From Octopus vulgaris (taxonomy: Eukaryota): 64,000 nucleotides of DNA. The stretch covers positions 23,560,001-23,624,000 of the forward strand of contig OX597820.1 in the NCBI GenBank assembly GCA_951406725.2. Reading direction: 5' to 3'. Positions 1 through 64,000 of this stretch are shown here, piece by piece. How positions within the stretch are numbered: the first letter of the stretch is position 1; each line of letters begins with the position of its first letter. The position numbers were made by a program, and so were the translations under genes. The notes under the pieces are model-generated. The model was not told where the DNA came from. It made no database searches and was given only the letters and a program-made list of their open reading frames with translations.

Positions 1-13
1 TTGACTCTTTCAG

Positions 14-135
14 GTAAAGCCACTAGCAGTACTTCCTCTCTGAAAGTCACCTCTCCGTCTGGTGGAATCCGTATTGGTCTTTCTCGTAACCAAAAAGTAA
101 AATCCCTACATCCAACAGTGAAAGCACAGCATTGA
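14..135 (+). CDS. RAD51AP1: Terminal coding exon of a RAD51-associated protein 1-like gene (upstream exons outside window)
   Basis: Acceptor ttgactctttcag| at 1-13. Phase-1 translation (x)KATSSTSSLKVTSPSGGIRIGLSRNQKVKSLHPTVKAQH* (TGA 133-135). Resembles the recalled vertebrate RAD51AP1 C-terminal motif (LRLGLSRLARVKPLHP). Too short for the ORF track. Confidence 0.8.
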
Positions 136-425
136 TGGAATATGTACACACATACACATGTGTGTGTGAATATATACATACTTACATATGTACGTATGTA
201 CATATGTATGTGTTTGTGTGTACATACGTACTTCCACTATATTGCAGTTTAGTGAGAAGTTTTCTTTGTTGATTATTCAACAGAGCTGTTTATATTTTGT
301 AAATATACAGTAATATATTGTTATATAATGACGTGTTTTGTTCATTTTTTTTTTCTTCTTAAATGTTATAATTCCCCATCTTGCCTCCTTTAAGTATTGC
401 AGAATAGATATAACTCACATGCACA

Positions 426-431
426 AATAAA
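426..431 (+). promoter_or_regulatory. Probable polyadenylation signal of the RAD51AP1-like gene
   Basis: AATAAA ~290 nt after the stop, in an AU-rich 3'UTR, followed by GT-rich sequence. Confidence 0.45.
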
Positions 432-866
432 TGTCTACCCTAATTATTTATTAAGGTACTGAATCCTGTGCTCTTAAGTTCACAGCAGCCAAACCATTGC
501 GTTTGTGTGCGTGCGTGCGTGAGTGAGTGTGTGTTACTGTGTGTTTGTGTGTGTGTATGTGAGAGAAAAAAAAAACCTCATCTCCATCAAGGTACATAAC
601 TCTGCTTGTTCCAGTTTGCCTGGATGACGTGAAAAATGATACTGTTGAATGGCGGTAGGAAACATTTGCTTCAACGAAAGCCATCTCCTTCACTTCCCAC
701 TACCCACTCATATAAAAATGGCTGTAAAACATCAAAAACTTATTGATTGGCAAAATTGCTGGAACTTTGGACACAATGCCCTGTGATATATGCTGAGGCT
801 CTATGTTCTATGTTCAAATCTCATCAGAGTCAATTTTTACCTTTCATCCTTTCAGGGTCAATAAAA

Positions 867-1020
867 TACTGTATTTTAACGTGTATAGGTTTGGGGGCTT
901 AAAATTTGGACAAAAGGTTTTGTAAGGGATTATAATACTGTGCATATCTAAGAAACTCCCATATTTTTTTAACCTAATTTTTGACAGAAATGGGTTCCTT
1001 ATACACATTAAAATATGGTA
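867..1020. mobile_element. pogo/Tc-mariner-type MITE inserted in a family-B SINE
   Basis: Imperfect TIRs tactgtattttaacgtgtata / tatacacattaaaatatggta with TA ends; splits the SINE motif ...ggtcaataaaa / gataccag. Confidence 0.6.
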
Positions 1021-1197
1021 GATACCAGTCACATATTGGGGTTAATGGTATTGCCTAACCCACTCACCTAAAAATTGTTGGTCTTATAAGACTTCTATCA
1101 TCTCACTGACTTGATATGAAGTAATCAACCTTATTTTAGAAAATTACTATTTTTAAATCTCACAACGTGAGATATTCAGCAACAGTACTTTGTCGTA

Positions 1198-1423
1198 AAG
1201 ATTGTTTGCCAACATAACATGGCAGTCCTGGTTTAGGACTAATGTTACTGTAATTTAGCCCCAGGAGACATCGTCTCCAGCAAGCCATACAACATGATCT
1301 GTGTCCTTATATAAAGACACAGATCGTGTTGTATAACCTGCTGGAGACAATGTCTCCTGGGGCTAAATTACAGTAACATTAGTCCTAAACCAGGACTGCC
1401 ATGTTATGTTGGCAAACAATCTT
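1198..1423. repeat. Near-perfect ~225-bp palindrome (fold-back or palindromic MITE)
   Basis: aagattgtttgccaacataacatgg... mirrored by ...ccatgttatgttggcaaacaatctt, centre ~1310, few mismatches. Confidence 0.9.
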
Positions 1424-2109
1424 TTCTACAACCTTATTTTGTTTTTGTATTTGGTTTTGCAAGATTCTTGATGTGGAATCATGTCATCATCATCATTATT
1501 ATCATTTAACTGAAACAACATGAAATAAAGTATTTTGCTCAAGAACACAACACAGAACCCAGTCTGGGGATTGAACTCACTACCTCATGATTGTTAGCCT
1601 GATGCTCCAATCACTGAACCATTTACTTAGTTACTTTAGAGACCAAAGAAGTTTTGAATGAAAAAGAAGGTTTATTGGTCAGTTTAATGTTGTTGATGAG
1701 GTCAGTGGCCATAATACATAGCTTGTCAATAAAATTAGTCATATGTTTATACACATAAAACATATAGTCTAGCCTTCTGTTGTTTGAGATTACCCCACTG
1801 TTGTTTTCTAACCTCAATTCCTGTTTTGCATTGACATGTAGCAGATGTTCTGTAAAAAAAAAAAACATCTAAAATCTGTCAGTTGTTTGTAATTGTGTAT
1901 GGTCATCAGCTCATCAGAGCTAGTTCGCTTCTTTCCATGATGCCAAGGATAGAGTAGCTGTAGAGCTTCTTATTTAAATGCAAATGTGTGACTGTGTTCA
2001 ACATATTTACTTGATGGCACAAGGTTGATGACCTGACAATAATGATTACTGGAGTATCAATATTAGATTAGAAAAATAAAGTGAACTAGCAGAATTATTA
2101 GCACACCAA

Positions 2110-2712
2110 AGGTGGCGAGCTGGCAGAAATGTTAGCATGCCAGGCGAAATGCTTTGCGGTATATTGTCTGCCACTACGTTCTGAGTTCAAATTCCGCCGA
2201 GGTCGACTTTGCCTTTTACCTTTCTGGGTCAATAAATTAAGTACCAGTTACGCACTGGGGTCGATGTAATCGACTTAATCCCTTTGTCTGTCCTTGTTTG
2301 TCCCCTCTGTGTTTAGCCCCTTGTGGGTAGTAAAGAAATAGGTATTTCGTCTGCCATTACATTCTGAGTTCAAATTCCGTCAAGGTCAACTTTGCCTTTC
2401 ATCCTTTCGGTGTCAATAAATTAAGTACCAGTTACACACTGCAGTCAATGTAATCGACTTAATCCCTTCCTCTGTCCTTGTTTAGCCCCTTGTAAGCAAT
2501 AAAAAAAATAAGAAACGTTAGCACGCCAGGTGAAATGCTTAGTGGTATTTCGTCTGCTGCTATGTGCTGAGATCAATTTTGCCTTTCATCCTTTCGGGGT
2601 CAATAAATTAAATACCAGTTACACACTGGCGTCGATGTAATTGACTTAATCCCTTTGTCTGTTCTTGTTTGTCCCCTCTATGTTTAGCCCCTTGTGGCCA
2701 ATAAAGAAATAA
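2110..2712 (+). mobile_element. Family-B tRNA-derived SINE, multimer of ~180-bp units
   Basis: Head ggtggcgagctggcagaa, B-box-like gagttcaaattcc, core gcctttcatcctttcggggtcgataaattaagtaccag in 3 units; flanked by agaat(t/c)attagcacacca direct repeats. Confidence 0.8.
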
Positions 2713-3745
2713 GAATCATTAGCACACCAGAAAAATGCTTAGCAGTATGTGTTTCAGCTGTAACATTCTGAGTTCAAATTCTGCTGAAGCTGACTTTGCT
2801 GCTTATCCTTTTGGGATTGAAAAAATAAATACCAGTTAAGCACTGGGGGCTATGTCATTGATTAGCTTCTTCCCCACAAATTTCAAGCCTTGTGCCTGTA
2901 GCAGAAAAAAATATTAGAAATAAATTAACATGTTGAGTTACATCCAGCTGTATTTAGTTTCACTTTGAAATTAGGTCCCTGAAGAGCTTCCTTTTGAAAC
3001 TACTAACTCCCCTGTATTTACAGCTCACCAGAGCTTGTTTATCTCTCTGTCTTCAACCTTTTTGATACTGGCCCTCTGGATTCAGTGATGCAAATTCCCT
3101 GCTGCAAAGTGATCTGAATTAAAACTTCCCATCAAAATTTCATGTTAATTTATATTCCAAACATCAACTTAATAATAATGACAAAGTTATTTTTATGAAT
3201 TCTTTATTATTTTCAAAATTTACTGAAACAAAGGTAATGTGTTTCCACAGAAATACAGTAACAAAAGCATCGTCATCATCGTTTAACGTCCGATTTCCAT
3301 GCTAGCTGGGGCTATAGTAGAAGACACTTGCCCACGGTGCGACGTAGTGGGACTGAACCCGGAACCATGTGGTTGGTAAGCAAGCTACTTACCACTCATA
3401 ATAATTATAATAAAAAGCATGGAGACATTTGAGATAATCAATTATAAGGTAAAGTGTTGAGTTTTTAAGTAAGTAAGCTGTTGAGAGAAGGGATTCCAAA
3501 ATTTCAGGTAAATTAGTTCTTTTGGGTGAGAGAAAGTTTTTCTGTCTTTGGTCAATGAAAGCAAAGACAGTAGAGAATGATTAGTTGTCGTACATATGCT
3601 GAAAGGAAAGAGAGAATTTGGGAATTTGGGATAGGAAGCTTAGAAATGGACAGTGAATAAGAACTGGAACAAAGTAGTTAGAATTATAAAACAATGATGG
3701 AGAAAGTATATTGGTCAGTTTAAGGTAGGGATGATTGTTTTGTTA

Positions 3746-4115
3746 GGAGTGGTTGTGTGGTAAATAGCTTTCTTACAAACCACATGGTTCTGGGCTCAGT
3801 CCCACTGCGTGGCACCTTGGGCAAGTGTCTTCTACTATAGCCTCAGGCTGACCAAAGCCTTGTGAGTGGATTTGGTAGATGGAAACTGAAAGAAGCCCGT
3901 TGTATATATGTTTGTGTGTGTCTGTGTTTGTCCCCCAGCATTGCTTGACAACTGATGCTAGTGTGCTTACGTCCCTGTAACATAGCAGTTCGGCAAAAGA
4001 GAACCGATAGAATAAGTACTAGGCTGACAAAGAATAAGTCCTGGGGTCAATTTGCTCGACTAAAAGCGGTGCTCCAGCATGGCCACAGTCAAATGACTGA
4101 AACAAGTAAAAGAGT
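3746..4115 (+). mobile_element. Family-A tRNA-derived SINE, full length
   Basis: ggagtggctgtgtggtaag-type head, ccttgggcaagtgtc core, internal TA/TG microsatellite, tail gaaacaagtaaaagag; many copies in window. Confidence 0.85.
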
Positions 4116-4485
4116 ATTCAGGTCAATGACCACAACAGACAGCTTGTCAATAACATTAGTCACATGTTTGTATGCAAACACACACACACACACATCTTCA
4201 TTTTCTACTTGTTTCAGTCATTAGTCTGCAGCCATACTGAAGCACTGCTTTGAAAAATTCTAGTTCAACTTATCAACCCCAGTACTAATTATTTTTTGTA
4301 AAGCCTGGTACTTATTCTATCTTTCTGCTGTAAAGCCTGAGGCTATAGTAGAAGACACTTGCTTGAGGTGCCATGCAGTGGGACTGAACCTAGAACCATA
4401 TGGTTGGAAAGCAAACTTGTCATACATCCATGTTTGTATGTGTGTGCAAGAGAGAAAGAGAATTGGTTTCTCTTTGTCTTGATGT

Positions 4486-4872
4486 AGGAGTGGCTGTGTG
4501 GTAAGTAGCTTGCTTACGAACCACATGGATCCAGGTTCAGTCCCACTGCGTGACACCATGGGCAAGTGACTTCTACTATAGCTTCAGGCTGACCAAAGCC
4601 TTGTGAGTGGATTTGGTAGATGGAAACTGAAAGAAGCCCATCGTATATATGTATATATATATGTATGTGTTGGTGTGTCTGTATTTGTCCCCCCAACATC
4701 GCTTGACAACTGATGCTGGTGTGTTTATGTCCCCGTAATTTAGCGATTCAGCAAACGAGTCCGATAGAATAAGTACTAGGCTGACAAAGAATAAGTCCTG
4801 AGGTTGATTTGCTCGACTAAAGGCGGTGCTCCAGCATGACCACAGTCAAATGACTGAAACAAGTAAAAGAGT
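4486..4872 (+). mobile_element. Family-A SINE, full length
   Basis: Collinear with the copy at 3746-4115. Confidence 0.85.
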
Positions 4873-5336
4873 AAGTGTCACTGTTGTACAGCAATGTCCT
4901 TCATTCTCAGTCCTCCATGAAAATATGCCTGACCATCGGGAAATACAACTTTACTTGAAAGCAACAGAAAAGGCATCCAGTTCACGAAATTCTGCCTCAA
5001 CAAATTCCAAGACAAAGACACACAAACAGATATACACATCTCTCCATAGCAGAAGTGCTAATGCCACTGTACCCAGAAAGACCTGTCCTCCTCAGCAGAA
5101 GTTATAATGTTGCTCTCCCTACTGAAGAGGATTGACTTGCAAGGACCCTGTGCCAGTGCCATGTAAGAGCACTTGTGCCAGTGCCACATGGATGGCACTC
5201 AGCATATTCTGTAAAGTGGTTGGTGTTAGGAAGAGTATCCAGCTGTAGAAACCAATCTAAATCAGACTGGAACTCTGGTGAAACCATCTAATCCATGCCA
5301 GCATGGAAAATGGATGTTAGGTAATGATTTTTATGA

Positions 5337-5386
<50 letters not shown>

Positions 5387-6404
5387 CTCTTTTACTTGTT
5401 TCAGTCATTTGACTTTAGTCAAACAAATCGACTCCAGGACTTAGTCTTTGTAAGCCTAGTACTTATTCTATCGGTCTCTTTTACCGAACCGCTAAGTTAC
5501 GGGGACATAAACACAGAAGCATCAGTTGTCAAGTGATGTTGGGGGAAAACACAGACATACAAACATATACACACACATACATACATATATACAACGGGCT
5601 TCTTTCAGTTCCCATCTACCAAATCCACCTACATGGCTTTGGTTGGCCCAAGGCTATAATAGAAGACACTTGTACAAGGCTTGCAAAGAATAAGTCCTGG
5701 GGGTGATTTGCTCGACTAAAGGCAGTGCTCCAGCATGGCCGCAGTCAAATGAGTGAAACAAGTAAAAGAGAGTACCAGTGGCCTAACATGTATAAAAAGT
5801 CAATAGAAAACATATTCTCAGTATAAAATAGTGTACATTTAAACACACACACGCACATATATTACCATCATCATCATCATCATTTAATGTCCGTTTTCCA
5901 TGCTAGCAATGGTTAGACAGTTTGACTAGAACTGATAAGCCCAAGAGCAGCACCAAGTTCCAGTTTGGTCTGGCATGGTTTCTATGGCTGGATGCCCTTC
6001 TAAATGCCAAGCACTCTGGGAGTATAATGGATGCTTCTTGCATGCCACCGGCATCGGTGCCCTTTACTCGACACCAGTAACAGCCACAACTATGATTTCA
6101 TGGGTACCATTTACGTAACATTAGCACCAGTCATGCCTACGGTTTTCAGTGCTATTTACATGATATCGGTAATGCCCATGACTACTATTTCACAGGTCCC
6201 ATTTACACAAAATACACACACAAAACAAGCTTGTTTCAGTTTATATCTCATGAGGCTTTGGTCAAACTAGGGCTCTATTAGAAGACAATTACTCAAGATA
6301 CCACATAGTGGGACTGAACTCAAGACCATGTGTTTGGGAAGCACACTTCTTAACAAGACAGCCATACCTGCATTTTTATATATCAAAATCTAACTTACAT
6401 GTGG

Positions 6405-6615
6405 GTTGCTGGTGATTTTTTTCCCTCTGTCTTGCTATTCTCTTGGACTTTCCCCTCTCCTCTGTTTCTGAAGAAGAGCTTTGCTCGAAACATAAAACAC
6501 CCTTTCTTTCTTTCCCTGAGCATCTTTTAAAACTTTGCATGTACCACGTCCTCGCATTGTTGTTTTTTTTTGTTGTGTTTTTATCTTCGTTTTTTTTTGG
6601 GGGGGGGGATTAGCT
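6405..6615 (+). mobile_element. Penelope-like terminal-repeat remnant with degenerate hammerhead motif
   Basis: Homologous to 27745-27955 (opposite strand); contains gttt-CTGAAGA-agagctttgctc-GAAAcata-aaac at 6464-6498. Confidence 0.55.
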
Positions 6616-6624
6616 ATACACACA

Positions 6625-7124
6625 TAAGACTTGTTGAGGCAAGTGAAATCGAAATCAAATTCGATGACTGGCATCCGTGCTAGTGGAGTGCTAAGATTAC
6701 CATATGAGTGAGATCATGGCCAGAGCAACAAGCTGGCCTCCGTGCCGATGGCACGTTAAAAACACCATTCGAGCATGAACGTTACCTGCATCGCCTTACT
6801 AGCACTTGTGCTGGTGGCATGTGGAAAAACATTCAAGCGAGGTCGTTGCCAGTGCCGCTGGACTGGCTCCTGTGCAGGTGGCACATAAAAAGCACCATTT
6901 CGAGCGTGGCTGTTGCCAGCACCGCCTGACTGGCCCTCGTGCCGGTGGCATGTAAAAGAACCCACTACACTCTCAGAGTGGTTGGCATTAGGAAGGGCAT
7001 CCAGCTGTAGAAACTCTGCCAGATCAGATTGGAGTCTGGTGCAGCCATCTGGTTTGCCAGACCTCGGTTAAATCGTCCAACCCATGCTAGCATGGAAAGC
7101 GGCCGTTAAACGATGATGATGATG

Positions 7125-7128
<4 letters not shown>
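6625..7128 (+). mobile_element. Family-D non-autonomous retroelement with (GAT)n tail
   Basis: Internal repeats of gtggcacgtaaaagcacc, 3' ggaagggcatccagctgtagaaa...gttaaacgatgatgat. Other copies at about 26837-27160(-), 27220-27360(+), 33660-33895(+), 54881-55150(-). Confidence 0.75.
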
Positions 7129-7175
<47 letters not shown>

Positions 7176-7796
7176 CTATGTATGTATGTATTCATTATCG
7201 CATAAAGTAGTGTTTAACAATATAATAAAGTTCAGGTGTAACACTTATGGTTAATTTAAAGATAACATTGTCTAGGAACATGAAAGAGAGAAAAAGTTTT
7301 TGTCTTTATTTTTGTATAATCTGAAACATCTAACGAAATAGTATGTAAAGATTTAGACTTTACAAATTGTCTTACAAATATTGAATTCAGATGTTGATTG
7401 AAGTATGGTGCTTTGTCAACAGCTGTCGACTCAATGTAAAGAGAATGTAGTGCCTGAAGTGTAACTATGGTAACAAGTGCCTTCAGCCAACAAGCTTTCA
7501 TTGATTTGAGATTAGTATCGTAATATTAAAACTTGCAGTAGTTTTGTTTGGATTTTTATTAAATTCTATTTTCTCTCTCCTTTTAAACAGGCTTAATATC
7601 TCTTGATTTTTCAGTCAAAACAATAACAAGAAAAGGATAGAGTGAAAAAAAGCTGTATTCTGTTTTGGCAGGTAATAAATATTAAAATAAAAAAAAAACA
7701 GTCATCAACTTCATAGACTGATGATAACCACTTAAGATCCCCCATCATTCATTCATACATACATACATACTTATCCAAAATGAGGATATATATATA

Positions 7797-8217
7797 CTCT
7801 TACTCTTTTAGTTGTTTCCGTCATTTGACTGTAGCCATGCTGGAGCACCGCCTTTAGTCGAGCAAATCAACCCCAGGACTTATTCTTTGGAAGCCTAGTA
7901 CTTATTCTATCGGTCTCTTTTGCAGAACTGCTACGTTACTAGGACATAAACACACCAGCATCAGTTGTCAAGTGATGTTGGGGGGACAAACACAGACACA
8001 AACATATACACACACACGCACACACACATACACACACACACACATATATATACATATATACGACGGGCTTCTTTCAGTTTCCATCTACCAAATCCACTCA
8101 CAAGGCTTTGGTCGGCCCGAGGCTATAGTAGAAGACTTGCCCAAGGTGCCATGCAGTGGGACTGAACCCAGGACCATGTGATTTGTGAGCAAGCTGCTTA
8201 CCACACAGCCACTCCTA
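7797..8217 (-). mobile_element. Family-A SINE, full length
   Basis: Reverse complement of the family-A copies. Confidence 0.85.
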
Positions 8218-8221
8218 TGCC

Positions 8222-8258
<37 letters not shown>

Positions 8259-9590
8259 GTGTGAGTGTGTAAATATATATCTGTATATAGGAAGAGATAA
8301 TTATTTTCGTTGATAAATCATGTTTGTAACTGACATGTCTAATTGTGTTAATTCCAAGAGGATTTTGATGGTGGTCACAAGTTAACTGTCTTTGTGCTAT
8401 AAACAGGTTGAGACTAGAGACAAATAATGATGGGATTATAGAAAATATTTGGTATGAAACCTTGTCGTACTGCTTGAAGATACTGGATAAAATCAAAAAT
8501 AGAAACTACCTGCTGTACTCGAGTCTCCCTGATCAATTTGCATATTGATCTCTCTCTTTTTAATTGATTAATTATCTGACTCTGTCTCTGACTTCTATAT
8601 TGTAGTAATTACCATTTGAAAGAAACACCTACTTCTATCCAGTCCCTTATTATTTGTCATCATCCTGTAAAGGGCCACCTGACTGGTTGGTATAATGTCA
8701 CTCACAGACATGCTTCAGCTTCTGGTCCACAAGTATTTTGTGGAAGCACATGGCTTAGTGGTTAGGGTGTTGGACTCATGATTATAAGATTGTGGTTTCA
8801 ATTCCTGGACCGGGCGATGCATTGCGTTCTTGAGCAAAACACTTCATTTTACATTACTCTAGTCCACACAGCTGGCAAAATGTGTAATTGTGTGATGTAC
8901 CAGAGTCTCGTCCAATGGGGAAGTATATGGGCCATAGAAACTTGGAAACCAGCCCAATTATATTGGTAAGGATCTTTATCCTTATCATTTGTCAGCATAC
9001 TGAAAGGACCACCTAACTGATTGGTATAAAGTCAAGTCGTTCATTGGTATATAAAGTCATTCAGCTTCTAACCCACAAGTATTTTGTCTCCTCTCCCTTC
9101 CTTTTCTACCACTAATATAATGGCCTCTGCTCTGTGGAGCTGGCAGGGCTTGTGCCATTTTTAATCAGGTATTTCAGGCTCACTCATTTCTTCTTATGTT
9201 GTGTTCAATACCTCAGGTCCAAACTAACTTGTATGCCCAGTTCTTTCTTTACAGAACATCATGTCTTTCCTTCAAATGTTGACTTGCAATAGTTCAAGAC
9301 GAACATTAAGAGCACCATTCCCCTTCCCACCAGTCCTGAAGTAACATCAAGAGCTATAGACACTGTCTCATCTGTCAAGCTAAATGAAAAAGGAACTATC
9401 TCAAAGTGTCATCTATCACTAATTAACCCCAATCTTCAGGGACAGATTCTTCATTAGAGTCTTCAATAATCAAGAGCAGGTTGTGTACAAAGATCTGTAC
9501 ACACATAAATATACACTGGATCATATTCTGCACTATGGCCAAATGCATGGTCCTTACTGTACATTCTGCATGCCAGAAGGTACAGTATAG

Positions 9591-9993
9591 AAGGCGGCGA
9601 GCTGGCAGAATCATTAGCATGCTGGGCGAAATGCTTAGCGGTATTTCGTCTGCAGTTATGTTCTGAGTTCAAATTCCGCCAAGGTCAACTTTGCCTTTCA
9701 TCCTTTCGGGGTCGATAAATTAAGTACCAGTTACACGCTGGGGTTGATATAATCGGCTTAATCTGTTTGTCTGTCCTTGTTTGTCCTTTCTGTGTTTAGC
9801 CTCCTGTGGGTAGTAAAGAAATAGGTATTTCATCTGCCATTACGTTCTGGGGTCAACTTTGCCTTTCATCCTTTCGGGGTTGATAAATTAAATATGAGTT
9901 ACGCACTGGGGTCAATGTAATCGACTTAATCTCTTTGTCTGTCCTTGTTTGTCCCCTCTATGTTTAGCCTCTTGTGGGCAATAAAGAAATAAG
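9591..9993 (+). mobile_element. Family-B SINE dimer with ~16-bp target-site duplication
   Basis: Two units; flanked by gaaggtacagtataga / gaatgtacagtataga. Confidence 0.85.
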
Positions 9994-10809
9994 AATGTAC
10001 AGTATAGATTAGGCATGAGCAACTTTTTCCAAGAAACAGGCCATATGAGACTTGGCACCTCATCAAGTGAGACACATGACCAAAAACTTTCAGGGTTATT
10101 TTTCATAGGCATACCATTCAGAAAGTCTGGCAGGCTACAGTTTGTCCATGACTAGTACAGATCACAAACCAATTTTAAACAGAGGCACATCATTTTTGGT
10201 GCTTGAAAATACTACTCATTTCATAGTCATGCGACTATGGTCATACTGGGGCACCATTTTGAAGAGTTTAATTAATCAAATCAACTCCAGTACTCAGTAT
10301 TTAAATCTGGTACATATTCTATTGGTCTCTTTTACCAAACTGCTAAGTCACACAGGGATGTAAACAAACTAACAATGGTTGTCAGATGCTCTGGAACAAA
10401 CACAAAGACGCACATACATTGTCTACATCACTTAATATCTGTCTTCCATATTGGCATGGGTTGGATAGGTTGACAGGAGCTAGAGGATTGTACCAATTTA
10501 CATACACACACACACAATCGGCTTCCGCACAGTTTCAAGCTATCAAATTCACTTACAATACATTTGTTGGTCTGGGGCTATAGTAGAAGACACTTTCCCA
10601 GAGTCTCTTACAATGGGACTGAATCTGAAACCACACAGCTGCAAAGCCAACCTTCCAACTACACAGCCATCTTGTGCTAATGAAAATTCCAGTTATTTTC
10701 TTTGGTTTCTGTTTAAGTGGTTAAAACATGTGCTGTGATATAACCACCATTTTTGGCTGTAAAACTTAGAAATAAGTGTGACAAAATGTCAATATGGTGA
10801 TCATGGAGA

Positions 10810-11385
10810 TAGAAATGTTAGCACGCCGGGCGAAATGCTTAGCAGTATTTCGTCTGCCGCTACGTTCTGAGTTCAAATTCCGCCGAGGTCGACTTTGCCT
10901 TTCATCCTTTCGGAGTCGATTAAATAGATACCAGTTACGCACTGGGGTTGATATAATCGACTTAATCCGTTTGTCTGTCCTCTCTGTATTTAGCCCCTTG
11001 TGGGTAGTAAAGAAATAGATATTTCGTCTGCTGCTACGTTCTGAGTTCAAATTCCACCGAGGTCGACTTTGCCTTTCATCCTTTCAAGGTCGATTAAATA
11101 AGTACCAGTTACACACTGGGGTCGATGTAATCAACTTAATCCGTTTGTCCCTGTTTGTCCTCTCTGTGTTTAGCCCCTTGTGGGTAGTAAAGAAATAGAT
11201 ATTTCATCTGCTGCTACGTTTTGAGTTCAAATTCCGCCGAGGTCGACTTTGCCTTTCATCCTTTCGGGGTCAATAAATTAAGTACCAGTTACACACTGAA
11301 GTCGATATAATCAACTTAATTCCTTTGTCTGTCCTTGTTTGTCCCCCGCTATGTTTAGCCCCTGGTGGACAATAAATAAATAAGA
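10810..11385 (+). mobile_element. Family-B SINE trimer
   Basis: Three highly similar ~180-bp head-to-tail units. Confidence 0.85.
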
Positions 11386-11889
11386 AAATATAATGTAAAC
11401 AAATTGAAACATTTCAATAAAACGTTAAAAAAAAACCTTCCAAAAACGTGAAGAATTTTTCAGACAGATAGAGAAGATTAAAAAAGATCCAGTCAAAACA
11501 AGCTAGTTTTTTTTAATGAAAATGTATTGTTGTTGGATTAATAATTATTCACTTTATAATTTTTTGGTATGTCACTAAGCTTTCCAATTGAAATTATTGT
11601 AAAGATTGCTATTGTTTAGGATTAAAATACCAAACAAATGATTTAAAAGTTGACACTTGAAACTCTGATTAGACTGAGAACCATTTAAATCCTGGCATTG
11701 TTTCTGCTTTAAAAATGACACTGCACTGAGTTTGAAAATTTAATATTGATTTCTGACCTCAGTACAAGGTTATGCATTTCTAAAGAATAATGACTGAGTG
11801 AATTTCAATTAGTGCTTGGTAGTAGTACTTAGTAATAAGAAGCAAAGTTAACCTTGGAGAGATTTGGACATACCATGTGTATGTGTGAG

Positions 11890-11892
11890 TGG

Positions 11893-11977
<85 letters not shown>
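11890..11977. repeat. (TG)n(AG)n microsatellite
   Basis: Read directly from sequence. Confidence 0.95.
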
Positions 11978-11981
<4 letters not shown>

Positions 11982-12808
11982 AGTGAAGCTTGTTTAGATT
12001 TGCCTGACATGATCACACCATCCATCACAAGACAAATCATTTAGGAAGTCAAGAGGATAACATCCTGTATTCATATAAAACCGGTCACTGAAGGATTTTG
12101 CTGTATTGGTTGACCCCTGTGTATCCATGTCAGAATGTCCATTGTAGTGGTAGTGGTGGTGGTGTAATTAATGACGTCTTAGTTTGCTCTCCAGCAATGT
12201 CCTGCAAAATATATTAATCTGTCTCTCTCTCTCTCTGAACACATTAGTGATTAGAAATACAATGTCATATATAGTCTTTGTTTGATTAAATGCTTTTGTC
12301 TGGGAGAATTTGATCTGATTAATAAATTAGCCAAATCTCCTTCAAATTTTACTCCAATGAATACACTTGACAAAGTAGCTCTGGATATATAAAGACACAC
12401 TGAGAGAGAGAGAGGGAGAGAGAGAGAGAGACTATAGGTTGAATGATATAAAATCAGCCCACAAATGCATGTAGTGAAAGGGGGGGGGGGAGATGTCAGA
12501 AAGCAGTAACTGTAAGTAAAAGAAAATCTACTAAAAGGGTCTTTTCCAAAATATACAAATACAATTAAAACACTAATTTTGTACAGTATATAGTGTGGTA
12601 CACAGTATGGTGCAATGTAGTAGTTTAGTGTGTTTTCTAATACAGACATGACTGTGTGGTTAAAGAGCTTGCTTTGAAACCACATGGTTTGGAGTTCAGT
12701 CCCACTGTATGGTACCTTGGGCGAGTGCCTTCTATATTAGCCCCAGTAAGTGAATTTGGTAGATAGAAACTATGCGGAAGCCCATCATATCTATTATATA
12801 CATTTATA

Positions 12809-12914
12809 TATTGGGTTGGTGCATTATTAATGACTGTTTTATTTTATTTTGGGGTTTTGTTTTTGAATAAATTTAGTATAATAAAATGGATGTTAATTAT
12901 GCACTCACCCAATA
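12809..12914. mobile_element. Tiny mariner-type MITE
   Basis: TIRs tattgggttggtgcattattaa / ttaattatgcactcacccaata with TA ends; same TIR as 18868-19498. Confidence 0.7.
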
Positions 12915-13119
12915 TTCTTTTATTTGTTTCAGTCATTTGACTGCGGCCATGCTGGAGCACTGCCTTTAGTCGAGCAAATCGACCCCAGGGCCTTATTCTT
13001 TGGAAGCCTAGTGCTCATTCTATCAGTCTCACTTGCCAAACCACTAAGTGACGAGGACATAAATACACCAGCGATGTTGGGGGGGGAGGAGACAAATACA
13101 GACACACAAACATATACAT

Positions 13120-13160
<41 letters not shown>

Positions 13161-13317
13161 GGCTTCTTTCAGTTTCCATCTACCAAATCCTCTCACAAGG
13201 CTTCGGTCGGCCCGCAGCTATAGTAGAAGACACTTGCCCAAGGTGCCATGCAGTGGGACTGAACCTGGAACCATGTGGTTGGTAAGCAAGCTACTTACCA
13301 CACAGCCACTTCTGCGC

Positions 13318-13320
<3 letters not shown>
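12915..13320 (-). mobile_element. Family-A SINE nested in an older + strand SINE (about 12641-13560)
   Basis: The older copy's head (12641-12790) and tail (13365-13560) flank this copy. Confidence 0.75.
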
Positions 13321-13367
<47 letters not shown>

Positions 13368-13665
13368 TTGTGTCCCTCCACTGTTTGACAACTGGTGTTG
13401 GTTTGTTTACATTCTTTGTAACTTGGCAGTTTGGCGATAGAGACTGATAGAATAAACACTAGATTTCAAAAATAAGTACTGAAATTGATTAGTTTGACTA
13501 AACCCTTCAAGGTGGTGCTCCAGCATGGCCGCAGTCCAATGACTGAAACAAAATAAAATAGAAAAGACAAGACATAACTCTGGTATGTTCATGTCTCCTG
13601 TTAGCATTTAATTTAAAGCTCAAGACACAGATTTAGCCAAATATTTCATCTAATATTACCAAATG

Positions 13666-13975
13666 TGGAGGCGCAATGGCCCAGTGGTTAGGGCAGTGGA
13701 CTCGCAGTCAGAGGATCGCGGTTTCAATTCCCAGACTGGGCATTGTGTGTGTTTATTGAGCAAAAACATCTAAAGCTCCACGAGGCTCTGGGAAGGGGTG
13801 GTGGCGACCCCTGTTGTACTATTTCGCCCCAACTTTCTCTCACTCTTTCTTCCTGTTTCTTGAGGAACGCTGTGATGGACTTGCATCCCGTCCAGCTGGG
13901 GGAAACACATACGCCATAGAAACCGGGAAACTGGGGCCATGAACCTGGCTAGGCTTGAAAAGGATGCATAAATAA
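13666..13975 (+). mobile_element. Family-C tRNA-derived SINE
   Basis: A-box tggcccagtggttaggg, B-box ggtttcaattccc. Related heads at 45074, 55710, 8742, 44762 (+) and in 34499-34812, 38225-38548, 52640-52882 (-). Confidence 0.75.
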
Positions 13976-15513
13976 AATTTAAAATATTACCAAATACAAT
14001 AAGGCAGCAAGCTGATGGAATCATTAGTGTGCCAGGCAAAATGCTTAGTGGCATTTCATCTGTCTTTATGTTCTTCAGTTCAAATTCCAACAAGGTTGAC
14101 TTTATCCTTTCAGGGTTGATAAAGCAAGTACCAGTTGAATCCTGGAGCTGATGCAAATGACTTATCTCCTGCCCCAGAACCACTGGCTTTGTGCCATAAT
14201 TTGAAACCAATATTACCAAGTACAATGATGCTAAGACTTGTTTATTTTCATTTGAGTTTAGTCCTCCTTTCCAACACTGTTTAGAATTATTGTCAGTATT
14301 AATATTGCTGCTCATAAATGAGGTAAGTGCGTGGGAAACAACCCCAACCTGCTGTTACTAATCCATGAAAATCAATACTTCGAAAGGAAACCACACACTA
14401 AAAGTTTAAATTGATAATAGAGAGATTGATAAAATACATGAAAACTTTACATTGAAATAACAGAAGCAGGGCAGAGAAATAATTGCGTGGGATGATAAAG
14501 TCATAAAGAATTGTTACTAAGTCCAATGTAAAGTTTCTCACTGGAGTTCTTTTCTGTAGCTTTGGTGTCTTTACTAAACTTTCAAAACCCCAACTGGAAA
14601 TCAATATAAATATATATATACAAGTTTATACTATATTGTGAATCAATGTGTGTGTGTATCTGTGATAGAATGTGAGCTTTGTACTTATAAAAAGAGTGTA
14701 TATACGCAGGTGTCATTTTCTTTTTACTGATTTCACTGACTGGACTGTGGCCTTGTCAGCTGTTCTGAAATCAAAACACCATTCTTTTGTAGTATAGTAT
14801 ATAGCAGTGCTCCACAAGCGGTATGTTGTGGAATACTGGTGTGCCATGAGATGATGCTAAGTGTGCCTGAACATTATTTTTTCCCTTATACTTTTATATT
14901 ATGTTTTTAGTTGCAGAGGACTGGTATATAGTACAGTGTGGTGTGATATAATGTAGTAGTTTAGTGCATTTTCTAATATAAACCCAGCATGTTTTATGTC
15001 TCTTGTATCTGTTAATTTAAAGCTAAACACAATTTATTCAAATTTTTTTTTTCTTTGCTTACGTGTTGCTTCTCAAATGTCTTTGTTTACATTCAGTATA
15101 AATCTGTTCTTTGAAGAATCTTAACTGTTAGACAAATAAATTAAATATTTGTTACACAACATAGTTTTTAAAAAGCCACAGAAAACTTGCTAAAACATTA
15201 CAATTATTTCATCATCATCATCACCATAATATAAGGCAGCAAGCTGGCAGAATCATTCGTGTGCCACTTTTCCATGTTTAAATGAGTCGGGCAGAAATTG
15301 CTGAGGCAGATTTTCTAAAACTGGATGCCCTTCCTGTTGCTAACACTCATCTGTTTCCATGCAACGTAATATTTCCTCATGGTCAGATATGTTTTTCATG
15401 GAAAACTAGAACCAGCCAACACTGCTTGTATGACAGTGATGCTCGTTTACAACCATCACCTGATGTCAAAGACAAGGGTACACACAAACTCTCTCACACA
15501 CAACAGGCTTATT

Positions 15514-16080
15514 TATTGGGTTGTTTGGAAAGTTTGTGCTGATTTTTAAAGGAAAGAAATAGGTCAATAAATACTTGCCATTACATTTTTAATCAACCAA
15601 ATACGAACCATTTTGTTGCACAATGCGTCTCCATCTTTTCTTTAACTTGAAAATACCCTCTTCCTAGAATTGAGGTGGTTTCATGGCAAAGAATTCATCA
15701 AGGTATCTTTCTATGTCATTCAAAGAATTGAAATTTTTACCATTAAGACTATTCTGCAAAGACCTGAATAAGTGGAAATCCGAAGGAGCAATATCTGGTG
15801 AATATGGAGGGTGGGGTAACACATCCCAGCCGAGCCGCAGCAATTTTTGTTTGGTTTCCAAAGCATCAAGTGCCGAAAATGAACTTTCTTATCTTCCATT
15901 TTAAAGGGTTACAGAATTAACACAGGTTATAAGGAACATAAACCTTCTTCCAAAGATAGCTTAAACTGCGCTCTAAATAGAGGTGTAGTCAAATCCTATT
16001 TTATGGACTCAACCATGTTCTAAAATAAGTTGAAAAGTAAGCTACTATAAATCGGCATGAACTTTCCGGACAACCTTATA
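15514..16080 (-). mobile_element. Internally deleted mariner element retaining transposase C-terminus
   Basis: ORF 15664-15861 GWDVLPHPPYSPDIAPSDFHLFRSL (mariner YSPDLAPxD motif), continuing past a stop as EEGIFKLKKRWRRIVQQNGSY; ~30-bp imperfect TIRs, TA flanks; interrupts a SINE. Confidence 0.9.
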
Positions 16081-16429
16081 GTTTCTGTCTACCAAATCTA
16101 CTAACAAAGCTTTTGTCATCGCAAGACTATAGTAGTAGACACTTCTCCACAATGCTGTGCAATGGAACTGAACCCAAAATCTTCACACAGCCAAGCTCAA
16201 GCTTGTAATAAAAAGAGAAAAAGTATGTGAAATCCATTCAATACTTCCTCTAAAACATTGAATCTGAATCTTCTGGGCACATGCAATTATATTTCTTTTG
16301 ATGAAAATATGACAAATATTTCACATTACATTGGATGATAGTATAGACGTACTTATGTAATTGCTATGATGCATCTCAACAGTGGTTATAAAACCAACAA
16401 AACACTGCCACAGAAATTTCCAAAATATA

Positions 16430-17335
16430 GTTGGAGACAATAACTAATTTTCTTCAACCTAAATTGCCTTTTTGTCTTGAAGAGGTTATTTTTAAGGTTG
16501 TTCTGTTCTACCAGTATCATTGTTGGTTATATTTCAATTTTCCATGGTTGTATCTTCTGATGCTGAAGTTGAACTTTTGTTCATAGGGCCTACACTGAAG
16601 TTGTGCAGCTAATCCATGTCAAAGAAGTCACCGTCAGGCTCTTACTTTCCTTCTGATATGTTTGTCTTTAATCTGCAGCAACAGTTGCCTCTTCGTATGC
16701 TTCCATACAGTTCTTTAAGGTCTAAAATATTTTCCAGTCATTAAAGAGAATATTGAACAATCACATGGTTGTCTTGAGTTTCAGAAGAATAATTTCTTAG
16801 GTACATACTTTTGGCAGTGATTGTCTACAAGCTCAGAGTATAGGATCTGTTTGAGTCAATTCATGTCTGAAATCCTTTTCTCATGTCCCAACTATTAGAA
16901 TTGATATTTTACAATGATTTGGATTCTTATGGTTTTTGTTCTGATCAGTATTTGTTTCTTTGCAATGGTCATCCTTTGACATTCAAAATCAATATTGGTT
17001 TTGTTTGATGAAAGTGTCGAAGCCAATGCATTTGATTGGATGTCGATACACTACTCAGGTTTCACAACCATAGAATGGTGAGGAGAGTACAATAGCTTCG
17101 TACATCATGACTTTTGATTCACAAGATGTAATTGTGAAAGACATGGCAAAATTGGTGCCAAAAGCTCTGTAGGCTGCTGGTAATCAATTGATAACATCAA
17201 AGAAGCAAGAGTAGGACAGAATAGGTGAAGGATGAAATCTTTTCAACTAGTTCACCACCAATTTTAATTTGAAAAAGTGGTCTTTCTTCAAGATTTTGAA
17301 CAAGTCTGTTTTGCTCAACTGACCACGAGGTCAAA
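16430..17335 (-). pseudogene. Degraded RTE-clade LINE RT/3' fragment
   Basis: Broken frames IKIGGELVEKISSFTY...KVMMYEAIVLSSPFYGCET*VVYRH (RTE YGCETW region, with the Trp codon mutated to a stop). Confidence 0.65.
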
Positions 17336-17458
17336 CAACTGTGAACAGGTTCAGTCCTACTGTGTGGCACCTTGGGCAAGTGTCTTCTACTATAGCCTCG
17401 GGCCAACCAAAGCCTTGTGAGTGGATTTGGTAGATGGAAACTGAAAGAAGCCTGTCGT

Positions 17459-17494
<36 letters not shown>

Positions 17495-17645
17495 ATATGT
17501 TTGTGTCCATGCTTAAAAATTATTGAAATTAAAAACTATTAAAATATGTTTATGTACCAGACACCAAGTTTAATAGTGACAAAGTTATTTTGTTATTTTC
17601 AAAATTAGTTGAAACAAAGGTAGTGCATTTCAACCGATACAGGCA

Positions 17646-17718
17646 CCTGAAATAACTCAGTTGGGAGAGCGTTCAACTGAAGATCTAAAGGTCCCCGGTT
17701 CATTCCTGGGTTTTGGCA
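17646..17718 (+). tRNA. tRNA-Phe(GAA) pseudogene
   Basis: 73 nt collinear with recalled metazoan tRNA-Phe: cctgaaataactcagttgggagagcgttcaactGAAgatctaaaggtccccggttcattcctgggttttggca; stem and B-box mutations, several at CpG. Confidence 0.9.
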
Positions 17719-17744
17719 TCCGGGGGCTGCCACAAAACATCTTT

Positions 17745-17856
17745 GCTTATGGCCATATCACATTGACAGCACCGGTTCTTGTCTGATCACTGAAATTAAG
17801 CAATGTCGAGTTAGTATTTAGATGGGTGACTGCTTGGAAACCTAGGTGCTGTAAGC
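17745..17856 (+). rRNA. 5S rRNA pseudogene, near full length
   Basis: gcttatggccatatcac...gatcactgaaattaagcaa...ttagtatttagatgggtgactgcttgg...ggtgctgtaagc; complementary ends; small deletion; no oligo-T terminator directly after. Confidence 0.9.
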
Positions 17857-18867
17857 GTCACACATTTAGGGTGGTGAGCTGGCATAAACGTTAGCGCACA
17901 GGGTGAAATGCTTCCAACCAAAACCACTCACAAGTATTTGGACAGCCTGGGGATACAATAGAAGATACTTGCCCAAGGTGCCATGCAGTGGAACTGAACC
18001 TGAAACCAAATGGTAGAAAATTGAACTTCTTAACCATATTGCCATGTCAGCACACACACACAACATGCATGCACATTTACTCAATAAGTCTCTGCAGTTT
18101 CCATCTTTCAAATTTCACTCAAAGCATTGTTCAACCTGAAGATATAGCAGGACACTCAACCAAAGTGTCACATTGTGAAGTTAGACCCAGAATCATATGG
18201 TTGCACAGTGAACATCTTAGCATTTCTTTTTTTCTAAAAATTTAAAAACATTTCTATCAGTCCATTTATCATATAACAGTTACCATTAGTCCAATGCTCA
18301 TCTTTTAGGTTAGTATGGCAAAAAAGATCTTCAAATAGAACATCATCTGCTTCTCAATTCAGCATGATTTCTTTTTGGAACAGATGTAAGAAAACTGTGT
18401 TCAACTACTGTTCTTCAAAGGTATTCTTTCACCATTGGTACTTTCCAATACAAACTTAAAATATTTTTTTGACCCACTTTAAATTCATCATCATCAAACA
18501 TCCATGTTCCATGCTGCCATAGGTTGGACAGTTTTACAGAATCCAATGATCCCAAGTACTGCATCATGTTCCAATATCTGCTTTAGCATGGTTTTGACAA
18601 CCAGATGCTCTTCCTAATGTCAACCACTGTAGCATATAGTGGGTGCACTTTTCATGCCACCAACACTAGTGAGATTGTCATGCAATTTGCAAGACTATGA
18701 AACCCAAAGAGTTGGGTGGAGACTTTGTTAGAAGAATGAGTAAGAATAAAAAAATTTTTAAACTTTGACTAAATTACTGTCCTCCAATACAAACTGAAAA
18801 TATTCTTTCTTCAATCAATTTACATTTCTTAAATATATTATCCATTTATGCCCAAATCATGTAGTTG

Positions 18868-19066
18868 TATTGGGTTGGTGCATAATTATTGCAGCTTTTT
18901 TTCGGAGTGGCTGTGTGGTAAGTAACTTGCTTACCACCCATATGGTACCGGGTTCAGTCCCACTGCGTGGCACCTTGGGTAAGTGTCTTCTACTATAGTC
19001 TCAGGCTGACCAAAGCCTTGTGAGTGGATGTGGTAGATGGAAACTGAAAGAAGCACATCGTATATA

Positions 19067-19097
<31 letters not shown>

Positions 19098-19498
19098 TTG
19101 TATGTCTGTGTATGTTCCCCCAACATCGCTTGACAACTGATATTGGTGTGTTTACGTCCCCGTAACTTAGTGGTTCAGCAAAAGATACCGATAGAATAAG
19201 CACTAGGCTTACAAAGAATAAGTCCTGGGGTCAATTTGCTTGACTAAAGGCCATGCTGCAGCATGGCCACAGTCAAATGACTGAAACAAGTAAAAGAGTA
19301 AAAATAACAATATTTAACAAAAACATCTTTAAATGATGGTCAGACTGTCTGCCAAGCAAATGGCAAACAGTAATTGAAGTAGATGGTGAATATGCTCTGG
19401 AATAATCCTTTAAAGATGTTCTTGTTACATGTTATTGTTTTGTAGAATTTAATTTGTTGAAAAAAAAAAAGCCACAATAATTATGAATCAACCCAATA
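18868..19498 (+). mobile_element. Mariner-derived MITE interrupted by a full-length family-A SINE (18904-19300)
   Basis: TIRs tattgggttggtgcataattattg / caataattatgaatcaacccaata; residual transposase end LPSKWQTVIEVDGEY at ~19348-19395. Confidence 0.8.
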
Positions 19499-19499
19499 T

Positions 19500-21139
19500 T
19501 AAATGCTTCATGTTAACATTGAATAGAGCTTAAAGGTAATTCATATTTTAATATTGTGCTGAGACCACATTCATAAACAACATGTAAGAAAATATATTTC
19601 TAAATGAGGAAATACAAAATTACACAAATTATTTGCATTATTTTTTTTTACAATATCAACAGTTGCCGTTCACCAAATGTATGATACTGCTGAGTTTATT
19701 GAAAATAATTCTTAAAAAAGAAAAAATAATAATATTAATAATAATACCAACTAATTTACATTATTCTCAATAAGATTTAACAATAAAAGATCAATTGAAA
19801 ATATAAAATCAATACCTTAACAGTTTGGAGGGAGAAGTGTATAAATAAAATATATATATATAATATATAGGACTTTATTAAAAATCCTCCATGAAAAATA
19901 GTTGAGGTGTAGCTGTGAATTCAGTTGCTAAAATAATACTCTGAGAAAATTCTCTGTTAAAAAAATGTATATCTTACTTTATAACAATTTATTTTTAAAA
20001 AAAACATTAGCATTTGTGATCCAGATATGAGCTGAAAGTAAGCTATCACCTAGAAAATCTCTTTCAGAAGACACCTGTATGATAAAGATGAATTTGGGAG
20101 GTAGTACAAATATTTATAAAATTACCTCGTTAACATTTTTCGTTTTTGTTTTAATCTCCAATTTCAAAAGGTTTGAAGTAATGCAAAAAAAAAAAAAAGT
20201 TTAAAAAAAAATTAAAATAAAGAAAAAAATTTATTTATAAAATACTTTATTGAACTCCCAGAATTCTCATATGATATGCAGTTATTTTTTTCTTTTTATC
20301 AGTAAGGGAGTTAAAAAAAAAATAGAAAGAAAAACATAAAATCTATTGGAGAAATTATGTAAGGGCAGATCCACAATTTCTCCTGTATTTCTTGAGGACA
20401 AGAGAAGAGAAATCAAACTTTGATTATAATTGAACATAAACGGAAAAATTACTTCCTGGAAATATGTCATGATGAAGCTGTATCTATTGAAACTGACCAG
20501 CAGACTATCTCCACTTTATATTGTCAAGTATGAAGAGATGCTGCAATGAGATAGGATGTGGAGATTAAAAAAAAATTTTTTTTTTTCAATTTTTAATGGT
20601 GGGCAAATAAAATATATATATGTATCCCAACATTTTTGTTATGAACAAACTTAGTAAAGCTGTACAAATGTGGAAACTTCACCTTGAGCACATCCAGATC
20701 TTCTTGCTATAATACTGACTGCTAGGATTTCTTTCTCACTATTCCAACATTAATTTGCCTCAGATCATCTGAAAAGCAATAGACTAGGATGGATTGTTTT
20801 GAGAATCGCTTCATAGCTATGCTCTCTACTTCTTAGCATTAGGTATATAAAACATTTTTTTTCTTTTTTGGTCTTTTTAAAACCCCTTAATGGAAATTAT
20901 CAAGTGTGTCATGCTGTTGGCCACGTTTGATTAAGATAAAAAAGGCAAGATCAAGTGGGGAGTCAGGGGGAAGAAAAAAATTACAAGGCAAAAAAAAAAA
21001 AGAGTATTGTGTTCATTGTTAATCCAATCATGTTTATGTGATTGTTATTGCTGGTGGTGGTGATGGTTGCTGTTGTCAGTGTTGTTGTTGTGGTGGTGGT
21101 AGTGATGATAGATGAATCGATTGTAGATTTCGCTGTCCT
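19500..21139 (-). other. Probable 3'UTR of TMEM263-like gene
   Basis: Apparently repeat-free, U-rich on the - strand, with several minus-strand AATAAA (tttatt at ~20246, 19874, 19695); true end unknown. Confidence 0.5.
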
Positions 21140-21345
21140 TTATTCACTCTTGTCTTTGGTTTTCCATCTTGATACACCTGGTATTGGCACTTTGGTTACA
21201 ACGGCATGGCCGACATCATATCCTTTCCCTGCCACCCACTTAACGCTTCCAACCCCAAGGCTCACAGCTCCTGTCGCTGCACCAGTTGCTGTACTATACA
21301 AACCACTTGAAACCCGCCAGATCATACTGGGTTGTTTGCTTGGAT
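21140..21345 (-). CDS. TMEM263: Last coding exon of TMEM263 (C12orf23/UPF0444) homologue
   Basis: Acceptor ttttgtttcaatctcag|. DPSKQPSMIWRVSSGLYSTATGAATGAVSLGVGSVKWVAGKGYDVGHAVVTKVPIPGVSRWKTKDKSE* resembles recalled human QPGMLSRVTGGIFS...VGSAVVNKVP...KKDKSD. Confidence 0.88.
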
Positions 21346-21451
21346 CTGAGATTGAAACAAAAAAAAAAATCAATAAAAATGTTCATACATTTACCAAATA
21401 TTTAGAATAACATATTAAGATAAATACATAAGAAAATCAACTGACATTGTA

Positions 21452-21652
21452 TTAAAGCCTTTAGCATTCAGATTTTCCTGTCAAATGTAAAACTTATTTA
21501 TTCACATTGTTTTGAATTAATCATACATTTATCTTGTAGCTTCAAGATTTTGATGATGTGGAAGTTTATGTTTAGAATGACAGTGTAGAGTGGGTGTGAA
21601 ACTGGTAGAATATTTTGACTTGATGTGACAGGATTAAATGCTAAAGGGTTAA
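21452..21652. mobile_element. TTAA-flanked (piggyBac-type) MITE
   Basis: ttaaagcctttagcatt...aatgctaaagggttaa; related copies ~25675-25897, 40808-41015, 57098-57325. Confidence 0.65.
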
Positions 21653-24425
21653 GCAAGGGTATCTTGGTTAGGTGGAGACAATTGAAATACTTAAATCACA
21701 ATGCTGTCAACACACACACACACATTGAAGTTAGAGGAAGACCCATAGGCAAAGTCAGTTCTATGGTTTAGATCAGTGGTTCTTAACCTTTTCTTGTAGT
21801 GACCCTGTCTTCCTTTTAAGTAGTTGTTATGCCTAGCACCAACGTAAGTGGTGAATGAGGTATACTCTTTTACTTGTTTCAGTCATTTGACTGCGGCCAT
21901 GCTGGAGCACCGCCTTTAGTCAAGCAAATCAACACCAGGACTTATTCTTTGTAAGCCTAGTACTTATTCTATCGGTCTCTTTTGCCGAACCGCTAAGTTA
22001 CAGGGATGTAAGCACACCAGCATCGGTTGTCAAGCCATGTTGGGGGGGGGGGGGACCAAACACAGAAAACACAAACACACACACACATATATATATGACA
22101 GGCTTCTTTCAGTTTTCATCTACCAAATCCACTCACAAGGCTTTGGTCGGCCCGAGGCTATAGTAGAAGACACTTGCCCAAGGTGCATGTATTACATTTG
22201 TCCACTTATATTTCTCAACCAATGAATCCCATGATGGCAATTTTCCTCACCCTAAACTGCATCCAAGTAGAATTTTCTTTCAACTTGTGTTTTCTTCTTT
22301 AACCAATCATCTTCAAACACTTTAAATTAAGCTTACTGGCCTCCCCTCCCAGTCCACACCACCAGTTTATGAAGGCACGAGAAACCTATAGCCCTTTCAT
22401 CTCAAATATATAAATAAGACCCAAAGACCAAGTTTTTCAGTGATTAGATCTACCCACTAATCAGAGGAAATTTAAACCAAAAAGACGTTAAGAAAGTACA
22501 GACTAAAACAACAAAAGATGAAAATTCTGATATAAGAAAGGAAAAAGAAAGTTTTCAATTTAAAATGACAAAACAGAATTCTCTGGTAGTTCAATGATTG
22601 AGCTAGACAACTATTAAGTTAACATCCTGCTAGTAGCTGTATCTTCAATTCTGGCTACTAGTGTCACTGTGATTTCATGGTTCAGTAATCACAATTAAAT
22701 TATAGCATCCAACTGCAAAACACCACATACAGCAACAACAACAAAAAGAAAGAAAAATGTAACTAACTTTGTAAAAGTTACATAACTGTTAAAGAAAAAG
22801 AAAAAAAAACATGTACATCCCTGCAAGCTGGTAATTGAATTAAGTCTTAAAATTGAATGAGCAAGAAGATGCAACCGATAGAAAATTTGAGACAGCACAT
22901 TCATACGTATAATGTAAAGATGAGAAATTCAATTTAAGGGTAATTTTATTTATTTTTTCCTTAATTTAGCTTCTTTTTTTTTTTTCCTTCTCCAGTTTGA
23001 AATTTCAGTCTGAATGAAACAAAATTTAAAATTCTAATTTGAACTTAAATTAGAATTCCTGTTATATAACTTAATTTTATAGAACTGAAATTCAGGGCAG
23101 TGGATCAGCAGAATTGTAGGAATATCAAATATTTCTGTGTCGTATTTATTTTGGCTCTTTACATTCTGAGTTCAAACCCACTCAGGTTGACTTTGCCTTT
23201 CATCCAGAAGGAACTGATAAAATAAGGCACTAGTTGTGTACTGGGTACCAATACTCCATACTAATCCTCTCCCTCAAATTTTAAGCCTTGTGCCAATTGT
23301 TGGAAGCAGTTATATCTTTTATCTTTTACTACTTTCAGTCATTAGACGTGGCCATGCTGGGGCACTGCCTTGAAGAATTTTTTGTCAAATGAATTGAACC
23401 CAGGACTTATTTTTTAAAGCCTGGTACTTATTCTATCAGTCTTTTTTGCCGAACTGCTAGGCTACAGGGATATAAACATGTCAACGTTGGTTGTCAAGTG
23501 GCAGTGGAAGACAAACACAAAGGCACACACACTCATAGATATACAAATGACAGGCTTCTTTCAGTTTCCATCTATCAAATCAACCCTCAGGACGACCAAA
23601 GCCTTGTGAGTGGATTTGGTAGACGGAAACTGAAAGAAGCCCGTCGTATATATGTATATATGTTTGTGTGTCTGTGTTTGTCTCCTCAACATCGCTTGAC
23701 AACCGATGCTGGTGTGTTTGCAACCCCATAACTTAGCAGTTTGGCAAAAGAGACCGATAGAATAAGTACTAGGCTTCCAAAGAATAAGTCCTGGAGGCGA
23801 TTTGCTCGACTAAAGGCAGTGCTCCAGTATGGCCACAGTCAAATGACTGAAACAAGTAAAAAAGAGTAAAAAGAGAGAGAGTTCAAAAATATGTAAATGA
23901 CTGAACAGAACTTGGTAAGGTGTGGGGAGGGTGGCATCCCATTTCAAAATTCATGAAAATTATAGAGAAATATCTAAAAAGAAAACTCGTTGCAGTTAAT
24001 ATTTGCGATTCTGGGGATGGCTGCATTGTTTTTTTATGGGAAAGGAAAGAACTAAACTTGACTATGTGTTGAAAATAACCACGAACATTCCATTATAGGA
24101 TTAACTATGAAATTGGCAAATCATATATGAAGTAATTAACATGAAAAGAAAGCAATTATGTGTTGATAGTGTTAATGGGAATTATGTGACATTTATTATT
24201 ATTCACCAACCTTCCACCCACAAAGAAAACTGCCTAATGTATTTTATATAAATGTAGCAGTGTGATTAAGAAGTTTGTTTCCCAACAATATGGATTGTGG
24301 GTCCAGTTCAACTGTGTGGTACCTTGGATGAGTATCTTCAACTACAGCACCAGGGTCAACTAAAACCTTGAGAGTGGATTTGGTGGAAACTGAAAAGAAA
24401 CCAGTTGGATATAATATGAGTGAAT

Positions 24426-24520
24426 CAGAGGTGGACTGAGCTATTGGTCAATTGGGCACTGCCTGAGGGCCCGGTAAATAATTATGCCCAAGGGCCCTTA
24501 ATACTCTCAGTCCACTCCTG
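24426..24520. mobile_element. 95-bp hAT-type MITE with perfect 8-bp TSD
   Basis: TIRs cagaggtggactgag / ctcagtccactcctg; TSD gagtgaat at 24418-24425 and 24521-24528. Confidence 0.8.
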
Positions 24521-24620
24521 GAGTGAATCAAAAAGTAATGCAATTATAAATTGCATTACTTTCTGACTCACCCTCATATACATAAGTATGCGTGTGTGTC
24601 TGTCTGTCTTGATATATGAA

Positions 24621-25065
24621 CTAGCAGTATAGCCTGGCGTTGCTTGGGTTTGTTATTTAGTTGCACTTAAAATGGCAGACTTTGATGTCACGTTAACAAG
24701 GTTTTGACATAGTTTCAATCTTTTTTGAAAAGTAAAAATTTTGCATTATGTAGCTTGTTATTCTCTTTAAGTGAACATTATTTCTGGTTGAAATACACTG
24801 AAAAATGGCGACAAAACAGTAAAAAATCGTAAAAAATAGGGATTTTCATAGAAAAAAAGTACCATTTTGATGTAAATAATTTTTGGTCTTAACATGGTCC
24901 AATTTTAGTTTTTTCTTCTATGGAATGAAGAGCAAACCTTCTTCTATCATACTCTTAATTTTGGTCAACTTGCACTACAGGGTCACGGAGGAGATAGTGT
25001 CAGTTGAAGGCTACCAAACCTGCCACACACACACCCACACACAACTTCAGCTTTATATGTATAGA
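24621..25065 (-). mobile_element. Non-autonomous Helitron
   Basis: Minus strand starts a|TC(tatacatataaag) plus GT microsatellite and ends in a GC-rich subterminal segment (cccaagcaacgccagg) then CTAG|t; inserted between A and T, no TSD. Confidence 0.7.
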
Positions 25066-27185
25066 TATATGTGTGGGTGTTTGTAATCTCTTTGTCTTGG
25101 CATTGCATGGTTGTTGGTAAATGAGTGTTGTTCATTTCAGGTATTCTGTGAAAACATGTCTGGCCACGGGGAAACATTTCCTTGCTCAACAACAGGGAAA
25201 GGTTGGCAACAAGAAGGGCATCAAGCTGTAGAAAATCTGTTTCAATAAATTCCATCTGACCCATGTAAGTATCAAAAAGCTTATTACTACAATACAGCAG
25301 AAAGGGAAGTAGGCAAATGAGTGAAGTGATCAACAATGACAAAACTTAAGGCAGGGTCTATGTAAGGGGCTTCAAATAATGTATTGGTGTGGGGCCTGGA
25401 AATCAAAGAGAGGGTGGTTAAATTTCTGACAGTGATGAGTTTGCACCCCTTCTTAGAGGAGGCCCAAAAGCAGTCTCTTTAGGCCTTGCAAAATTTCTCT
25501 CAGAGGCTGTGCTGAAAGGTAAGTGAATAGGAGTCAAGTATTTGACTAAATACACTAGAGTATTTAATTTCATCTCTCTACATTCAGAGTTTGTCTCTAC
25601 ACTTCTGTGATCAGTTTTGACTCATCTCTTCTAAGGCCCATAAGTCAAGTAGCAGTAATGCAGTGGTTTTTGTTCGCATTTAAACCAGTCTTATTCAGCC
25701 CAAATATTCTATATGTTTTATGTTCAAACCAGTCAGATCTAGCCTCTCACACCTACCCTACAATGTCATTCTAAAAATAAACAACCACATCATTGAAATC
25801 CCAAAGCTATGAAAAAATAATGCATGATTAATTCAAAACAACATGAATAAATAAGTACATCATTTGACAGATTAAACTGAATACTAAAAGGATTAAATGA
25901 GATCTTTCACTTCTCAGAAATAATACGAGTCAAGGAAGAATTATTGTTGTACATGAAAACAGATGTTTATTTTTGAAATAATCATTTGCTTTAAAAAATA
26001 AATCAATGACCTTTATCATTTCATGAAATATACTAATTTTCTATTGTGTGTGTATGCATACACACACACACACACATCTTAACTCTCTTTCTTTACTTGT
26101 TTCAGTCATTTGACTGCAGCCATGCTGGAGCACCGCCTTTAGTTGAGCAAATCGACCCCAGGACTTATTTTTTGTAAGCCTAGTACTTATTCTATCGGTC
26201 TCTTTTGCCGAACCACTAAGTTACGGGTACACACCAGCATCAGTTGTCAAGCGATGTTAGGAGGAAATACACAGACATTGCCTTAAAAGAATGATAATAA
26301 TGTCTTCAAATTTTGGCACAAGGCCAGAAATTTTAGGGGTAGGAGCAAAATGATTACAATGATCTCAGTACTTAACAGGCACTTATTTTATTGACCCCCA
26401 CCAAAAGGATGAAAGACAAAGTAAACCTCAGTGGAATTTGAGCTCAGAACAAAGCCAGAAGAAATGCTGCTAAGCATTTTGTCTGATGTGGTGATGATTC
26501 TGCCAGCTTCCTGTCATAAGAATAATAATTTCTACTATAGACACAAGGCCTGAAATTTTGGGGGACTGGGGTCAGTCGATTGCATTGACCTTCAGATCAC
26601 TACCTTAATGAAAATAATATAATAATGTGTGTATGTATGTGTATTTAAGGTGTTTTCCTTTAGGAACATAGTAGAGTACAAAACAGAGCTCATTCACCCT
26701 TAGAATTAACAAATAGCTGGTAGTATTACATTATACTTCTTGTGTATATATGTGGATATATGTTGTATCAAAACATGTGTAGTGTTTATTAAATAGCTGT
26801 CTAACCATACTCCTTGTTGACAATTTTATTCAATCTCATCATCATCATCTTCGTTTAGCGTCCGCTTTCCATGCTAGCATGGGTTGGACGGTTCAACTGG
26901 GGTCTGGGAAGCCAGGAGGCTGCACCAGGCCCAATCTGATCTGGCAATGTTTCTATGGCTGGATGCCCTTCCTAACGCCAACCACTCCGTGAGTGTAGTG
27001 GGTGCTTTTTACATGCCACCGGCACAGGTGCCAGACGAGGCTGGCAAACGGCCACGATCAGATGGTGCTTTTTACGTGCCACCGGCACGGGGGCCAGGTG
27101 AGGCTGGCAACGGCCACAATCGGATGGTGCTTTTTATGTGCCACCGGCACGAGGCCAGTCAATCCCAATATATATATAATTAATC

Positions 27186-27222
<37 letters not shown>

Positions 27223-27493
27223 TCGCGGAGTGGTTGGCGTTAGGAAGGGCATCCAGCTGTAGAAACACTGCCAGACTAGACTGGAGCCTGGGGCAGTCCC
27301 TAGCTCCCAGACCCCGGTCGAAACCGTCCAACCGCTAGCGGGATATAAATGATGATGATGATATAAATATATATAGATAAATATATATAAATGAGGATAA
27401 GATTGTTATTTAACTATCAAACTTATCAAGTGGCTAGTAGGGGAATAAAACCTTCAAAGGTAATAATTATTGTTAAAAATCATAATTTAGGGA

Positions 27494-27711
27494 ATCTAAG
27501 AGATACCACCATGCTTGAAATAGCAGCCAAAACTTGGCTCTAAAACCACATTAAAAGTTCATACAGCACCAGGAGAGAAGACAAAAAGACAAAATAAACT
27601 AGCAAGTTTATTTTGTCTTTTTGTCTTCTCTCCTAGTGCTGTATGAACTTTTAATGTGGTCTTAGAGTCAAGTTTTGGCTGCTATTTCAAGCGTGGTGGT
27701 ATCTCTTAGAT
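27494..27711. repeat. Near-perfect ~218-bp palindrome
   Basis: atctaagagataccacc...caaaataaact / agtttattttg...ggtggtatctcttagat; short loop, few mismatches. Confidence 0.9.
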
Positions 27712-27714
27712 ACC

Positions 27715-27744
<30 letters not shown>

Positions 27745-27745
<1 letters not shown>

Positions 27746-27955
27746 AAAGTTAATCCAAACAAGAAAACAAAAACAAAAAACAACAACGCAAGAACGTGGA
27801 ACAAATAAAGTATTATTGGACGCTCAGGAAAGAAAGGAAGAAGGAGGGTTTGACGTTTCGAGCGGAGCTCTTCGTCAGAAACATAGGAGAAGGAAAGATC
27901 CCGAGAAGGGAAGACAGGGGGGAAAAAATCGCTAGTGATACAGATGAGGTCACAT
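27745..27955 (-). mobile_element. Penelope-like terminal-repeat remnant
   Basis: Homologous to 6405-6615; carries a minimal hammerhead motif, a known PLE hallmark. Confidence 0.6.
27848..27882 (-). ncRNA. Minimal type I hammerhead ribozyme motif
   Basis: Minus strand: GUUU CUGACGA A GAGC UCC GCUC GAAA C GUC AAAC = stem I, core, stem II, GAAA, vestigial stem III, GUC cleavage triplet, stem I'. Confidence 0.7.
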
Positions 27956-28346
27956 ACTAAAAGACTTAATTAGACTGAAGATATTAAATTGCAACAATAC
28001 TAATTTAAATTTATCCCCCAAGGTAAAGTAATTATTAAATTTATGCTTTCAGTATCAGACACATGTTTTGATAAAATAGAGAATAACACCATTTTCATGT
28101 TTATACATTGTGTGTGTCTGTGGTGGTCAATAAGGTCAACCTTGATTGAGCAGGCCTCTGATAAAAACCATGACTGACTCATCTTTTCTTGAGACAGTGT
28201 GGACTAAGGAGTCAATTGACCAGTATGTGCTTCCCATTTTTAAGACAATGAATGTGATTTGAGGTGTATTTGGCAGTCATTTGTAACTGATGACAGTCAA
28301 TTACATAAAGCCCCACACATTGGATTGTATTGATAATGTATTGTCA

Positions 28347-28476
28347 AATTCCCATTTGGGCTTAATTGCCAATTAATCCCAAATTGCTCATTTGGGCATA
28401 ATTAGCAATTAAGCCCTAATTCATGTTTGAGCTTAATTGGCAATTAAGATCTAATTCCAGTTTGGACCTAATTGGA
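28347..28476. repeat. Minisatellite, ~3.5 units of ~35 bp, each internally palindromic
   Basis: Units such as aattcccatttgggcttaattgccaattaatccca and aattcatgtttgagcttaattggcaattaagatct. Confidence 0.75.
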
Positions 28477-29946
28477 TGAGTTGTTAGAGCATGTGTTATC
28501 TATTCTGGATTCTTGTGTTTTGAGTTCAAATTCTACAAAGATCAAATTTGGTTTTTATCATTCCAGGTTTAAAAAATAAAGGGCCAGTTAAAGGAAGTGG
28601 ACTAGCAGAACTGTTCAGGCTCTTTGCATTCTGAGTTCAAATCTCACCATGGCTCAATTGACTGGTAGACTTAAACCAACACCTGGTTTAATTAATACCA
28701 TCACCTACTCTGTAGGAGTCAACAGAATCCACTCCATTGTAAACATTCAAGCCAGCTCTCTGGTTTAAGGATCCCTTACTTCCTCCTGGTCTCAGTGGCC
28801 CTGTAAAGCATCACATGTATTACTTTTCCCTCTCGACTAAACATCATCATCATCATCATTTAATGTTGACTTTTCCATGCTTGCATGGGTCAGATGGAAT
28901 GTTGTTGAGACAGATTTTTGATGACTGAATGCTCTTCCTGTTGCCATCACAGAGTTATGGTGATCTTTCAGTAGCTGAGTCTCTAACAGAGGCTCAATTC
29001 CCAATTTCAATCAGTCTTTCAGGATCGATAAAATAAGTATCACTTGAACAGTGGGGTCAGTGCAGTCAACTTAACCCCTATCCTGAACCTCTTGGTCTTG
29101 TACCAAAATTTGAAGCTGGAATTATTATTATTCCTGTATCAATGTATTAAGTTCATGACCTTGCCACCTTAAAGTATCCCCTTATTAATTTAGAGTGCCA
29201 CCTTCAAAATTGTACTTTTAGAAATAACCACAATACAAGACATATAAACACATCTCATAATCAATCAAAAATTACAACTACTACTACTACAACTACTACT
29301 ACTACTACTACTACTACTACAACAACAATTGTTCAGTCCCAAGTCAACCTTTATTGAACAGATATAGGATCATAGGCATTCCAGCTGTGATAATTCAATT
29401 TTTTTTTTTTGTTCAGTCACTACTAAGAGTAGGTTATTAACCATATCTTTCCTAACTTGAATGTGGTATGGTACAGAAGACTCAGCTGGTATTTCTAGCA
29501 GGCAATATGAGCCCCCCTCCCTTTTTTTTTCTAAATTTTCATTTGACTGAATATGTACTATTAATAAACTGAGTTTAATTTCAGTCATATTCCCTTCCTC
29601 AAATTAGCTGTCTGCTTTATCAAAGGTAATAATAATTCTTTAAAATATTGGTACAAGGCCAGCAGGTTTAGGTGGAGGGATAAGTTGGTTTCATTAACCC
29701 CAGTGCACAACAGGTACTTTAATTTCATTTGCACTCAAGGGGTCAGAACAAAATACTGCAAAGCAATTTTTTTCAACTGATTATTCTAATAATAATAATA
29801 ATCCTTTCTACTATAGGCACAAGGCCTGAAATTTTTTTTTTTGGGGGGGGGGCAGGATCTAGCCAATTACATCAACCCCAGTGCTCAATTGGTACTTATT
29901 TTACTGACCCTCAAAAAGATAAAAGGCAAAGTCAGCCCTGGCAGCA

Positions 29947-29995
<49 letters not shown>

Positions 29996-30196
29996 TGTTT
30001 AAAATTTTGGCAAAAGGCCAGCAATTGTGAGGAGTACAGCCTGAAAGAATGAAAGGCAAAGTTGGTCTTGGTGGGTTTTGAACTATAATACAATGTTATT
30101 AAATCAGATAGAATAGAAGGATCTGAGGAAACTAGTGATTTGATAGCCTCCATCCATAAAGATTTCATAAGAGGAATAAATAGACCAGACCCTTGT

Positions 30197-30545
30197 CAAA
30201 GAGAAAGAGGGAGGAGGAGAGGGGAAGAGAGAAAGAGAAAAAAATGAAGAGAGAGAAAAATGAAGAGAGAGAAAAAACGGAGAGAGAAAAAAGGAAGAGA
30301 GAAAAAAGAGAAAAAGGAAAAGAGAAAAAAGGAAGAGAAAAAATGAAGAGAGAAAAAAATGGAGAGAGAAAAAAGGAAGAGAGAAAAAAGAGAAAAAGGA
30401 AAAGAGAAAAAAAGAGAGAAAAAAGGAAGAGAATAAAATGGAGAGAGAAAAAAGAAAAAAAGGAGAAAAAAAGGAAGAGAGAAAAAGGAAGAAAGAAAAA
30501 AGGAAGAGAGAGAGAAAAAAGAGAAAGGAAGAGAGAAAGCAAGAT
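30197..30545. repeat. ~350-bp almost pure purine (GA-rich) tract
   Basis: Degenerate gagagaaaaaaggaa units; explains the K/R/E-rich and F/L/S-rich ORFs. Confidence 0.95.
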
Positions 30546-32096
30546 GTTTTTTGAAGGTACCAATAGTCTTATAAATTTTCTTAAGATCCCAGTTTTTAAT
30601 ATCATTTGAAATTACAGTTCAAGGTTATGCAATCTAATAGATTAAAATCTGCCAAAAATGTAATCCATCCATTTTTGTAACTTTTCCAACTTATTTCAAT
30701 TCTTAGTTTCACACACATGGTCTTTCTTTTTTTCCTTTACTTCAATTACATATATACTTTTCAGTTTGTGTTTGTTTTTAAATATTGATTTCAAATTTTG
30801 GCACAAGGCCAGCTATTTCAGGGAAGAGGATAAGTCGATTACATCAACCTCAGTGTTCAACTGGTACTTATTCTATTGACCCCAAAAGGATAAAAGGCAA
30901 AGTCAGCCTCAGCAGAATTTGAACTCAGACTGTAAGGATAGATAAAATGTTTTTAGAGCGCAGGAGTGGCTGTGTGGTAAGTAGCTTGCTTACCAACCAC
31001 ATGGTTCCAGGTTCAGTCCCACTGTGTGGCACCTTGGGCCGACCAAAACCTTGTGAGTGGATTTGGTAAACGGAAACTGAAAGAAGCCCGTCGTATATAT
31101 GTATTTGTATATATGTATCTTCTAATTTAATTGAAATAAAGGCAATGTAGTTTAATAGAAATAATCATTTAACATCCATTTTTTCAGGCTTGTGTTGGTC
31201 AGGCAGAATCTGTTGAGGCAGATTTTCAACAGCTAGGTGCCTTTCTTGTTGCCAACCCTCACCTGTTAGCAAATTAACATTTCCCCAGGGCTAGACATGA
31301 AACAAACCTCATTTGTACGGTAATCCTGTTGATTTACAACCATCACATGTCTAAACAAAGATTGACACAAACACACATCATCATCAAGTACCCTCAACTG
31401 GTGCAACCAGTCATTGCGGTACTCTAGATGCTTTGTCAGTCCTGTCATGCATATCAGGGTCGTGGTGTTGCAACCAGTCCAATCGATGTTGCAGGATCAA
31501 ATCAAGAGCAGGGTTTTCTCTGCCTCTCTTTTACCCTCCCTCAACTGTGCTCTGAAGGGTGGTTCTCGACAAAGAGTCATGGTAGGATATGTGGCTGCAC
31601 AAGACAAGCTTTCATCTTTTTTACATACACACTCACACAAAAGGCTTCTTTCAGTTTCCATCAACCAAATTCACTCACAATGCTGTAGTCAGCCTGGGGC
31701 TACATTAGAAGACACTTGCCCAAGGTGCTACACAGTGGGACAGAATCCAAAACTCTGGTTGGGAAGCAAGCTTCTTAACCACAATCATGCCTCTACATAT
31801 AGTAACAATTTGGTTTCCAATAATTATTTTTTAAAGTTTCAATGGTTGTTTTAAATAATGCTGTGAATAATTAAAACTATATTTGCTGTATACTTGCTAT
31901 CATTCCTTTATAATGATTTCAAAAAAACTTTTAAACCATTAATGAAAGGGAACTTTTTAAAAAATTTAAATAAGCTGGATTGTGATGCAACATAATTGTC
32001 ATTAAGAAATTTATTCCATTGATAAACTATAACAAATTAGTTTTAAGATTTAAACAAACAAAAAGTTTTCAATGAAGCATTTAAAATAATTCCTAC

Positions 32097-32114
32097 CTGC
32101 TGCTGTCGACACAG
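32097..32114 (-). CDS. Candidate 18-nt microexon of the TMEM263-like gene
   Basis: Minus strand ttcttatgattctaacag|CTGTGTCGACAGCAGCAG|gtagga; phase 1/1, inserts AVSTAA with no stop. Confidence 0.4.
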
Positions 32115-32952
32115 CTGTTAGAATCATAAGAACTTACATTAGACTTTATGTGAAATAGTGCAATCACATCTCGGGATAACATACCTTAGAGACCTAATTA
32201 CACAAGATCAATGAAGACATACTATGTAGCAGGCAGACAAAACAAATTACGCAGGTATTTAGTTTCCCCACAGCCCAAGCAATTACACCCCTTCTAGTTC
32301 CTTTCTCTCCATCTCCGATTTGCCCTCTCCTCTTTCTCTGACATTAGTTTCATACTCCTCATGGTAATTGAATAATGAACGAAGAAATTAGGTAATCATA
32401 ATTTCTTTTTCACTGGTATAACTTGTACATTATGTTCCCTGTTGTTTAACTATTTTGACATTAATTCCACCAAGCCATAAATTAATTTTTATTAGTTAGC
32501 ACTGTGGGACGGGTGGAGGAGGATGCTAATAAAGTTGGCAGCCTTTCTAAATTGGCCAATTGAGGTTAAAGTTGTTCAAGCTCAATTCAAACTACCTCAG
32601 CTTAATGATTCAAAGGAAAACATCTCATAGTTTTGGAATTCTAAGGGAAGAAGGATTAAGAAAAGTGTCCAGTAATCTTACTGAAGATGAATGTATTGAA
32701 AAGGTCTTTAATCTACAGAACAAAAGACAGGAAATGTACCACACTAAAAATTGAATTAAGGGAAATAATACAAAAAAAAAACAAAACAAAAAAAAACTTA
32801 TGAAATAACTAGTTCTGATACTGAAAACTGACATTTAGTCATCGGTTAGAATTAACATTTATGCTACTAGCTGTTTTGGTTGTTTCATATATCTCAATGT
32901 AGATCAAATAGTTTTCTCCCTGAGAATATCCAGTAGATAATACAACATTTCC

Positions 32953-33365
32953 AGGTGCAAGAGTGGCTGTGTGGTAAGTAGCTTGCTTACCAACCACATG
33001 GTTCCAGGTTCAGTCGCACTGCGTGGCACCTTGGGCAAGTGTCTTCTACTATAGCCTCGGGCCGACCAAAGCCTTGTGAGTAGATTTAGTAGACGGAAAC
33101 TGAAAGAAGCCCGTCATATATATGTATATGTATATATATATATATGTGTGTGTGTCTGTGTTTGTACCCCCCCCCCCCCACCAAACATCGCTTGACAACC
33201 AATGCTGCATGTGTTTACGTCCCTGTAACTTAGCGGTTCGGCAAAAAGAGATCGATAGAATAAGTACTAAGCTTACAAAGAATAAGTTCTGGGGTCGATT
33301 TGCTCGACTAAAGGCAGTGCTCCAGCATGGCCGCAGTCAAATGACTGAAACAAGTAAAAGAGTAT
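32953..33365 (+). mobile_element. Family-A SINE, full length
   Basis: Collinear with other family-A copies; CpGs largely retained. Confidence 0.85.
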
Positions 33366-35419
33366 AAAGAGTATCCATCCATCCACCATTCCTGGGAGGG
33401 TCATAAGAGTGGGGTGGGGTGTTGAGAGTCCTCAAGCACCTCCTCTGTAGGGTTCTATCAGAAGTAATTGTAATTAAACTTTTCAGCTGGATTCCCAAGC
33501 ATGACCAACCAAGAATTTAAATATTATCCAGTCATCTCATTCTTGGTTTATCCCTCAGTTTCCTGATGGTTGGCTTGAAGAATCTGTCTTGCAATTTTTT
33601 CCAGCAACTATTGCAATATCTGTTGGTTGTAAATAAAACAGCCAAATATATAAGAATGCACGTAAAAAGCACCAACCGATCGTGGCCGTTGCCAGCCTAC
33701 CCTGGCACCTGTGCCGGAGGCACGTAAAAAGCACCCACTACACTCACGGAGTGGTTGGCGTTAGGAAGGGCATCCAGCTGTAGAAACACTGCCAGATCAG
33801 ACTGGAGTCTGGTGCAGCCTCCTGGCTTCCCAGACCCAGGTCGAATCATCCAACCCATGCTAGCATGGAAAATGGATGTTAAACGATGATGATGTAGTGC
33901 CATACCACTTTAATCTGCTATTTTGGAACAATTTTTTTAGCGTCTTCAATATGTATGCTACATTGCTTCTGTTTTGTATCGTAGGTCAAGGATGATTTGA
34001 AAATGTATGGCTTCAGTAAGATTACAAAAGTGTTTCATATAAAGTCTGGGAGATACAATACAACAGTATTGATCAAACAGAGAAGACATAAGCAATGAAT
34101 AAACTGCAGTTGTTTAGCTCAAGGTTGGCTCAGATTAACATCTGTTTGAGTCACATGACATGACAGAATAGGTATAAGAACAACAAGAACAACATCAATG
34201 TTATAACAGTCATTACTGAAGATGTTTTTATTTTGCAAATTTTCAACACTGTGTCACTGTCCTGGAACCGAAATCTCTTTCAAATGATTTAAAGATCTGA
34301 GCCATCTAAGTATAAAACCCTTGTTAGTTGTTTGGACATGCACAACTTCTAAAATGATTCAAAGATAATGACTTTTAGCAGTGATTGCTAAATATTTTTT
34401 GTCCTTTCTTTCCACATTCCATGTCATGCAGAATTATAACATTATGTACACACATACATGTAATACTGTTCTGACAAGAGGATCTCACAATACTATCTGA
34501 GACCCCCTTCGGTCATGACACTGACCATGAGATTGCACCTAGAAAGTTACCCTCCCAGGCACAAGTTCGGGCAAGGTTGTTTATGGAAGACCAGCAGTCG
34601 CCCCATGCCACCGATGTTATCCAAGGGAAAGGCAAAGGCCAATACAGCTTGGCACTAGTAACGTTGCAACACATTTCTACAGCTGAGTGAACTGGAGCAA
34701 TGGGAAATAAAGTGCCTTGCTCAAGAACACAACATGCAGCCCGGTCTGGGATTCAAGCTCACAACCTCACGATCGTAAGCTCAACGCTCTAACCACTGAG
34801 CCATGCACCTTCACAATACTATACCAGGTAATAATAATACATATAAAAATTTTCCAATAAAGTAATTATAAACTAAATGCTTCCTAAAGAATGCTTTAAG
34901 CAAAACTAATGACTACAGGTGTAGATGGCAAATTGTAGTGGCCTGTTTTGGAAATGGTGATGTAGAAAACAGTGCCCCCCCACCTCCATACACTTTTAGG
35001 GTCTAGAGAGGAAGTACCTATAGCTTTTGCAGTTCCTCTAAATTGACAAGTCAGTACTCGCAATAATGACATGAGCAAGGAGGGAATTTCAGAAGGCTGA
35101 AGTTCTGGGAAGGAAGGACTGGGTGCAGTGATTGATTAGTGCAACTATTTTATCCTTTATCTCACTGATTTTCAATAACTTGACACAAAACACCTATTTG
35201 TTCTCAGGGACACACATGGCAATAAAAAGAGTGAAGTTGAAATTGTAGTTACATTCTTCTAGCAATGATTACAAAATACATTTGATCCTTTCTCTGTCTG
35301 ATCCCTCAAGCATAATTATAACATTATATTTTAGCAGCCAAGAACTTCACAGCCACAATAGCTTGCAGTCCAATATCCAATATCTGGGACATCATCACCC
35401 TTGAAAGAGGAACCCCCTC

Positions 35420-35900
35420 CTTGAATTTCTTCCACTGCTGTCCGTTTCTGGCCAGTCATAGCCACATAGACTTCCAGGTAGCGGGTGAGGTCATCTCACC
35501 ATCTTATCTTTTGTTGACCTCTTGACCTTGGTGTCCATTCTATCACTGATTGTTCATCTGCTGTCCTTCATTCACGCAATGCTGCCAGTCCATCTATATT
35601 TGTTCTCCTTGATGGTTCTTATAATGTCATTGACTCTTGCATGCTGTTGAATCTGGGTCTTGGTTTTCTTGTCCTGCAATGTGATGCCGAGCACGATCCA
35701 TTTCATTTTCCATTGGGCTACAATGAGGGTGTTCATTGTGGTAGTGTTGAGAGCCCATGTTTCACTGCTGCAAGTCATCCCTGGCAGGATGTAGTTAAAG
35801 ATCTTGGCAGTAATAATATTCAAATAAATTCATTCATATTGGCAGCAAAGAGTTCTTTATCTTAAAATCCCACCACATTTGAAGCTGTTTGTTGAACATT
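35420..35900 (-). pseudogene. RTE-clade LINE 3' fragment
   Basis: ORF ILPGMTCSSETWAL...LGITLQDK...KYRWTGSIA, matching RTE YxxETW...KWRWAGHVAR. Confidence 0.8.
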
Positions 35901-38829
35901 CTTTTCATTTCTCTCATTTTTCACATTCTTTTGTTTTTAATAAATTAACTAATCAGAGACAATTGAAACTTAATAAAATATGTACACCAATAACATGTGG
36001 ATCAGACCCACATAACTGAAATATTGTTTGTGGTAAGGGGAACCAAATGAGCATGTATCTACAAAGATGTTTTAAAAGTTTTGGGTGAATGACTCCTTTC
36101 ACCCCCACCCCAAAAGGTGATCTACTTAAAAAAAAAATCATCTAAATATATCTACAAGATTTGTGCGTCAGTTGTTATACTTTTCAAAATATTTTTAAGA
36201 AGTCAGCCATCATGGAAACCTGCCAGCATGTAATTGTAACATCAAATTTTTTGTTTCTGCTGCTGCTACTTCTAAATAACCAAATATTTAACAAAATTTT
36301 TAAAAAGATGACTATCACTTTTTTTACTCAATACTAAATCTTCATAAGTTTACAAAACTTCATAAATTAAAATTAATTTTTTTTCTCTTAAAAATCAGTT
36401 GTCTACTTCAGAAAGTGGTACGGTAGATCTGCTATTATGAAACTATAAATAAATATATAGAAGCATCATTATCACTATCACATACATAGGTTATGAAACA
36501 GATAATTTGTTTGTTAGTAGGAAGAGCAGGTGATAGCTGCTTTCATGACACACTGATTTTATTTTATTAAAACTTTTTATTTTCTTTTTGGTATTTACCA
36601 AAATACAAAATACTAATGTCTCTCAACCTATAAGATGAAACATGAAAACGAATGGAAAATGAAAACTTATTTAATTAAGCTTCTTTTTATCTTTTTATTT
36701 TCTTTTTCAATAACTTGAAGTTAACACAAAATGTAGCACAAGTGAGGAGAATATAAGACAGAGAGGAATGAAGTAGTACCCAAGTAAAATGTAACCCTAA
36801 AAAGGTAACCTGAACTGAAGTTAAGATAGTCAGGAAGTAGAAGTATCATATTTTGTCTGCAAGAGCACCAACTGTCAGTATATGATACATATGGTAAGAA
36901 TAGACAAAAGGTAGACGTTACAGTTAAGTTGCTAATATAACAATTTCCTAGATTCCAGGGCATGGCTTCATAACTTTATTAAAAATATTACACTGAATCC
37001 TTGAGCAACATATATTTATTAGCTTTCACTTCATATAAATACTGTCTGCACTAGAAATATATGATGCATGACATAATTTTGCTAGTGTCACAAGCAGACT
37101 GTCCCAAACAAGGCTATAAAAGATCTACAGAGCAGATTAAAAGGTCCATGTTTGTTTTCACACAATTTAGAACATAAAAGAATAGTAGATCAAAAGGCCA
37201 GAAGAATGAAAAGATTACAGTTAGATAAACAGCGTTTACGACATTGGTGTATTTATATAACAATGAGGCATAAAGAAAACATTATGCATAGTCATGTGTG
37301 TGTATAGTTATCATAACATCCACTTTTCAATGTTTGCATGAGTTAGAGTTTACTGAGGCAGATTTTCTACTGCTGGATGCCCTTCCTGTTGCCAACCTTC
37401 ACTTGTTCCCAAGCAAGGTAACGTTTCTCCTTGGTCAGATATGTTCCCACAGAATATTGTAAATGAATGATACAGACTGTATGACAGTGACAACCAATTT
37501 ACAACCAACACATATCAGGACAAGCACACACACACACATATGTATATACGTGACCAAGGACTATGTAGAAGTCATTTGCCCAAGGTGCTACACAGTAGGA
37601 CTGAACCTGAAACCATGTGGTTGGGAAGCAAACTTCTTAATGACACAACCATGTCTGCACCTATGCTACATACTCTCTTACTCTTTTTCATCATTTGACT
37701 GCAGCCATGCTGGAGCACCGCCTTTAGTCGAGATAATCGACCCCAGGACTTATTCTTTGTAAGCCTAGTACTCATTCTGTCAGTCTCTTTTGCTGAACCA
37801 CGAAGTTACTTTTATTTACACACACAGCTCATATATGTTATATTTAACAAACAATTAGTTTTGCTGGGAAAATATAGCCTATGGATTAGCTAAAACAACA
37901 GCATAAGTGAGTTGAAGAGTTTCATCTTTCATAAAAACATTTACCGAGATCACTCACATCACCTTAAAAGTTGTTGAGGTTCAGAAGAAAGGGACTTATA
38001 GGGATGCATACAGCATTATGACAATAAAATTTACATAATCACACAGTTTGCAGCCAGACATGAATAACTCTGTACCAGTTCAGTTTGGATGGCTCCTGTC
38101 ATCACTTTGGGCTACTAAAACTTTTTTTATCTAAAGAGTATATTTTCACAGTGATGCAAAATACAAAACTATTAAAAGCATTGTAGATGAATTTGAACAT
38201 ATATATATATATATACGAGGAGATAGCCTTCGGTCATGAATGACCATGGGATTGAAAGTTAGCCTCTGAGGCACAAGTCCGGGCAAGGTTGTTTGTGGAA
38301 GGCCAGCAGTCCCCCATGCATACCGGCCTCCCCTCTCCATGCCGCCAGTATTATCTAAGGGAAAGGCAAAGGACAATACAGCTTGGCACCAGTGACGTCG
38401 CAGCTCATTTCTATAGCTGAGTGAACTGGAGCAACGTGAAATAAAGTGTCTTGCTCAAGAACTCAACATGCAGCCTGGTCCGGGAATCAAACTCACAACC
38501 CCATGATAGTAAGCTCGACGCTACAACCACTGAGCCATGCGCCTTCACTATATATGTGTGTGTGTGTGTGTATATATATACACACACACAACCTCTAACT
38601 GAATATATATATATATATATCCCTCTCTCTCTTTCGGAGAGGCACTGAGCAGCTATACGCACACATACACACACGGCACTAACTTCCACCTACCGAATTC
38701 AATCACAAAGCTCCGGTCGGCTCGGGGCTATAGCGGAAGACACCTACCCAAAGTGCCACGCAGTGGGACTGAACCCGAAGCCATATAGCTAGGAAGCAAG
38801 CTCCCTAACCACACAGCCATGCCCGCGCC

Positions 38830-38892
<63 letters not shown>

Positions 38893-41064
38893 GTATGTAT
38901 ATCATTTATAATCTCAAAATGTGCATTTCAAGGGAGTGAAAAATATTGATTTAACCTAATAGTATAAAGCAAAAGGAATTGCCAGTAGTTTGTATGTAAG
39001 TATACATGTGTGTATGCACATGAGTAGATATGTATCTTTACATCAGTATACAGAATGTTGGCATATAAAAGAAGAAATACATATACACCAATGACAGTGC
39101 CCATGTGGTGTCACATAAAAGTGCCTGTGCAGTGCGACATAACAGTGCCCTTGCGGTGCCACATAAAAACACTCAGTGCACACTGTAGAGTGGTTGGCAT
39201 TAGGAAGAGCATCCAACAGTAGAAACAATATCAAATCATACTGGAGTCGGGGGCAGCTCCCCAGCTTTGGTCAAATTGTCCTACCCATGGACAATGGATG
39301 TTAAATGATGATCGTATATCATCATCATTTAACGTCCGTTTTACATGCTAGCATGGGTTATGTATATCAAATGATGATAATGATGATATATGTGTATATA
39401 CATATATTCATGTTTGTATGTGTGCCAGTGAGTGTGCATATATCTGAATATAATTATTTCTATGTATACACCCAGTCAATGAGCATATGTATGCATATAC
39501 TGGTCCAAGTGAATAAATCTCGTCCTGATTAAATTTTAGGAGTGGGTATCCCGCTGGAATAATGTGATGACCACAAATCCTTTGAAGGAAAACATTTACA
39601 GACAATAGAGATAATGCATACTTCCTGATATATTGGAGGTTTGGTGACAGGCAACGAGTAAATTAATGCAGCTATACATACACACATACAAACACAGTGA
39701 AAAATAATTATAAAGACAGATGAAGGACAAAGTGGTAAATGACAATACTTATGGAAGGAGTTATACAAATGAGAAATTAATCTTAATTTCATTTTAAGGT
39801 AATAAATCTTTTCTTTTGAAAATTAGCACTCATTTCATAATTTTGTACAGGTAACTAGAAATGTGATAAATGTTGAAATTTCAACTATTATATGTATATC
39901 ATATTTCTTCTAAAGATACCTGTCATGTGACAGGTAACACTTGTATTTTAACAAATTACAATAACAAAATACACTAATTCCTTTGCACTAATTCAGTAAG
40001 CTCGTCCATCACCTCACCAATTACCAAAGAAAAGTTTGTAGAATGTAGCTAATTTCAGCTGTTGGCTTACTGTAATTACTAACAAGAATAATTACAAGTT
40101 AAGATACTAGGTTAATATTAGTCTCATAGTTACAGATCAAACATTACCAAAACCATTGTGTTGTACTTCCTTGGTAAGGTACAAACGTACACAATTGCTT
40201 AGAAGGTTTAGCTGATAAATAAGTCCCCCCTCAAGAGTTGATGTAATTATCTGTAGCAAAGGGATCAAACTTACAAAGAAAATATCAATCCAACAATGCA
40301 AAATCCAGATTTGAGAAGCTATTCCCTACCAATGCAGAAATCCCTACTACAGAAATCATCATTTAACATCCACATTTCCATTCTTGCATGTATCATACAA
40401 AATTAGTTGAGGTAAATTTTTCTATGGCCAGGTGCCCTCCCTATTACCAACCCTGACCTATTTCCAACTGAGGTAAGACTTCCCCCCATAGATAGACATG
40501 TTTTTCATGGAATACTGAAAATGAACAACATAACTCGTATGATGGTGATGTTCATTTACAACCATCAGATGATGGTCAAGACAAGGATGTCTATATCCAC
40601 TATATGCAACAGAAACAGTATTGGATTGGGTATGTGCTACTGACAAAGCCCAACAAGGCAGAAATGTATCTAGAATTGTCATCACTACTGCCAAACAATT
40701 TTTGTCTCCTCCTGGTATATGTTTGTGCTTTTAAACACTGTATCCATAAGAGATATTATGCCCAGATGAATACTGCAATATATTTGCTTTTTCACAATGT
40801 ATCTGCATTCACCCTTTAGCATTCAGATTACTCTGTCAAATGTAATGCTTATTTATTCACATTGTTTTGAGTTAATCATGCATTATCTCATAGCTTTCAG
40901 ATTTCGATGTGGTTGTTTATTTGTAAGGTAGGCTGTAGGAGACCAAATGTAGCCAGTTTTAACATAAAACAGAATATTTGAGGTGGATATGACTGCTTTA
41001 AATGCTAAAGGGTCAACTATGATATACAAATGGCTATACACACACACACAATATATATATATAT

Positions 41065-41297
41065 ATTGGCATAATATAATGTTTAAAAGTTGATGATTAC
41101 CACCTATTGATCCCCTCCATTTTCTTATTGCTCTCTCTCTCTCTCTTTTTATATATGTATATCATCATCATCATCATCGCTAAACGATGATGATGATGAT
41201 GATATACATATATAAAAAGAGAGAGAGAGAGCAATAAGAAAATGGAGGGGATCAATAGGTGGTAATCATCAACTTTTAAACATTATATTATGCCAAT
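41065..41297. repeat. Almost perfect 233-bp fold-back with 5-nt loop
   Basis: Arms appear identical except one CT/AG unit; centre catcg-ctaaa-cgatg. Confidence 0.92.
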
Positions 41298-41497
41298 TTA
41301 TTTTATTTACTAAAATGACAATTACAACAATATACATACATGTATAACATTATGCTTTACATATAAATATATAAAGATACCAGTAATTATTAAAATACAT
41401 AACATACAGGAATGCATATGAATGTATACATATGCAAAATATGAGATGTAAAATTAGTTTGAAATTAAAAATTTTTAAATATAAAAAAAAAACATAC

Positions 41498-41591
41498 CAG
41501 TTTCTACATCTGTCTTTTTATTGGCGTTGGTTCCTTGGATGTTTGTTTCACTATTTGTATTTGATCTTGTGTCAACTGCTTCTGGTGATTC
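41498..41591 (-). CDS. TMEM263: Internal coding exon of TMEM263-like gene (94 nt, phase 0/1)
   Basis: gttctttccacag|GAATCA...GAAACTG|gtatgt; open frame ESPEAVDTRSNTNSETNIQGTNANKKTDVET+G joins AT of the last exon to make Asp, keeping the conserved frame. Confidence 0.75.
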
Positions 41592-43078
41592 CTGTGGAAA
41601 GAACACATTGTATAAAGAATTTAATTAGTTAATTGTTGAAATGACACCGGTAGCAAGACAAATAACCAAGTAAATTGCTTTAGGTGATGGCATTTTTATG
41701 TACATATTGTTACCTTTTAAATAACTGGAGGAGGGGAGGGAAGTTTAATGCCGGTAAAACGTGTCTCTAGTGTGTTTTTATAACCTGGTGGAACCTATTG
41801 TTTATTCAGGGTCTTTTTAATTTTTTTACCTTGTTGAGTCAACATCAAGACCTGGAAATGTTAAATCTTATTGGAGTCATTCATCCAGCCATTTCAGTCA
41901 GTGCCTTCTATGCACTTTGTAACTTAGAGAGACAGAGAAGGAAAGCTAAACTCTGTGTGTGTGTGTGAGTGTGTGCAGATGCAAGAAAATATGCAAAATA
42001 CCAAAGCTTAGAGTTGAGAACAGTGAAGTGAAGTCATTGATGGCCTATGCTCCATAGGGAGTGAAAAGTTTAATGTAAATGTAATGAAAAATCTCTCTAA
42101 AAGTATAGAAGCATTTCGTGATTAAAGTTCAAAATCTGACTAGATTTATATCACTATTCAATTCTGTAAGATTTTATTCTTCTTTGCTTGTGTTTCTATA
42201 CCAATATGTTTAATAAGCTTCAGGAACTAACTTTCTTGCAAGGAAAAGCTACATCATCAGACATACATTACTTTTACTTGTTCCAGCCATATTAAGAATA
42301 AGTGACAATACATGAGAAAGATTTGTCACATTTGAAAATCTCAAAACAGACTCAATTTGGGTGTCATTTATCTAAGGTAGATTTTTTTAAAACATAAATA
42401 TAATTCAGACAGTGTGTGTGTGACAGAACAATTGGTTTTAGATTAGGTAATTTTTTTATACCATTTCATGGAAGAAAAACATATTTAAAGAAATTACAGC
42501 TGACATATATATTCTGTCATTCACCAACCAATGAAAAACATCAATGGACTGAAATTCTACATACCTACCATCTGAATTATTAATGCATTTCTGTGAATAA
42601 AGAAGCCAGACAGTTGTTTTTCCACAATAATCAGGTGAGATTTCAGTTTATTTAGACAGGTGGGTTAGGATTATATTTTATATTCTAACAAGAATAGTTT
42701 CGGGTTTTTATAAGTAATGTCAAGTTCCATAGCTCTCAAATGTTTATAAAGGAGCAACTGATAGCTTCACTATCATGTAGTCTATCTAACATATGTTCAT
42801 TTCTCAATTTATACCTTTGAGAATAATTGAAGTCAGTGTAGTAAGTTAAAAACATTAGTTTCATGAACTACAGCAATGCTGTGTTAATACAGTAACTGGT
42901 CTTCAGCTGCATTAATATCCTTCTTACTCATGGAGTGTGCAGATTAATCAACCACAGTTGATGGCAGTCTTCACATTTTGTTACTGTAACCCTAAACTTA
43001 TTGAACAATTTAAATACAATTAAATATAATTTAATACAAAATTATCTGTACATTTTTTTTTTTCAAACTCAGCACTAT

Positions 43079-43478
43079 ACTCTTTACTCTCTTTTACTTG
43101 TTTCAGTCATGTGACTGTGGCCATGCTGGAGCACCGCCTTTAGTCGACCAAATCGACCCCAGGACTTATTCTTTGTAAGCCTAGTACTTATTCTATCGGT
43201 CTCTTTTGCCGAACTGCTAAGTTACGGGGACGTAAACACACCAGCATCAGTTGTCGAGCAATGTTGGGGGGACAAACACAGACCCACAAACATATACACA
43301 CAACATATATACACATACATATATACGATTCCGTTTCCGTCTACCAAATCCCACTCACAAAGGCTTTGGTCAGCCCAAGGCTATAGTAGAAGACACTTGC
43401 CCAAGGTGCCACGCAGTGGGACTGAACCCGGAACTATGTGGTTCATAAGCAAGCTACTTACCACACAGCCACTCCTAT
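43079..43478 (-). mobile_element. Family-A SINE, full length
   Basis: Reverse complement of other family-A copies. Confidence 0.85.
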
Positions 43479-44273
43479 ACCCATGAAAGTGAATTCTATA
43501 ATTTTTGTTTATTATTGACAATAACATATTTTAACATATTTCCTATATTATATGAACATTGCATTCAATGATTTCTTTTTAGTAACTGTGGTTTGGGTTT
43601 TTTTTTTTCAGTATCTACCAATGTGCTCCACAACATATAGTAGAAAAATATACCTAAAACTTCTATTTGGATCTACATCATAAAACTCTATTGCATCAGT
43701 ATCATTAGTGTGTAGCTAATGACCACTTTAACAGGAAGACAGAGATGTGAGACACCAGCTGCATCAACATTTCCTAATGAGAGAGCTTCTACATGTCACA
43801 TACTGTGAGAGAAAAGGCAGTTAAATCTTCCTTAAATCCCATTCTTGAGTTAAACAACATTTCCGGAAATAGAAAAAAAAAAGCTCTAAAAGAGTGGAGA
43901 TTGTGTCAGAGTACAAAAAAGAATGAAAACAAAACTATTGAAATGTGTTTGAAACTAAAATAGAAAGTTTAGTATTTGATAAGAAAATTATTCTTTTCGA
44001 AGAACAAAGAAATAAATAAGATATTTGGTCATAAATAAATAGAATTTTATTTTACTATGAGAATATGGCCATGTAATATAGGATTCAATGCCCTTATATA
44101 GTAAATATGTTCTACTACAGCCTCTGGTTAACCAATGTCTTGTGAGCTGAGTTTGATATGTGGAAACTATACAGAAGTCTATCATGTAATATGTATATGT
44201 GTGCATAAAACCAGTATCAAAATAAGTGTTGCGTAGCTTAGCCATTCAGCAAGTATAGAATAAAAACAATAAA

Positions 44274-44327
<54 letters not shown>

Positions 44328-44329
44328 TA

Positions 44330-44745
44330 GGTAGTGGGTAGCGATTTTCTTCACTACTTCAGGGAGTGACGAGCCTGCCTGACACGAGTCCTGGGCTCAG
44401 CTGGCTCCGGCTGACAGTACCTGGTATGGGCCCCTATCCAGGGTTACGGAAAGGAGACAACCTTCAAAGAAATCCGGAGTGGAACCCCCGTAGGCGGTTT
44501 AGTGTTCAACTCGACACTCTTCCGGCAGCTCCTGCAACCAAGCCGGTGCCAAACGTAATGCTCTGCACTCCTTTGGACTACATCAGCAAGGTCGAGAGAG
44601 GAATCCTGATGATTGGGCTATCCAAGATTTTCTTACATCTAGCCCAGGCCTGCGCAAAACTTGAGAGGACATCAAATGTAAAAACCAGACTAGATTAGTT
44701 TATGCCCAACTCCATTGTCTCCAGAGACAAAAGGATGCCAACAAT
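44330..44745 (+). mobile_element. Putative short non-autonomous RTE derivative (5'UTR-like + 3' tail)
   Basis: GC-rich island after (TA)n; cttccggcagctcctgcaaccaagccggtgccaaacgta and terminal ccattgtctccagagacaaaaggatgccaacaa resemble recalled RTE termini. Confidence 0.45.
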
Positions 44746-45463
44746 ATATATAAAAATATATTGTGAGGGTGCATGGGAGTGGTCAGGGTGTTGCACTCAT
44801 GATCACAATTTCAGTTCCCGGACTAGGTGGTACTTTGTGTTCTGGAGCAAAGCACTATCTCATGATGCTCTGCGAGTACATATACACCTGATGTGTGGTA
44901 CACTGTATACCTGTTCAGGTAATGTCAATTTCATGGAGAGAAAGAGCTAATGTACAACTCAAACATTTGATCGCTATAAACAAAACATTTGTGCATGTTT
45001 TCAGCGAAAAACGGAACACTCATACATTGTCCTTGTCAGGAGATTCCATCATATATATATACATATATATAAGTGGAGGTGCAATGGCCAAGCGGTTAGG
45101 GCAGTGGACTCGCAGTCATAGGATCGTGGTTTCGATTCCCAGGCCGGGTGTTGTGAGTGTTTATTGAGCGAAAACACCTAAAAGCTCCACGAGGCTCCGG
45201 CAGGGGGTGGTGATCCCTGCTGTACTCTTTCACCACAACTTTCTCCCACTCTTTCTCCTGTTGGCCTGCTCGCTTAGCCATCGAGGTGGCGTCATTCAAA
45301 GGCTAATGTACAACTCAAACATTTGATCAGCGAAAAATGGAACACTCATACATTGTCTTTGTCAGGAGATTCCATCATATATATTATATAATATATATAT
45401 ATATATATGGATACACACAGGATCTTTACCTTTTGACTGACAGATTAAAAAAAATAATTTTTT

Positions 45464-46072
45464 GTAACTAAACACTTTCAAACTTTGTATACTTGTAGAA
45501 TGTGTCACATAAAACATCTTTTACTCTTGGCGTAGTTGAAAAAATTCTGTAATTTGGAAATTATTTTTTTGGTTAAAGTTGTGGTATTTTGGTAATTTCA
45601 ACCAATTTCAGCTGAATAAAATTACTGGCGTTGTTTGTCAACAACAACTATCGGCAGTGTATATTTCGTTTGTCACTTATTTATGACATCGTTCGTGCAT
45701 TTGTCAAAGGTTTTAGGGTTAGGGCTAGAGTTACGGAAAAAAATGAAAGATGAAGCATGAACAATTATGGTGGTGCCAAGAAGTAAACATGCTTCAGATA
45801 CACTCATTTATTCATACAAACGTAACTGAGATGAAATATGTCATAAATAACAGTGACAAGTGAAATATACACCACCGGAAGTTGTTGACAAAAAACAGCA
45901 GTAATTTTATTCAGCTGAATACACGTCATTGATTGGTTGAAATTACTGAAATACGACAACTATAACAAAAAATAACTTCCAAAATACAGAATTTTCTCAA
46001 CAACGCCAAGAGTAAAAGATGTTTTATGTGACACAATCTACCAGTGTCTGAAATTTGAAAGTGTTTAGTTAC
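45464..46072. mobile_element. Fold-back DNA element with ~230-bp TIRs
   Basis: gtaactaaacactttcaaa...tttatgacat mirrored by atgtcataaa...tttgaaagtgtttagttac; internal ttaggg-like stretch ~45712-45733. Confidence 0.8.
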
Positions 46073-47384
46073 TCTTTTATACTCTTTTACTTGTTTCAGT
46101 CATTTGACTGCGGCCATGCTGGAGCACCACCTTCAAAAAATATATCATATACCTCCGACGGTCAAAAGGTAAACATCCTACACACACATGTAACACACTC
46201 ATCTGCTGGCTATTTTCAATAATTAAACATGAGCACAGCGGAGAATGTGTGAATGTTGGAAAGGAAAAGAAAATATGCTTTAGTTGATGCATAATGATAG
46301 TGTGCATGAATGATAACAAATAAGTCTAAGTGGAATGAGTTATATAGTGTGGAGAAGAGAAGATTGTCTGTGCTGGTATGTGTGATGCATATGAACGATA
46401 GCAGTTTGTGAAGAAAGGTCAAGTGATTCAAGTGGAAGAAACATGCAGATGTTGATATGGGAAGAAATGGTGAAGGCTTATCTTCAGATATATTGAACCT
46501 CACTCAGTAAATGACAAGGAACAGCAATAGGTGGTGAGATACTGTACTAGAAAAATTTCATGCAAGCATGAAAAACAAATGTAAGATGCTGATCCTGATG
46601 CTAAATACTAGTGCAGTGCTTCCTGAAATTTCCACTTTGGCAACAAACATTTTGTAAAAATAAAATTTTTACTGACATTAAGCTTTGTCAGTGAGCCAGA
46701 TATACATCTTTTATTTGTTTCAGTTACTGGAGTGTGGCCATGTTGGGGCTTTGCTCTGAAGGGATTTAGTCAAATTGCCCCCAATATTTATTTTCTAAAT
46801 TTTTTTTTAAAAGTCTGGCACTTATTCTTTTGGCCCCTCTATTGCCAAAACAATAAGTTGCAGGGATGCAAACAAACCAACACCAATTGTCAGGGGTGGG
46901 TGAAAAACATTTACATACACACTGACATAAATGTGTGACGCATTTCCAGTTTCCTTTACCAAATCCACTCACAAGGAATTGGTTGGCCCAGGGCTATAGT
47001 AGAAGTCCCTTGACCAAAGTGCTGTGCAATGGGACTGAACCCCAAACCACAAAATTGCAAACAAACACATGCAAGCCTGACACCCAAAAATGTCAAATGT
47101 ATTGCTCAAAGGATGAAAGGCAATAGAATACAGCAGTTTGATATGAAGAAAAACAATTCTTGAATATTTAGTGGAATGTTCCATAATGTTACCCTCATTT
47201 CATCATCTACCATTTTCGATGCCCTTAAGTTTGTCGTGATTGGAAATCTAATTTCGCAATTGTATGTAGTGTGAAACTACATAAAAATGTTAAGTGATAT
47301 TGGGATGCCCATCTAAAATAAAGATGCAGAAACTTTCTAATTCATGGTTTTTAGGCATCACAAATTGATTATTATTATTAGTAT

Positions 47385-48455
47385 GGCAGAAAGATAGCAG
47401 AATCATTAGCATGCCAGACAAAATGCTTCGCAGCATTTCTTCTGGTTCTACCTCTTGAGTTCAAATACTGCCAAGATCAACTTTGCCTTTCATCCTTTCA
47501 GGGCTGATAAAATAAGAACCAGTTCAATACAGGGGTTGATATAATCGACTTAACCCATTTGTCTGCCCTTGTTTGTCCTCTATGTGTTTAGCCCCTTGTG
47601 GGTAGTAAAGAAATAGGTATTTCGTCTGCCGTTACGGTCTGAGTTCAAATTCCACCGAGGTCGACTTTGCCTTTCATCCTTTTGGGGTCGATAAATAAAG
47701 TACCAGTTACGCACTGGGGTCGATGTAATCAACTTAATTCCTTTGTCTGTCCTTGTTTGTCCCGTGTTTAACCCCTTGTGGGCAATAAAAAATTAAAAAA
47801 TTATTATTAGTATGGCAGAAAGATAGAATTATTAACATGCCAGACAAAATGCTTAGCAGCGTTTCTTCTGGTTTTACCTCCTGAGTTCAAATACTGCTGA
47901 CATTGACTTTGTCTTTCATCCTTTCAGGGCTGATAAAATAAGAACTAGTTGATATAATTGACAAGCCTCCTTCACATAAATTCCAGGCTTTATGCCTATA
48001 TTAAAAAGGGTTATAATTCTTTCTACTATAGGCACAAGGCCTGAAATTTGGAGTAGGGGACAGCTGATTACATCGACTCCAGTACTCAAATGGTACTTAA
48101 TTTATTGACCCCAAAAGGATGAAAGGCAAAGTCAACCATGGGGGAATTTGAATTCAGAGCACAGCGACAGACAAAATACCGCTAAGCATTTCACCTGGAG
48201 TGCTAACAATTCTACCAGCTTACCGCCTTAGAAAGAATTATAATTCTTTCTACATTATGCACAAAGCCTGAAATTTGGGGTAGGGGGACAGCTGATTACA
48301 TCAACTCCAGTACTCAAATGGTACTTAATCTATTGACCCCGAAAGGATGAAAGGCAAAGTCGACTTCGGCGGAATTTGAACTCAGAACGTAACGGGCAGA
48401 CGAAATACCGCTAAGCATTTCACCTGGCATGCAAACGATTCAGCTCACTACCTTA
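47385..48455. mobile_element. Cluster of family-B SINE units: + strand multimer (47385-47995) followed by - strand units (48015-48455)
   Basis: Core gcctttcatcc x3 on +, ggatgaaaggc x2 after 48100. Confidence 0.75.
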
Positions 48456-51439
48456 GAGAGGGTTATAATATTAATAATCATTAATAAGGTGGCAAACTGG
48501 CAGAATTGTTAGCATACTGAACAAAATGCTTAACAGTATTTTCCCCACCTCTTTATATTATATACTCAAACTCATCAAGGTTACTTTTGCTTCTTATCCT
48601 TTTGGGCTTACTAAAATATAGTACCAGCCACGGTTTGGAGGAGATGCAATTAACTATCCCACAACACTGGCTTTGTGCAAAACCATTAAAATTATAATTA
48701 AGGTGGTGAGCTGGTAGAATTATTAGGACATTGGACAAAATGTTTAGCAGCATTTTTTTCTGGCTCATCACATTCAGTGTTCAAATCTGCTGAGGTCAAC
48801 TTTGCTTTTGCCTTTTATTCTTTCAGGATTGGTAAGACAAAGCACCCATTAAATACTGGGATTCAGATAATCAACTAGCCCACTTATCCTAAGAGTGCAG
48901 GCCTTGTGCCAAAATTGAAGTACTTATATCACATTTTAAGTTGCACTCAGCAGTTTTGGGAAAACCTTTGAAAATTCCCCCTTCTTTCCTTTTCCAAATC
49001 ACTATTTTGTAGTTCATTGCGCAAATTTTATCAACTAATGTTAAGACCTTTTCTTCCTTCCCTTGCATGTCAAGGTTTCATAATTTTAATGTCCACTTCT
49101 CCATGCTTGCATGGGTCAGACAGAATTTGATGAGGTGGATTTTTCTACAGTTAGATGTCCTTGCTGTTACCAACCCTCACTTGTTTCCAAGTAAAGTAAT
49201 ATGTCTCCATGACCAGACATGTTTTCAGAGAAGATTAAAAGTGAAAGACATTGCTTGTATGATGGTGATACAACAACCACATGAAGCCAAGACATGGATA
49301 TATTAACACATGCACACACAATGAATTTATTTCAGTTTCCTTCTACCAAATCTACTCAAGGTTTTGGTTGGCCCAGGGTTAAAGTAGAAGACACTTGCCC
49401 AAAGTGCTATGCAGTGGGGCTGAACCAGAAACCATGTGGTTGGGAAGCGAACTTCTTGTCACACAGCCATGCTGCATTTATTATTTTAAAATGTTCAAAC
49501 ATGTCAGTAAGAAACACTAAGTTTTTGTGTTCAATGTTTGTTTCCAAACATTTTGCATAATTCAGTTTACTGATTCTCATGGAAAAGTTTCAGCATTATT
49601 TCTCACAATTATTATTTACAACAAAGCACTCAACTTCTTCAAAGTCAATGAACAACAGTGTGCAAAATAAGATTTTGAACCATTTTGTTCCTAGTTTCAT
49701 TGTAAATATTTGCAAATAACCTTGATATAAAAAGTCTACTTTTATAACAAAAAAAACTTTTCATAACTACTTTCAATTCACTTCCATCTGTTTTCACAGT
49801 TAGTACATTAAGGTGTAAAAACCAAGAAGTGGTTAACATTTTTATTCTTCTTCATTGCCAAAGCTATCAAGCCCTTTGATGAACTAGTCATTGAGGATCC
49901 ATCATCTGTACATACACAGTCCTATACAATTTATACATAGCAAATTGTCTTCTTTCATGAACCTATATCTTCACTTCTAGTCTTCAAAAGAACTTTAACA
50001 GCACAATAACTGCTCTGTAAGTCTATTATAATAAAATATATAAAAATCAACAGATGTGCTAACTCATAAATATTGACTTAGCTATTACAAGTGCCATGGC
50101 TGATTTTAAAGAAATCAGCCTTATGATCTACCAGTGTTTCAAAAGACATATGTAGAATAATTATAACGAAACCTTTCTACCATACTTGATGGCATAATGG
50201 AAATGCCCAAATTTCAGCAATGCATATTCAAGAGAAAAAATTTTTAATGTCTTAAAGCATGTGATATAGACCCCACTTTGCATATAGGACCCAGGTGATT
50301 TTTTTTTTACATGTACAGCTTATATGCCATCAAATACAGTAATTAAAAAATGTTTGACAATAGCAGACTGAGATGTCTTGTTGATAATATCCTCCAAAAA
50401 CCTTTATTTTCTTTTATTTGAAAGAGAATTTATCCCAAAATATTAAAAATCCTCATCATGTAATGTCCTCTTTTCTATATTTGCATACGTTGGACAGAAT
50501 TTGCTGAGGCAGGTTTTCTTCAGCCAGATGCCCTTCCTGTCACTAATCTTCACTTGTTTCCAAGTAAGGTAATATTTTCCCATAGCCAGACATCTTTTTC
50601 ATGGACAACTGGAAATTAACGACACTACTTGTGTGGTGGTGATGCTTGTTTACAACCATCAAATGTCAAGACAAGGATACCCACAAACACACACATATGT
50701 ATAGCTGCATATACAACAGGATTCTTTCAGTTTCTGTCAACCAAATCCACTCACAAGGCTTTGGTTGGCCAAGGGCTATAGAAGACACCACTTGCCCAAG
50801 ATTCTGCACAGTGGAACTGACTGAACCTAAGGCTGAATGGTCGGGAAACAAGCTTTTTAACTACACAGTCATGCTAGCATCTTGTGAATTAAAAATATTT
50901 TACCATAAACTGAAACATCTTGTTGTTAAGATTGTCCAAACTATTTATTTTTTGAAAAGGGGATTTCTCTCAGAACATTAAACAACCTGTGTAAATACGT
51001 TAATACAATATTTTTTATTCTTTATCTGTTTTCATTCAATAACATCACCTTACATGTTCTGATTAACTATTCACCTGCATTAATTGCTCAAAAGGCTTTA
51101 CAAACAATTCACTATTCACTATTGTTTTTCTTTAAAACCTCACGATCGTAAGCTCAACGCTCTAACCACTGAGCCATGTGCCTTCACATTATATATATAT
51201 ATTCTGTCTTATCAGTTTTTTCTAATACAATATTGTTTTTCCTTAAAAGTGTTTAATATAGCAACCTGCAAATGAAACATTTTCATTTGTATCAAACTAT
51301 CCTGGAAACCTTCCAAATTATAACTAATGCCAATGTATTATCTTGAAGATAGTTTATTTGGCTGTGACATTGGGTTTTGTACAGGGAGGTATGGTACCAC
51401 TCTAGATCAATATGGACCAAAATACCTGTTTCTGTAATT

Positions 51440-52300
51440 TATAGAAGCAGGTACCAACAAGCCATATAATAGCTCTTGATAATATGAATGGAGGAGTTAA
51501 TAAGATAGGTTAAAAAGAAGCTAACTGGCTCTCTTTCGACTGAATTAACTGAGTTCTGGCTTAGTAGCTGGTGCTTGTATGTTATATTTATGGAAGTAGC
51601 ATTGAAGAAGACTAATGGATTTGTCAGCTTCTGGAGAATTACACTACAGAGGGATCAACATATAATTTAATTCATTTATGGAGGGGGAGATTTTAATAGT
51701 AGCTTTGTTCAAATATTCACAGCAATGGTTGGAAAAATTACTGTTGGAAGAATAGATGCGAAAAATCACAATGTTGAAAGTATTCACTGTTGCTTTCATC
51801 ATCAAGCATTAACAGTGGGACTAATACTTTAAGATTTCAAATTAGTCTTAAAAGATGCTGTAAAAACGGGTCAACTTTACTGAGTGATGGTGAAAGTGGT
51901 AGATGTTACTGAAGAGTTATATGAAGGGAAGTAATTGTTGAAAGGAGTGATAAAGGGGGGGGGGGCGATGGTGGAGAGATTGACAATAGATACATCAAGT
52001 CAAATAAAATACCTCCCTCAAACTACAGGAAGTATGTAAGTAATCAAAACAGATGTAAATCAAAACATTAAGATTGTAACCAGAAGCAGGCTTGTACAAT
52101 TCATTATTAAATTTTTCAGTATCTTAGTTACAGAGAACTTTTTAAATCATAAATGTAAAATAAAGAAAATAAAAGTAACCACAAGTTATTTTACTGCTTA
52201 TTTGCCATGTGGCTATAATAATATGATTTCAAATATCTTTTACATTGTGAAAATTTCTCTTTATCTAAGGAGTTCTATATTTTCAAAAAGTTTGAAAAAC
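51440..52300 (+). pseudogene. Fossil hAT (Charlie-type) transposase fragment
   Basis: Broken frames GSSIEED.WICQLLE...NVESIHCCFHHQALT...KLVLKDAVK (hAT CxxH region); aaaaagtttgaaaaaccatag end at ~52266-52286. Confidence 0.6.
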
Positions 52301-52594
52301 CATAGTCTATAATATCAGGAAATAAAAAGTGAATATAACAGTGTGTGTGTGTGTAAGACAAGGTATAAATAATGCTCATTACATATTTGTCTTACAGTTG
52401 TTTCCAGTTATCATTATAAGTACACAGCTGATAGGTTTACTCAATTTATTGATCATTTGAGAAAAATTGAATGACCTAAAATATTAAATGCTACTTTTGT
52501 CAGACCCATTTCTAGTCATAACAAAACAGAACACTGAAGCAGTGTTTTGCTTTGCTATAACCAGTAAACACATGCATACATACATACACACACT

Positions 52595-52628
<34 letters not shown>

Positions 52629-53200
52629 AAATAAATGCGCCCTTTTTAAAGCCTAGCCAAGCTCATAGGCCAGGTTTCCTGGTTTCCATGGTGTATGTGT
52701 TCCCAAGCTGGATGGGACGCCAGTCCATTGCAGCGTTACTCATTTTTGCCAGCTGAGTGGACTGGAGCAACGTGAAATGAAGTGTTTTGCTCAAGAACAC
52801 AACGCGTTGTCCGGTCCAGGAATCGAAACCACTATCTTACGATCATAATGCTGACACCCTAACCACTAAGCCACATGCCTCCACACACACACATATATAC
52901 ATATATATATATAAAAACTGTTATAGTTCGGGATAGTTATCTTTTGCCAATTAAACAACACACGTATTATTTATTTGATCATCACTTCAATCCTATTAGT
53001 ATTTTTTTTTAGTTTATTTCTGTCACCTCTTCACCAACACTGTTCCCCGTGTGTCTCCTCTTGCCATGCCAATTCCATTTTCTCTTACAACCAAGATAAC
53101 CATCCCCATGTATAACAATATCTGTTTCAAAACACATTTTCACTTCAAGAATTTTGCAAAACAAATACATAAACCTCTGTGTGTGTGTGTGTTCATGCAT

Positions 53201-53239
<39 letters not shown>

Positions 53240-54610
53240 CATACATGTTCTTAAATGACTAATATCACTCTCCCATAATAAAATTATTTCAGTACACAAT
53301 CTTGGACCAAATCACTTGCCAAGCAAATACAACTATATATAGTTTTGTATGTACATATAACCACATATGCATATATATATATATATATATATATCAAATA
53401 TGATTGCATTTAATTATTTTTCCTTTATAGATTTATTTATTAGATCTTTGTTTTGTTGGGAACATACATCTTAGACCCATCAGTAAATCTAGACCTTTCA
53501 AAAGAGAAGGCTGAAAAATTCTAGAAACTTTGATAAATCTAGGCACTTCATTGTTTCAAACTAAAAACAAAGGGCAAATAAAAAAAATAATCTGTAAAGC
53601 ATTCAGACTCAAATAGGATCAAATTAATATAATGTACACATACAATAAATTTACCAACAATATTGTTATGAACAGATGTGTATACACACACACACAGACA
53701 CGGGTTATTTCCATTTATTTCTAGGTGTGTACACTGCTGATATTCCCAGTGGTGTTACACTTGGCAAGAATATGAGACCCGATAGACTTCTGTTTCACAT
53801 TACACACAATTAATTTTTCTTCTCCTCCTGATCGCTATATCCAAATATTTGGCTTAATTTTAAAGAGCGGAATCTAATGGGGACAAAATCCTCTAAGAAC
53901 ACATACTAAATGTGACGACCCTATTTCAGGCATACTTTTCAGAATGATGTTGTTCCTCGGTATTAATTTCTAGGTCAATGAAAGAAAATCAAAACTCAAC
54001 TTGGAAAGTACTTATATAATTTTAGTTTAACAAGTCTCTGTATGTTCACATATAGAATGAGATGACTGGTTCTGAATGCTTTGGTGATTTGTCACAGATG
54101 AGTAGACATTCAGCCTGTTTTGGCAGCAATGAATTTTGGTGCTGGAAGCAAATACATACACACACATACAAACAAACAAATGCCGAAGTGTTCAGATACG
54201 GCAGTGGGGCAACAGATTATAATCTATTGGAACAGGGCTGACAAACTCTTTCTCACTTCTCATACACATAAAGAGGGGAGTGTGGGGAGAAACACTAAAA
54301 TGTCTGATGTCAAATAAATCAGCATTGACTCAGCAGTGCCAAAACAGCTGTGCCAAACATCTCATACTCATTTCACATAATAATATATATCAAAAGGCGA
54401 TCTTTCAATATGACTCGGGAAGTTGTCAATGAACTGTCATCCAGATCAGCTGTTTTGCTTGTTAATTTCTGTTTTTTTATGTTCTTTTATATGTTTCAGC
54501 CCGAAGGCTGTGGCCATGCTGGAGCACCTGTAAAAATTTTTTATTTACTTTTCTTCTAAAGTGAAAGAGAGAAGAAAGTGAAAGATGTATGAATGTGTAT
54601 ATGAAATGGA

Positions 54611-54645
<35 letters not shown>

Positions 54646-54776
54646 CTGTGTGTGCCACTTACACATGCATGAGAAAACACGTTCACTCACTCACTGTCAC
54701 ACACACACACATATAAAAAAGATGTATACATATGCATTGATGTATGTACATATACATAATACACCCTTTCACTCAC

Positions 54777-54816
<40 letters not shown>

Positions 54817-55416
54817 GTCCATTTCAGATACACGTACATACATTTTTCACTTTCCCCTCTCTTTTACTTTAAAACAAAGTCATCATCATCATCATCATCG
54901 TTTAACATCCGCTTTCCATGCTGGCATGGGGTGGGTGGTTTGACTGGGGACTGGTGAGTCAGATGGCTGCACCGGGCTCCAATCTGATCTGGCAGAGTTT
55001 CTACAGCTGGATACCCTTCCTAACGCCAACCACACCGAGAGTGTAATGGGTGCTTTTACATGCCACCGGCATGAGGACCAGTCAGGTGGTACTGGCAACA
55101 GCCACACTCAAATGATGTTTTTACGTGTCACCTGCACAGGAGCCAGTCCAGTAAATAAATAATAAATTTTTACAGAAATTAATGAACCTAGATGACAACT
55201 CTGCAAGTCAAAACGAAAGATAGTCCTATCAGAATCTGTAGAGTGAGAGACTTATTTAAGAATTTATACATTTAAAGAGTGGGGACATAGAGAGAAGGAA
55301 CAGCTCCAAAATGAAAAAAATTAGTTGACAATAGCATATTGCTCTTAAGATTATACCAACAATAGCCTTAGAAACTAGGGTACATATGACTCAATATGTA
55401 TGATATTACTCTATCC

Positions 55417-55611
55417 CAGTAGTTCCCAAAGTGGGTGGTATTGCCCCACCACCACCACCAACCTGGTGGCAGTGGAAAGTTCCAAGGGGGCGCAGAAGAA
55501 AAATGGGGAAGCTTTGAATTTGCTTCAGAAAGGTTAGTTGGGGTGGGGGGTGCTAGGAATGTGGCCTGGATGTCAAGGGGGCAGCAGCCCAAAAATGTTT
55601 GGGAACCACAG
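55417..55611. mobile_element. hAT (Charlie-type) MITE
   Basis: cagtagttcccaaa / tttgggaaccacag TIRs; imperfect 8-bp TSD ctctatcc / ctctaaac. Confidence 0.7.
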
Positions 55612-55709
55612 CTCTAAACCGACTATCTGGCCTTATAAAAAATGAAAAAAAGAACTAGAATTGCAACAAATAAAATTAAAAATGAAATATAAAATGTTAA
55701 GATTCAGTA

Positions 55710-56210
55710 GGCGCAATGGCCTAGTGGTTAGGGCAGCGGACTCGCGGTCGCAGGATCGCGGTTTCGATTCTCAGACTGGGCGTTGTGTGTGTTTATTGAG
55801 CGAAAACACCTAAAAAGCTCTACGAGGCTCCGGCAGGGGGTGGTGATCCCTGCTGTACTCTTTCACCACAATGGCGGTGCCCCAGCATGGCCACAGCTCA
55901 AGAGCTGAAACTGGAAAAACAAAAACAAACAAACAAAACAAACAAACATATATATATATATAGGCGCAGGAGTGGCTGTGTGGTAAGTAGCTTGCTAACC
56001 AGCCACATGGTTCCGGGTTCAGTCCCACTGCGTGGCATCTTGGGCAAGTGTCTTCTGCTATAGCTCCGGGCCGACCAATGCCTTGTGAGTGGATTTGGTA
56101 GACGGAGACTGAAAGAAGCCTGTGGGTCGAGTTGCTCGATTAAAGGCGGTGCTCCAGCATGGCCGCAGTCAGATGACTGAAACAAGTAAAAGAGTAAAGA
56201 GTAAAAGAGT
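55710..56210 (+). mobile_element. Mosaic of family-C head, alternative tail and internally deleted family-A SINE
   Basis: Abrupt junctions at ~55870 and ~56122. Confidence 0.65.
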
Positions 56211-58533
56211 AATACAATTTTTGTGTTGATGTATTTATTGTAAATTTTAATAACCCCAAATTGAAAGCAGTCACATTATAATATTATTTTTGGTCATATT
56301 TTACTTTTTGTTTTTTTGAAATTTGATTCAGAAAGTTCTAACAGAATTTAATTTAAAATAGAAGTGTACATTGTATTTGAGCATGAAGTTATAGATCTGA
56401 TAATACTAAAACACACATTCCTGTTACACTTCACTTCTTTTTATTATTATTGGTCAAGTAGGAAGCTAATTAATCATTTGATCAATCAATCATTTGATTT
56501 GTCAGACAAACTGACAAGTCAAATGATTGATCAAACAATTGATTAGTTAATTTTAATAATAGCAGTTTCAGATTTTGGCGGCATAAGGGACCAGGCTAAA
56601 TAGATTACATCAACCCTAACACTAGATTGGTACCTATTTTATAGACTCCAAAAGGATGAAAGGCAAAGTTAACCTTGATGAGGCTAATAATAATTCTTTG
56701 ATTATAGGCACAAGGCATGAAATTTTGGTGGTAGTTGGTAATTGACTTGAATAAGTACCTACTGGTACTTATTTTATCAACTGTGAAAGGATGAAAGGCA
56801 AAGTCAACCTCAGTGGAATAAGTGGGACTAATAATGATACTAATAATGGTTTCAAATTTTGGCACAAGGCCAGCAAATTTAGAGCAGAGGGTAAATGGAT
56901 TACATTGATTCCAGTGCTCAACCTTGCCAGAATTTGAACTCAGAACATACAGATAGATGAAATGCCACTAAGTATTTTGCCTGGCATGCATATGTTTTAT
57001 TGGCAAAATGACTGAGGTAGTAAAACATCTATTTCAATGCAATTTCATATCAGAAGTCTTGGCAAGCAAATAGAAAAATGAAATGCTATATTTCTCTTTA
57101 ACTCAGTAGCATTTAAACAGGCCATATTCTACCTAAATATGCTACTTGTTTTATGTTCTGACTAACCAGATCCAGCCTATCACACCTACCTTTCAATGCC
57201 ATTCTAAAAATATACTATCACTTCATCAAAATTTCAAAGCTATGAGATAATGCACAATTAATTAAAAACAATGTGAATGAAAAAGCATTATACTTGACAG
57301 TGTAATCTGATTGCTAAAGAGTTAAACAAATAACATTCAAAATATAATATTTTTGCCATTGTGGTAGAGGTTGACATGGGTTTAGAATACAACCTTATGT
57401 TTTGGTTTTGTATTTTAATCTTGCCACAAGACAAACATTATCAAGGCTGACTGTATCTTTTCTCCAATCTTCCTCACAGAAATTTTTCATCTTACAAAAT
57501 ATTATCTATTGTTGCTGTTGTTGGCTCTTCCTCATTTCTGAATATTTCCATGAGAAAAGATTGGTAAAAAAAATGCTGGCAGTCTCAAAGACATTCTCTG
57601 CAATGCAGGCTCAGGTGGTGAAATTGCAACAGACTTCTGTCAGCCCAGGTGTTGCTTGAGTTGTGCCTTCTAAACCAGTCCATCTGGCATTGCCTTCTGC
57701 CAGGTCAACCACTGAGATCATAGGCCTTTATTTACTTGTTTTGCCATTGAGGACTTTAGCTTTTTTTTAGGTATGCCTCTCTAGATTCCCTCAGATCAGT
57801 GTGACTAGGTTCTCATGATAATTTTAGCTGGAATGGTCTTGCTACTAAAGCAGAAATTCAAGTCTTTCCCTGAACATGATTGATCACGTAGGAATGTAAA
57901 GGCCAGTGCCTGAAGGAAGTTATATATTGCATGTCACTTAGTAAAGGCTACTACCCCTACACAACTTTTGAGCCACTTGTTATTGTATGTCTAAACAAAT
58001 AAAACCATTTCTTTTTGTATTTTGCCAATATCTGCTACTCAGTCATTTCCTCAATTCTCTAGCTTTTCTTGTGATTAACATTGGGCATCTGATGGGCTAC
58101 ACTCAACTATTCACCCACAAATTATATAGTGTATATTTATAAAGCTCCAAAAAGTTGTCTGATAATAGTAGTAAACTTGCTATGGTGTGATATAGTATGG
58201 CTCGGAATGAATTAATAGTTAGCGCAGACCGTTTTGGTAATTTGTGTACAACTTAAAAGAGAACCAGGACTTGATGCATAGTCAAAGGGGTCTTTGACAA
58301 CGGGCAACATTCATAGCTTCCCTTCAAAATACTGTGTGCAAGAAATGCTATATCCAAATGAGCAGCATTTTATTACTCAATCCAAGAACTATTTAAAATT
58401 TGAAATAGAATATTTGATTCAAAAGGCTTAAAGATAATCAGTATTGTGAGGAAATTTATAAGGTATTCAAATGTCTTTTAATAGCATTGTATAAAAATAG
58501 TTAAGTCTTTGGATCTTAGAAAAACAAGTAAAA

Positions 58534-59594
58534 TAATCTTAGACTGCTATGTAGTTAGTGATCTCTACAGTAATGTTATTTGACAGGATGTACAATGTAG
58601 AGATCAAGGAATCTCTTCAGGTTGAGCTGATACTTCTCCACAATGAGAGGTCACAGCTTTGATACTACAGACATGATTATAATGCCACGGGAAAAGACCT
58701 TAAGACAGATTCAAGGCAAGCCAAGCCAACCGACAGGAGACCTAAGGGTGGATCAACGAGCAAGATGGTTGGATAAGAGTCTCAGTTGGTCATGCTTGGG
58801 AACCCAGCAGGCAAGTTTAATGATGGTTGCTTCTAATAGGACCTCATGAAGGACGTGCCCAAGGACTCTACCCCCTAAGACCCTTCCAAGAATAGTGGGT
58901 GGAGAAAATTAAAATGGATTTAGCGATAAACTATAGAAATGTAAGAAATTATTATAAAAAGATCCTCAAAAGGAACTTCTTGTTATAATAGCCTCTGAGT
59001 GCTCTGATCAAGAAAATAAACACAATTTCAATTCAGAAAGTCAGCAAGAGAGATGGCATCTAATTTACAACTTCTCTCATCATACTCCTTTGCTCCCTTA
59101 AGATATACAAAGTGAACTTAAATATTTGAACTGAAGAATGTTAGCTAGTAAGCCATAATTATTTTGCTTCAAATCTTATTCAGTTAACCTTCCATCCTTT
59201 TCTTTTTAATCTACAGGGATTTGAATGGAGATATAGCTGCTTTACATGAGAGTAAGGAACAAAACTGAGTCCTTGAGTCCTTGGGTATATCCTTCATAAG
59301 GTCCTATTAGAAGCAACCATCATTAAACTTGTCTGCTGGGTTCCCAAGCATGACCAACTGAGACCTTTATTCAACCGTCTTGCTCATTGGTCCACCCTTG
59401 GGTCTCCTGTCAGTTGGCTTGGCTTGCCTTGAATCCGTCTTAAGGTCTTTTCCTGTGGCATTATAATCATGTCTGTAGTATCAAAGCTGTGACCTCTCAA
59501 TGTCAACCTGAAGAGGTTCCCTGATCTCTACATTGTGCATCCTGTCAAATAACATTACTATAGAGATCACTAACTATATAGCAGTCTAAGATTA
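58534..59594. repeat. Long inverted repeat (arms 58534-58868 and 59275-59594) of an RTE-like 3' fragment
   Basis: Arms collinear in reverse; encodes LRQIQGKPSQP...RARWLD-like RTE end; a diverged third copy at ~33445-33610. Confidence 0.85.
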
Positions 59595-59671
59595 ATTGAA
59601 GTGAAGCCTGAAATTAATGTTTTACAACAGAATTAATAGCTTGTTTAATATGAAACTTCATCACCCATTCA

Positions 59672-59899
59672 TTAACTCTTTCGTTACTGTATTTATTTTG
59701 AGATGCTCTGTGTTTCTTTCAATTATTTTAAATATAACAAAGAATTTAGTAAAATAACTTAGTTATCATTAAGCTATTGTTAGGAACATAAATTATGACT
59801 AAGATTTGGTGGAAGATTTTAATTCAAAACTTATGAAAACAAGACATTTGTACTCAGAGCCAGAGCCGGTTTCAGCTGGGTTGGTAATGAAAGGGTTAA
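59672..59899. mobile_element. TTAA-flanked MITE
   Basis: ttaactctttcgttac...gtaatgaaagggttaa; inverted sibling at 61037-61234. Confidence 0.75.
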
Positions 59900-60213
59900 G
59901 CATAATTCAGGAGACATGGTGGAGCAACAAGGTCAGAGGGAAAAAAATGTGATATGTTTATCCTATGTACCAACCTGCCCTACTATTGACAAAAATCAAT
60001 ATTTGTAATTAAGATGTCAGAAATTTTAAAAAAAACCTCGACACAAAAGCTATCTGCATCTTGATTGTTAAAAGGTGGAAAATAATGTGGAGAATCAGTC
60101 TTTGTTTTGATAAATCTAGTTTGCTCAATACAAAAAGTTTAACAGTAAGAGAAGATTGAAGAGAAACTAAATATTAAATCATCGTATGTATGGTAAACAG
60201 TGAGATTCAAAAT

Positions 60214-60502
60214 AATGACTTGCATATTTATTCATAATGTATTCCAGCAGATTCAAACATGAATATGCAAATTACTGTTGTGCTCATCAGAATCCCTTGC
60301 ACTAATGAAGTGAGTGTTATGAACTCATATTCATAATAAAAGAAAAAGCTGTTTTCCTGTGGTGTGTATGCTAATTACTGTTGTGTCCATCACAAAACAG
60401 CTTCTCTTTTATAACGAATATGTGTTCGTAAAATAATTCATTAGTACAAGGGATTCTGATATTCAAGTCTGCTGGAATGTATTAAGAAATATGCAAGTCA
60501 TT
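60214..60502. repeat. Imperfect ~290-bp inverted repeat
   Basis: aatgacttgcatattt / aaatatgcaagtcatt; atcagaatcccttg / caagggattctgat; aagctgtttt / aaaacagctt. Confidence 0.75.
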
Positions 60503-60683
60503 GTAAAGAATAATCATTTTGGAATAATTTAACTTTACTGTAAGCTTGCCTTTTGCAGATCTATTGTCTAACATTGTTAACCTTCTACAAACTATAAGAT
60601 GTCTATGCTAAGAGCAATTTTGGAAAGTTACATTTTGTAACAAACAAATCTTTTTTGGGTGATATTTTTGTTTCAAGCTAGTA

Positions 60684-61434
60684 CAGTATTTCTCAACTAA
60701 GGTTCCTCGTGAAAGTCACAAGGGGTTTCTGAAAGAGGTTACTAGGATTTTCTGCAAGAAGACACAATGGTTTTCTGCAAAAATATTGCTTGGGGTTCCT
60801 GCAAGAAACGGTGATAAAATTACACAAAATGCTTTCACGTAACTGTTATGAACAAATACATTTTGAGCAATTTTTGTGTTTAATTCTATAGTTATAATTT
60901 TATTACAAACATGCAGCATATTTTCTGACAAATGTAGGGAAATTCTGACAAATGTAGATAATGAGACCAAATGGGAAAATTGGCCTCTAGGGAATTGAAG
61001 CAGATTTTAGTCTTAAGATATTGGTGAAAACACTTCTTAAACCTTTCATTACCAACCCGGCTGAAACCGGCTCTAGCTTTGAATTAAAATTTTCCATCAA
61101 AACCTTAGTCACAATTTATGTTCCTAACACTAGCTGAATGATAACTAAGTTATTTTACTAAATTCTTTTGTTATATTTAAAGTAATTGAAAGAAACACAG
61201 CATCTCAAAATAAATACAGTAACAAAAGGGTTAAAACATCTTTGTGGTGTTTAATGGATTTAACATTGCCAAACCTTTCATAAAACTATTTCAATGACAC
61301 TTTTATAATATGTTTCTTTTCTTATGAAATTTAACTTTGTGAAAGAGAAAAAAGATTAACAAAGATATAAAATTTCCCTGAGACAGAATGTATTTCAAAG
61401 GTTCCTCAAAAGTAAAAAGTTTGGGAAAAAACTG
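60684..61434. mobile_element. hAT-type MITE containing a nested TTAA MITE (61037-61234)
   Basis: cagtatttctcaac / gtttgggaaaaaactg ends; 8-bp TSD agctagta / agctagaa. Confidence 0.7.
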
Positions 61435-61528
61435 AGCTAGAAGAACAAGGATATCTGCAAATGTTAAAATAAACAAATACAAAGGAAAACCTTTATATAT
61501 AATTTGAATAAGAAATCTATGATGAGGT

Positions 61529-61708
61529 TACTGTATTTGATGACATAGATGTACTTTTGAAGTGCCTATAAAAAAAAAACCCTCAGGTCCTATATGCAAA
61601 GTTGGGCCTCCCAATAGCTTTAATGTACTAAAAACATTGTTTCCTGAATATGTACAACTGGGGTGCAGCGAATATACCCATGTATCTTCTATACCATCAA
61701 ATATGATA
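61529..61708. mobile_element. pogo-type MITE
   Basis: tactgtatttgatg / catcaaatatgata; related end at ~50260-50341. Confidence 0.55.
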
Positions 61709-64000
61709 ACTAAATTTTTTTTATACAAAAGTTATGAAATGGATATTGTGTTTAATATTTTCTTTTGAAAAGTTGCTTTCATAATAAAAATACAAACAAA
61801 CAAACAAAAAATCCCATATGAAAGGTGGAAACATTTTGAATTCATATTGTGCAAAAGTATTTAGTGTAAGGTCAATTTAAGTAGATGACTTCACACTTCA
61901 ACTATAAACTGATTTGAAGGTATAAATTTTCAAAAAAAAAAAGTCAACTTGTGATTTTTAAAAATATCATTATTTATTAAGTATGATAGCATCGAGATAA
62001 TCAATGTTAAACAAAATTGGCTGGTTTTTAATTAATAGAAATGACGAAAGAGAGAGAGAGAGAGAGAGAGAGACAAGAGGAGGAAGAGAAAAATGCAACA
62101 TGGCTTAATCTATTGAAAATCAGTAACTTCAGCACTGCCTCAATTTAATCCATTAAAAAAAATCAACAACATTGGTTGACTAAATTAAAATAAAATATAT
62201 TTCAGTGAAAATAATTATCATGAAAGTAAAAAGAAATTTAATACCATTATCACTGAACAACAGTCTTTCGACAAGTTACTGCTCAAAATTAAAACAGGTT
62301 AGATGTAAAAGATACACATATGAACCATCATCTAAATTATTTTGGTGCTGCTGTAGAGCAAGAAGTAAACTCTTGAGTCCATGGGTCATTTTTTAACCGA
62401 AGAACATTAACTATTCAAAGTACATTATGATTCCTGGCAGAAATACTTATCATTTACATAAGCTTACTTCAGTCAAAATCCAAGTCAGAAAAGCACAAGT
62501 TTGGACAGTGTTTCTCAAACTCAAGAGAATATGAAAATCAAACTGTTTCTTGTCCCTGTTGAGTTAGCACTCCAGTTGGCAGTAAAACTTGGACACTTAC
62601 TAAATAAGCAAAGAAAAGTTTAGATGGCTGCTATACAAGGATGTTACATTGTTACAAACGGCCCTGAATATTAAATTGTAACAGCATATGACAAATGAAC
62701 AAAAGTGACCAACAAGATCAGAGAATTTTCCAGAAGAATGTAGTATTTATTTTGGGCCACCATGTGAATTGAATAAAACTGTACTATGTACCAGCTAGCA
62801 ATGTCTTCTATTATAATTATCCCCGCCATAGATGCTTTATAGGAATATTAAAGTTGACCCAAACTACTAGATTGATACTCTATTTTATCATGCAGAAAAG
62901 GTTGAGAGGTAAAGTTCACCAGAGAGAGATTTGAACTCAGAACATAAAGGGCAATAACTAAATGCAAGAAATGTTAAATGGTAACAGCATATGGCAAATG
63001 AACATCTCTCTGGAAGCCTTCCAAAAGTGACCAACAAGATCAGAGAATGTCTCTGCAGATCAGGGCCATTGCATGCAGCACCAGAAAAAAGAAAAAGAAA
63101 CTAAACTTGTGCTCTGGGACCCACAGCATGGTACCAACAATTGTGGGAGATGACCCACCTGAAGGGAGACATAGGGTCGGATTCTATCCCCAAACTGGTG
63201 ATGATGGATTGAGATGTTTTGTGAAATGGCTTTGTCCTCAAGGTGGGAGCCAGGCCACAGTAAGTACTACATTTCTCAATAAACGTTTGGCTTTGTTCTT
63301 AAGCAATTATAAAGCTGTTGAAATTAATGTAGGAAATTTTGGAAATCAGAGAAGTTGGGGCCTTCAAGTGTTTTCCTTTGATTAATGCCAATTAGCAGCT
63401 TCTCATGTAAAAGGAATAAATTAGATAGTAACAACAGAAAACAAAATTCAATATTTGGTGACATTTTAAAGCTTTTTATATTTATATTCATACAATTAAC
63501 AATATTCTAAAACAAAGATTAAATATATCTACAACTTTAAACTAAGTAAATCACTGCCATTTATCTACCATATATTACCCTGCTCCACTGTTACTTCACA
63601 TTTAATCATAAAAATAATACTTAAATGGCAAGACTACAAGTGAAAAAACCCAAGTGTTCTAAGAACCATCCTTTCAGATGATGTGGCTAAAACACTACAT
63701 CAATACACACATGTTCAAAAGCTCTTTTTTAATGGTTTTGTCTTGAGAGAGTGATCATGTGCATGGACTTTGCTGGCTCTCCAAGACTAGTGAAAAGTTC
63801 AATGACATCACAAAAGTGATGAGCTTGAATAATTGCAGAAAACATGACCGATGAGGGGGAATTCCAGGGGACTGATGTTCTGTGGAGGAAGGACTGGAAA
63901 AGTGATTAATGAAAGGTTTAGGAGGCATATAATATGGATGATAAGGGAAGGAGAGATGAAGGAATTGGGTAGACCTGAGTGAAGATGATAAAAGACCAGA

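Follow-up and report, generated by a model that had tools for sequence, protein, structure and literature searches.

A decayed tRNA-Phe/5S rRNA/SINE unit in Octopus vulgaris, likely a tripartite retrocopy formed by two template jumps

The window analysed here is a stretch of 64,000 nucleotides of Octopus vulgaris (G000:C7:23560001-23624000), taken from the searched assembly of 2.8 Gb in 227 contigs. It carries a tRNA and a 5S rRNA on one strand, with 26 nt between them. Rfam matches the 5S rRNA at 17745-17857 over model positions 1-120 (74.9 bits) and the tRNA at 17646-17718 over model positions 1-71; with 28 bits (E = 0.0015), the latter narrowly misses the 29-bit cut-off, and ARAGORN called zero tRNAs in the window. 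Behind the 5S rRNA follows the head of a family-B SINE, and the parts abut head-to-tail in one direction, in the order tRNA, 5S, SINE B head. A first-pass annotation, made from the letters of the window, had described a tRNA-Phe(GAA) and a 5S rRNA 26 nt apart on the same strand, with a family-B head shortly after them. The tandem is confirmed by the agreement of the Rfam matches with the bridging contigs described below, and the SINE B head is found to start at 17867. In detail, the locus is composed as follows.

17549..17642, no strand assigned: end of an older interspersed repeat, broken by the insertion (left flank); blastn matches elsewhere in the window and at fetched loci, contig depth high at 17579-17640
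17642..17645, + strand: tRNA 5' leader of 3-4 nt in common with the source gene, the first letter possibly belonging to the flank repeat; 4 of 4 letters identical upstream, 2 of 8 farther upstream
17646..17718, + strand: full-length, decayed tRNA-Phe(GAA), its B box altered at 17703 in this assembly; 65 of 73 letters identical to the intact gene at G000:C1:104015826-104015929
17719..17744, + strand: pre-tRNA 3' trailer with T5 as the Pol III terminator at its end, which a T>C change at 17741 interrupts in the assembled haplotype; 23 of 26 letters identical to the source trailer
17745..17857, + strand: decayed 5S rRNA from nucleotide 1, with deletions of 5 nt and 1 nt; Rfam and alignment to an array gene
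17858..17867, + strand: pre-5S 3' trailer, then a short T run; the first 7 trailer letters also stand behind 91 dispersed 5S copies
17867..17913, + strand: first 47 nt of SINE B from the natural 5' end of the family, remainder absent; 81% identical to a full copy over positions 1-47, solo copies begin alike
17914..18014, - strand: piece of an older family-A-like SINE, inverted and adjoining the broken end; blastn 80% over 101 nt, without a flanking direct repeat

One deletion probably removed the 3' ends of both the SINE B and the inverted SINE A-like piece. A continuation of the left-flank repeat was looked for downstream of the unit and none was recognised, and no host gene was recognised when the open frames of the window were inspected by eye. 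Elsewhere in the window (2158-2490, 9683-9991 and 10846-11382), a 170-185-bp part of SINE B forms head-to-tail arrays. Such arrays are also present behind three capped SINE B copies (L011, L116 and L154).

Contigs of seven out of eight public sequencing runs from five studies (X1-X6 and X9) span the tRNA/5S joint, which is thus not an assembly artefact; of the runs compared, one DNA run may come from the assembly's own sample, and run X9 is labelled with another organism. The runs differ at position 17741. Three of the seven bridging runs (X3, X6, X9) have T at this position, which yields a T5 immediately before the 5S rRNA (17740-17744), and four (X1, X2, X4, X5) have C. The ancestral T5 has been broken by a single T>C change that is still variable. 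Since T is the state of the source gene and both letters occur among the runs, the feature that suggests read-through is a later substitution. The spacer had been called terminator-free; this is right for the assembly, which has no run of four T there, but not for the source trailer, which ends in T5, nor for the three runs that have kept it. The TTTT reported in the 3' stem of the tRNA is likewise present in the assembly, but allelic: six of the seven bridging runs have the C of the source gene at position 17714.

A search with tRNA plus spacer, followed up for the best 40 of 108 candidates, found one other place that covers the whole spacer, G000:C1:104015826-104015929. It holds an intact tRNA-Phe(GAA) gene, recognised by ARAGORN and by Rfam (72.5 bits). 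Its trailer shares 23 of 26 letters with the window spacer and has T5 at its end, and four letters of the 5' leader are in common as well. No 5S rRNA was found by Rfam in 9.9 kb around this gene. Being the sole intact and terminated copy with the trailer among those found, the C1 gene is the probable source of the tRNA part in the window.

The trailer was also followed through the genome. Its exact pattern occurs at five places, namely in the source gene, in the window and in three tRNA pieces that lack their 5' part, and one further trailer copy with a full tRNA came from the tRNA-plus-spacer search (best 40 of 108 candidates). In the four copies other than source and window, the trailer leads into a SINE A (L034 and L064), a SINE B (L065) and an element with reverse transcriptase (L062). 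The last of these (L062, 1500-1900) consists of the 3' piece of tRNA-Phe with its trailer, fused to the 5'-truncated open-frame end of an abundant element. The family of this partner has 21,604 candidate matches in the genome, and Pfam recognises a reverse-transcriptase domain in a longer copy (RVT_1, E = 1e-21); judging by the C-terminal motifs, the element may belong to the CR1 clade. With 5S, SINE A, SINE B and the reverse-transcriptase element behind the same trailer, one precursor RNA thus has four different partners. Apart from these copies, identical tRNA-Phe genes are clustered at G000:C6:130.88-131.01 Mb (L038-L053) in both orientations, together with decayed copies and palindromic spacers.

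The joint of tRNA and 5S rRNA was found once. A second copy was not found in the DNA searches (best 40 of 1245 and best 40 of 108 candidates), and the exact trailer pattern gave no second tRNA-trailer-5S joint; searches of this kind overlook joints that have decayed strongly. A strict pattern, with an intact B box placed 14-44 nt ahead of an intact 5S start, has no match in the genome, and a looser B-box/5S pattern has five matches, none of them tRNA-like by eye. Since an undamaged B box is required in either case, the copy in the window would itself escape both patterns, which exclude well-preserved units only. Two 5.5-kb stretches from the 5S array, together 11 kb, are free of tRNA, and in the 81 upstream rows (45 nt each) read for 91 dispersed 5S copies, no tRNA end stands ahead of any other copy.

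These results bear on what the first-pass annotation had made of the locus, i.e., a relic of a dicistronic Pol III unit as in Yarrowia or the head of a composite SINE, with intact tRNA-Phe-5S source units possibly present in the genome. For such source units, the strict pattern has no match, the 11 kb of array are without tRNA, and the C1 gene is without 5S. The dicistronic relic is at odds with the T5 of the source trailer and the lack of a 5S rRNA within 9.9 kb. The composite-SINE head finds no second copy of the joint to rest on, within searches that strongly decayed copies escape. Uniqueness of the junction and a T-run terminator in the spacer of the source copy had both been named as observations that would speak against the proposal, and the joint was indeed found once and the source copy does have such a terminator at its spacer end.

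The first 31 nt of the 5S rRNA have 160 exact matches in the genome; of the first 100 in the list, an array on C4 accounts for 86, and 14 are dispersed. The array has a unit of ~507 bp and its genes end in long T runs. At G000:C4:35.2-35.3 Mb (L080-L097), it exhibits several trailer types as well as inverted blocks at its left end. Twelve of the 14 dispersed copies continue by eye into the start of a repeat, with several different trailers in between. The 5S end together with the trailer of the window type has 91 exact matches, all of them dispersed, and all 91 were examined. Within 22 nt after the trailer, 65 copies continue into family A, 15 into family C (short tail elements) and four into family B. 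This amounts to 84 out of 91 by automatic assignment and to 85 when one family-A case recognised by eye is included; the remaining six go into other repeat-like starts, from which labels D-H were defined and which are not counted. As a background, 31 of 1500 random positions lie beside a repeat start of A, B or C (25-nt limit).

The joints of these copies are diverse. Among 90 5S copies, we count 65 different combinations of family and linker; the T runs vary between 0 and 8 letters, and stray additional letters occur. Of the 91 copies, 71 align from position 7 of the 5S rRNA or earlier. No plain 5S gene with the window-type trailer is among the 91 exact matches, and we could not trace the 5S part to a source; an array of 5S genes with this trailer may have been lost or left unassembled.

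Several observations on single copies are added here. In L029, the first 14 nt of the 5S rRNA are repeated directly ahead of the full 5S, as after an aborted jump or re-priming. In L139, a complete SINE tail stops exactly at 5S position 6 and another repeat follows, possibly a triple of tail, 5S and repeat. A 5S rRNA with another trailer type is joined to a different tRNA-like SINE in L258 (G000:C7:112797800-112801300). The C-type short tail elements, ~45-55 nt long and of several kinds, have one common start when capped by 5S or U6, which would suit independent RNAs as well as a fixed jump site.

Similar joints are formed by tRNAs and U6. A tRNA B box lies 14-44 nt before a SINE A head at 52 places by the strict pattern, against none with the reversed pattern as a control. 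Among 30 such places that were fetched, 13 have a whole tRNA at the joint, representing eight isotypes (Glu, Asp, Phe, His, Ser, Thr, Leu, Gly); SINE-SINE joints account for two or more of the 30. For U6, 30 loci were fetched from 48 scored; five belong to a tandem cluster and 25 are dispersed. Of the dispersed ones, 16 continue into these repeat starts by automatic assignment, six more into repeat-like sequence by eye, and three do not.

If jumps are serial, joints of U6 to 5S are expected, and a search for them gave three matches (L249, L250 and L251). L251 (G000:C28:29127209-29130235) comprises a full U6, a full 5S and a SINE A at 1405-1630 on the + strand. L250 (G000:C16:15755897-15758925) has ~30 nt of a U6 3' end, recognised by eye and without an Rfam match, followed by 5S and SINE A. 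L249 is a chance match and was not counted. The same holds for the lone 5S-5S match, L252, which is rearranged and has no recognised SINE head behind it.

Did the parts of the window unit arrive together? The tRNA part differs from its source gene by 8 substitutions in 73 positions, three of them at CpG. In the 5S part, 3 of 92 non-CpG and 7 of 20 CpG positions deviate from the majority of its type, and 6 of its 14 substitutions relative to an array gene are at CpG. Both parts thus exhibit the CpG decay that had been pointed out earlier, and their decay levels are comparable. The further suggestion that they arrived and died together is probably correct: the unit is a dead product of retroposition in which a SINE head follows, and its parts have decayed to a comparable degree. 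For the 5S/SINE A copies, the divergence of the 5S and SINE parts is weakly correlated (rho = 0.30, p = 0.03; 51 of 65 copies were long enough to be scored).

At the window unit, whose 3' end is lost, there is no flanking direct repeat or target-site duplication. None of 15 short-tailed sister chimeras has a clear target-site duplication either; the mean duplication length is 4.8 nt against 3.8 +/- 0.5 nt (p = 0.053), and one TA microsatellite drives the excess. With no such duplication at the window unit, nor clearly in the sister chimeras, insertion in a single event is not proven.

Implementing these observations, the locus is likely a dead, one-off tripartite retrocopy of pre-tRNA-Phe, pre-5S and a SINE head, made in one retroposition event by two end-to-end template jumps, and we hold this reading with good confidence. 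The parts are identified, the tRNA matches an intact gene, the T5 is ancestral, and joints of this kind recur throughout the genome. For the window unit itself, we infer a single event, a jump mechanism and an enzyme of the LINE type. A LINE-type reverse transcriptase would first have copied a family-B SINE RNA up to its 5' end and then continued on a nascent 5S transcript, entering at the oligo-U 3' end of this RNA and running through to nucleotide 1. In a second jump, it would have moved on to a tRNA-Phe transcript, still unprocessed and likewise ending in oligo-U, of which trailer, tRNA and leader were copied. The 3' part of the SINE would later have been deleted, and point changes, one of them still allelic, would have broken the terminator.

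Capped SINEs begin where solo copies begin, and the joints lie at natural 5' ends; truncated 3' partners exist in smaller number (L062 and L027). A natural start of the 3' partner, combined with a T-run end of the 5' partner, fits an end-of-template jump to an oligo-U 3' end. Jumps of this type are made by the R2 reverse transcriptase, with non-templated additions required, according to the excerpted text of PMC8857657. By analogy, non-templated additions may explain the extra letters at our joints. We lean slightly towards a more general statement, namely that the retroposition machinery in this genome routinely jumps serially, end-to-end, onto nascent Pol III transcripts with oligo-U ends. 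Nearly every dispersed 5S and many tRNA and U6 copies would then have been carried along at the 5' ends of SINEs, and triples from two jumps would arise at a measurable rate.

Primary Pol III transcripts are expected to carry 3'-OH and 5'-triphosphate ends, and this is relevant for the possibility that the RNAs were joined by an RtcB-like ligation and retroposed afterwards, as in human U6/L1. The resulting DNA would look identical, U6 takes part in joints of the same kind here, and in human cells RtcB ligation precedes U6/L1 retrotransposition (PMC6789731, in part). The same excerpts state, however, that RtcB ligation requires a cyclic phosphate and a 5'-OH, and that a 3'-OH or a 5'-triphosphate sharply lowers ligation by the purified enzyme (PMC6789731), which makes ligation the less likely route. 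In addition, the natural start is retained in the 3' partners (5S from position 7 or earlier in 71 of 91 copies, SINEs like solo copies), and many kinds of unprocessed precursor serve as 5' partners, so that we consider ligation first unlikely. Somewhat less likely again is a stepwise nested insertion, the alternative named for tripartite elements in the excerpted text of PMC4476161, in which tRNA, 5S and SINE would have arrived separately, each at the T run, or else at the end, of its predecessor. A SINE-dense genome without a visible target-site duplication would suit such a course. Against it, all classified joints point the same way, the T run being followed by the next element's 5' start, and the part ages correlate, if weakly (rho 0.30, p 0.03). 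The intact genes inspected (5S genes of the array, the C1 tRNA gene and the U6 cluster) offer the same T runs, and none has a SINE head directly behind.

We give little credit to the window unit being a copy from a composite SINE family, headed by tRNA and 5S, with a master gene of its own. 5S-headed composite SINEs are known, HaSE3 being an example (excerpts of PMC3272025), but the ancestral T5 would halt Pol III ahead of the 5S, and no second copy of the joint was found by searches that are blind to strongly decayed copies. Furthermore, the 5S/SINE joints are mostly unlike one another, and the SINE A partners vary at subfamily-like positions. Least credible of all is the relic of a Yarrowia-type dicistronic tRNA-5S gene. 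Strand, order and short distance agree with it, as does the interrupted T run of the assembly haplotype; yet the source trailer has a T5 without a 5S behind it, the T5 is kept in three of seven runs, and two array stretches are without tRNA. Moreover, Yarrowia has 48 intact units with parts 4-7 nt apart (PMC2566860, in part), compared with one decayed copy and 26 nt here. Thus, the double template jump remains our preferred reading.

From a biological point of view, the locus itself is a dead accident, and its importance lies in the genome-wide pattern. This pattern widens the template-switch chimeras, which in vertebrates involve mostly U6, to whole precursor tRNAs and 5S rRNA in an invertebrate, with dozens to hundreds of copies, and a proposed birth step of new SINE heads is seen to occur repeatedly. 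For annotation, it is a warning: adjacency of tRNA and 5S, or of U6 and 5S, can in such genomes be a by-product of retroposition and not a transcription unit, and the same can apply to many dispersed copies that pass for 'tRNA genes' or '5S genes'. If the serial-jump reading is true, the chimeras preserve, like fossils, the sites at which Pol III started and terminated, also for a 5S type whose source was not found in the assembly, and they keep new SINE heads in constant supply.

In our literature search, no description of such chimeras in octopus or other cephalopods was found; subscription papers, Repbase reports and supplements may have them. The following comparison refers to the excerpted parts of the articles cited. 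The dicistrons of Yarrowia lipolytica resemble the window unit in that a tRNA lies immediately upstream of a 5S on one strand (PMC2566860); apart from their number and distances, they differ in being intact units, whereas the spacer in our single decayed copy is a terminator-bearing trailer. SINE3 and HaSE3 have a 5S in front of a tRNA-type SINE, and template switching was proposed as their origin (PMC3272025). These elements multiplied from a master and have one common structure, in contrast to the window joint, which was found once. Families are told from independent chimeras by shared structure in PMC4494074, and by the same reasoning the window unit is not a SINE family.

Closer to our case are the chimeras U6/Mon-1 in the platypus, U6/AnolisSINE2 and those of U6 with L1, L2 and RTE, which involve several LINE clades (PMC4476161). 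As in the window unit, a Pol III RNA with an oligo-U end is placed ahead of a SINE or LINE; there, however, the partner is mostly U6 and chimeras with SINEs are few, whereas here we observe 5S and many pre-tRNAs with dozens of copies each. The mammalian 5S/L1 and tRNA/L1 chimeras likewise have 5S and tRNA fused to a retroelement (bioRxiv 10.1101/2025.02.02.635956), but these are mostly truncated, antisense and due to twin priming, while the octopus copies are mostly near full-length, in sense orientation and equipped with trailers.

The best counterparts are double-switch triples, i.e., WEIRD/Mg-SINE/MGL in Magnaporthe grisea and mammalian triples (PMC2104539). These also consist of three RNA copies in one direction with full-length 5' parts, and two template jumps were proposed for them. 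Full-length 5' parts are found in the window unit as well (tRNA model 1-71 and 5S model 1-120, plus leader and trailers). Unlike these triples, all parts here are of Pol III type, and two of them are unprocessed precursors with trailers. One further feature of that description deviates: instead of a random 5'-truncation of the 3' part, SINE B and most of the A and B partners start at the natural 5' end. A target-site duplication around the whole chimera also belongs to the description; no direct repeat was found around the window unit, but its 3' end has been lost. The window unit is therefore a variant of the template-switch chimeric retrocopies that shares part of their feature list, with three Pol III-type RNAs joined end to end.
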